DNA of 54,492 nt, the filler included, from Squatina squatina (lineage: Eukaryota): assembly GCA_031763465.1 (NCBI GenBank). It is 3 parts of 3 records of this genome, joined end to end, with 100 filler letters (N's around TTAATTAATTAA, not from the genome) between each part and the next. Parts side by side here need not be neighbours in the genome. Positions count along the whole stretch, not along the records: positions 1 to 19,796 come from JARFOE010000115.1; 2 more parts are not named here. One strand, written 5' to 3'. Positions within the stretch are counted from its first letter, which is position 1, and each line of letters starts with the position of its first letter. The position numbers were made by a program, and so were the translations under genes. The notes below the pieces were generated by a model. The model worked only from the letters and a program-made list of their open reading frames with translations, made no database searches and was not told the origin of the DNA. Positions 1 to 54,492 of the stretch are shown here, piece after piece.

Positions 1-182
1 AGCTTGCATTGAGTTTCATTGGAACAGTGTAACAGGCCAAAGACAGAGAGATCAGAGTGGGAATGAAGTGGAGAATTGAAGTAACAAGCGACTGGAAGCT
101 CGGCGTGAGGCTTACGGACTGAACGAAGGTGTTCTGCAAAGCGGTCACCCAATCTACGTTTGGTCTCCCAAATGTAGAGGAG
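1..182 (-). mobile_element. Penelope-like retroelement, GIY-YIG endonuclease fragment
   Basis: Minus strand reads LLYI(W)ETKRRLGDRFAEHLRSVRK, matching the YIGETKRRL..RF.EH GIY-YIG motif; degenerate. Confidence 0.8.
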
Positions 183-469
183 CAAATGCAGTATACTCTA
201 TCAGTATGGGCTGGAGTAGAACTCGGGACCTTGTATGATGGCCTACTGCTTCAATCAGTTCCTATTTTATTAGCAATGAAAAAGAATAGTTTCACTAAGT
301 TATTTAGCCTTATAATTGCATATTTGTGTAATTGTATTTAAAATGTATTAATGGTGGGTGTATCTACAAATCCAAATATCATTTATAGGGGCACATATGG
401 CTAATAGAGAACGTTTAGTGTTTTAATAAAGCTGCAGAGTGAATTTACACCATACATTTTCTCTTAAAG

Positions 470-496
470 GTTTGTGTGTTAGATCTGCGGAAATAG
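470..496 (+). CDS. TBL1XR1: TBL1XR1 (TBL1 family WD40 co-repressor) terminal coding exon, VCVLDLRK*
   Basis: Acceptor ttttctcttaaag|GTT TGT GTG TTA GAT CTG CGG AAA TAG is the TBL1X/TBL1XR1 C-terminus. The following UTR matches my recall of the human TBL1XR1 3'UTR, and a convergent NAALADL2 in the same block fits TBL1XR1 rather than TBL1X. Confidence 0.88.
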   Translation, partial: VCVLDLRK

Positions 497-1800
497 CGCT
501 GCTAGCTGGAAGCCATGGACCGACAATGAATGTGTACATAGCCAAAATGACTGTCCCTGCCCTATGCACTGCTACAGTCTCACTTGAACCATGGCCAGTC
601 CACTACAGCCAAAACAAGTCAGAATGGAAAACCCAGGACAACTGAGCCCTGATGTGAAGAGTACCCTGACTGCTTAATGCTGGAAGCTCCACCCACAAAG
701 TCAACCTTTCTTGAAGATTTAAAACAACTTGAAAAAGACTTGACATGAGACCATATGTGTACCAAAATGGGAAGATAATATCCGAGGACAAAATATCTTA
801 TCTTTTATTTTTTTGGTCCAGAGTCTATGTAGAATGAGTTATCTTGTCAGCAGTTCAGCAGATCTGTGTGCAGACATATCAGCTTCTTTAAATCAGCAGC
901 AAATAGTTTGTTCCCTTGTTTTAAACATTGTTTTATCACTTTAGTTTACAGTTGCATGATGTAGGAGAGTGACTGTATCTTGTTTATCTTGTTTTTTTTT
1001 CCTACTGACACTTAACACACAATTAGAAAAAAACTTTTTTTATGGATACTATAAGCAAAATAACAGTGTATTTGGTATGTTTTTGGTACATTTTGTGGCT
1101 CACAAACTAATATGTGGGGAAACATAAAACCGCTCCAAAACTCAACATAAAATTAGTTTCATTGTACATCAGTCATAGGTAACAAGCTGTGGTTTACAGG
1201 TGATGTGGCTAAAATGTAGTAGTTTCTCAATGGGGACATGATTCTGCCGATTTTATGAGAATTAAACAAATGGGCACAAAGAAAGAGAATCGATGCAGGG
1301 ATGCATCCCATTGCTTTAAGACCATAGTTTGCATATGGTTGGATTGTGCACTATTGATAGAGCAGCTTATAGAATTTTGAAAGAGAAGTTTTCTGGACAG
1401 AGGATTATTGCTGTTGTTCTACTATTCTTTGGTAGAACTACAGGCATAAATTTTGCAGCAAGATTCCAGTATTAAGGACTGATGTCTCGTAAGCAATGTT
1501 TTTAAAACCTATCCAGTGCAATGAGAGAAACCCCCCTCTGCCATTGGGCAGAAATCATGCAGGCATATGTTTTATGTTGATGCTGAGGTAAGGGTTGACT
1601 TTGCTTTAATTTTCTGAAGCACAGTATCTCTAAACGGCCATCTCTTTGAACTCTGAAGTTGCCTTCTTGGGCTTGATAGTGTTGTAATTCTGCAGCTGAT
1701 ACACTAAGATACTGAAACAAAGTGTCATATTTCACTAATAAGATTACTCTAATTTAGTAGCAGCTGTAATTATTGCATATTAATTCTATAATAATAAAAC
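497..1800 (+). other. TBL1XR1: TBL1XR1 3'UTR (proximal part, conserved blocks; end uncertain)
   Basis: Begins GCGCTGCTAGCTGGAAGCCATGGACCGACAATGAATGTGTACATAGCCAAAATGACTGTCCCTG (first G is the last base of the stop); later blocks TTTGGTACATTTT and GGTGATGTGGCT also recalled from the mammalian UTR; U-rich. Confidence 0.7.
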
Positions 1801-1920
1801 ACTTTAACACTATTTTAACTACAAATAATAATCACCAACACTACCTTACTCACCCTCCCGTCCCATTGTTTCCCACTGTTTTTGTTCTATTTTTATTTTT
1901 CTAATTTTAATCTATTTTGT

Positions 1921-2040
1921 CCAACCAAAGAGCCAAGGCTGTGGCACCACGAGTGGCTCAGCTGCACAGGAGGGGAGGAAAAAGAGTGGGAGAGCAACAG
2001 TCATAGGTGATTCCATCGTAAGGGGAACAGATAGGCATTT
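1921..2040 (+). mobile_element. CR1 LINE ORF1 fragment (SGNH esterase motif)
   Basis: Translates VIGDSIVRGTDRH, the GDS motif of the CR1 ORF1 esterase; cut by a gap. Confidence 0.8.
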
Positions 2041-4167
2041 NNNNNNNNNNNNNNNNNNNNNNNNNNNNNNNNNNNNNNNNNNNNNNNNNNNNNNNNNNNN
2101 NNNNNNNNNNNNNNNNNNNNNNNNNNNNNNNNNNNNNNNNTTAAAAATGCAAGGTCAGTTGCTTTTTTTGTCTAAAATAGAAACATGAGTAAGAAGGATT
2201 TCTGCACAAATGTTGGTTTTGTTTGTCCTTGGAGTAAAGTCTGTTGATGATCACATTGGGACTGATCATAGGTAACATTGTGTAATCAAATAGCTGCTAT
2301 ATATGCAGATATTCTACTGTGTCTGCACTACTGAAGTTGACCAATAAGTTCAGAATGATTCGTAGACATTTATTACGGGCTATTTGTCAAATGTAAATAA
2401 ATAATTAGGCAGCTTTATCACATTTGGAACAGAAAACCCACCGGTTTTATTATTTACTGGCCTTTTTGTTAGGTTGTTACACATTAAGGTGAAGAATGAG
2501 ACTGGTTTTATCATTCTCTCAAGCTCTGCCCTTCGCAAGTTTGCTGTGAAGTCCAAGTTAAATTAAAAATCCTTGCCTTCCCCTCCCCCTATTAAAGATG
2601 ATGTATGAAGCATCTGTCACTGTATGTTGATCTAAAGAATTGATGTTTGGATGGGTGAGCCCTAGCTAGTTTTTAATTGAGAAGTTAAAATCTTTCATTT
2701 AAATATTTAAAAAAAGTATACATCAGTGGCACAACATTTGTTGAGAACTGATGAGTAAGGTGGTAAACAGGCCAAATGCAATTTTTAAAAAATGAAATAA
2801 AAGATACAAGTAGCTGTTTTTTGGACCCAGCTGAAGGTAGAGGTGTAAGGACAGTTCTGAGTTCTCTTTTACTTAACTCCACATTTTGGATTGAAAAATT
2901 GCAAAAGGTTGGCAGGTATCTCCACTGGAATTAGTCAGGTGTGACCATCCAAAAATGGGGCAGCAGTGGAACCTCTCACCTGAACATGGGGATTTATCCA
3001 AATTGGTGTTTATGCAGTCGGCAGTTGTATGGATGGCAGCACTTCTNNNNNNNNNNNNNNNNNNNNNNNNNNNNNNNNNNNNNNNNNNNNNNNNNNNNNN
3101 NNNNNNNNNNNNNNNNNNNNNNNNNNNNNNNNNNNNNNNNNNNNNNATCAAAAGCGGGCATCACTTCCATTAATGGTGCATAATCAGGTCGGCCTCTGGA
3201 TTTTGCTCTTCACAGAAAAGTCGTGAGCCCCAGTTTAACTCCAGGCGCGAGGTCAGCAAGGGGTTGGCTGGGCTTGCCCCCAATTCACTGGCATGCAGCC
3301 AGGCCATTTGACCTCCCAGGATTCATTACGTAGTTCGGGCCAGACACCGGCCTTGAACTCAAAAGGAATGGCCTGAAGACTGGCAGGTGGGCGTAGGGCA
3401 AGGGTGGCAGAAAATTAACATCCATATTGTTCTTCTTGAACGTTATTTGGAAGGCTCATTAGTTCCTTTGCAAGTGCTGTTTTAGGAAGGGCTGCAAATG
3501 AAACTAGATAGTTGAAGCAAGTGAAGTCTTTAGGTTGGTGAAGACAGCATTAGGTTCATTCAGTGCTCAAGAGTCACGAGCATAAGAGGTGATGATTTCA
3601 GGGGATAGCGCTACAACTCTAGCACTGGATTTACATGTCTGCATCATTTCTACAGTTCTCACAAATTAAGATTTTAAAAATTGTGAACCTGTAAACCANN
3701 NNNNNNNNNNNNNNNNNNNNNNNNNNNNNNNNNNNNNNNNNNNNNNNNNNNNNNNNNNNNNNNNNNNNNNNNNNNNNNNNNNNNNNNNNNNNNNNNNNTA
3801 CAGATTCCAGTTTTTTAAAATCACCATTTTGTTTCTAACCTTTAATTTCCCTATAAAACAAAAAGTACCTGCAACCATTTTAACAGAAGACGTTTATTAT
3901 CGCTCACTGTTCTTAAAAGTATTCTAAAAATATTTCCAATATATAATTTTGATCCTCCCCTCCAGTATTTTTGTATATCTAACCTGTTTTTAAATATCTT
4001 GATTACTGCAGAGAAATTCTGCCTAATCGTTTACTATTCCCCCTTTCAAACTCTTGCAATTTCTTTTACTAACTTGCTCATCAAATTTCAGAAAACGGCA
4101 CAAAGTAAAATGACAAATATCATGTGGACTAGATATCAATCATATATCCATAAATGAGTAGTGGGAG

Positions 4168-4278
4168 CAATGTTTCCTGTAAGCTGCGTGGCCGGCTTCC
4201 TGGCTTTTCAATGTAAAAGCTGTGCTTGTGTGGTATTTTGAATGCCCTGCGTAGCCCAAAAAAATACAGGGACCATTG
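4168..4278. mobile_element. hAT-type MITE
   Basis: TIRs CAATGTTTCCTGTA / TACAGGGACCATTG (12/14 complementary) with an 8-bp TSD AGTGGGAG / GGTGGGAG (7/8). Confidence 0.75.
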
Positions 4279-4594
4279 GGTGGGAGCTATGCGGGAAATG
4301 GATATTAGTAGTGAAATGATGTCGAAACGGTTGGAGTCCACAGCACATCCTCGTGGCCTAAGTATTTTTTAAGATTTATTGACAGGACTATAAATTCTGA
4401 AAGGGATTTATTAAACCTCTTAAATGAGCAGTTTTATTAAATGATACCAAATAGGATGAAATATTTTAATCTGAGTGATTTTTTTTGTCTAAAAAGAAAT
4501 AAGCTGACTTGCAATTTACAAATAAATACTTGGATGATTGGTATTTAGTATTAAGTGCAATAAAAAATCAAAAACCAATTTATTTCAATGGGTG

Positions 4595-4812
4595 AGACGT
4601 GTGTGTTTGTACGGGTGTCTGTGTGTATTTATCTGTGTGTTCGTAGTGGGGGTGAGTGTGTGTTGCGTGTTTGCATGTGTAACTGTGTGTGTGCGTATCT
4701 ATCTGCGGGCAAGTGTGTGTGTGTCTCTCTCTGTGTAACTATGTGTGTGTAAATGTGTATCTGTGTGTTTGTGTGTGTGTTATATGTGTAAGTATGTGTG
4801 TGTGTGTCTATC
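4595..4812. repeat. Degenerate (GT)n simple repeat
   Basis: Directly visible; explains the Cys/Val-rich spurious ORFs. Confidence 0.95.
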
Positions 4813-5262
4813 NNNNNNNNNNNNNNNNNNNNNNNNNNNNNNNNNNNNNNNNNNNNNNNNNNNNNNNNNNNNNNNNNNNNNNNNNNNNNNNNNNNNNNNN
4901 NNNNNNNNNNNNCTTAGCAGGTGCAAAGAATGTACAGGAAGGAAGAGGCACATTATAAAATATTACAGCTGACTGGAAAAATAAATGTCAATAAAGTAAA
5001 ACAGATATTTTAAAATAGCTTTCTCTGAAAAATTTAAAACACAAAGTTGTCCCATTTTTTGAAACTGATTCAAAACAATTGCTGCAGAAAATTATCAACT
5101 ATAAAAATAATCTTCTGTACTTATGTAATGCCACTTATGACACTCAAATATCACTGTAATGCTAGCTGTGATTAAATGTGATTGTAAGAGTCAGTGTTGC
5201 TTTAAATGGATGAATTTGTGTGTAAAATACATTAGTATAACATATGGCAATAATGCACTCAC

Positions 5263-5350
5263 CAAAAAAATAGCTCCATACAAAAAACTGTTTTAATTTG
5301 TGTATATAGCTCTCACTTTTATTTACTGCCTCAATGTCCAACAATTCAGG
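5263..5350 (-). CDS. Candidate 88-nt internal exon of unknown gene (PELLDIEAVNKSESYIHKLKQFFVWSYFF)
   Basis: Strong acceptor (T-run, ctttcccaacag|) and donor G|gtgagt; only one of three frames is open (phase 0 to 1). Product not recognised. Confidence 0.45.
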
Positions 5351-6063
5351 CTGTTGGGAAAGAAAAAAAGCACAACACATCAAATCTAGGGGTCGACAAG
5401 CAAGGAGTAAATAATAGCTGTGTTGTCATCTCCACAGCAAAATGAATAAAATTATGTTACTGGCATGCTAACCTTACAGAAGTTTAATTACATAATTTTT
5501 TCGATCACAACCATTGAGGCATCATAAAATATTTCTGTAGCAGTTGGTTTCTGCCCGGGAGCTACTGAACTAATTTGGAAATTCTGCAATTTAACAGTAG
5601 GGGGCACTCACACACCGTACATTCAATCATACACTTGTAAAAAAATGCATCTGGAAATGTAAATAGGTCACGTACTTTCACTATTGGTTGAGTTATAGGA
5701 TCAGATGCAAGATTTTGTTAATAAATATTCAACAAAAGGAATGAATCATTGGAAATACTACTTCAACAGATGCTACATAGGTACAGCATTAAAATCAGAT
5801 CAGTACAGATTGATAAGAAAAATCACTNNNNNNNNNNNNNNNNNNNNNNNNNNNNNNNNNNNNNNNNNNNNNNNNNNNNNNNNNNNNNNNNNNNNNNNNN
5901 NNNNNNNNNNNNNNNNNNNNNNNNNNNTGTCCAAATCAAAGTAGTAGTTATAATTCAAACAGTCTTCTATTAGGAAATTAAATTCATATATATCAAGCAG
6001 ACTTATTCTTAACAGGCATGAACTTAAGCAGAGTGGTCAGCACAGATTTAATGGGATTTTTGG

Positions 6064-6495
6064 AAAGAAAGAACTTGCAATTATATAACACATTTCAGAG
6101 CCCCAAAGCACTTCACAGCCAATTAAGTAGTTCTTTAAAGTATAGTCATTGTTCTAATGTAGGAAAACATGTCAACCAGGTTGTACACTGCAAGGTCCTA
6201 AAAAAAATTAGGTAATGAGCAGTGATGTTGCTTGAGGGATAAATATATGGTACGTCACCAGGGACAGTTCCCATGCTCTTCTTCGAGTAGTGCCCTGGGA
6301 TCTTTTATGTTTACCTGAGAGGGATAGACAAGGCCTCGGTTTAATGTCTCAACTGAAAGGCGGCATCTCCTGCAGTACAGCACTTCCCCAGCACTGCATT
6401 GGAATGTCAGCCTAGATTATATGCTCCAACCCTGGAATGCAGTTTGAACCTACAACTTTCTGACTCAGCAGTGCGAATGCTACTAACGGAGCCTA
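6064..6495 (-). mobile_element. Deu-domain SINE (SacSINE1-like), near full length
   Basis: Reverse-complement homologue of the copy at 16876-17322: tRNA-like head, AAAGATCCC...TCGAAGAAGAGC core, TATA..TGCAAGTTCTTTC tail. Confidence 0.8.
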
Positions 6496-6884
6496 ACTGA
6501 CAAAGTGAAGGCAAATACCTCAACACATCTACCCAAGCACTCCAATAACTGAATGAAGAGCAGACAGGTGAGTGAGAAATTGGCACAGTGTGCTTTCAAT
6601 ATATTCCTATTTGTGCTATGTACCTCACTCTAATTTTTCCTGTGTGGGAGTATGGGGATGAAGGAATACAAATCATTGCCTAATTTTCAGTTTGCACTCC
6701 TTATCGTCGGTGCAAAAAAAAAGCAAATATGCAAGAAACTCAACAGTCGTCCATGAAATGATGGATTCACCCAATAGCCAACTCTGCAACCTGTTGTCTG
6801 TCTTAAAGCACCTGGGAAGTGACACACTGGGACAGAATGAACATATTTGTGACAGGATCCTAGGAAAATAGCAAACAGATGGGT

Positions 6885-7140
6885 TGGGAAAACAAATATG
6901 GTGATCTGCCACCCTAAGCAAAGCAGCTGTCACCTGGCTTACACAATTAGATATGGTGGACGAGCTGAAGCCTGTGCTATCACCTGCAGGGCCCTGAAAA
7001 GTGCCAGAAGCATAGAAGGTAAGAGCAGCTGCCACCTTCACTGCTACTGGCAGGGCTGTTTCTAAATCAGCTCCCAACTCCTGACAGAGGTCAAGAACTG
7101 TTTGCTTCAATAACTGAAATCTTTTCAGACATTGGTTGTC
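6885..7140 (-). mobile_element. PIF/Harbinger transposase relic (N-terminal HTH region)
   Basis: DNQCLKRFQLLKQTVLDLCQELGADL..ALPVAVKVAAALTFYASGTFQ...STISNCVSQVTAAL...HICFP, typical of HARBI1-like transposases. Confidence 0.85.
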
Positions 7141-8356
7141 AGGTCAGGAACATATAATCAGAGCTGATACAGTCACAAAGGATGCAAGCACATCTACAAC
7201 TGCTTGACTTTTTATTTGTATTCTGCCTCTCTGACACATGAAAGAAGAAATCCATCTTCTTGTGTTGTGCAGCATTTTTGTTACCCAAATCTGATTTTAG
7301 CTGGTGAATTTGTTTATGAAATTGTAATAGAAGATTGAAAGCACTGGGCAAATTGGCTGCTAATATCCCACAATTAATATAAGCAATTACACAAAGATGG
7401 CCATGGGCTTGCAAATATGAGCATAAATCCTAATTTCTGATTGTGCATACACCAGTTATGTTTACATATTTGCAAATAATGATCACACATTTCACACCAA
7501 ATTGAAATGAAGTCCTGAAAGCTTCAGCCTCGAGAAACATTTTGTATGGATTTCTGACAGGGTTTTTAGATTCCCAGGCTCTAATCACAATAAATGGAAT
7601 AGTACATGGTTCATACCCTTTGATTTTCTCTCCTTATTTTACCCCTTTTTGTTCCTCCCCACCTCTCGAAGGCTGGGGTACAGTACCACTGGCAGCAGGC
7701 GCCCTTCAGTACCAACCCCAAGTCTCCGTTCTCGATGCGTCAACAGGTCACTTGGCCTTGAACAGCATCACAACTGAGCATTATGAGAAACAATGGTATC
7801 GCAGCTAATTACTGGGAAAACAGAAGCATCATGAATAATTTCATTCAGAAACCCACAACTATTGGACATATTCCAAGATATTGTGTGAATCTGAGCAAGA
7901 AGCAAGTACTGCACTGAAGTCATGGTAAGAAGTTATAGCTGTGCAGCAAATGGTAAATTTACTGATCCTACACTCTCAGTGGGAGCTGCACTCAGAGGGA
8001 GCATTAGTCGAAGAATTGGGCTGGAGTAATCTAGCCCTATCTCTGACCCACCCTACCTCGAAGCGTGGGTCCTCATTGAAAACACAGGGTTTGTTAAGTT
8101 ACCCATAAATCTCTGTGAGAAACAGTATTGTGGCAAGCCACTGCAAGATGAATGAGCATCACAGTGAGCGGCTGAGAAACCAGATTGTCCCAATGACAGA
8201 TGGCAAAGCTCTGAGATATGAGCCCTCATCATCATCAGAAATAAGAATAACGTGTAAAATTGTGAAGAGATTAATTACTGTAAGAAACTGGAACACTGCA
8301 GAAAACTGCAGCAGGAAACAAGATCATAGAAAATACTTTTGAGGGCATAAGCTCAT

Positions 8357-8560
8357 GACTCCAGCAGGGAGCAGCGGATAGTGGTCAGGACAAAGAATCC
8401 TGGCTGATTTTTCCCTCGTTAGACCAAATGTGCTTAGACTAATTACAATATCCCACCGCTACCTCAACTGAGATCATCTAACTTACCACAGACTTGAGAA
8501 TGAACCTTGGACCGCCCTCATCGTTTATGGCTCACTTGTGCACTGGCATTGCATTTGTCA
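8357..8560 (-). mobile_element. tRNA-derived SINE resembling AmnSINE2 (5' half)
   Basis: Minus strand has GGTTCATTCTC..GTCTGTGGTAAGTTAGATGATCTCAG...GGGAAAAATCAGCCAGGATTC. Related pieces at about 7650-7780, 8620-8715, 26455-26640, 28625-28900, 32330-32565 and 40780-40960. Family name from memory. Confidence 0.5.
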
Positions 8561-9139
8561 ACTCAATCATTGTGGGACTTATTCATATGTGTTTTAAGGT
8601 TAAGGTCGCCTTTGATGATCTCGGCATATAGACTAGAAAGTTCAGGTTTGATTCTTAATCTATGTTAAGTTAGCTTGGTGTTACCATTGACTTCAGTACC
8701 TAAGGGTAGGTAGTGGTTTAAAAAAAGCCAGAGTTCACCACTCCTATGTAGTCACCACTGCTGTAAGTGCCCATGTGTGGGAGTGAGATAATGACAGGAA
8801 TANNNNNNNNNNNNNNNNNNNNNNNNNNNNNNNNNNNNNNNNNNNNNNNNNNNNNNNNNNNNNNNNNNNNNNNNNNNNNNNNNNNNNNNNNNNNNNNNNN
8901 NNGCCCACGCTGCAGGGAACATCCCATAAATTAACTTTCATGAGGTTTCTCCTTTTCCTCTGTCCACGTGAATTACTTCCATCTCTTGTCTTAATTGTAA
9001 CCTTGTACATGAGAAATTAATGTAATATGGAACTGCAGATAACCTGTATAAATTCTTACATCCATTATTATTTACTGCCTAACAAGCCTGTAAAGGTTTC
9101 AGCATGGACTACAGTTATTTGTTCTTACGAATAGGGGGA

Positions 9140-9332
9140 AATGTGGATTGAATCTGTCTCCAACAACATTTAGGCAGTTTATTCCAGATCCTAACCACTC
9201 GATGCATAAAAAAGTTTTTCTTCATGTTGCCTTTGGTTCTTCTGTGTCCTCTGGTTCTCGACCATTTCAGCAATGGGAACAGTCGCTCTCTACCTACTCT
9301 GTCTAGATCACTCAATATTTTAACACCTCTAT
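9140..9332 (-). mobile_element. CR1 LINE ORF2 C-terminal fragment
   Basis: DRVGRERLFPL..SRTRGH...KNFFMHRVVRIWNKLP. Confidence 0.85.
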
Positions 9333-9864
9333 TTCCAATTCAGATATACAATAAACATTTTAATGAACAACCTTGTCTGGGAAAAGTGCAAATTCTAATA
9401 TAGTGAAGTAAAGGTAAGTAAATAAAATGCTTTGGCTTAGATGTGCTCACTCTGATCTTCATTTATTTATATAAAGTACTTTAAAAATGTATTTGAAGGA
9501 TTCCCAAACATTTTCTGGGCTCTAAAAAATAACTGTATGAGAAAATGCTCCTGTGAGCCTTGTGAGTTATCTCCACCATGCGGCAATTTAAAATATACAC
9601 AGTACCCAACAGATTTTAGCTATTACTGAAAAAAAATTGTAGTCTTTCAATCACTTCCCAGCTGAGACGCTACGATTAAGGGGTGTTCTGTGAGTGATGT
9701 GTTTAAAATGATAAATTGATTCGATAGGGNNNNNNNNNNTTGTTGCAGCCACTCAACTTGTTACTGTATCATATTTGACAGAAAATAAAGAGCAAATGTT
9801 TTTGTAAAATATACGCAAACTATTGACAATTATTAATACAAGATAAATATTGTAGATTACTCAC

Positions 9865-10002
9865 GCTTCCAAAGATATATTAGAGTATATGATTATGTAG
9901 CCGGGTTCCACCTGATGTGTGACAGGCATGCTGGTGTTCAAGCCTCCGTCTAAAACTTTCCGCAGAGACGTCTGGGGAACAATGTCCAACACAGCCCAAC
10001 AC
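9865..10002 (-). CDS. 138-nt internal exon of putative Trp/Tyr-permease-like amino-acid transporter
   Basis: Acceptor cctttcttttgtag|, donor |gtgagt, phase 2-2, single open frame CWAVLDIVPQTSLRKVLDGGLNTSMPVTHQVEPGYIIIYSNISLE; joins in frame to exon 13136-13200. Confidence 0.75.
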
Positions 10003-10443
10003 CTACAAAAGAAAGGTAACAGAGATTAATTACTAATCTAAAGTTCTTTAGATTTACCACAATCACCTCAAACACCAAATGCGAAGACCCAATGATTCAG
10101 AATATCTGTGCTGCTGCCTCCATTGCTTTGAATCCAGCGTACTAACCATTTCACATGCATTATCAGGCACGATTAAATTTAACCCAAAGCTTCGACAGAA
10201 ACAGTTTGAGATAGAAGGTAACAGAGGAAGGGGAAGAGACAACAAATTGAGTAGAGAAACGAGAGTTGAGAGAGATTACTGAGAGACAGAAAAGAGTTTA
10301 AAGAGACAGGGATAAGAGAGGAGTTTGAGAGAATGAATGGTTGNNNNNNNNNNNNNNNNNNNNNNNNNNNNNNNNNNNNNNNNNNNNNNNNNNNNNNNNN
10401 NNNNNNNNNNNNNNNNNNNNNNNNNNNNNNNNNNNNNNNNNNN

Positions 10444-10785
10444 CCGGCAAAATTCCAGCCACAATGTGAGTTAGGATATAGGTATCAGAGTCTTGGATGA
10501 GCTGAAGTTTACAGTGGTTGGAGGATGGGGGCTAGCCAGGAGAGAATAGGAATAGTCAAGTGTGGAGGTGATAAAGGCATGGATGAAGGTATCAGTGGCA
10601 GATGGGCTAAGCAGGGGCAGAGACAGACAATGTTATGGAGGGGGAAGTACGCTGTTTTTGTGAAAAGAGTGTATATGGGGCTGGAACCTCAGTTCGGTGT
10701 TGAAAAGGATGCTGAGTTTGTTAACAGCCTGGTTCAATCTGAGACAGTGCCGGAGAGGTGGTTGGAATCGGTGATGAGAGTAGAG
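10444..10785 (-). mobile_element. L2 LINE ORF2 3' fragment
   Basis: Minus strand reads YFPLHNIVCLCPCLAHLPLIP then IHAFITSTLDYSYSLLAS, a frameshifted form of the L2 'LIHAFVTSRLDYCN' motif. Confidence 0.75.
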
Positions 10786-12654
10786 TTTATGAACTGGGGT
10801 GGAGGGCGAATGCACTACATACCTATCTATTCTATGTGATGGGCTGACCAGAGATCCCTCCCAAGATGCTACAGAACATTCAATAGAAACAGTGCCTTTT
10901 AGGGAGATGAGGTTTCATTGTTAGTTTGGAAAATTCCAACAGCAACCAATGCAGAACGAATTGCTCATATAGGTCTAGATTCTAACTACTCAAGGCAGAT
11001 GACCCCCTATAACTCTGTAGCTCTGGTTCTCTGACCTGTGCTTGCTTCTAGTGAGGCTGAGCACTGTCAGTGGAGCCTCAAAAAGATAACCGTTTTAAGT
11101 ACAGTTCTTGTATTTTTTTAAAAAAACTATTGGTTTTGAGAACAGTTTTGCTTAAGAATTATTCTGTCTGTTTATCTTTAGAACATGTTTAATTTTCAAC
11201 CATGTCAGCATATTATTATTCCAGACACAAAGGCACAAAATACAGTACTTGGGAAGTGATTGACTACAAAATGTAAAACCAACAGCTGTAATCATTATCT
11301 TGACAAATTGTATTTTCCGGTTCCTTTGCAGAGCTGATAAATGTAACAATAAATATCTAATGGAAGGTGAGTACTGCTGGAAATAATCCAGCCTTTTTGT
11401 TGTTTTGTAACCAAAGGACTCATCCATCTCACTTACACAAACCTTTTAGTTAAAGTAAACCATCAATCTGGAAAATATTCAAATTCACCTCCCATCACAA
11501 AGATAAAATTATCCATTGATCTATGCTCCATGTAACTTAATATGAGCATGAAAAAAAAATCATTGCCAGACCTAATTAGAATCTATATTTAATATCAGAG
11601 ACCACCTGCAGAGATCTGAGATCCTGGCAACCGACAAGCATGTGTGTGTGACCAATTTAAGACCTTTGGAAGTGACATTAATAAATAACAGACAAATGCT
11701 GATGGTAAATGTGGATAGAATAGAAAGGCCTATCAAAGTCCACTAAAAGCTTCATTACTAAAAAATGACATTCAGCAATAACAATGTGTGGCTAGTCACA
11801 ACTGATGGTTAAAAAATAGGAAACCGAATTGCCTGTAAATGTTGAAAACCATTAATGGATCCAGATTGTGGCATACACTGCTTTTGTAAGGGCAAATCCA
11901 AACTGTAAGTTTGCTGAAGTCCCGCGAATGTTTCAATCAGAGGATCATGTCAGAGTCAAATCGTGTGAAGTTGACGCCTCTAAAACAAACATGATGCTTC
12001 CTTGAAGTGCATTGAAAGCAAAAATCGTGTCTTGTTCACAAAGCTTTCTAGGCATCCCATTAATCCATTCCCCAAGGCGGATTTCCACCACGGCACTAAT
12101 AGGTTGTGGCCCTGGATAAAGTATAAGTGAGTAACACGGGCTGTAAATCAACAGTGAAGAGATCGAACCCTACTCAGGACGAACAGCTTCTGTTTCAAAC
12201 CAAAATTCCACCCGATGCAATGATAATCTGACCTCTTCCTCATTTTGCCAAGCCTGATTAATGGCTGCATCTTAGGGGGTTTATTTTCAAAGGGCTGTTT
12301 GTTGCAAACATCTTTTGTAAAAGCATTTGAAGCAAGCTTGTTATTTTTAAACCTACCAGCTGTCTGTCGGCAAAACCCTGGTACAGGTTTGATACCAAGA
12401 ACAGACTGACACAGAACAAAAGCAACACTGTGGACTTCAAACTGGCGTCTTTAACCAATTTTCTTATTCCTGTTTCAACTTGTCATGAAAACATCACACA
12501 AAGTGAACATTGTAACTATGAACACTCACTGAAAACTTGTCTTTCTTTTTCTATCTGTACGGTTGACTCAGCCCCTTTCTCACTCCTTATTTTATCTACA
12601 TCTCCCTCATCTTGCACCTTACTCTCTTCAGGCTCAACTCCTCTTTGGGACACA

Positions 12655-12730
12655 GAAAACATAGAAAATAGGAGCAGGAGTAGGCCATTCGGCCCTTCGA
12701 GCCTGCTCCGCCATTCAATATGATCATGGC
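12655..12730 (-). mobile_element. CR1 LINE 3' tail
   Basis: CATAGAAAATAGGAGCAGGAGTAGGCCATTCGGCCCTTCGAGCCTGCTCCGCCATTCAAT; same tail at 19437, 22503 (+), 41592 and 53230. Confidence 0.85.
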
Positions 12731-13135
12731 NNNNNNNNNNNNNNNNNNNNNNNNNNNNNNNNNNNNNNNNNNNNNNNNNNNNNNNNNNNNNNNNNNNNNN
12801 NNNNNNNNNNNNNNNNNNNNNNNNNNNNNNTATCTAGGCCGTACACTTGTTGTAGTCTCAACATTGCGTCATACAACAAGATGTACACAAAAACAGTAAC
12901 TGATAATGTGTTTGAAGTTTAAACAGCTAAGATCCCAGGAAAGAAGTATTTTTGTCACTATTTCATCTTTATCCCAAATATATATTTTTTAAAAAAGCAT
13001 TGCCACTATATAAACCTCAGTGTTTCTGACAGGGGCCGTGTTACACTTATGTGGTGTGTTAGTAGACAATAAAACCTGTAGTTGCTTCAAAAATATAATA
13101 TTTCAGTTTCACACAAGCATTATTTGAAGGCCTAC

Positions 13136-13200
13136 CAGAGAATATTCAGTATAGCACAAGTAGTGAGTCCTCCAGTGACAGCTCGGCGGAACCACATTAC
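13136..13200 (-). CDS. 65-nt internal exon of putative Trp/Tyr-permease-like transporter (VMWFRRAVTGGLTTCAILNIL)
   Basis: Long pyrimidine tract ttctttttcttttcttgtgtaag|, donor TG|gtaggc, phase 0 to 2; TG+G completes Trp with exon 9865-10002. Confidence 0.75.
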
Positions 13201-13894
13201 CTTACACAAGAAAAGAAAAAGAACAGGTTATCTCCTGAAAAATGAAATACAAAAACACCCAGTGCCAGAGAACAAATGTAATAAGCCTTNNNNNNNNNNA
13301 AAATGCAGTACAAAATGCCAATTTAATGTGAAATACTTATTCTTTATTTGTCAAGTTAGCATATTTCTTTGCTGTTAAATAATCAAAAGGGAAGATTCTG
13401 ATGTTTAGAATGTCGATATTTCTTGCCATCAGAGCTGTCAGTTTATAGTCACAAGTCGTATACTGTGCGATTTTCTGGTATTTTTAAGTTCCTTGTTTTA
13501 AATTAGTGTCACTTTTTCCTGGCTGAGATATCCCACTTTCAATATTATACTACAACCATGTGAACTCATTTTATATGTGACAAATACACTGAAAAGTCAG
13601 TTTCTCCAAACAACAAACAAATCATTATTCATCACAATACAATAAAAAAAAAATACATTAATGTAATGAAGATACTGCTGTAGTCANNNNNNNNNNNNNN
13701 NNNNNNNNNNNNNNNNNNNNNNNNNNNNNNNNNNNNNNNNNNNNNNNNNNNNNNNNNNNNNNNNNNNNNNNNNNNNNNNNNNNNNNGACAATATCATGTC
13801 GGGGGCCCGATTTCTGGGACCGACGCTAACAGTTCCGGCCCCGGAGAATTACCACCCCCAAATGGGGCACTCTGGAATTTTGCGCCCCTAGACC

Positions 13895-14385
13895 TTGACA
13901 TGTTACTTCCTCTTTCCACTGTATCTGCAACATTGCTGTTTCAAACATCAGATGCACATCGAATTGCAGATGTTCACCCAATGCATCGTCTACTATTCCT
14001 ATTGTTAGTTTGTTCCTGATTATTTCTTTTTTGGACATAATTCATCCATACTCATTGTCTTGCTAATCTGTGAAGATCAGTTAAGAATGCTTTTGCAGGC
14101 TCTCAGTGTTGCTATTTTATTTTATAGAATAAGCCCTTTTATAAATCATATCTTTCTTGGTGTTGAAATGCCCATCGAACTTTCCTAGCACTGTGACATG
14201 TTTTTCATTTTCATCATTTGTCAGATTGAATGATATGAGAATATCCTCTACTTTATTACCCAAGCAGTAAATCAGTGCAATTCATTGTCTATCAGCTAGT
14301 CTTGACATTATACAATAGTATTTCCATCTAATTTTCCAGTTCAGCTATTCCTCAGACTTGGAAAAATTAAGTTTCCCCAGAGGAA
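13895..14385 (-). mobile_element. Gypsy LTR retrotransposon gag relic
   Basis: ALIYCLGNKVEDILISFNL...VLGKFDGHFNTKKDMIYKRA and KKEIIRNKLTIGIVDDALGEHLQ; stops and frameshifts present. Confidence 0.75.
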
Positions 14386-14820
14386 CTATTGCAAATCACT
14401 TCTGTCATACTTAGTTTTGCTGGATGCTTAACTCACATTTCCAACATCCTGACACTGTTGCACTTGCAGCACATCTAGCTTTGACTTTCCTGCTCAATGC
14501 TTATACTGGCTTCTGGTTTTTTCTTATTTGAAGATTCACATGGATTTTAGCCAGCAGAAAGCAGACAAACTCATTGGCTTTATTACAAGTAAAGTTAATT
14601 GATCACAGAGACAGGTAAACCTAATGGATCAAAGAGGATAGAGATTCATACAGAGATATCCATTGCTTCCGAGCAGGTGGGAAAACCTTGCCTAAAGTTG
14701 ACACTGGCCTCAGGTAATTTNNNNNNNNNNNNNNNNNNNNNNNNNNNNNNNNNNNNNNNNNNNNNNNNNNNNNNNNNNNNNNNNNNNNNNNNNNNNNNNN
14801 NNNNNNNNNNNNNNNNNNNN

Positions 14821-15010
14821 ACAGTGGTCCCAGTACTGAGTCTTGTGGAACACTACCATCCACCTTCTGCCACTGTGAATAGCTACCGTTTTAACCCCTA
14901 CTCTCTGCTTTCGGTTTTGAAGCCAGCTAGCTATCCAATCTGCTACTTGTTCCCTGACTCTGCATTCTCTGATCTTGTTCATCAGTCTATTATGGGGCAC
15001 CTTATCAAAT
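14821..15010 (-). mobile_element. CR1 LINE reverse transcriptase fragment
   Basis: FDKVPHNRLMNKI...WIASWLQNRKQRVGV and SVPQDSVLGPL (RT motifs), frameshifted. Confidence 0.9.
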
Positions 15011-15935
15011 TGTTTGCACAAAGTCTGTGGAAGTGGCATGTTTAATAGGCTGGAAAGGCTTTTCTCATTTTATTCTTTTGACTATATTCTCTGATTTTGT
15101 TTCCATGGGAATAGTTTGACAAGAAGCTCAAGGAGCAACCAAATTGAGACCCCAGAGAAAGAAATACACTTATTTTGGCACAGTATTTGATTGTGTAAAT
15201 CATAATCTCATCAGATACCCTCAAGCTTAAAGTGATTGTCAAGCTTAATAGATGTGGCAAACATTAAAATCATCAGATAAAAAGTTCCATTTTGACAGTT
15301 TGATCAGATTTCGTCTGGAGGGAAACTTATCCTTAAAGCAAAATATATACGCAGGGGTAGAATTCTGAGCTGGGATACACCCCTCCAGAAATACCTCCAA
15401 TGTGCACTGGTACAAGTCAATTTGATTTTTTTTTTGAAGAATGCAGCATAATTATAAAACCATTTCAAATGTTAGCATTTTTTTTACATAATTGTCTTAT
15501 AAGTCATAGATTCCACTTATTGACTACATGATAAGTACCTCACAGCATTTCCATTAGATAAATTGAGTTGGAATTAAAAAAGTTATATATAGTTGTGCAG
15601 GGATGCAGCCATAATACTGTAGTGGTGATGTTGCCAAAGGCACATTAAAAATAAGTATTATTCCTGATATTTCAAGGGTCTCCATGCAGTTGCACAGAGA
15701 CTGCTATACAGTAGAACTTACATTGGTTCAATTAATTGAAACAGCTTTTTAAACATGTCCTTTGGCTATCATAAAATTAGTCAGTATAAAATGAATTACT
15801 GTGAAATATATGAAATCAAATTAAAACATTCATGTNNNNNNNNNNNNNNNNNNNNNNNNNNNNNNNNNNNNNNNNNNNNNNNNNNNNNNNNNNNNNNNNN
15901 NNNNNNNNNNNNNNNNNNNNNNNNNNNNNNNNNNN

Positions 15936-16118
15936 ACACGCTCCACCATTGGATTGATTCAACTTTCATCAAGGATATAAGGTGCATAACTTCCTTAGTC
16001 GGCCATGAAGTGTTCCAGGATCATAATTTCAGGCCAGTAGTTGTCGATAGCTGTGGTTTTACCCAAACTGCCCAAACTAAGAACTCATCATTTGAGGATG
16101 ACGACTGCAAACTCATAT
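15936..16118 (-). pseudogene. Decayed coding exon of unidentified gene
   Basis: After acceptor ttcttcattgtaag|, the frame YEFAVVILK**VLSLGSLGKTTAIDNYWPEIMILEHFMAD*GSYAPYILDES*INPMVER has protein-like RNY codons, four stops and no evident frameshift; the in-phase antisense frame is open. Confidence 0.4.
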
Positions 16119-16875
16119 CTTACAATGAAGAAATAGAGAACATTCTGTGTATATACATGAGGTGGTCCAAAGAAATTTCCTTTTCACAGTTTTGACAAAA
16201 ATCAAACTGGTGGGATAGCGTTTCCAGCGATTTAGATTCTCAGTTGGACCTAAAGAAACATATTTTGTTACCTTTCAATTCATTCACAATTAGCAAACAA
16301 GTGTATGTCAAATTTACCTTAAGTTGATAAATGGAAAATGACATTACAACTTTAAAACTTTTTGTACACAATGAAGTATAGAAGTGTTACAGAAATACCC
16401 TGAAGGAGTCTGGTCTGCGATGGCAGTTCTTCATTCTTCTCTCCACTCACTCCTGGTTTCCATGCTGCCAAGAATCACAGAACTCCCTCTAAAGTACAAA
16501 CAATTCGAACAGCTGCAGTGTTTGAAAGACACACAAGCCCATGGTGCAGAGCCAGTGGTGGTTTAAAAGGCCCCGTGGCACTGAAATTCCAAATGCCAAT
16601 TACATATGGTGACAGCTTCAGAACTTAGAGCCCTGTATAAATCCCAAGTTCCTCCTAGACTGGAATATTGCTCCAAGTACCTTTCTCAGTCTCATATATC
16701 TGGGTAGGTTACTGGAATAAATGTGTTGTCAGTCACGTGATGCCTCTCTCATCTCTAACCTCCCATCTCTCTCTCTCTCTACTGCAACCCCTTGTATTTA
16801 CGTATTTTATTGCTGGTCTTATCTTCTTTTTTCCTTCAAAAATTCCAAATGTATCATTTTGCCTGTTTATGGTGT

Positions 16876-17322
16876 CAGCCATGGCTCACTGATAGCACTC
16901 TCACCTCTGAGTCAGAAGGTTGTGGGTTTAAGCTCCACTCCAGAGACTTGAGCAGAAAAATCTAGGCTGCCAATTCAGTGCTGTACTGAGGGAGTGCTGC
17001 AGTGTCAGAGGTGCCATCTTTTGGGTGAGGTGACAAACTGAGGCACTGTCTGCCCTCTCAGGTGGATGTTAAAGATCCCATGGCACTATTCGAAGAAGGG
17101 CAGGAGAGATTTCCCGGTATCAAGGCCAATATTTATCCCTCAACCAATGCCTAAAACAGATTATCTGGTAATTTTCTTTGTTGCTGTTTGTGGGAGCTTG
17201 CTGTGCGCAAATTGGCTGCTGCATCTCCCGAAATTACAACAGCGACTACACTTCAAAAGAGTAATTCATTGGCTGTAAAATGCTTTGGGATGGCCTGAGG
17301 TCATGAAAGGCGCTATAGAAAT
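16876..17322 (+). mobile_element. Deu-domain SINE (SacSINE1-like), full length
   Basis: tRNA-like head TGGCTCACTGATAGCAC...GGGTTTAAGCTCC; core GTTAAAGATCCCATGGCACTATTCGAAGAAG...GTTTGTGGGAGCTTGCTGTGCGCAAATTGGCTGC; tail GAAAGGCGCTATAGAAAT. Confidence 0.85.
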
Positions 17323-18098
17323 AGGCACACCCTCACTGTGATAAAATTGACTCGTTGCCCCCTCTCTCCTATTGCGGTGTTCATTTCCAGCCATAGGGTC
17401 ACGGGGAGTTCCTGCCCTGNNNNNNNNNNNNNNNNNNNNNNNNNNNNNNNNNNNNNNNNNNNNNNNNNNNNNNNNNNNNNNNNNNNNNNNNNNNNNNNNN
17501 NNNNNNNNNNNNNNNNNNNAATACTCTTTATACACAAGATAACATACACCTCAATCTGAAAGGCACATTACGCTTTTATGACCTAATAAAATGCTCTGAA
17601 GATTCTGTCAATTTAATTAATTGCTCATTTTGAGGTATCTTATAATGAAAATAATTAAGTGCTTATACAACATTCATTGGCTTCATTGTTCAGTCTATTA
17701 AATTGATTGAATGAATTATTTTTGTTAATGTGCATTTCTTTTTCCAAATCTTTCCAACCTGACAGTTAACAGCCTTTGAAGGCTGGAAATATCTAGTCAT
17801 TCTATGACCGAGTCTCCTCATAAACATTATCTACTGCCATTGCATTATTATCCAATGGACTGCAAATAGGTGGTAGATCTATAGTGTCGGACTCAGTTGT
17901 TAATAACAACCACTACTTATCAGTGAAGATCACCATCAAATGGTATTTTGTTTGTGTATTTGAAATCGGCCGCACATTTAATTCCTGCTGTAAGTAACAA
18001 CATGTCCTTTGGTAAATTCAACTATAACTTTTCGGTAATGTTATTCGGTAATTTTCCTTTGAAGAGGAAAATGTCCCTCCCTTCACCATTGCATATTT

Positions 18099-18309
18099 CT
18101 AAAAGTCGGTGTGTTTTTTTGTATTTTGAATATTCTCAAACACATCCAAGCCTGCCTTTAAATAAACCTGAGCAGATCTAATGCTGTTCAGCACCATAGA
18201 TAGCATTGTGGATTGAGATTGGTTTGTCTGTTGAAGTCTGCAGTGGTTAAGAGCTTCTTTCACGACAGAGAATTGGTTTGACGTCTCATCGAGTTGATAC
18301 AGAATATTT
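18099..18309 (-). CDS. NAALADL2: NAALADL2 terminal exon
   Basis: Acceptor gttttgtgtttcag|; (R)NILYQLDETSNQFSVVKEALNHC...VLNSIRSAQVYLKAGLDVFENIQNTKKHTDF* matches the recalled NAALADL2 end (RNILYHLDE...VLNSINSAQVYFKAGLDVF); convergent with TBL1XR1. Confidence 0.9.
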
Positions 18310-18461
18310 CTGAAACACAAAACAACATATTATGCCCTGAATCTACTGTTCTTCCTCCACANNNNNNNNNNNNNNNNNNNNNNNNNNNNNNNNNNNNNNN
18401 NNNNNNNNNNNNNNNNNNNNNNNNNNNNNNNNNNNNNNNNNNNNNNNNNNNNNNNNNNNNN

Positions 18462-19660
18462 ACTATGTAGTAATCACCACATGTGGTGTTCAATTTAGCA
18501 GTCTGGAGTCACTCTGTGCTCATTGCCTATGGTGTAATTAAGACCACATTTTCCACAGCATTAAAGCCTAGAACTACAAATTAAAACTTGCTCTGGCAGG
18601 AGCCACTAATAATCCCACAAAATCAGCAGACTTCATGCTGGTAAGACACTAAGGATTCTGAACTGAGCATCAAACCAAGGGAAATAGTCCAAACACATTC
18701 ATAGACAGCAAGATCATTTCATAGACTGGTTACCATAGACTTAAATTTAATGAACAAATATTCTATCATCTTTGCAAATAGATAAAATAATTTGCAGTGT
18801 TAGTCTACAAATGGCTTCTGACCGATGGGAGTGAAGGTGACTAAAGCCATCAGTATTTTTTAAAGCCCAGCTGGAGTCAAGCTGCAGTGTTAAGGCAAAT
18901 CTTTTAGGTCACTTCTGCTTTGTGTAACTGAGCTGATTGCTACATCTGATATCCTTTGAATCCTCTCCTGTAACAACTAAGAACAAACACAACATGTTTC
19001 CCAGTGAGTTGGGAGCTACAGAATGATCTTCATATAAAAGCTGATCAACAGCTTCAAAAAAGTTGACACAACCCCCAGGAAGCTGACAACACAGGAACAG
19101 CCCTGACATGGGAAAACAAGTAGTTAGTGGGTTTTATAGCTTAACAAAGTGTGCACACAAATTTCCTTCACTCTTGTTAGAAAATAAATAAGTGGATGAA
19201 AGCCTGGACAAGAAATCCAAATGTCGAAAGCATAAAATTGGTGACGCATTTTCAGTGGGTGTCCAGCGGCATGCTCTCCCCGAATAAGTTGGATTTTTAC
19301 ATAAAAAATAGTGCATTTAGGTTAACTTTAAGCGCTTCCATACTTCACATTTAAAATATTTTTGCCCAGCAATTGGATTGCCCCTGAAAACGGGAGCCGG
19401 CGCCCATTGAAAGAAGTGTAAGCAGCACACGACATTCATAAAACATAAGAACATAAGAAATAGGAGCAGGAGTAGGCTATTTTGCCCCTTGAGCCTGCTC
19501 CGCCATTTAAAGAGATCATGGCTGATCTGATTCTGTTTTAATTTGTAGTTCTCGGCTTTAATGCTGTGCAAAATGTGGTCTTAATTACACCATAGGCAAT
19601 GAGCACATAGTGACTCCAGATTGCTAAATTGAACATCACATGTGGTGATTACTATATAGT
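18462..19660. repeat. 126-bp inverted repeat (arms 18462-18587 and 19535-19660)
   Basis: Arms are reverse complements with 6 mismatches counted by eye; the left arm starts at a contig edge. Confidence 0.9.
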
Positions 19661-19796
19661 TGTTGGTTTGTTGCAATAGCACAAAATGCAGCACTATCAG
19701 ATGCTCCAAGCAATTAGTGACAGTGCATAGAATGGGAATACAAATAGTGTAAACTAAAATCTGTCTATCTCAGCCTTGAATATATTCAATGACTTC
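19437..19796 (-). mobile_element. CR1 3' end interrupted by about 220 bp of foreign sequence
   Basis: CR1 tail at 19437-19533; CR1 resumes at about 19756 (AAAATCTGTCTATCTCAGCCTTGAATATATTCAATGAC). Confidence 0.75.
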
Positions 19797-19896
19797 NNNN
19801 NNNNNNNNNNNNNNNNNNNNNNNNNNNNNNNNNNNNNNNNTTAATTAATTAANNNNNNNNNNNNNNNNNNNNNNNNNNNNNNNNNNNNNNNNNNNN
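19797..19896. other. Artificial scaffold linker (six-frame stop spacer)
   Basis: 44 N + TTAATTAATTAA + 44 N. Confidence 0.95.
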
Positions 19897-20670
19897 ATTT
19901 ATACCTGAAACTTCACTCAGCCCTCGCTGTGAAAAATAATTTATGACTTCAAACTTCTTCATAGCTATTCTGGACTTTGAGCAAATGCTATATGAATTAC
20001 AAATTTTATTTTAAATAGAAATATGTTTGCCAATAAACAAGAAAAGGTTGAGCAATTTTGTAAGCAAACTTTCAGTAGAAAGTTAAAAAGTTGCAACCTG
20101 AGATTTAAAGAAAGACAGATGACATAAAAGAGCGAGTACAATTGAGAAATTGTTTTGAATCAGCATCCAGGAATTAATCATCTTCAATGAAGTCATGATA
20201 CCCATTATTTTAAAGGTGGTGCTCACTATCTAGGGTCTACCCCACCTGAAATGTTGGGTGTTCGTGGAGGTGCAGGCAGCAAATTAAATTTCATGAGGGA
20301 GGCCTAAAAGTGAGAGATACTTTGTGCTGAAAAAGTTTTTAAAAATCTAACCACTAGATTGTGTGGGAAACCATTTGCTGAGTAATCTTGCAGATTCCCA
20401 GAAGAATACCATCAATTTTCTTGGAGGTCTGAAATAATGATCTCAAGTACCAATGTGCTGATCATATATAAGCATTTAAATTTTCATAATAAGGTAATGG
20501 TTGACTCCATGCTAATAAATACTATGTATTCTAATACTGTAGTTTTACATTTGTTTCCCTGTTGGCTTTTTGATGTAATGCCTTTGATGTAATATAGTTA
20601 TTTTCCTTTATCAAAATAATGTACTTCTATGTTAATATATTCAAAATACCACTTGTATAATTTATGAAAG

Positions 20671-20751
20671 AAAGCTATAATGGAGGCTGATGAAGAGTGG
20701 GCCATGAACAAGAAGCTAGTTGACCTTTCCACACGGGATATCCGCAGGGCT
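20671..20751 (+). CDS. CWF19L2: CWF19L2 internal exon (81 nt)
   Basis: aag|[27 protein letters not shown]|gtaagt; matches recalled [27 protein letters not shown]. Confidence 0.92.
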
Positions 20752-22502
20752 GTAAGTAATTATTCCTGTTATTTAAGAAATTCTTCAAATATTTGTATCT
20801 AAGGACACACTTGTGAGGGTATTTTTCACTTTCCTGTGGGTGTAGGATGTACTCAATATCAGATGTAGCAATTGGATATTCAAGAAATTTTAACAACTAC
20901 ATTTACAAGCCAGATGTTGATTTCACAATTTCTCCATCAAACTCCAGTCTTTAACATTAGGGATGAAGTTGTGTTTCAAAAGATAAATCCCACTTTACCT
21001 TGTCTTGGGTTCTTAACTTGGGCTCCATACTTGTTCAAAAGATAAGTCTCAATTAACATTTCTTGTCAATTTGTACAACTTTAGTACACACTGAATTCCT
21101 CAACAAAAATATCTTCCTTCATGGTTTTTTGGCGTCCCCAAATGTATTGCACTAGGAAAAATTAAGAAGTGCTGTTCAGCTTCTTTCTGCTTTCATCATC
21201 TAGAATTTTTTAATAAAAGCAGACTCTGCAAACAGTTACTCAACCAAAACTATGTCCTGATTAACCAATAGTCAGATCATAAACATTTGCAGTGACTTCA
21301 GAGAGGTTCAGCTAGGTTTACTTCTCTCCTCCAGTTCAATCTGATGTTGAGGTATTGAGCCTTCATAAAATTAGGATCTTGCTAAAAAGTAACAATTCAG
21401 AGAAAACATGACATTGAAGAGTATTTAATTTTCAGGTTACACTGAGCTGAAGATATTTTTGTTATTTCTGATTTTCTTACATTTTTCATTCGTACCTTCA
21501 GGAGCAAAATTTAGACACTTTGGCAGTCTCCAGCAGTGCTGCAGAGTGAATATATCTTTTTTTCCCCTTCAAATGTACTTTGAATAGAGGAAAATAACTT
21601 GGTTGATTTTAGGAATGAGGCTCATGTGTAGGACTGAACTGAATATGGAGCTGCTTGCTATTTACTTGCGTAACAGAAATTTCTCATGGACATGGTTCTT
21701 ATTTTGGTTGGTCAGGTGTTCTTCCCCTTCCTCTCAAATCTGTATCTTTTAATCATTCCTATGCTTGCTTGCACTGTTTGAGTTTCTTCTTATTTCACTG
21801 TTGCCTATTATTTATAATTGTTGTATTTTGAGTTAGGCATTTTAACTCAGGCTGATCTGTTTACATCAAACCATGGGTAAACCATGAATGAAATTCATTA
21901 AAGAAATCAGTGTGCTAAAATGTGGGATTGGAAGAAGTAACAAATCAGAAAAAAAAGATCTTACAGATGTATTCTGCAATATATAATAAATTTAAAGGTT
22001 AGAGATGAGTTTTGAAATTTTAGATTTGAAATTCAAACAGCCCAAATACTTTGGAGCATTTATATTAGTATATTACTAAATTGAACTTGTATATTCCAAT
22101 AATCCAAATGTGAAAATAGCAAAATGGAGTTTGCTGAAGGGCAGGCATTGTGGTGTTGCTTTAGTTGTACAAGTCTGTTCTCACTGGCTTTGTGGGCATA
22201 CTATTGTCTACCATGTGTGCATGGCTTTCGACTTGCGCTGAATCCAGAATCAAGAGTTGTGATTTATTTGCAGCTTGTCAAACCTTACTAGCAGCAGGAG
22301 GAAAGTCTCATTTGTATAGGTCAACATAGTGGGTGGGTTGAGAAAAGTCAAGCTGCAACGAAGAAAGAACTTGCATTGTTACTGCACCTTTCACATCCTA
22401 AANNNNNNNNNNNNNNNNNNNNNNNNNNNNNNNNNNNNNNNNNNNNNNNNNNNNNNNNNNNNNNNNNNNNNNNNNNNNNNNNNNNNNNNNNNNNNNNNNN
22501 NN

Positions 22503-22582
22503 AGCCATGATCATATTGAATGGCGGTGCAGGCTCGAAGGGCCGAATGGCCTACTCCTGCATCTATTTTCTATGTTTCTGTG
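22503..22582 (+). mobile_element. CR1 LINE 3' tail
   Basis: GGCTCGAAGGGCCGAATGGCCTACTCCTGC...TTTCTATGTTTCTGTG. Confidence 0.8.
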
Positions 22583-23206
22583 TCTTTCGCTATTCATGCT
22601 GTTATCTCGTGTACACCATCCATACTATTTCATATCTTTCCAGTACGTATATATTCCCATTCTTTGATTTTACTCCCAAAAAGTATTACTTCACATTTAT
22701 CCAGTTTGCTTCTCTGCAAGGAGGAGGATTAATGAAAGCTGTGTTGTACAAAAAAAAAGAGGTTGCCTAAGAAACTGATAACTGTTAGCCAGATAGTATG
22801 CCAACTTTCTCCACCACCACACTGAATCTGAGTAGAAGGCATGGATTTGGAACCACAGTTCACTGCATTAACAGATCCATCCAAGTGAAGGCAATGTAAC
22901 TGTAAATACCAATGCTATCAAAAATAGAATAGGAAACCTCAAGGCGAATGAAATTCTTTAATCACTGCATCATTATAAAGGGTGGGACTTAAAATTTGCA
23001 GTAATGGTTTTCATATTAGAAGGTGGGGGAATGTAAGTCAACTCAGTCCCAGTGAGCACCTCAGCAGAGGGAGGAAGTTGACCCTCACCCCAGTTGTCAA
23101 GATATTGCGTGCGGGGGAACCGGGGAGCCAAAGAGGATGGGGGAATAAACGTACAATTTTTAAAAATACTTTGCAGAAGCAACATAAACTTTTTTTCTCT
23201 TTAAAG

Positions 23207-23347
23207 GAAATAGTTGGTGGCATGTTAGACCTGGAGCCAAGGCGTTGGCGGAAACCAATCAGAGAAAACTTTGATGATCAGAGGAAGAAAGTGCTGCAGT
23301 TTTCACATTGGTGGAAGCCGTATGACTGTACCAAAAATAAGGAATAA
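23207..23347 (+). CDS. CWF19L2: CWF19L2 terminal exon
   Basis: ttttttctctttaaag|[46 protein letters not shown], the CwfJ C-terminal end. Confidence 0.95.
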
Positions 23348-24161
23348 TGCCACCTATTGCAGCAATATGGTTACACTGTCTTGAAATGTGGTGGGAGGAT
23401 GGGAGCTCAGTGCTTCTCAGTTTGGAAACACTGAATAATTTCAAGATCCCACTGGTTTTATCATGAAATATTGAGACGCCCGCCTAAGNNNNNNNNNNNN
23501 NNNNNNNNNNNNNNNNNNNNNNNNNNNNNNNNNNNNNNNNNNNNNNNNNNNNNNNNNNNNNNNNNNNNNNNNNNNNNNNNNNNNNNNNCACCAGATTTTC
23601 CTCCGCCTGCTTATGCAAGCGGGAAGCAGGTGGCCAACTGTTGAAAATCCCCTCCCCCTCAATGTATTTTAATGTCATTGATCCAGGTGTGGCAGCTATT
23701 GGCATTGGAAATCATTTTAGCATCAGCGACAGACATTACAAACAAAAGGATTTCATTAGGCTTTGAGGGAAGACATGGCAGATATAGCAATTTTAATATA
23801 CATCAATGAAGATCTCTAAACATCCAGGAAATTATGAATATAATTTCTTCAAGTCAGTACAAGTTGTACATTTGTCTATTTAACAATAAAGATCTCAAGA
23901 CCAAAAAGAGCAGAAATGCGGGTTCTGAGGAATGTACCATCTGAGGTCACTGATTTATAATGTAAAGCTCACATCAGTGATTCTAAACCTTTCCTTTGAA
24001 ACACAATAAATTATTTGGTAAGAACCTTAAATAAAATGAAGCCTAGAGCAGAATGTTGAAATTACAGCAGTACACCACTGCTAACATCACCGCAGATCTC
24101 TACCATTCCTGGTTTCTTGATAGTTTGCCCAGGGCTGTTTGATGTTGATGGTGAGATCCCT

Positions 24162-24389
24162 CTAGGCTTTCAGCCTTGCGCTGCTAGCCAGGTTGTATTT
24201 GATCCACAGCTGTACCTCTTCAGGAAAATCTGGGCATTCCACCTTCCTCTTATACAGGAGCTGCAGCAACTTGTCTGGGGTGCTGTACAGTACATTCTGT
24301 CGACACAGCATGGTGGCACACACAAAGCTGTCCCTGCAGGAGATGAACTCCTGCTCGATATAGAAAGCCTTTTCATCCCAGCAAAGAAT
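24162..24389 (-). CDS. THEM6: THEM6-like thioesterase-superfamily protein, terminal exon
   Basis: ttctccctccaacag|ILCWDEKAFYIEQEFISCRDSFVCA...VECPDFPEEVQLWIKYNLASSARLKA*; matches recalled THEM6 [22 protein letters not shown]...WISYNEASS. Orthologue versus paralogue unresolved. Confidence 0.88.
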   Translation of the reverse strand: MLCWDEKAFYIEQEFISCRDSFVCATMLCRQNVLYSTPDKLLQLLYKRKVECPDFPEEVQLWIKYNLASSARLKA

Positions 24390-24847
24390 CTGTTGGAGGG
24401 AGAATACACATTTCAATAATAAAACAGTGACTCTGTTGCCACAATAGGGCTGATTCTATGCGCCCAACACAGATTCATGCTTGCAGGGAATGTGAAGCAA
24501 AGACTGGGCCTTTTTTTCATTCCAGACTTATGTTTTTAAACTGCAACAAAAAAAATCACCATTTCCATACTGAACTGCTGTGTTGGAACAGATGTCCATC
24601 AATTGAAGTACGAGGAATAATTTCCCCTGAAGTGCAAAATAACCCAAACCATACAATCAATTTTAATGGGAGGATTATATCAGGTAGCAACAGTGTACAG
24701 CAAACTCACTAAAGTCTATTCCAAGACAAGAGTAGTAGTAGTTATGCAAAACAGACTCACATCAGAGTAGCACCTATGCTTGATCAGGCTGTGGCAATTG
24801 TAATGAGCACTTGTCTCACAGGTCGCATTTGGATAACATGATGGAAT

Positions 24848-25264
24848 ATTTTTTTTATTCATTCACAGGATGTGGGTGTCGCTGGCAAGGCCAGCATTTA
24901 TTGCCCATCCCTAGTTGCCCTTGACAAGGTGGTGATGAGCCACCTTCTTGAACCGCTGCAGTCCTTGTGATGAAGGTACTCCCACAGTGCTGTTAGGGTG
25001 GGAGTTCCAGGATTTTGACCCAGCGATAATAAAGGTTCAGAGATATATTTCCAAGTCAGGACGGTGTGTGACTTGGAGGGGAAACTTGGAGGTGATGGTG
25101 TTCACATACATCTGCTGCCCTTGTCTTTCTAGATGGTAGAGGTCGTGGGTTTGGGAGGTGCTGCCGAAGAAACCTTGGTGAGTTGCTGTAGTGCATCTTG
25201 TAGGTGGTACTCACTGCAGCCACGGTACGCCGGTGATGTAGGGAGGAAATGTGTAAGGTGCTGG
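24848..25264 (-). mobile_element. CR1-group LINE 3' end (probably the same family as 53322-54492)
   Basis: Tail GGGCAACTAGGGATGGGCAATAAATGCTGGCCTTGCCAGCGACACCCACATCC...AATAAAAA; ORF2-like YHLQDALQQLTK. Confidence 0.7.
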
Positions 25265-25766
25265 NNNNNNNNNNNNNNNNNNNNNNNNNNNNNNNNNNNN
25301 NNNNNNNNNNNNNNNNNNNNNNNNNNNNNNNNNNNNNNNNNNNNNNNNNNNNNNNNNNNNNNNNTGCTCAAATAAGAGCATACAAGAGGCAAATGTCACA
25401 AAACTAAGGACTCTAACACGCATAATCTGTGGATGCAGAATTTGCCATTTTGCCTTTGAAATGGGACAATCAAGAGAGGAAGAACTGGAAGGAGGTGAGG
25501 GGAGTGTCAGATCTTACAGTACAGCAAGAACAAGACTTCTGTATTACCTAAAAGGTTTATTGTAAGAGTTGATTGTATCTTACTCGTAGAGTAAATTGTG
25601 TAGTACATGGCATTAAGCTCATGTCATTATATAACAGCATATCAGATTTACCATGATAAACACCATGTGATATACACTACGAAAATTCAAAAAATAATAA
25701 TCCAACCTAAACATCTTGACTCAGTATTCTTTCTTGTATCATGTTAAAGAGGAAGTACCAACTTAC

Positions 25767-25899
25767 TCTAGACTGAATCTTGAATCGTTCAAACAAATGA
25801 AGAGATCGCCTGTATCGTATGGTTGCGGCACCGAGCACCATATTAGCTTTTAACTTTCTTGTTGCTTGGAATAGACCATTGCGGACATAGAGGGAGAAC
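25767..25899 (-). CDS. THEM6: THEM6-like internal exon (133 nt)
   Basis: gtatttcccag|(R)[44 protein letters not shown]|gtaagt; phase 2 to 0, joins in frame to 24389. Confidence 0.88.
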
Positions 25900-26899
25900 C
25901 TGGGAAATACACAAAATATAATTTAAGGAGCATCCTAAAGCCATTCCAGCATTATTCATACATGTACAAAGTTCCAGAGTAGATTTTATCCCAATAATGG
26001 GCAACACTTGGATTGAAATTCAATTTATTTCAAAAGGAACAGTTCAGAAATAATCCTGACATCTCGGTTAAGTAAAACCTGGACTATATCAGAAAGAAAA
26101 GAGCCGATGAAGATATTTGGTGGGCAATTAATCAACTGTCATAAGGCTGAAGAGTTAATTTGTCAAAGGAGTTGTGTTTTATCTCTGGAGACCGTAATTC
26201 AAAATGGGAAAAGGACTCCAAATTTGATTACCGATAGTCTAAACATGACAACTGACAATCAATACTGTTCAACATTCCTTCCAAGTCACCAAAATACAAA
26301 AAATAAATTGTGTGACAAGCACACCGTAAATCACAAATGAGCGGTCAAATCATTTGTGATTGAGTCAATTTTGATTTTATCTGTGAGTAATTTGATCACA
26401 GGCAAGACATTACTCTCTGACTTTGCTGTTTTTCTAGTAGAAACGAGGCAAAAAAAATTAAGCGGGGTCCAGTGCCACAGTTAATGGTCTGAAAGACTGT
26501 AGATATCCTGTAACATGTAATCAGACTGCCCATGTCTAGTCCATGAACATTTTGACTTCTGCCCTGGACCCAAGCTCTTCACTCATCTTTTTGTTGACAA
26601 TCTTCCTCTCCTACTTTGGCCCCCTCTTGTCCAATTGGCTATTTCCTTGCTCCCCACCACCATCCGCCTTCCATATCTCAAATCAACTACCTGATGTCTC
26701 AATCCACTCACTGCTACTTCTCCACTGAATTTCTCTACCCAACCTCCAGGTGTGGCCTCCTGATTTTGACCCACAACTTCCCTCTGCTCTATTCTAAGCA
26801 TCCATTGCTCCACTCAACATAATTCCTGCCACTTAACTCTCCCAAAGCAAGAACTCACAGTCTTATTCCCTTATCTTGGCACAAGCATGTCCATTCCCA

Positions 26900-27554
26900 A
26901 CTCGAGAAATAAACTCCTCCCTGCTCCTCTTCCATCTACTCTGACCATCTCCACCAGTCTTCTATCTGTCCATTCTGCATTACCTGTGAAAATGTCAGCC
27001 CCCTTACAAATAAGGTTTGCATCATCCAAGACTCATCCTCAATGAGTCCACTGACATCTTTGGCCTTACTGAAACCTGACTCACAGATGAAGACCCCCAT
27101 CTCCCTTAATGAGGTTACCTGCTATAAATTCTATCACATCCCCATCTCGAGCCATCATAATAGTGTCAAAGCTCGGTCCAATTTCAATCCATCCTGTTAC
27201 TTCGCTGGCATCTTCTTCACCTTTGAGCACTTCATCCTCTACCACACCTCCTACTTCCCTTTCAAAGTTCTTCTCATCTACAGCCCCCCAAAGTCCTCTG
27301 GTAATTTCTTCCTCTCTTTACCCCCTCCCCCCACATCAAGTGAAACCGTCTTTTATGATTTAAACTTGTACTTTAATTCCCCTCACTCTCCTCTAATTTT
27401 CCACAGTCCTGTCCCCTCTCAACCTGACAATTCATGTGAATTCCTCCAACACGCCCTTTACCATCTCAAGATGCCTTGCCACCTCAGATTTCTATCTATG
27501 CCATCCAAGATCACTTCCTTATTTTCTTTAAAATCCACACTTCTCTGCCTGTTC
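26900..27554 (+). mobile_element. Degenerate L2 LINE endonuclease region
   Basis: C-rich strand with ENVSPLTNK, LNEVTCYKFYHIP and FKVLLIYSPPK (APE-like motifs); multiple frameshifts. Confidence 0.65.
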
Positions 27555-27654
27555 NNNNNNNNNNNNNNNNNNNNNNNNNNNNNNNNNNNNNNNNNNNNNN
27601 NNNNNNNNNNNNNNNNNNNNNNNNNNNNNNNNNNNNNNNNNNNNNNNNNNNNNN

Positions 27655-27758
27655 ACTCCCCTGGAGCGTCAGCCTAGGTTTTGTGCTCAAGACTCTGGTG
27701 TGGGACTTGAATACACAACCTTCTGACTCAGAGGCGAGAGTGCTAGCACTAAGCCACA
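27655..27758 (-). mobile_element. Deu-domain SINE head fragment
   Basis: GGGACTTGAATACACAACCTTCTGACTCAGAGGCGAGAGTGCTA is the reverse complement of the 16876 head. Confidence 0.75.
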
Positions 27759-28294
27759 GCAAGCAGAAATAGTAATAAGAAAGCACAATGTTTGTCATCA
27801 AAATAATTTGGTTCCCATGGGAAATGGTTATTAAGCATTGTCTTGACTTTGTAATGGTTAATATCTGACAGTGCTAACTGACAGTGTCGCTCTTTCAGAA
27901 TACTCTTTCATCAGTCTTATTCTGAGCCTGAATTTTTGTTAGAAACTGTAGGTGTTTTGTGAAGGAGTTTGAATTGTGTTAGAGAGAGCTACACACTTTG
28001 ATAACCTATGTAGGCTTGTGTGAAGAAGTACAACCATTATTTATTTTTAATCCGTCTAAAATGTTACCTGAAAAACGATGTCACATACTAAAGCTGTTTA
28101 CAAATTCCAATGTTTTTTTTATGAGTGCTAGAGAAGAAATCATTTTGCATGAAGTAGCAGAGTGTGGGAGTTTATGTTTGCGTAGGAACACAGCTGACAC
28201 TGGATGAAACATTTCAAGCATATGTAAATCCCTACACACTGACACAGTTCAATGATAATGATTGTGAAATGCCAACAAGAGTTAAGAGACTTGA

Positions 28295-28486
28295 GCATAT
28301 AATCCAGGCTGACACTTTCAATGAGGAAGTGCTGCACTGTTAGAGATGCTGTCTGTCAGATGAGACGTTAAACTGAGGCCCCATCTTCCCTTTCAGGTGG
28401 ACATAAAAGATCCCATAGTACTACTGGATGAAGAGCAGGGGAGGTTTTACCCAGTGTTCTGAGCAATATTTATCCCTCAACCAACA
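28295..28486 (+). mobile_element. Deu-domain SINE fragment
   Basis: GATGAGACGTTAAACTGAGGCCCC...AAAGATCCCATAGTAC...ATTTATCCCTCAACCAAC. Confidence 0.75.
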
Positions 28487-29752
28487 NNNNNNNNNNNNNN
28501 NNNNNNNNNNNNNNNNNNNNNNNNNNNNNNNNNNNNNNNNNNNNNNNNNNNNNNNNNNNNNNNNNNNNNNNNNNNNNNNNNNNNNNAAGACACCCTATTA
28601 CCATCTCTGTCATTCCTCTGCTTCTTTCTCAATCTGTAAATCTCATTGATTAAGGAGATAGACTGTTGGTCCCATCATTCACCAAGGTCCCAGATGCACC
28701 GTTGCCCTCGCCATGCCGATATCAGCTCACACTTCCAGCAATTTGCAGTGTAAAAGAATTTTGAGCCGTAGGGTGAGGGAAGAAGTCCAACTAACTGGAC
28801 ACGCCAGGCGATGCCCCACTCAAGCAAATTCTGGGCCAATAGAAACTCCACTTGGTGGCACTGGACTGGAGGTGGGAATTTGCCCTGGTGATTAGCTTTT
28901 TTTGTGCACATGAATGAAGGCAATACTCACACACAACAGTCCAGAAAACTAATACAACAGAGTGAATTGCTCTGCTCCCTTTGATGATTGTCTGTGCATT
29001 TCATCACAGCTATTAACTATATATTGTTATTTTTTAATTGTCCATTGTCTTTCCAAACAATAAAGTGTATCTAATCCAAAACGTATCTATTGTGTTGGTT
29101 AAATTATGCTATAGTCATTTGATGCCAATGACTTTTATATCATCTTGTTAATGCAGCCACAGACATTACAGTGGGCACTACAGAGGACGTTACAATACTT
29201 TGAGCACCAAGTGATCAGGTAAGTNNNNNNNNNNNNNNNNNNNNNNNNNNNNNNNNNNNNNNNNNNNNNNNNNNNNNNNNNNNNNNNNNNNNNNNNNNNN
29301 NNNNNNNNNNNNNNNNNNNNNNNNTGGCCCTCAGGTTGCCCCTGGGACAAGCAGTCGAATAAGAGAAAGAAGAGCATGTTTGGACACCCAGAGATGTAAG
29401 GCTACACCAATGGAAATTTCATTATCCCTGCTTCAGCTGTACTGAGTGAAATTTAATTGTGTAATTATCTGGGTGACTGAATGTGTAAAACTTTATGATG
29501 TGTCAGTTAAACGAAGCAGTGTGTCGGTGAGCTTCGTGCAAGTTGTTACATGATTTAATGCTCAGAAGGACGTTTTTACGAAGATACCTGTAGAACTTTA
29601 AAGGACAAAATAGCATATGTTATAAGAATTGGTAAATTGTGGCATCGAGATGTTATGCTTTTCTGCAGCTTATGTTTTTCTAATATATTACAATACAAAA
29701 AGTGTATTATTTTGTATTTCTTGTTATTATTTAAGCTGTTTTCCTTTGACAG

Positions 29753-30371
29753 GTTTGAAGTTTGAAGAACTACAAGAAAAATTTGGTGAGGAATTGTTCT
29801 GCATCTGTTTTGAAGAGAATGAAAGGGTCCTGCGGGCAGTGGGCAGTACGTTACAGGACTTCTTTGGTGGGTTTGATGCTTTACTGGAACATGCAAGAAC
29901 ATCCAGTAGCAAACAGGATGGGTTTGAATCCCCTTCTTTCCTATGCAAGGATCTAACCAATGGTACTTTGATGCTTCATTACTTTTATCCACAGAAAATT
30001 GTTGGATTTGCAATGCCTGGATTGATCAAAGCTGCAGCACAGAAGATCTATCAGATGGAAGTTGATGTGGAGCAATTGCTCAATGTCCCTGAAAAGTTGT
30101 CCTCAGATGACACAAACCAGAGTAACTGCCTTACCTTCATTATCAAAGTATATGATGATGCAACTAATATGAAAGGACTTCCACGGGGACTAACCCACAC
30201 TCCATCTGATCTAAGGATAAGCATTACCACTTTCTGCAGAGCTTTCCCATTCCACTTTATGTTTGATCCGAGTATGTTAATCCTTCAGCTTGGAGAAGGG
30301 CTCAGGAAACAACTGAAATCTGAAGCTCATAAGATTCTAAAATTTCAGGACTGCTTTGAGATAGTTTCTCC
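29753..30371 (+). CDS. GUCY1A2: Soluble guanylate cyclase alpha-2, large H-NOX/PAS exon (3' end lost in gap)
   Basis: ttttcctttgacag|(G)LKFEELQEKFGEELFCICFEENERVLRAVG...SPSFLCK...TFCRAFPFHFMFDPSM..LQLGEGLRKQL; lies in tandem downstream of CWF19L2 as recalled for mammals. Confidence 0.95.
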
Positions 30372-32649
30372 NNNNNNNNNNNNNNNNNNNNNNNNNNNNN
30401 NNNNNNNNNNNNNNNNNNNNNNNNNNNNNNNNNNNNNNNNNNNNNNNNNNNNNNNNNNNNNNNNNNNNNNNNNNNNNNNNNNNNNNNNNNNNNNNNNNNN
30501 NNNNNNNNNNNNNNNNNNNNNNNNNNNNNNNNNNNNNNNNNNTGAAGATAAAAACTAGCTGCTTGGTAATTCTAAAATAATCTTTCACCTATGCACAGGC
30601 TGTGGGTTGGGCACTGGTAGTGAGAAAACAATCTTTAATCTTTGGCTCACAAGATCAATCTCTTGGCAACCTTGATTTTCTTATGTCTATTCATTCTGTG
30701 TTTCACAGCTGATTGTCACAGTTGTGTTTTCTGTTCAATTATTTCATTTTTTGGTCAGCCAAGAGCTTATAGAAGAACAGCACCTTTTCTCTCTTAGTTA
30801 CCCTGCTGTGGAGTGTTTGTAACTGAAATTCTTTGCTGTAGAGCCAATGCCTGAGCAGATGGCATCTTTATCAGGTCATATTAGTCACATCTTCAATTTA
30901 TAAACTACACACCATGCGCCATGCGTGTTTTACATTTTTATGTTATGTCTTTCTTTACTCATAAATAAGTAAGCGGATAGTTATTACAATACAGAAGAAA
31001 CCTTTTATTGTGGGTAAACATAAACATTTCTAGGAACAGAAAAATGCCATTAGGCCCTTCCTTTTTATGTGCCTTTCAACATAGTGCTAGTTCAGTGATC
31101 CCAGCTAAAACATTTCCATAATTGTTGTGTGAGGCACAAATTGTAAATTGGCAGATCAGTGAGCTGGCTCCACCAGAGCTGGCTCATGAATATTATCATG
31201 CACTCCTTGCTCAGTTTGAACTCACACGGGAGTGAGCCGCAGGGGCTTCTACAGAATGTCATAAGCTTGCAGTCCTTAAAATTAAAGGAATGTGGTCATT
31301 TAAGGGTAAATGGCAGCATAGGAAAAAAAATGTTGCCATTATTTTCAAAGGCTCAAAAGGATTTTTGAAAAGTTTTCCCTGTATGCAGGGAAGAAATGTC
31401 AACTGAGAACGAAAGGACAGAAAAACCAACATGGAGAAATCTGTAGGCAAGTGATGGAGCAGCATTGCTCTAGCCCCCTGTCGGATGGCTGGCAAAGTAG
31501 ATGTGGTAAAGGTGGATATGAGGAAGGTTGCCTTGTTTGGAACTCCAGGTTACCTGGCCAGAAGGTTGTAGTGCACCATAAATGCCAGGAGGTGGCAGTT
31601 ACACTCAATCTTGTCTACAGTACCTGTGTGACATGGCACCAGTTGCTGGAGAAGATGGTGCACTGTAAGGTAAGACTACCCAACAATACCACATACCTGG
31701 TAAATGGCCCAGGACTGCATACCATAAAGTGTTGCCTGGCAATCTGTTTCACCTTTACTGCTTACCCATGTGAAGCTCTCACATCACAAGATAATTATTG
31801 ACAAGGAAGGTCATTTAGCCCATCTTAATTCATCCATACAGAGATATCTTAACGACTCAAATATAGATATGATTAGCAATGCAAAAAAGGGTTTAATTAC
31901 CCTTTTCATTAACTTCTCAAGCAGTTCTGAGAAAATCAAAAATCTATTAAATATAACACATTCCTTTGATGGGCAAATTCCTCCTAACTTCTTACGGCCG
32001 AAAATTCGGCACCATCCTTTTCGGGGATGGTAACAGCTGCGAGGTGGGAGTTCCTGCGCCAGGCACGGGGGTCCTGCCCTGTGACCTATATTCGGGTTAC
32101 CGCCCATGAGAGCAGGTGGCGTGCAAAATATCGCGCTCCACTTGCGCAGTGCGGCGGGGCCAGGGCGCAAAGCCACCGCGACGTTTTCAGCATTACGTGG
32201 TGGGATGTGTAGTGCCGGCAGGTAGNNNNNNNNNNNNNNNNNNNNNNNNNNNNNNNNNNNNNNNNNNNNNNNNNNNNNNNNNNNNNNNNNNNNNNNNNNN
32301 NNNNNNNNNNNNNNNNNNNNNNNNNTTCGACTCTGTGCTCTTCTGATATCTGGTTCATGCCCATGTTCCAACTAGGCCATTAGACAATGATCAGGAGCAG
32401 ATACCCTGCCCAATTATTTTCTCCCCTTCCTAGGCCAGGTATTGAGGCCAATTACAATGCCCTTAATGCTGCTCTGGTTGAGACCAGCTAATGTAGCACA
32501 GAATATGGGTGCCCATGTGGCTTGGATGATACTGGATGGTAGATATACCCACTGTGCCTTCAAGGGAACTTATGAAATGATATATGTACCCAAATTACTA
32601 ATGATGTTTCTATAAAAGTATATTGCAAAATATTACAATAATTGATTTA

Positions 32650-32950
32650 CAACAACTTGTATTTATATAATGCCTGTAACGTAGTAAAACTTCCCAAGGT
32701 GCTTCACAGGAGAGTTATCAAACAAAATTTGACACCGAACCACATAGGTGATATTAGGAGAGATGACCTAAAGCTTGGTCATAGAGGTAGGCTTTAAAGA
32801 GTGTCTTAAAGGGAGGAGAGAGAGGTAGAAAAGCGAGACGTTTAATGAGGGAATTCCAGAGCTTAGGTCCTAGGCAGCACGGCCACCAACGGTAGCATGA
32901 CTAAAATGGGGCGTGCACAAGAGGCCAGAATTGGAGAAGCATAGAGATAA
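32650..32950 (-). mobile_element. L2 LINE 3' tail
   Basis: ACAACAACTTGTATTTATATA...CCCAAGGTGCTTCACAG...GGAATTCCAGAGCTTAGG; homologous to 34112-34475 and 49085-49330. Confidence 0.75.
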
Positions 32951-33045
32951 GCAAGCTAGTACATTAGTTAGTCTTTTGAGTCACATTCCTAATGGACAAT
33001 TCAGAAAGAGTATCACAATCAGTCTCTCTCAACCTTTCATTCATT

Positions 33046-33210
33046 GGGAGCAGATTTTTGACTTTTTGCATTAGTGTAAAATGGGCGATAGTGAATCAGC
33101 AGTCCATTTTATATCCCTTCTGCTTTTTATTACCATGGAAATAAAAATTGGGAGAGATGTAAAACGGGCTGCCAACTCGCTATTGCTTTTGACAAAGTCA
33201 AATTTACCCC
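33046..33210. mobile_element. Palindromic MITE (Harbinger-like GGG...CCC ends)
   Basis: Halves are complementary: ATTTTTGACTTT / AAAGTCAAATTT and GCGATAGTGAATCAGCAGTCCATTTTATATC / GATGTAAAACGGGCTGCCAACTCGCTATTGC. Confidence 0.65.
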
Positions 33211-34111
33211 GTAATGTTTTTGCTCAGCAACACCTTAAAGCATACTGTTGGGGCCAGATTCTTTAATTGGTGCACGTGTGCTGTGATTTAATAACCCATA
33301 ATACCATTTTTAATGGCATTGCAAGCTGAAAGTAACCATTGTAACAAAACACACAATGCAAATCCCAAACATTATAGTAGAGCATCTCAGTGCCAATACC
33401 AAACTGGAGAACTCTTGGACACCTGTTTAATAAATACTGTGTTACAAGATCTAGTCTGCCTAATACATACAAACATATACATAGTTAGTGATGTTATTCA
33501 TGACTATGACAGGGGATTCACTAAAACTGTCATTTTACATTTACAATGATGGGAGAGTTTAGGGCAGTTAACATACTTGAAATACCATCTATGCTGGCTA
33601 GACTCTAATAGTTAGTGAATAATGGGTGTTAGTCTANNNNNNNNNNCAGCTCTATAAACATGCATGATGTGTGTGGGCTGCAAAACTATACACTTAAGAG
33701 AGCAACGTTCTACAATAAACATGGTGCATTGACATTGAGGTTATAAAAATCACTACACTTCAATGGCCAAACAGTTCACAGGTACCCAGTTTGGTGGAAT
33801 AGTCTGTTTTATTATAAGGAAACGTTTCTAACATTTAAACCTAAGCCCCAGTTAAACTTCAAGTTTTCAGATATTTTTAGAGAAAATTCCCAAGTATAAA
33901 TAATACAGTTCCCCCATCTGGGTAAAAGCCTCCATCTTCAGATTTTAAGTACATTGTAAATCAGGAAATTTAGGAAGTCCAATGATGCAGCTGTTCAGTG
34001 TGTAAATTACTTCTCTGTAATTGTCCATAGGTTAGGGGATTCGACTGTAATTTGTATATATAACATGTTGCATCTAAGCTGAGCTGCTAAGTAGGTCATC
34101 AAGGCTTTGAG

Positions 34112-34475
34112 ACAACAACAGCTTGTATTTATATAGCACATTTAACGTAGTAAAATGTCCCAAGGTGCTTCACAGAAGTGTTATCAAACAAAATTTGACA
34201 CCAAACTGCATTAGGGGATATTAGAGCAGATGAAAGAAGTAGGTTTTAAGGAACGTCTTAAAGGAGGATAGAGAGGCAGAGAGGCGAGGGGGATTAGGGA
34301 GGTAATTCCAGAGCTTGGTCCTCAGCAGCTGCAGGCACATACTCTCCAATGGTGCAACGATTAAAATTGGGGATGCTCAAGAGGCCAGAATTGGAGGAGT
34401 GCAGAGTGTTGTTGGGCTAGAGGAGTTTACAGAGATAGGGAGGACTGAAGGAATGGAGGGATTTGAAAACAAGGA
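34112..34475 (-). mobile_element. L2 LINE 3' tail
   Basis: Same family as 32650-32950. Confidence 0.75.
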
Positions 34476-35149
34476 TGAGTTCATTTTTAATTTGGATCAT
34501 TTGGTTTTGTTCACTTAAAAATAAAGTATCCTTCTCTGTACGAAGGTCTATGATCCCCTTGTCAAAGGAACTGATGGGATGGTGCAGCACTCTGCCATGA
34601 ATGAACATTATATAAGGGCAGCCCAGTGGTGAGTATACATCCATTTTCCTTGATAGGAATTGTTTATACCTGCTGCACCTTATCCCTTGGCAGAATTGAT
34701 GAGTATAAGGGGCGAATGCATCTGATCCTTGCACTGCTGTGTAATGGGGTGGGCAGTGCATCCACATACCTTCTTTTGTTGGACCTTCATGAACTCCTCT
34801 TCCTCACCTCAGTGATGTAGCATGTTTAAAATTCACAAAGGAGTACCCAGCATCACCTCTTTGTATGGTGTGATTTAAATGCCAACAGCAACCGAGAATA
34901 ATGAAGTAACACTTTAACAGGCAAAAAACAAATGGAGGACTATCCAGCAAAATCAACTAAGACATAGAGCAAAATGCAGCAAAATGGATTTGAAAACACC
35001 GTACTCCCATGGGAAGAGTCATCCCTGATATAGATGTTGTCTGTTGATCATTGTGAAGCAGCTGATCTTGTGGAGTGCAACGAGGAAATTTACATCACAA
35101 GCAACATCATGGCACTGTGGTGTAAGGAAGGAAGAAGTGACAGTGTTGA

Positions 35150-36020
35150 CAAAAGGCAAACTATAGTTATGGGCTTCTACCTTTAGAAGGATAGATGGCC
35201 CTTCTGTAACAGCTACAAATCGGAGTCCTTTTGCCTTTCAGTTATCAGGGTAAAGTACAAAATAGAAGGGAGGGGAATATGTAGTGGCACATAATGGGGA
35301 AAAAGTGCAGAAGAAGGAAGTATACCTTAAATGTTAAGATTCTAAAGAAGTGGAGAAACAAAAAGATCTAGAGATACATATGAACAAATCTTTAATCATG
35401 AGAGGACAAGTAGAAAATGCCATAAAATGGGATTATACATACAAGCATTGAACATAAAAGAAAAAATGTAATGTTGAGTTTGTATAAGCATTGGTTAAGC
35501 CACAGATGGAGTATTACATGCAATCTGGACATCTCATTATAGGAAGCATTGAAAAGGTACAGCAAAGTTTCACTAAAATTATACCAGGTATGAGAGGTTA
35601 CAGTAATGAAGAAAGGCTTGAAAATTGGGGCTTTTTCAATGGAACAGAGAAGTTTAAGGAGGATTGAATAGAGATTTTCAAAGTTATGGAAGGTTTTGAG
35701 GAGATAAATAGTAAAAGATTGTTCCATTGGTTGGTGATATGCAGCAAGAGGGGAATATACTCTGGATTATCTCGAGAAGAATGGAGAGAGAAGATAGAAG
35801 ATTTTTTTTTCTGCACACAGGGTTATTAGAATATGGAATGCTTTGCCACAAGTGGCTATTGAGAAAAATACTATAACATCATTACAAAGTGAATTGGATA
35901 AACCTTTGAAATGGAACAGAAAAAGATAAAAGGAGATAGAATGATTAATTAGATAGCAGCACTAACATAGGCATGATGGGCTGAATGGCCTCCTGCTGTG
36001 CTGTTATTTCTATGATTCTA
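35150..36020 (+). mobile_element. Old internally deleted CR1 (ORF1 remnant joined to ORF2 3' end and tail)
   Basis: Degenerate ORF1 GDS region at about 35160-35290; ORF2 end TTCTGCACACAGGGTTATTAGAATATGGAATGCTTTGCC; tail GGGCTGAATGGCCTCCTGCTGTGCTG...TTCTATGATTCTA. Confidence 0.7.
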
Positions 36021-36599
36021 AGCACCAACATTTCGTCCAGACCATCCAATATGCTCTAAAAATTGAAATGCTACAAAACTCACTCTAATTATATGCTGAA
36101 TGCTTTTGAATTGCCTTCCACTCTGAGCAAACTATGAATTGCTAATCACCTCTTGTGCACAACTATAACAGTGGTTTTGACCCCTTGCTTCTGGGATAAA
36201 GCATCTCTCCACTAACACCTGTGTGTTCTTGTCTAACTCATCCTGTTTCATCATTATACTCTGTTCATAATAGGCATCTTCTGGTAAGAGCTTTTAATTA
36301 CACAGAGAACAGGTTATGGATCAATATCTGCATTTTTAAATTCAAAGTTAAAGTCCTTCAGAGTTGATAAATTAAGCAGATATTCACACCCTGATCACCC
36401 CCTTGTGCAGTTAACACTATCATTACCACACAGAACTCTATATTCATTGCTGTTGAGCTATTGAATTTCCTCAATAGAGATTTCATACCATTCCAATGAC
36501 CAACTACACCTAATCTTGCAAGAATGTCAGATTTGCAGGATTGTGCAATAGCCGCGAGGAACTCCAGCCGCCCAGCTCTATTCAGGTAGCACAGTGGAG

Positions 36600-36861
36600 T
36601 GTAGGGATGACATCTGGGAGACAAGCTGTGCTCCTCGCTTCGAATGGCAAACTCTCCAGTAGAACATTGTTACAATGAGGTCTATGCACTGCCAGAGTGG
36701 TCACTGAGAGGACTAGGAATTCTGAAGGCAAGATTTTGTTGTCTCGATAGATCAGGAGGGGCACTGCTATATGCTGTTGAGTGGGTGTCTTGCAGCATGG
36801 CTGTTTGCTGTACCCTCCACAGCTTTTTGAGACAGGACTGGCCATGGATTGGAGAAGATGG
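36600..36861 (+). mobile_element. PIF/Harbinger transposase relic (C-terminal DDE region)
   Basis: LGDK...YNEV...GILKARFCCLDRSGGALLY...AVCCTLHSF. Confidence 0.85.
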
Positions 36862-37606
36862 NNNNNNNNNNNNNNNNNNNNNNNNNNNNNNNNNNNNNNN
36901 NNNNNNNNNNNNNNNNNNNNNNNNNNNNNNNNNNNNNNNNNNNNNNNNNNNNNNNNNNNNNTTCATTTTTCCCAATCAGCCATGGCAAAGGCCAATAATG
37001 AGGCTCTCCAAATGTTTTCAGTATATTTGTCCCCCTATTGTGACAATCTACTTTTGTGTCATCCATCCCTTTACATTTAATCTACATGCAGATTTTCTCT
37101 TCTAGCACTGGTCTGCTTCTTAGCTTGTTTAAACTTACACCTGAACTTATATTAATGAGCAGATCTATAAGAATTAGGTGCAAACTATTTCCATTTGCCT
37201 AAAATCCACAAATAGCCATTCTGGCAGCAGTAATGACAAATGAGGAAAATTTGGCTTTGACCTCCAATCAAAGATTCAGAGACAGCAGTCGCGGAGTAGT
37301 TTATCTCACTAGTCTTCACTTATTATTCTCTCTTCTATTTTTCCCCTTCTGGGTCACTTAAACTTCTGGACTGGGTAAGAAAGGGGAAAAAGTGACCTGA
37401 CAGTGCCTGTTTTCTTCTGCTTGAACCCTACTTCTTACTATCTGTTGGATATGGACCGTCATTGCTACTCTTTGTAGAAAAGTCTGAGGCCAAATCATCC
37501 TGCTTCTTCAGGGTGTGAGTGGCCCAGAAGGTGAAATATGGTAGAGAAAAATAATAAATGAAAGCTGGAAAAACTCAAATCAATGTGGGTTGGAGTGCCA
37601 GTAAAG

Positions 37607-37699
37607 GCACCATAGTTATTGGGTATGTATCATATTTCTATGGTAAAGCTTATGAATCTGCGACCATAGAATGGTGATACATACCCAAAATTGTGATGC
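37607..37699. other. Isolated hairpin, about 37-bp stem and 18-nt loop, in a GUCY1A2 intron
   Basis: TGGGTATGTATCATATTTCTATGGT pairs with ACCATAGAATGGTGATACATACCCA; the stem extends outward with G-U pairs. Confidence 0.6.
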
Positions 37700-38723
37700 A
37701 TTTAATATTAGTAGTGCCCCATAATTTTCTGAAGGACATAATACTTAAGGAATTTAAAAATATTATTCCCGTTTTTGATCAAAATCAAATGAACTTCATT
37801 GTGTTTTCTCTCAATAACACTGAAATTCATTTGATGCATTTTGGAGCTTATCATTGTCTTTATGGGCTGTAGGCTTTGAATAGAGTGATAGATTGAGTTT
37901 GCTGATTGAGTATAAGTTGGTGCACAGAGCAAAGGTAGGCAAGATCGTATTGCTGCAGAATTAATTGCTGTAATTTGTGCAATGTCCTGGCAGGAAATTA
38001 AAAAGCCTATGTGAAATGGTTACTAAAGAGCCTTGTTCTAATAAAGGCNNNNNNNNNNNNNNNNNNNNNNNNNNNNNNNNNNNNNNNNNNNNNNNNNNNN
38101 NNNNNNNNNNNNNNNNNNNNNNNNNNNNNNNNNNNNNNNNNNNNNNNNGGTTAAAATGACCCCCTGCATGTTTTACAGTGGGGTCCAGACTAGAGGAGAG
38201 AGGCAGGCAGAAGTAACGCACAGCAGTGCAAATTCGGGGCAAATGGCCCAGCAGAATATTGGGTTCAAGCTGTCTAAACTGATTCTATTGTAAAAATATT
38301 TAATTGACTAATGCAAATATGGAAAGTACCAATTTGCATTTCTATAGAGACAACCATGAAGCAAACAGACTAATATTTGAATTTATAGCATTTATGTAAG
38401 TGTTAAAAGTTCTATCAAATTTATTTTGGGGTATTAGGGATCATCTAAGTAAGGTAGGACAATGCCACAATATAAGCATTTAGTTTTGCACCTGGTGGAT
38501 GTATCAAATGCTCCGAGGTGTAGCAGAGATCAGCTATCATACAAAGATATCTGCATTGTCCTGTGTCATGACCCTTAACCCAATCCGAGATGAATATCCT
38601 TGACAAATTTAAATGGCATAGTTCCTTATTTGCTCATTTTATTGTTGCTTTAATTGGTTTGTGACTCGAAGATGTTTGGATTATTGTGTGAACTGTTAAC
38701 AAAGCCTTTGTCTTTCTTCTTAG

Positions 38724-39122
38724 GTGATGGAGATTAAGGGACAAATGATTTATGTACCTGAATCAAACTCTGTTCTTTTCCTGGGCTCGCCATGTGTTGA
38801 CAAACTGGAGGAGTTAATGGGACGAGGTTTACATCTTTCGGACATACCCATCCATGATGCTACTCGCGATGTTATTTTAGTAGGCGAACAGGCTAAGGCC
38901 CAGGATGGCCTGAAGAAACGCATGGACAAATTGAAAGCAACCCTTGAAAAAGCACACCAAGCCTTGGAGGAAGAGAAGAAGAAGACAGTGGACTTACTTT
39001 ATTCGATCTTCCCGGGTGATGTTGCCCAACAACTGTGGCAGGGAAAATCAATGCAGGCGAGAAAATTTGATGATGTTACCATGCTTTTCTCTGACATTGT
39101 TGGCTTCACAGCTATTTGTGCG
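38724..39122 (+). CDS. GUCY1A2: GUCY1A2 PAS/coiled-coil/cyclase-start exon (truncated at scaffold end)
   Basis: tctttcttcttag|[71 protein letters not shown]...[16 protein letters not shown]. Confidence 0.97.
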
Positions 39123-39222
39123 NNNNNNNNNNNNNNNNNNNNNNNNNNNNNNNNNNNNNNNNNNNNTTAATTAATTAANNNNNNNNNNNNNNNNNNNNNN
39201 NNNNNNNNNNNNNNNNNNNNNN
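39123..39222. other. Artificial scaffold linker (six-frame stop spacer)
   Basis: 44 N + TTAATTAATTAA + 44 N. Confidence 0.95.
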
Positions 39223-40057
39223 GAGCTAGATGGGACCGTATGAAAACAAATGAAGACATTTTCTGTAATGTAGAATGATAACTGAACAAATGCAAAGTAA
39301 TTTTACAACAACCAGACGTCAATATGAATCAACCAAATTCACTTAACATTTAGCTCTCAACACTGTTGTATGAAATTATCTGCAGCTAATTATAATTCCT
39401 GAATTTGTGCTTGCTATGAAGTTCTTTTTATTTATTTCTATATTTAAAATACATGACACAAATTGTATGTTAGAAAGTTGTGCTTCTATTAGTCTGCAGC
39501 TCTGTATTTTTCTATAATAATGGACTTTATGTATCCTGTATTCAGCTGGTAATTTAGGATACGTGTTCAATACTTTTCCCCTGGATTGCCATACATGTGC
39601 ATTTCCTAAATAAACACAGCAATCAAGCTGTGTGGGACTTCACAATGCACAAGGGCCCTATTCACTGACATTCAGTGGCTTGCAGCTAACATATCTCTAC
39701 AAATGTGATTTGCACTGTGGAAATGTTNNNNNNNNNNNNNNNNNNNNNNNNNNNNNNNNNNNNNNNNNNNNNNNNNNNNNNNNNNNNNNNNNNNNNNNNN
39801 NNNNNNNNNNNNNNNNNNNNNNNNNNNTTGTGTGCTTGGGCAGCAAGCGGGCTGTCTTCACAGTTCCATCTCGGGAATTTTCTTGACTGACGATGCAGCG
39901 GCACATGGTGCTCCAACACATTGTGCTGCTGAGCTACGCAGAGTCATGCCCACCATTTTCATCTCCGTGTACTATCGACAGTCCAAAAATAAGTTCAAAA
40001 GTCGGACATGGGCATTTCACCAATAGAAGCAATGAGGCACATGATGACACTTTGGTG

Positions 40058-40485
40058 AAAGAAAGACTTGCATTTATATAACCACCTCAGGACATCTCAT
40101 AGTGCCTTACAGCCAATGAAGTACTTTTTGAAGTGTAGTCACTGTTGTAATGTAGGAAATGTGGTAGAAATTTGTACACAGCAAGCTCCCACAAACAGCA
40201 ATGCGATAATGACCAGAAAATCTGTTTTTTTACTAATGTTGGTTGAGGGATCGATATTGGTCAGGACACCGGGGAGAACTACCCTGCTTTTCTTCGAAAT
40301 AGTGTCAGGGGATCTTTTACATTCGCCTGAGAGGCAAGATGGGCTTCGGTTTAACGTCTCATCTGAAAGATGGCACTTCCTACACTCCCGCACTGGCAGC
40401 GTTAGCCTGGATTTTGTGCTCAAGTCTCTGGAGCGGGACTTGAAACCTCAACCTTCTGACTCCAAGGCAAGAGTGAGCTGTGGCT
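40058..40485 (-). mobile_element. Deu-domain SINE (SacSINE1-like), full length
   Basis: Reverse complement of the 16876-17322 family from tail AAAGACTTGCATTTATATA to head TTGAAACCTCAACCTTCTGACTC. Confidence 0.85.
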
Positions 40486-40612
40486 AACTCCATGGAGGTG
40501 ACAAGAGTACCAGGCAAATCAGCATGGATTCTTGGGTCTCAGCCCATTAAGACCAACAGGGATGACCACCTGGTGCAATGGGTCAGGGTGCGTACTGCAT
40601 TCGGGTTTGGAT

Positions 40613-40759
40613 CAATCTTCCCTCAGATTTTTTGTTCCGTGTACGGTCCTTTTAAATTTGCTGCACATTATCTTCCGGTGGCAACAGCTTGTGAGCAGCC
40701 TGCGCAGGCCTCCCAAGTGATGCTCAGCTGCGCACGCACACACCTGAGGGGGAACATTG
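40613..40759. mobile_element. hAT-type MITE related to 4168-4278
   Basis: TIRs CAATCTTCCCTCAG / CTGAGGGGGAACATTG; flanks GTTTGGAT / GTTAGGTT (6/8). Confidence 0.6.
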
Positions 40760-40959
40760 GTTAGGTTTAGTGTTACCCAATGATCGCTGCTGTAAGTAGA
40801 CATCCGGATGTCAGGTGAGGCCAAGATTAGGTTTGGCTGTGGTGCCCCCCTGCAGTTGAATAGACTGCTAACATTCACTGTATAAGTACTGCGAGGTAGC
40901 AGAGGGTTCCCAGCACCTTTGGAACTACACTCTAGCAAGAAGTCAACATCTTTGAGAAG

Positions 40960-41310
40960 GTAGGAAGGGAAAGGGAGAGTGGCGGAGGAAAAAGGGAGGA
41001 GAGGTGGGGGTGGGGGAAGTGAGAGGAAGGGGAGGGAGGCAAAAGTAGGGGTAAAAGAGGGAAGAGGATAGCAAGGGAAAGGAAGGACGAAATGAGGGAG
41101 CAGAGGAGAGGAGGGAAAGGAGTGAGAGAAGGGAAAGGGAAGGGGCAAAAGGCCAGAACATGGGAAGGCAGAGGGGGAATGAGAGGATAGCAACGGAAGA
41201 GAGCGGAGGGGAAAGAAGGGGAGGAGGCATGGGAACTGAGGGCAGCGACATGAGGGAAGGGGAAGGGAGAGGGGGAAAGAGAGAGGAAGGGATGGAAGGG
41301 GAGAAAATTA
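40960..41310. repeat. GA-rich polypurine low-complexity tract
   Basis: Directly visible; source of the Pro/Ser/Leu-rich minus-strand ORFs. Confidence 0.9.
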
Positions 41311-41591
41311 AAGTAAAGCTGTGCAACTGATATCTGACTACATTCTGCCAGTGTGAATTGTTGCCCACTGGCTGCGCATGTTGGGAAATCATGCGTACTG
41401 TGTTGCAGTTTTCCATTAATTGCACATGAGTTTTCTCTGTAGCAGTCTCATATCTATTACATAACATTTATATACAAGTTAGTTTATTTACAGTGATAGA
41501 TGAAAAGCCACTTATTTGATAGCTTTTATTTCACTGCTCCAGATGTGGAAGCTGGAAGATATTTTGTAGAAATGCAAGCAAATGAGTGATT

Positions 41592-41740
41592 AACATAGAA
41601 ACATAGAAGATAGGAGCAGGAGTCGGCCATTCGGCCCTTCGAGCCTGCTCCGCCATTCAATGAGATCATAGCTGATCTTCCAACTTCAGTACCCTGTCTT
41701 TCTCCCCGTATCTCTTGATCCCTTTAGCCTTAAGAGCTAT
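41592..41740 (-). mobile_element. CR1 LINE 3' tail
   Basis: AACATAGAAACATAGAAGATAGGAGCAGGAGTCGGCCATTCGGCCCTTCGAGCCTGCTCC. Confidence 0.85.
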
Positions 41741-42259
41741 AACACACGCAGGGTAAGGGGAAGGAGGAAGAAGAGGCGACTGATGTCAACTCACTCGTAC
41801 AAAGTCCCCTGCCCCCTTCCAAAAGAGTGGCTGGTGCTCCGTCCATAGGAAGAGTACCTCTGCATGGTGGAAGCTAATGACCCATTTTGAGCAGCAGTTT
41901 TGGCCTCTCTAAACTATCAACACTGTTCTCATTCCAGAAAGTTGGACAGAGTCCAGTCCCTCGTAAAAAGCTCGTAGTCAGTACTTACAACGTTAGCTTA
42001 AAAACAACCATCAGGTCTTCATGAACAGCTCAGAGCCGTTGAGGCAGAAACAAGAAGTGCTTCTGTACACCCAGCCTGGGCGAGATGTAACAGATTGTTT
42101 TGTGGCAGCTCTCAGCGTCCTCTTGGGGACAAGGAGACCGTGAACTTTGATGCAATGGATTCAGGGACAACTGCTGCTTCTCCCAAAAATAAATGTTGTG
42201 GAATAGGACATTACAGATACCCAACTGGCCATCCGCTCGTTTTGAGCGCTAAATTAAAA

Positions 42260-42871
42260 TTCGCGAAATTGGCCCTAGTTTAGCGCCGGCGTTAAATGGG
42301 CGCTAACACGGGAGCGCTGGAAAAGTGGCGCTAGCTGCAACACGGCCTCCATGCCGTCATCAGAGGGCGCAATGCCCAAAATGGCCGCCCGACAAAGAAT
42401 TGGCCTCAATTCTCTTGGCACTAAACTGGCGATGACAGCACCTGTTTTTTTGGGGCGGTAACACCTGTGCTGATATTTCTCTTAGGGCGCAAAATCATTG
42501 TCTATCATTCCCCATCATTTTTTACTGCAAAAACCCCTGTCTGGAGACCTTGTACAGCCTTGAAATCATTGTGCGTGACTTGGAACAGCCATTTTAATGA
42601 TTTTTGGTGATCTTCGATGACCTTTTGAAAAGCACAAAAATCAGGCTATTTGGTCATGGGGGCCATCACTAATGGGGAAGTCGGGACGGAGGTGCAGGAA
42701 TGGTGTCCTTTTGGAGCAGAGAGACAAGTCACACTGATAGTGACCTTTGCCTGATCCATTCGCTTTGTGACCATTGTGAATATTCGACCATGGATCTCCC
42801 CCGACACCACATGAGGTAGGTGAGGTAGAGTGATCACCTCCTTTTAGATGCTAGAGAGATGAGCGCACACC
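42260..42871 (+). repeat. Interspersed GC-rich repeat, copy 1 (probable non-autonomous Harbinger)
   Basis: Shares GGCGCAA..CCAAAATGGCCGCCCG, TTTTGGAGCAGAGAG, ACCTTTGCCTGA and AGGTGAGGTAGAG with 47580-48200. Confidence 0.65.
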
Positions 42872-42971
42872 NNNNNNNNNNNNNNNNNNNNNNNNNNNNN
42901 NNNNNNNNNNNNNNNNNNNNNNNNNNNNNNNNNNNNNNNNNNNNNNNNNNNNNNNNNNNNNNNNNNNNNNN

Positions 42972-43700
42972 CTCTGCCGAGTACTGCAGGGCTCTTCCAG
43001 ACTGGTCCAGGCAGCAAAAGCGTTGTTTCAACATGCCAGTGGTCTGCTCTATGACATTTTGTGTGGCAACATGGTTTCTTTGTATGCCTGAGTTGCGCAG
43101 CAGACTCATGAGCCATGTCGTCAACAGACAGCCCTTGTCGCCCAGTAGCCACCCTTTGGTTTGTCGTGGTGGCTCAATTGTAGATGGCACAGTGGACTCT
43201 TGCAGAATGAGGGCATCATGAATTCTGACAGGATAATGGGCATTGACCTGCATGATTCACTGTGTATGGTCGCACACCAGCTGGATATTGAGGAAATTGA
43301 ATCTCTTTTGGTTGTGATACACGTCAGCTTGGACATGCACTGCCTGCAATGAGACGTACGTGCAGCCAATGGCACCCTACGCCATCGGGAAGCCTGTAAT
43401 CCTCGCGAAGCTGTGTGCTCCCTGGCAAGAGAGAATGAAATGTAGTCAGCTCTTTGGAATAGAGAGCCTCAGTGACCTATCTTATGCAATAGTGGAGGGC
43501 AAACTGCGAGATTTTTCAAATATCTTCAGCTCCAGCCTAGAAGGAGCTAGATGCGTTAAAGTTCATGGCCACAGTCACCTGCACAGCCACTGGGACTGCA
43601 GTTGTCGCCCTGCTCTGAGGTGACAGTTTTGGCTGCAGCAGATAGCAGATTTCAGTGAGGATGTCCTTAGTGAAGCGCAGACATCTGACAAACTCTTCCT
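42972..43700 (-). mobile_element. PIF/Harbinger transposase relic (DDE core)
   Basis: QVNAHYPVRIHDALIL...GWLLGDKG...VIEQTTGMLKQRFCCLDQSGRALQYS; upstream FARITGFP; frameshifted. Confidence 0.9.
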
Positions 43701-45035
43701 NNNNNNNNNNNNNNNNNNNNNNNNNNNNNNNNNNNNNNNNNNNNNNNNNNNNNNNNNNNNNNNNNNNNNNNNNNNNNNNNNNNNNNNNNNNNNNNNNNNN
43801 ACCATAGGAGGCATTTAACTTGCTAAAATATTTTACTGAAGCACTATAAATTTCGAATGTGTTGGATAATTATAATCTACTATTGTAATAGCCTTGTTAA
43901 GTTTCTGGGATCCAAGTACATTTGCAATTTATCATTCTTCTTGTCGCGATTGCTAATAGGTTTGCTTATTCATTTATTTCCTTCATGTCATTTAAGTCCT
44001 TCATTCTGCCAAGCTCCATTTTCCTGCTGCACATTTTTCCTGCTTTTCTGCGTGGATGGATTACTGGGCAACATGTTGATCAGTTGTGGTCCAGCGTTGA
44101 CCTAGCAAACAATCCAATCCTTCAAACAGATCTTTGTATCATGTAAATCTTCGATGCTGTAACCCCAATAATAACTGGGGGCCAGTTTTCAGTGGGTGAG
44201 TTTTTGTGTCAGCTCAAAACTAACCCGCTGCGGCAAAAAAAGAGGCTCGTGGTATTTTAGCTCCCGGGCCTCATTTAAATGCCGCAGACAGAATGAGGGA
44301 TTCGATGGAAATCAGTGCAAAATCGTGAGTTGCAGAGGCTGGCAGGTAAGTGCGCAGAATCCACTGCCGAGCCATTCCGGGAGGGTCCCTGTGATCGGTG
44401 AGTGGTGGAGGAGGGGAAATTATAACAGGGTGACCTAAAATTTCTTCATGGTTTTAAAAGCAAAGAGAAAAAATATTTTTTAACCATGAAGGGGCCCCAA
44501 TTGGAGTGGCCCGAAACGGGCCGAAGCATTCGGGGCCACACAGCCGAGGATGCGCTCCGCCGGCAGCGGGTTTCCAGGATGCGGCCTTGGTGACTTTGTT
44601 ACCGTTCTGGGTCAGTGTAGCGTTGGAATGCGAAACCAACGTTGACACGGCGCTGACCCAGCACTGACCCGGTCAATGCCGCGTCACTGCCAGGTTGCGC
44701 AAGCCACAACCCCNNNNNNNNNNNNNNNNNNNNNNNNNNNNNNNNNNNNNNNNNNNNNNNNNNNNNNNNNNNNNNNNNNNNNNNNNNNNNNNNNNNNNNN
44801 NNNNNNNNNNNNNGAACTGAGTTGCCCGTGCTTCAAGGGACAGAATATAAGGGCCTGAGGGCCATAAGTAGCCCTGGAACCTCTGGTTGAACATTGCTGG
44901 CTTCTTCCTATTCTCTCTAAAGGAGGTTCCCTAATCAGGCAATTGTTCTGTTCACAGAATCTCAACATGCTATTCAGAGCAGTTGTACTTTTATTTAACT
45001 GATGTTCACTGGCTTGTATCTGCTTGTATTTGCAG

Positions 45036-45211
45036 CTTTGAGAAGCCATTTTGGCCAACCTATCATTAACGGAGACTGGGCCATAGATAGGCCAGGCTCT
45101 TATGAAGCTGCAGGAACCGTGTTCAAGTACAAGAGGCCAAATGAGATCAGTACTACAGCAGGGGAATCCTTCATTGCTGAGGGGCCAACCAGTGAAATTC
45201 TGGACGTCTAT
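45036..45211 (+). CDS. THSD4: THSD4 (ADAMTSL6) spacer-domain exon (176 nt)
   Basis: ttgtatttgcag|(A)LRSHFGQPIINGDWAIDRPGSYEAAGTVFKYKRPNEISTTAGESFIAEGPTSEILDVY|gtaagt; matches recalled THSD4 YKRPNEISSTAGESFLAEGPTNEILDVY. Confidence 0.88.
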
Positions 45212-45904
45212 GTAAGTTTAAACTTTAGATCTAAGCTGGGCAATTCCTTTGAAATGCCAACAAAGCTTCACATTGCTTCTGTTCATAAATTAAAGTTTCT
45301 AATCTTCTGGGGGTTGAATTGAAAAACTCCAGTAAAAGAAAGCTTCAAGAATCTGGCGATAAGTCAACAACAACTGTTGGGAACAGTTGTAGAACATCAT
45401 AAAAATAGAAGTGAATAAGAAACATAAAATGTCAATATAATGCAATGATGGGAGAGAATGTTAATACAATATTAATTTTAGAGAAATTGTTAATAGAGTG
45501 TCAGTGGTTGAAAATAGTGTTAATATAATTTTGTTGATTGGTCANNNNNNNNNNNNNNNNNNNNNNNNNNNNNNNNNNNNNNNNNNNNNNNNNNNNNNNN
45601 NNNNNNNNNNNNNNNNNNNNNNNNNNNNNNNNNNNNNNNNNNNNAATAAACTAATTCCTTCAGGGAGAAGCAGGGAGGGTGGGAAAAAAGGCACAACAGA
45701 GAAAATAACAGGTAGACAAAAAAAAAGTTGAGAGATCTGACAATATGTATTGTGCATGATCCAAGCATTGGAATGGCATGATTGTCGAGGGGATGACGCA
45801 GAGTACAGATTTTCCAAGTGCAACTTAGTAGATGTGACAATCTCTCAGCTACAAAATGAAATTTTTTTTTAGACCCAACATAGGGTGGCCGTAAAGATGT
45901 TTCC

Positions 45905-46032
45905 ACTTGTGAAGGAGAAAGGAATGGGAGGATATGTTGATAGGGTGAGATGAAGAGGGATGGGAGGAGGCTTGTGTGGAGCATAAACACCAGCATAGAA
46001 AGTTGGGCCAAATAGCCTGTTCCTGTGCTGTA
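45905..46032 (+). mobile_element. CR1 3' tail (second subfamily)
   Basis: GGAGGAGGCTTGTGTGGAGCATAAACACCAGCATAG...TTGGGCCAAATAGCCTGTTCCTGTGCTGTA. Confidence 0.7.
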
Positions 46033-47579
46033 GGCACAATGTGATGTTGAAGTGCCTAAATTATTTAGTATATATGTTACACACATTCCTCACATACAGG
46101 CACACATCTAATACTTTTGCCTTTTCTTCTGGTTTTATGGAGCAGATGGTAACAAGGTTCAGGAATTATAATATAGAGCTAATAGTGCTGTTATGAATTA
46201 AAACTGATTTGAGATATTGCTTTTTGAAATTGATAAATAAAAAGTAAACTGCTCATGTTACTGACTTTGACTGTTTTACTGAGCTGGAATTATATGCTGC
46301 AAGATGGGCACGAGTATCTCAATTCTTTTCCAAGAGTAGTGAATATTGTATTTCAGAAGCTTATCAGGCATCCGTGGCCTGAAATGTCAGAACAGAACAC
46401 AGAAATACAAATGGTACAAAGCACTACTGTCAAGGACCATCACTGAAAGGTTTGGAGACTTGGGAAATTCAGCCCTGGTTGCGCCTCGCTAGCGCCTCCA
46501 GGGGGCGCTACTGGACAAAATGGGGCCATGAGGTGGCCATCTTGTCTCCCAGGGAATTCAGCTGGGGCCAAAGGCCTTTATGATGTCATAAAGACCCACG
46601 CCGACCCGCACTGCGCAGCCGCAACACCCTTTGCGCTCCGTTTGCATCCCGCAGGCGGAATTCACACGGGACACGGCCGCAGTGCTGGGCGGTTGCAGCA
46701 ACAGGAAAAACTATCGCTGCAACAGCCCTCTTAAAGGGAAGCTGAGTGTCGGCAGCCACCATCTTTATTTGTCGGCCGACTCTCATGTTGGCCAACTGAT
46801 GGCGGCCCACGGCCCAATCAGGCCACCATCCCCTCGCCTGGCGTGCCAGGCTGCTGGCCTGGTCGGTAGTGCCCCAGTGGCACGCCATGGGTGCCATCAG
46901 GATGGCCGGCGACCCTCCCCTTTAAAGGGAGGCCTGGCCACGCTCCTGACATTCAAGCGNNNNNNNNNNNNNNNNNNNNNNNNNNNNNNNNNNNNNNNNN
47001 NNNNNNNNNNNNNNNNNNNNNNNNNNNNNNNNNNNNNNNNNNNNNNNNNNNNNNNNNNNNNNNNNNNNNNNNNNNNNNNNNNNNNNNNNNNNNNNNCCTT
47101 CCTGCAAACATGTGTTAGCTTTCGACCAATGGCCGCCGATAAGCATTTGTTTCTGGGCCATCCTTTCTACAAACATGTGGCCAGTGGCCAGCGATGAGTC
47201 TTCCGTATACTCCCGTATCAATCATTCTGATAGTTGATCACAGGGCCTCAAATCAGAGCCATCACGTCTGCAGAAACTGGTCTTTCCTCAAGTCTATCCG
47301 TGTAAAAACCTCCCAAGGTGTAAACACTAGCCTCTTATCACAGCAGGCTCACCTCACATCCGAACAGCAAGGAACTTCCTTACCTTTAACATTTTGAAGC
47401 CTCGTTGTCTTTCACCCGAAGCATCTTGGGACAACACTCAGTCAATTTTAAATTTGGCCACGTTACTTCAAATTTTACATCAAAAAGCAAGAATATGGGG
47501 CACCCAATTCATCCTTTTTTCCTGGCGTTAAATTGGCATGGAGGGCTTAACGCTGATTTTGGGTGCTAAACTTAGCAAT

Positions 47580-48200
47580 GGGAAATTCGTCCCCCCCTTA
47601 ATGCTGGCGCTAAATGGGTGTTAAAATTTTAAGGCTGAAAACGCAGAGGCCAGCGTTAGAGGGACTCAATGACGTCATCATTGGGCGCAACACCAAAAAT
47701 GGCCGCCCGCTGGAGAATTCGATAAGGCTGCTGAGCCTTAAAACTAGTGGTGACAACGCCCAGTTTTTTAGGCATTGTCACCCGCTGGGGAGTGATGGTT
47801 AAGTTCTATTTTTAAGAAAATCAGCATTAATTTTAGTTTTTATTCCATCGCAATTTTTTTTGACTAAATGGAGTTGTAGGCATTGTTTGAAAGTTTAAAA
47901 GTGGTTACCTTACCATAATAAGTGGTTTTTCCTGCCCACTTTTTATTTTTTTTAAATTGACTATTCGGCCATGTCAGCCATCACTCATGTAGTGGGGACG
48001 GAGGTGCGGAGATGGCATGCTTTTGGAGCAGAGAGGTGAGTCACATTGATATTTACCTTTGCCTGACCTAGTCGCTTCGTGACCAATGTGACTATTCGGT
48101 CATGGGGGGGCATCACTCATGTTGGAGTGGGATCTCCACCGACACCACTTGAGATAGGTGAGGTAGAGGAATCACTTCCTTTTGGACGCAAGAGAGCTGA
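47580..48200 (+). repeat. Interspersed GC-rich repeat, copy 2
   Basis: Starts GGGAAATTC; homologous to 42260-42871; contains an internal duplicated CTATTCGG.CATG....CATCACTCATGT unit. Confidence 0.65.
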
Positions 48201-49084
48201 GGACAATCCAAGATGATGCCAGGCATCTGGCATCTCCAGCTGGCCACATCAGAGACAATGCAGTGAAAGGTAACTCTGAGCACTTATTAAAAATAGCTTT
48301 TGTAGGCAGGCAGCAAGGTCAGAAGTTTATGGACAAAGTTGCCAAGCTAATCAAATACCAACGCAGGAAAAACTCGCTGTAATAAAGGACAGGTTGTGTG
48401 GAACGTTTTTATAAATAGGATCAATGGGCAGTCTATAATAAGAGATATAATTTTACATTTTCAGATGGCTGCCTTTCAGACTGTGCATCCTTCACATTCT
48501 CTGGAACAATGCACCTGGTCACACGTTGCCAGAAAACCAAGCAGTGGTTTTTAATAACTTGAGATTTCTCTACTTGCCCTGTATTCTAATAAACTGTTCC
48601 AAAATGCCTGATAGATGGGTGACCTATAAAAGAATAATAGGACTGTTTGTACTTGGTCCTTGATACACAGCGCTTTTCACAGCACATTATTCATGTTGTG
48701 GCTTTCTGAAATGTGAAAGGAACTCTTAAAGGGTAGACACTGTGGTGTGCAGAATGGGTTAATAACTGCTAAAACAGGAAACACGGCGATTTTATCGATG
48801 GTGTTGGCCAAAGTGTTAAAAGTAGCGGATAGAAAATGCCATCCCTAGTGTGAGGCGTACGCACACAATGGATAGAATAGGGTTCCGTCTTTCAGAGGAG
48901 ACGTTAAAACCGAGGCCCCGTCTGCTCTCTCAGTTGGATGTAAAAGATCCCATGGCGCTGTTTGAAGAAGTGCNNNNNNNNNNNNNNNNNNNNNNNNNNN
49001 NNNNNNNNNNNNNNNNNNNNNNNNNNNNNNNNNNNNNNNNNNNNNNNNNNNNNNNNNNNNNNNNNNNNNNNNNTGCATTCAATT

Positions 49085-49330
49085 CAGGCCTCTTACACAT
49101 CCCCGGTTTCCCATGCCTTCAGCTGCCAAGGCCTTGAGCTCTGGAATTCCCTCCCAAAACCTCTCCACCTCGCCAACCGCTCCAATCTCTCCTCCTTTAA
49201 GATGCTCCTCTAAACCTACCTCTTTGACCAAGCTTTTGGTCACCTGCCCCAATATCTCCTTACGCTCAGTGTGAAGCGCCTTGGGGTGTTTTACCACGTT
49301 AAAGGTGGCATATGAATGTAAGCTGCTGTT
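49085..49330 (+). mobile_element. L2 LINE 3' tail
   Basis: CTCTGGAATTCCCTCCC...CCTACCTCTTTGACCAAGCTTTTGG...GTGAAGCGCCTTGGG. Confidence 0.8.
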
Positions 49331-50443
49331 CAAGGTATTTTAGTAACCTGCGATTTCAGATCTCAATAAAAACGAGGAAGGTAAATTAGTTATGGGAATG
49401 CAGATGGATGAAGTGGGCTGCTGTAGTGTTTCTGTCAGAATTACAATTTGGGAATAAGATGCTGCAAGCCACAGTGAAATAACTGTGAATATCAGGAACT
49501 GGAAAGAGTGAACTCTGGCTCAGCAGCTTTGGCTGTAGCTTCATATTTTGAACATTTTAATTTCTAACACAGTGCTTTTGTTCACCATAATCTCCACATC
49601 CTGCCAGCACTGCAGAAATTAGTTTCTGGTATGGGAAAAAAACATTTACTGACAGAGCACAGAAAATATTTCCAACACACAATATACAAAAGGGTTCTTA
49701 CTCACAACTGGCCATANNNNNNNNNNGATTATAATTTGGGGTGCATTTAGGGCGCAGGGAGGAAACAAAGTCCCCGTGGAAACTGAGGTCTGGGTCATTT
49801 TAACTTCCAGGACTCGTTTAAATACTGCAGCACTGTCCTCCACCCAAAGCTGACAGGAGTGACGGTCGGGGCCAGCAGGCAGGAGCAAAAATTGGGACGC
49901 AAGGCCTAGGACTCTGGGGACCCAAGGGAATGGGGTGGAGCGAGAGCGGTGCGGTTTCCTACAGGCGATGTTGGCAATGGGGGAGAGAGGCAAGGCTGGG
50001 GCTGAGGCGGCCCAAGGACTCCTTGCGGACCTGGGGGAGCAGACCCCTGCAAAGGAAGGTCAATTTAAACACTTACCGTGGCCTTTCTGCAGACGGGTTT
50101 GCTCGCAAGCGAGCCACACGAGACTTTTAGTTAAAATAGTGCTGCGGTGCTGATGGCATCAGCGCCACGCTCCGGATGCCAGCTCGCTGATGTCAGCGAG
50201 GCCCCGCCCCCTGAATTAAAGGGGAGGGCTCCCGGCCAACAAAACAGTGGCCTAATGGCCGCCACTAGGCCATCAGGGACACCGCTGTCTGGGCTACCTC
50301 CCCGGCATGCTAGTCGGTGTACCGAACAAGCAAATGGTGGCCCNNNNNNNNNNNNNNNNNNNNNNNNNNNNNNNNNNNNNNNNNNNNNNNNNNNNNNNNN
50401 NNNNNNNNNNNNNNNNNNNNNNNNNNNNNNNNNNNNNNNNNNN

Positions 50444-50882
50444 ATGGAGGAACTGGGGCTGGCGGTACTGCTGCTGCTGGTCGGGGCGGAGTGGGGGCCG
50501 GCAGTGCGGGCTGAGTGCGGCCGCTGCGAGCCCACCTCCTGCCCGGCCGTGCAGTGCAAAGTGCCCGAGCTCTTGGCCAAGGACGAGTGCGGCTGCTGCG
50601 GCCGCTGCCTGGGCACCCAGGGCGAGCTGTGTGGGGGCGAGCGGCTGAGGCACGGCCGCTGTGCCCCGGGCTACGTGTGCCTGACCTCGGCGGACGGGCA
50701 GGAGGCGGAGGAGAAGGCGGAGGAGGGCACCGGCTCCTGCGTGTGCAAGCACGACTACCCGGTGTGCGGCTCCGACGGCGGTACCTACCCCACCATCTGC
50801 GCCCTGCACCTGGCCAGCTGGCTCTCCGCGCACCGGCTGGAGGGCAAGATCCACAAGGCGCACGATGGGGAGTGTAAATACG
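50444..50882 (+). CDS. IGFBP7/IGFBPL1-family secreted protein, exon 1 (signal peptide, IGFBP and Kazal domains)
   Basis: Hydrophobic leader LAVLLLLVG; DECGCCGRC IGFBP motif; PVCGSDGGTYPTIC Kazal motif; ends KAHDGECKY G|gtaaga (phase 1); CpG-rich. The ATG sits at a contig edge, so the true start may be upstream. Confidence 0.92.
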
Positions 50883-50889
50883 GTAAGAG

Positions 50890-51167
50890 TTGGGCAGAGG
50901 GAGGACTGGGGGAGAAGGGAAGGGAAGGGGGGAGAGGAGACAAGGGGGAAAGGAGGAGGAGATGGGAGGGGAGAAGGGGCAAAAGGAGGAGAAAATGGGC
51001 AGAGGGAGGACTGGAGAGTAGGGAAGGGGACGGGGAGATGGAGAGGGTGAGAGGAGACAAGGGGGAGAGGAGGAGGAGATGGGGTAAATGGAGGAGAGAA
51101 TGGACAGGGGTAAGGCGAGAGAAGAAAGCGATGGCAGACAGGGGGAGGGGAAGGCAAATGGGAAGAA
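50890..51167. repeat. GA-rich tract with a duplicated unit
   Basis: TGGGCAGAGGGAGGACTGG...GAGAGGAGACAAGGGGGA.AGGAGGAGGAGATGGG occurs twice. Confidence 0.85.
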
Positions 51168-51894
51168 NNNNNNNNNNNNNNNNNNNNNNNNNNNNNNNNN
51201 NNNNNNNNNNNNNNNNNNNNNNNNNNNNNNNNNNNNNNNNNNNNNNNNNNNNNNNNNNNNNNNNNNNCTTTGTGTTGTAAAAGCATCATCACTTCTCTTT
51301 GAAGTTTTTTAGATTTTTTATTTTCCCTTTTGATTTCCTTATATTGACATATTGCACCAAGCCAACGCTGATAGGTGCAAAATGTCCCTGGTATCTTCCG
51401 CCAGGGACCATCATTTCTCTTTCTGCAAGTTCAGGCCAGCATTTTAAAATATAGGGCAAGATTTGCCATTGATGCAAAAATGGCCAATTAAATCAGGGGA
51501 GCAGAAAGCAGTCGAGTATGAAGAGCTTAATCCTGGTTCCTGTGCAGACATTCTTATTCACGGGGCGAAGATGAAATGTGAAAATCGTCCAAAGTGGCAT
51601 CAGCATGGGGTTCAAGCTCCAGGTCCGTCTCAGGACACGCAAAACTGCTGATGTAATATGCAAAAAAAAAACAATCATGAATGCTTTCCATATTATGCAT
51701 CTCAAAGCAGCACCACAGTTGATGTTTAATGGCAATACCTGAAGGAAGGCCAGTTACAATCACACCAAAGCAGCTATATGCGCTAATTCGTCATACTGTA
51801 GCTGCAAGCTGTGTTCGTATCAGACCCGGGGATCTGCCTGAGGGAGTGGTATATAGAATTTCCAACTGAGGAGAAGGTGCCAGGGGTATAACAA

Positions 51895-52080
51895 AAGAAA
51901 GAACTTGCATTTATAGAGCGCCTTTCATGACCTCAGGACATCCCAAAGCACGTTACAGCCAATGAAGTACTTTTGGAGTGTAGTCACTGTTGTAATGTAG
52001 GAAATGCAGCAGCCAAACTGCACACAGCAAGGTCCCCCCTTGGGAGCGAAAGACCCAATAATCGGTTTTTGCTATGTTGG
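51895..52080 (-). mobile_element. Deu-domain SINE 3' half
   Basis: AAGAACTTGCATTTATAGAGCGCCTTTCATGACCTCAGGACATCCCAAAGC. Confidence 0.8.
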
Positions 52081-52355
52081 NNNNNNNNNNNNNNNNNNNN
52101 NNNNNNNNNNNNNNNNNNNNNNNNNNNNNNNNNNNNNNNNNNNNNNNNNNNNNNNNNNNNNNNNNNNNNNNNNNNNNNNNTATGCCAACAATGACTTTTT
52201 TTTAATGTTCAGTAGTACCAACTTAAGGTGAATAATTATCATATGAGGCTCTCCCTCCATTGCTGGTCACAGGAGAGCTAACCTCCGATGCTGGTCCTCT
52301 CTTTGAGTAAGTGCTAACAACAGAGAATCTAAATTTACGTTTTTTTCTTCTGCAG

Positions 52356-52465
52356 CTCCAGTCATTGTGACACAGCCTCAGGAGATCTGGAATGTCAGTG
52401 GATCCCAAGTTTACCTTACGTGTGAAGTTATTGGAGTACCTACTCCTGTACTCACCTGGAATAAG
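52356..52465 (+). CDS. IGFBP7/IGFBPL1-family protein, exon 2 (Ig domain start, 110 nt)
   Basis: ttttttcttctgcag|(A)PVIVTQPQEIWNVSGSQVYLTCEVIGVPTPVLTWNK|gttagc; phase matches exon 1. Confidence 0.92.
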
Positions 52466-52839
52466 GTTAGCAAATTTCAAACAGTAGTCATGCTGATTCA
52501 GTTTGCAGAGTTTAGAACTTTTAGAAACAGAAGTTCCTCAGATCTTTACAAATCATCTTATGCATTTTGGAAAAATAAAAATCGTGTTGCCTGAATGTAA
52601 TTACAGTTTTTGAGCATATATTTGAGAATCAATTAACCTGTTTACATTAATCATTTGATTAATTAGAATCTGTGCATATTAACATTTATGTTGAAATAAA
52701 ACAGAATTTCTAATAAGCCATTTGCTTACCAATCCCAATTGTTCTAGATCAGTGGCTTGTCAGTGATTCCATCAATCCACCATAGTCATGGTACTCGCAT
52801 CTCACCTGTTAGCTACGCCGTGCACCAGGCAATAAATCA

Positions 52840-53321
52840 GACAAGGAGGTCATTCAGCCCATCGTATCTGTGCTAGCTCTTTGCTAGAGTAATCCAAAAC
52901 TAATCCCACTGCCCAGCTCTCTCCCTGCAGTCCAGTAGCTTCCTTTGCTTCAAATATTGTCTAGTTTTCCCTTAAAAGATGCAATGTGTCTCTGCTTCAA
53001 CCACTCCCTGTGGCTAAATATTCTGTGCCCCAACAATTCTCTCAGTAAAGAAGTTTCTCTTAACCTCTCTCCTCACTGTCTTACTAACAATTTTAAGTTG
53101 ATGACAACTTTGTCACTGACTTCCCCAACTAGAAGAAATAGCCATTCCCTATTTACCTGATCAAAACCCTTCAGAATTAAAAAGTACTTCATTAAATGTT
53201 CTCCTAGCCTTCTCTGCTCCAGTGGAAACACAGGAATGGAGATGGCCATTCAGCCCCTTGAATCTGTTCCACCATTCATGGCTGATCTGTACCTCAACTC
53301 CATTTGCCCACCTTTGTTCCA
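52840..53321 (-). mobile_element. Two adjacent or nested CR1 3' fragments
   Basis: GGAGGTCATTCAGCCCATCG...AGCCTTCTCTGCTCCAG, then a second tail GATGGCCATTCAGCCCCTTGAATCTGTTCCACCATTC. Confidence 0.7.
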
Positions 53322-54492
53322 GGGGACTTGGTAGCGTAGTAGTTAAGTTACGGGACTAGTAATCCAGAGGCTTGGACTATTGATTCAGAGACATGAGTTC
53401 AAATCCCAGTATGGCAACTATGGAATTTAAATTCAGTTAATTAAAAAATGATCTGGAATTACAAAAACAAAACTAGTGTCAATAATGGTGACCATGAAAC
53501 TATTGGATTGTCATTAAAAACCCATCTGGTTCACTAATGTCCTTTAGGGAAGGGAATCTGGTCTGGCCTATATGTGACTCCAGACCCACAGCAATGTGGT
53601 TGACTCTTATCTGCCCTCTGAAATGGCCTAGCAAGTCACTCAGTTGTAAACAACTGCTACGAAAAGTCAAAATAAGAATAAAACTGGATGGATCACCCAG
53701 CATCGACCTTGGCACCGGCTACGGACTCAAATGGCACACCCAGCCCAGCCGACCCTGCAAAGTCCTCCTCACCAACATCTGGGGACTTGTGTCAAAATTG
53801 GGAGAGCTGTCCCACAAACTCGTAAAGCAACAGCCTGACTTAGTCATACTCAGAATCATACCTTTCAGCTAATGTCCCAGACTCATCCATCACCATCCCT
53901 GGCTAAGCCCTGTCCTACCATCAGGCTAGACCCAGCCGAGGTGGCGGCACAGTGGTATACAGTCGGGAAGGTGTATCCTTGGGAGTTCTCAACATTGACT
54001 CTGGTCCCCATGAAGTCTCGTGGCTTCAGGTCAAGCACAGGCAAGGAAACCTCTTGCTGATTACCACCAACCGCCCTCCCTCAACTGATGAATCAGTACT
54101 TCTGCATGTTGAACACTTCTTGGAAGAAGCACTAAGGGTGGGGTCTTCAATGTCTATCACCAAGAGTGGCTCGATAGAACTGCTACTAACCGAGCTGGCC
54201 GTGTCCTGACTGAGCCTGCGACAGGTGGTGAAAGAACCAACACGAGGGAAAAACCTGCTTGACCTCGTCCTCACCAATCTACCGGTAGCCGAAGCATCTG
54301 TCCATGACAGCATTGGTAGCAGTGTCCACTGCACAATCATTGTGGAGATATAATCGTGTCTTCACACTGAGGACACCCTCCATTGTGTTGTGTGGCACTA
54401 CCACCATACTAAATTGGATAGATTCAGAACAGATCTAGCAGCTCAAAACTGGGCATCCATGAGGCGCTGTGGGCCATCATCAGCAGCAGAAT
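53322..54492 (+). mobile_element. CR1-group LINE 5' end with tRNA-like head and APE endonuclease ORF
   Basis: A-box-like TAGCGTAGTAG (53332-53342) and B-box GTTCAAATC (53397-53405); then KVLLTNIWGLVSKLGEL, LLITTNRPPS and QVVKEPTRGKNLLDLVLTN, frameshifted. Confidence 0.8.

Follow-up and report, generated by a model that had tools for sequence, protein, structure and literature searches.

The window, a stretch of 54,492 nucleotides (filler included) from Squatina squatina, contains two minus-strand coding exons of a transporter gene, joined by an intron and flanked by the last coding exons of two other genes.

470-496, plus strand: TBL1XR1-like last coding exon, 8 residues and a stop after a pyrimidine-rich AG; presumably TBL1XR1, judged by its C-terminus, and too short for a database test
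10002-9865, minus strand: exon B, 138 coding nt, phases 2 to 2 (symmetric), acceptor ending GTAG, donor GTGAGT
10003..13135, minus strand: intron (GT...AG), 2933 called bases plus 200 N, with scaffold gaps at 10344-10443 and 12731-12830 (100 N each)
13200-13136, minus strand: exon A, 65 coding nt, phases 0 to 2, pyrimidine-rich acceptor ending in AG, donor GTAGGC
18309-18099, minus strand: NAALADL2-like last coding exon, upstream of the transporter and on the same strand; presumably NAALADL2, judged by its C-terminus

Both exons are confirmed as real by canonical splice sites, matching phase, consecutive orthologue stretches and boundaries that coincide with gaps in public isoform models; the splice sequences and the orthologue match bear out an earlier note, which had proposed two spliced minus-strand exons here. 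Exon A encodes a basic cytosolic start and most of helix 7 (residues 296-317 of the Pristiophorus orthologue P0004), and exon B supplies the end of the helix, a conserved IVPQ and an exoplasmic loop with the sequons NTS and NIS, so that the basic patch, hydrophobic helix and two-sequon loop described in that note are helix 7 and the following loop in the P0004 model. The codon split at the junction (TG/G) specifies Trp and corresponds to W317 of P0004, which is invariant in 118 aligned homologues. Exon A is identical to residues 296-316 at 21/21 positions, consecutive with the stretch matched by exon B, which agrees with residues 318-363 at 39/46 positions and is one codon shorter than in other sharks. 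The two exons scored 50 and 80 bits in tblastn, compared with 26.9 for the best of 30 Markov-resampled windows, and a search for protein homologues, as the note had suggested, returned orthologues of exon B (45 residues) with E values down to 5.9e-14 and 70-85% identity in 12/12 matches. Chiloscyllium, Hemitrygon and Callorhinchus each have a public isoform model from which exactly residues 317-363, i.e., exon B, are missing; further public isoform gaps span 318-364, 202-317 and 243-295, and the end of the catfish gap at 295 marks the start of exon A.

Since two 100-N gaps separate the contig pieces that carry the exons, their join rests on homology rather than on continuous sequence, and the intron length given above is provisional. 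No further exons of the gene were found in the window with tblastn or with sliding 24-residue HMM pieces; the other HMM-piece matches (E 1.8e-4 to 0.04) lie on the plus strand, cover only 6-11 residues and were rejected as exons. A splice-site scan recovered neither exon at strict thresholds and exon B only at looser ones. Pfam searches gave no match to either exon, Rfam gave none, and the ESM Atlas returned no usable match for exon B.

The scaffold in the window is gap-ridden, comprising 42 pieces, and the flanking genes are as incomplete as the transporter. The NAALADL2-like exon had no informative match in Pfam or PDB searches. A chimeric sturgeon gene model (P0127) lends independent support to the adjacency of the transporter to NAALADL2: it fuses the transporter to cadherin repeats and to an M28B-peptidase-like part (E 4.9e-7 to GCPII), and the M28B-peptidase-like gene lies upstream of the transporter on the same strand. 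Of the neighbourhood claimed earlier, the NAALADL2 side is thus favoured by this model, although the name of the flank in the window itself is provisional. That the exons belong to a decaying pseudogene, or to contigs mis-scaffolded from a site other than between TBL1XR1 and NAALADL2, is very improbable. Such a reading could point to only two exons, on separate pieces of the 42-piece scaffold, and to the missing codon of exon B; however, the frames are open, the splice sites intact and the identities high (21/21 and 39/46), the deletion is in frame within a variable loop, and the exons lie in the correct order and strand. The flanks are also equally incomplete, and the sturgeon arrangement speaks against this reading too.

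Orthologues and phylogenetic spread

The two exons almost certainly belong to the shark si:ch211-51h4.2 orthologue, a secondary transporter of ~560 residues with 11 helices and a LeuT/APC fold. This gene is already annotated as an 'uncharacterized protein' in RefSeq/UniRef, in sharks, rays, chimaera and ray-finned fish, and the window adds only an ordinary orthologue; its description as a hidden gene does not hold, as orthologues are annotated in many sharks and bony fish. The orthologues of cartilaginous and ray-finned fish are the same gene with the same exon boundaries, and the window gene differs from them only by species and by its one-codon deletion. Names of homologues exclude a transposon or a known SLC, the outcomes that would have spoken against the transporter proposed in the note.

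The family is unnamed, uncharacterized and SLC-like, and it forms its own eukaryotic clade extending from amoebae, jakobids and sponges to fish; shark proteins share about 45% identity with those of molluscs and about 35% with those of protists. The uncharacterized fish and invertebrate homologues mentioned in the earlier note do exist, but the gene is not a vertebrate one, as the note had supposed. No paper naming or studying si:ch211-51h4.2 or its family was found in the literature searched. The PF03222 literature found included nothing about an animal protein, and literature on SLC38, SLC36 and the amphioxus clade yielded nothing on this family; one passage of PMC6019070 on 'tyrosine-specific transport' has an alga as its subject.

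No coelacanth, lungfish or tetrapod occurs in the best 120 of 297 homologues, or among the 107 species-labelled rows in the best 120 of 351; zebrafish and gar are also missing from both lists, and absence was judged from these protein match lists. Further representatives of the vertebrate clade placed on the tree all fall among sharks or ray-finned fish. Because ray-finned fish keep the gene and no lobe-finned fish or tetrapod is among the matches listed, any loss probably predates mammals, and the earlier scenario of a gene retained in sharks and lost in mammals probably misplaces the event. Carriers among the matches listed are all aquatic, with the exception of the land snail Bradybaena, which rules out a strict 'aquatic-only' gene, and no crustacean is among them. 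Humans, mice, flies and worms all appear to lack the family, which would account for its neglect.

Predicted fold, mechanism and alternatives

The fold was modeled with AlphaFold on the full-length orthologue P0004, not on the incomplete window gene. The model, based on 118 sequences (pLDDT 86.9, pTM 0.87), replaced an earlier one from 38 mostly fish sequences (pLDDT 58). In it, 11 helices cross the membrane; helices 1 and 6 are broken, and helix 7, encoded by exons A and B, spans 293-324. The predicted structure is a LeuT/APC fold in which helices 1 and 6 are unwound, in agreement with the fold anticipated earlier. The top VIA-align matches were SLC7A10 (Z 32.0, rmsd 3.3, 384 aligned), LAX3 (Z 31.9, 3.2, 389), AUX1 (Z 30.9, 3.3, 391) and ApcT (Z 30.1, 3.2, 377), and SLC38A9 scored lower (Z 24.1, 3.7, 327). 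Foldseek gave a probability of 1.00, and in a wide structural search 44 of 48161 chains reached Z>=8, all of APC/LeuT type, the next value being 7.2. SLC36, SLC32 and TyrP-type chains are not among the structural matches listed, which excludes nothing. When the two family profiles were searched against PDB sequences, no match was found at E<=10.

We propose, with a probability of roughly 0.6, that the protein is a sodium-independent APC amino-acid transporter. It would very probably operate by alternating access, the amino and carboxyl groups of the substrate binding to unwound helix 1 (LGTGILGLP) and helix 6 (TVALGG); the GTG motif of helix 1 is nearly invariant. T232 and K235 are found in 108/108 sequences, and S401 and S405 in 107/108. 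A passage in PMC6472337 places the helix-5 lysine of BasC (K154), ApcT (K158) and GkApcT (K191) at the Na2 site and reports it as needed for transport. K235, in helix 5, is assigned to this site by sequence alignment and not by superposed structures; there, the invariant lysine probably stands in for the second sodium ion, touching helix 1 as well as the invariant serines of helix 8, which would allow transport without a need for sodium. Proton symport is the likeliest driving force, though no more than an even chance, by analogy with TyrP, Mtr and TnaB, which are annotated as H+ symporters. The lysine itself does not show proton coupling, since LATs that carry it are exchangers according to the same source (PMC6472337).

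The protein may, with slightly less confidence, reside in endosomes or lysosomes, its likeliest location, and export to the cytosol the neutral amino acids released by protein digestion; the glycosylated loop of exon B would then face the lumen, and aromatic specificity is a doubtful guess. The loop after helix 7 has at least one sequon in 41/41 fish and 36/39 invertebrates. The acidic cytosolic loop 2-3 carries DxxLL in 40/41 fish and 0/39 invertebrates, and the 1.8 matches expected from shuffles overstate the enrichment because the 40 fish matches represent one inherited event. Such DxxLL motifs usually act close to C-termini. The classical lysosomal motif [DE]xxxL[LI] is not enriched in this loop (0/41 in fish; 3/39 in invertebrates, with 3.9 expected). 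A link to lysosome-rich enterocytes found no support in the searched supplements of zebrafish gut papers, where the string '51h4' is absent from 8 files of PMC11906160 and 5 files of PMC12714231.

An unlikely alternative is a LAT-like, sodium-independent exchanger or uniporter of the plasma membrane, for instance one that serves the epithelia of gut, kidney, gill or skin in aquatic animals. The LAT helix-6 motif resembles the xGG of the family, and the leading structural matches include SLC7A10, BasC and LAT1 (Z 28-32). LATs also use the same helix-5 lysine (PMC6472337), and the carriers among the matches listed are aquatic bar one land snail, yet that snail, Bradybaena, keeps the gene and crustaceans show none among those matches. 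Moreover, the family has 11 helices, not 12, the fish proteins carry the acidic-dileucine loop, and the E. coli APC group profile reaches 1.3% versus 92% for the TyrP group.

Less likely still is an APC carrier for a non-standard substrate (an aromatic or indole acid, as for AUX1/LAX, an amine or a vitamin) or a sensor resembling SLC38A9. LAX3 and AUX1, also with ~11 helices, share the top Z value, helix 6 carries a motif specific to the family that has V273 where an aromatic gate residue would stand, and the long acidic cytosolic loop could bind partners; against this, the nearly invariant helix-1 GTG is typical of amino-acid binding, and in sequence the family matches models of amino-acid permeases best.

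The preferred sodium-independent amino-acid transporter can be extended to a joint reading that is tentative and has the odds against it. The family would be ancient, separate from SLC7/32/36/38 and TMEM104 from early eukaryotes on, and would act as a proton-driven, sodium-independent amino-acid exporter in the phagolysosomes of cells that digest food internally. It would have been kept in fish, amphioxus, echinoderms and spiralians and lost in the lobe-finned/tetrapod line and apparently in arthropods and nematodes, leaving the protein-gene-free human NAALADL2-TBL1XR1 interval; it would have escaped the SLC nomenclature because this was built on human genes. The significance of the family is modest, resting on strong conservation and a clear APC fold. 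Should the loss prove to have occurred at the base of lobe-finned fish or tetrapods, a metabolic gene would have disappeared near the water-to-land transition, and the event would give an age to some of the gene-poor region at human 3q26.3.

Comparison with known transporter families

On sequence comparison, the family is a remote relative of TyrP within its own eukaryotic clade. Among 14 E. coli transporters compared by HHalign, TyrP came closest (91.3%, E 9.5e-7, 365 columns), and the RRA..G...W pattern aligns with a TyrP helix, which agrees with the bacterial kinship suggested earlier. As groups, TyrP/Mtr/TnaB reached 92.2%, Ser/Thr 39.3% and APC 1.3%, with three unrelated controls at <=1.4%; as single proteins, Mtr and TnaB reached 2% and 5%, and hmmsearch could not tell TyrP apart from the controls. 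The helix-5 lysine of TyrP, which Mtr, TnaB, FrlA and AroP carry too, is aligned with K235.

Membership of the shark proteins in PF03222, also predicted in the earlier note, was not recovered: besides the lack of Pfam matches to the exons, 0/5 full-length shark proteins pass the cut-off of 22, and one partial sequence scores 21.5. A precomputed PF03222 label is attached to 14 of the best 120 homologues, and the scanned matches mostly cover helices 1-2. Family sequences match PF03222 in 20/38 cases, PF01490 in 18/38 (E<=0.01, best 2.3e-4) and TIGR00837 in 14/38; every PF01490 score shown (13.9-22.3) lies below the cut-off of 25.6, and one of the best 120 rows of 351 has a precomputed PF01490 label. 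Weak matches to Trp_Tyr_perm are also described for TMEM104, SLC38A7 and SLC38A8 in PMC9333335, the supplement of which includes a separate zebrafish tmem104. A passage in PMC13651907 describes a plant 11-helix protein with a PF03222 label as a tonoplast AVT6 orthologue, which indicates that these labels cross-match other families. With P0004 as the query, the ESM Atlas returned its own family (0.99) and, as leads, plant Trp/Tyr-permease-like (0.93), amoebozoan Aa_trans (0.93) and bacterial permease (0.91) proteins. A pattern scan of 185,579 genomes for prokaryotic relatives gave 25 matches, none confirmed, with vertebrate-derived patterns that reach close relatives only. The family could form a eukaryotic bridge between bacterial TyrP-type permeases and AAAP transporters.

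With TyrP/Mtr/TnaB (PF03222, TIGR00837), the family shares the helix-1 motif, the helix-5 lysine, the helix-8 xSF and an NPKGF that corresponds to YPRGF/FPNGF, and its profile aligns over the full length with TyrP. It differs in its identity of about 18%, a long acidic loop 2-3 and a glycosylated loop 7-8. The helix-6 signature SFG[FY]HGx[VI]P of 3/3 E. coli members is absent, the family having TVALGGxxNxMP; since SFG[FY]HG is replaced by TVALGG, the substrate is not transferable from TyrP. The AAAP transporters (SLC38, SLC36, SLC32, TMEM104, AVT6/AAT-Rhg1 and AUX1/LAX; PF01490) have 11 helices and the APC fold in common with the family, which is set apart by scores below the PF01490 cut-off and by the lower structural score of SLC38A9. 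SLC7/LAT, ApcT and BasC have the same fold at Z 28-32 and share the helix-5 lysine; in contrast to the family, they have 12 rather than 11 helices, with 11-15% identity and negligible similarity of the E. coli APC profile.

Exons, scaffold and flanking genes

The two exons from which the earlier note proposed a hidden Trp/Tyr-permease-like gene are genuine and form an intact-looking part of a gene that is known but uncharacterised, si:ch211-51h4.2 in fish.

13200-13136, minus strand: exon A, 65 nt; pyrimidine-rich AG acceptor, GTAGGC donor; phases 0-2
10002-9865, minus strand: exon B, 138 nt; pyrimidine-rich AG acceptor, GTGAGT donor; phases 2-2

The codon split between them encodes Trp, and each lies within a short open frame with stops near the splice sites at both ends. 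Compared with P0004, the full-length orthologue of the shark Pristiophorus, exon A corresponds to residues 296-316 (21/21 identical; 50 bits) and exon B to residues 318-363 (39/46; 80 bits); the best of 30 resampled windows reached at most 26.9 bits. As sole query, exon B found 12 proteins among 16 candidates, sharks only and mostly si:ch211-51h4.2. Three chondrichthyan isoforms lack exactly residues 317-363 of P0004 and other fish models break at 295/296 and 317/318, so public annotation independently has the same exon boundaries. Both exons are confirmed. The gene escaped the ORF track solely because its exons are short, and it is not hidden, being annotated already in dozens of genomes, to which the window contributes an orthologue. 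The exons lie on separate contig pieces, and no further exons of the gene were found in the window. Exon B, a symmetric cassette, is left out of isoforms annotated in Chiloscyllium, Hemitrygon and Callorhinchus; since the invariant W317 and PQ are removed, the skipped forms are probably inactive.

The window looks like a sparse, reference-ordered scaffold, with 42 sequence pieces of 12-3215 bases between N runs, mostly of 100, and with large genes each seen as just one or two exons; its distances and order are therefore unreliable.

470-496, plus strand: TBL1XR1-like terminal exon, 27 nt
18309-18099, minus strand: NAALADL2-like terminal exon, 69 codons
29725-30363 and 38724-39122, plus strand: soluble guanylate cyclase alpha-type exons with HNOB, HNOBA and cyclase domains
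45002-45205, plus strand: ADAM-TS spacer 1 domain exon of an ADAMTS or ADAMTS-like gene
50444-50881 and 52340-52465, plus strand: IGFBP, Kazal and Ig exons of a Kazald-type gene
42972-43256, minus strand: transposon fragment, DDE_Tnp_4 nuclease
6772-7143, minus strand: transposon fragment, presumably Harbinger-like (no Pfam match)
14821-15069, minus strand: transposon fragment, LINE reverse-transcriptase piece

The first two exons resemble the C-termini of TBL1XR1 and NAALADL2; both names are putative, and database searches confirmed neither. No soluble guanylate cyclase gene is known at human 3q26, and the window's cyclase is possibly a paralogue lost in mammals. The sturgeon (Acipenser ruthenus) model P0127 (RXM30515.1, named 'Protocadherin-16') is chimeric, running from an M28B-peptidase-like part (E 4.9e-7 against glutamate carboxypeptidase II) through about three cadherin repeats to the transporter; this order is the one expected if NAALADL2 lies upstream on the same strand, and it independently supports adjacency. 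The cadherin part of P0127 may mean that a gene of this type separates NAALADL2 from the transporter in sturgeon; in the window, no cadherin exon turned up. In human, TBL1XR1 is the gene closest to NAALADL2, according to PMC7429505.

Distribution and presumed loss

A search started from P0004 retained 297 proteins; the best 120, extending down to the scallop's score, comprise 22 cartilaginous-fish rows, 97 ray-finned-fish rows and one scallop; the ray-finned carriers among the matches listed range from bichir and sturgeons to teleosts. Searching with a profile built from 19 non-vertebrate members brought up 351 proteins (120 listed, 107 of them named) and added amphioxus, hemichordates, echinoderms, molluscs (including a land snail), nemerteans, an annelid, rotifers, an acoel and an anemone. 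From the 50%-cluster library came 539 matches (150 listed); among the 30 looked up are a sponge, Trichoplax, a bryozoan, Chromosphaera, the jakobid Stygiella, Rhizamoeba and Diplonema. The uncharacterised fish and invertebrate homologues mentioned in the earlier note do exist. In a tree of 119 rows (quick method, midpoint root), jawed vertebrates form one clade (support 100), nested in an animal-plus-ichthyosporean group (support 99), with many deeper eukaryotic branches; all vertebrate-clade fragments without a species name that were placed on it fall among sharks or ray-finned fish.

Two amphioxus proteins, P0301 and P0309 of Branchiostoma floridae, come from two loci (LOC118426809, LOC118426845) on a same-sized contig, which suggests a local duplication or a haplotype duplicate. 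Many non-animal members (P0186, P0194, P0221, P0227, P0245 and others) are 700-1200 residues long, with several hundred extra residues devoid of Pfam domains and, in one, leucine-rich repeats.

No coelacanth, lungfish, amphibian, reptile, bird or mammal, and no cyclostome, tunicate, arthropod or nematode, occurs among the matches listed; zebrafish and gar are likewise missing from the two lists of 120 proteins each. The simplest interpretation is that the gene was lost at or near the base of lobe-finned fish. The loss in mammals proposed in the earlier note is probably correct, yet too narrow, since no lobe-finned fish or other tetrapod is among the matches listed. Should the group prove to be an SLC family of its own, with a loss that can be dated to before tetrapods, that would be the more significant result.

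Fold, predicted mechanism and location

The P0004 model (118 sequences; pLDDT 86.9) has 11 membrane helices, with helix 1 broken at 53-55 and helix 6 at 277. All structural matches have the LeuT fold, led by SLC7A10 (Z 32.0), LAX3 (31.9), AUX1 (30.9) and ApcT (30.1), with rmsd 3.2-3.3 and 377-391 aligned; in a wide search, 44 of 48161 chains reached Z 8, the next score being 7.2. With identities of 7-15% and the leading matches tied or nearly so, structure does not single out a family. Exon A is modelled as most of helix 7, and exon B as the end of that helix together with the loop leading to helix 8. A cytosolic N-terminus is usual for the LeuT fold and, if assumed here, would make this loop exoplasmic, which its sequons fit; at least one is present in 41/41 fish, 36/39 invertebrates and 4/28 other eukaryotic or unnamed members.

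Together, the GTG motif of helix 1 and the break in helix 6 would form the backbone site for amino acids that this fold usually has. Helix 5 carries K235 and T232 in every sequence (108/108), and helix 8 carries S401 and S405 in 107/108. In the alignment, K235 falls on the TyrP helix-5 lysine, a residue also present in Mtr, TnaB, FrlA and AroP. The same lysine lies at the Na2 site of BasC, ApcT and GkApcT and is required for transport, according to PMC6472337; transport by the fish protein is therefore likely to be sodium-independent. Proton symport might be expected, as it is annotated for the closest relatives in bacteria; however, LAT exchangers carry the same helix-5 lysine. Endo-lysosomal export is weakly favoured by an acidic cluster with DxxLL in the cytosolic loop that joins helices 2 and 3 (40/41 fish, 0/39 invertebrates) and by the family's prevalence in organisms with intracellular food digestion, although there is no enrichment of the classical dileucine motif. 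The gut single-cell supplements searched do not mention the gene.

Relation to known transporter families

No curated model specific to the family occurs among the Pfam and NCBIfam matches, no solved structure related by sequence was found, and no paper on it appeared in the literature searched, where most subscription papers are missing; the gene name is absent from the five supplements of a systematic SLC survey covering zebrafish and PF03222 (PMC9333335). PF03222 labels attach also to TMEM104 and SLC38A7/8 (PMC9333335) and to a plant AVT6 orthologue (PMC13651907). The nearest curated models at E<=0.01 are PF03222 (20/38 members), PF01490 (18/38) and TIGR00837 (14/38), matching mostly through helices 1-2. 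Hmmsearch gave no separation among E. coli transporters and controls; HHalign aligned TyrP, among 14 E. coli transporters, end to end (91%, E 9.5e-7, 18% identity), followed by CyuP (14%), TnaB (5%) and Mtr (2%), with APC members and controls below 1.5%. In this alignment the RRA..G...W pattern, which the earlier note likened to a helix of the TyrP/Mtr permeases, is indeed placed on the corresponding helix of TyrP. The Trp_Tyr_perm assignment holds insofar as TyrP is the best of the E. coli set, and fails in that the helix-6 signature is missing and the shark proteins fall short of the PF03222 cut-off. Judged by sequence, the protein would work like a TyrP/AAAP-type permease and is not a TyrP/Mtr member: TyrP, Mtr and TnaB carry the helix-6 signature SFG[FY]HG, whereas the family described here has its own TVALGGxxNxMP instead.
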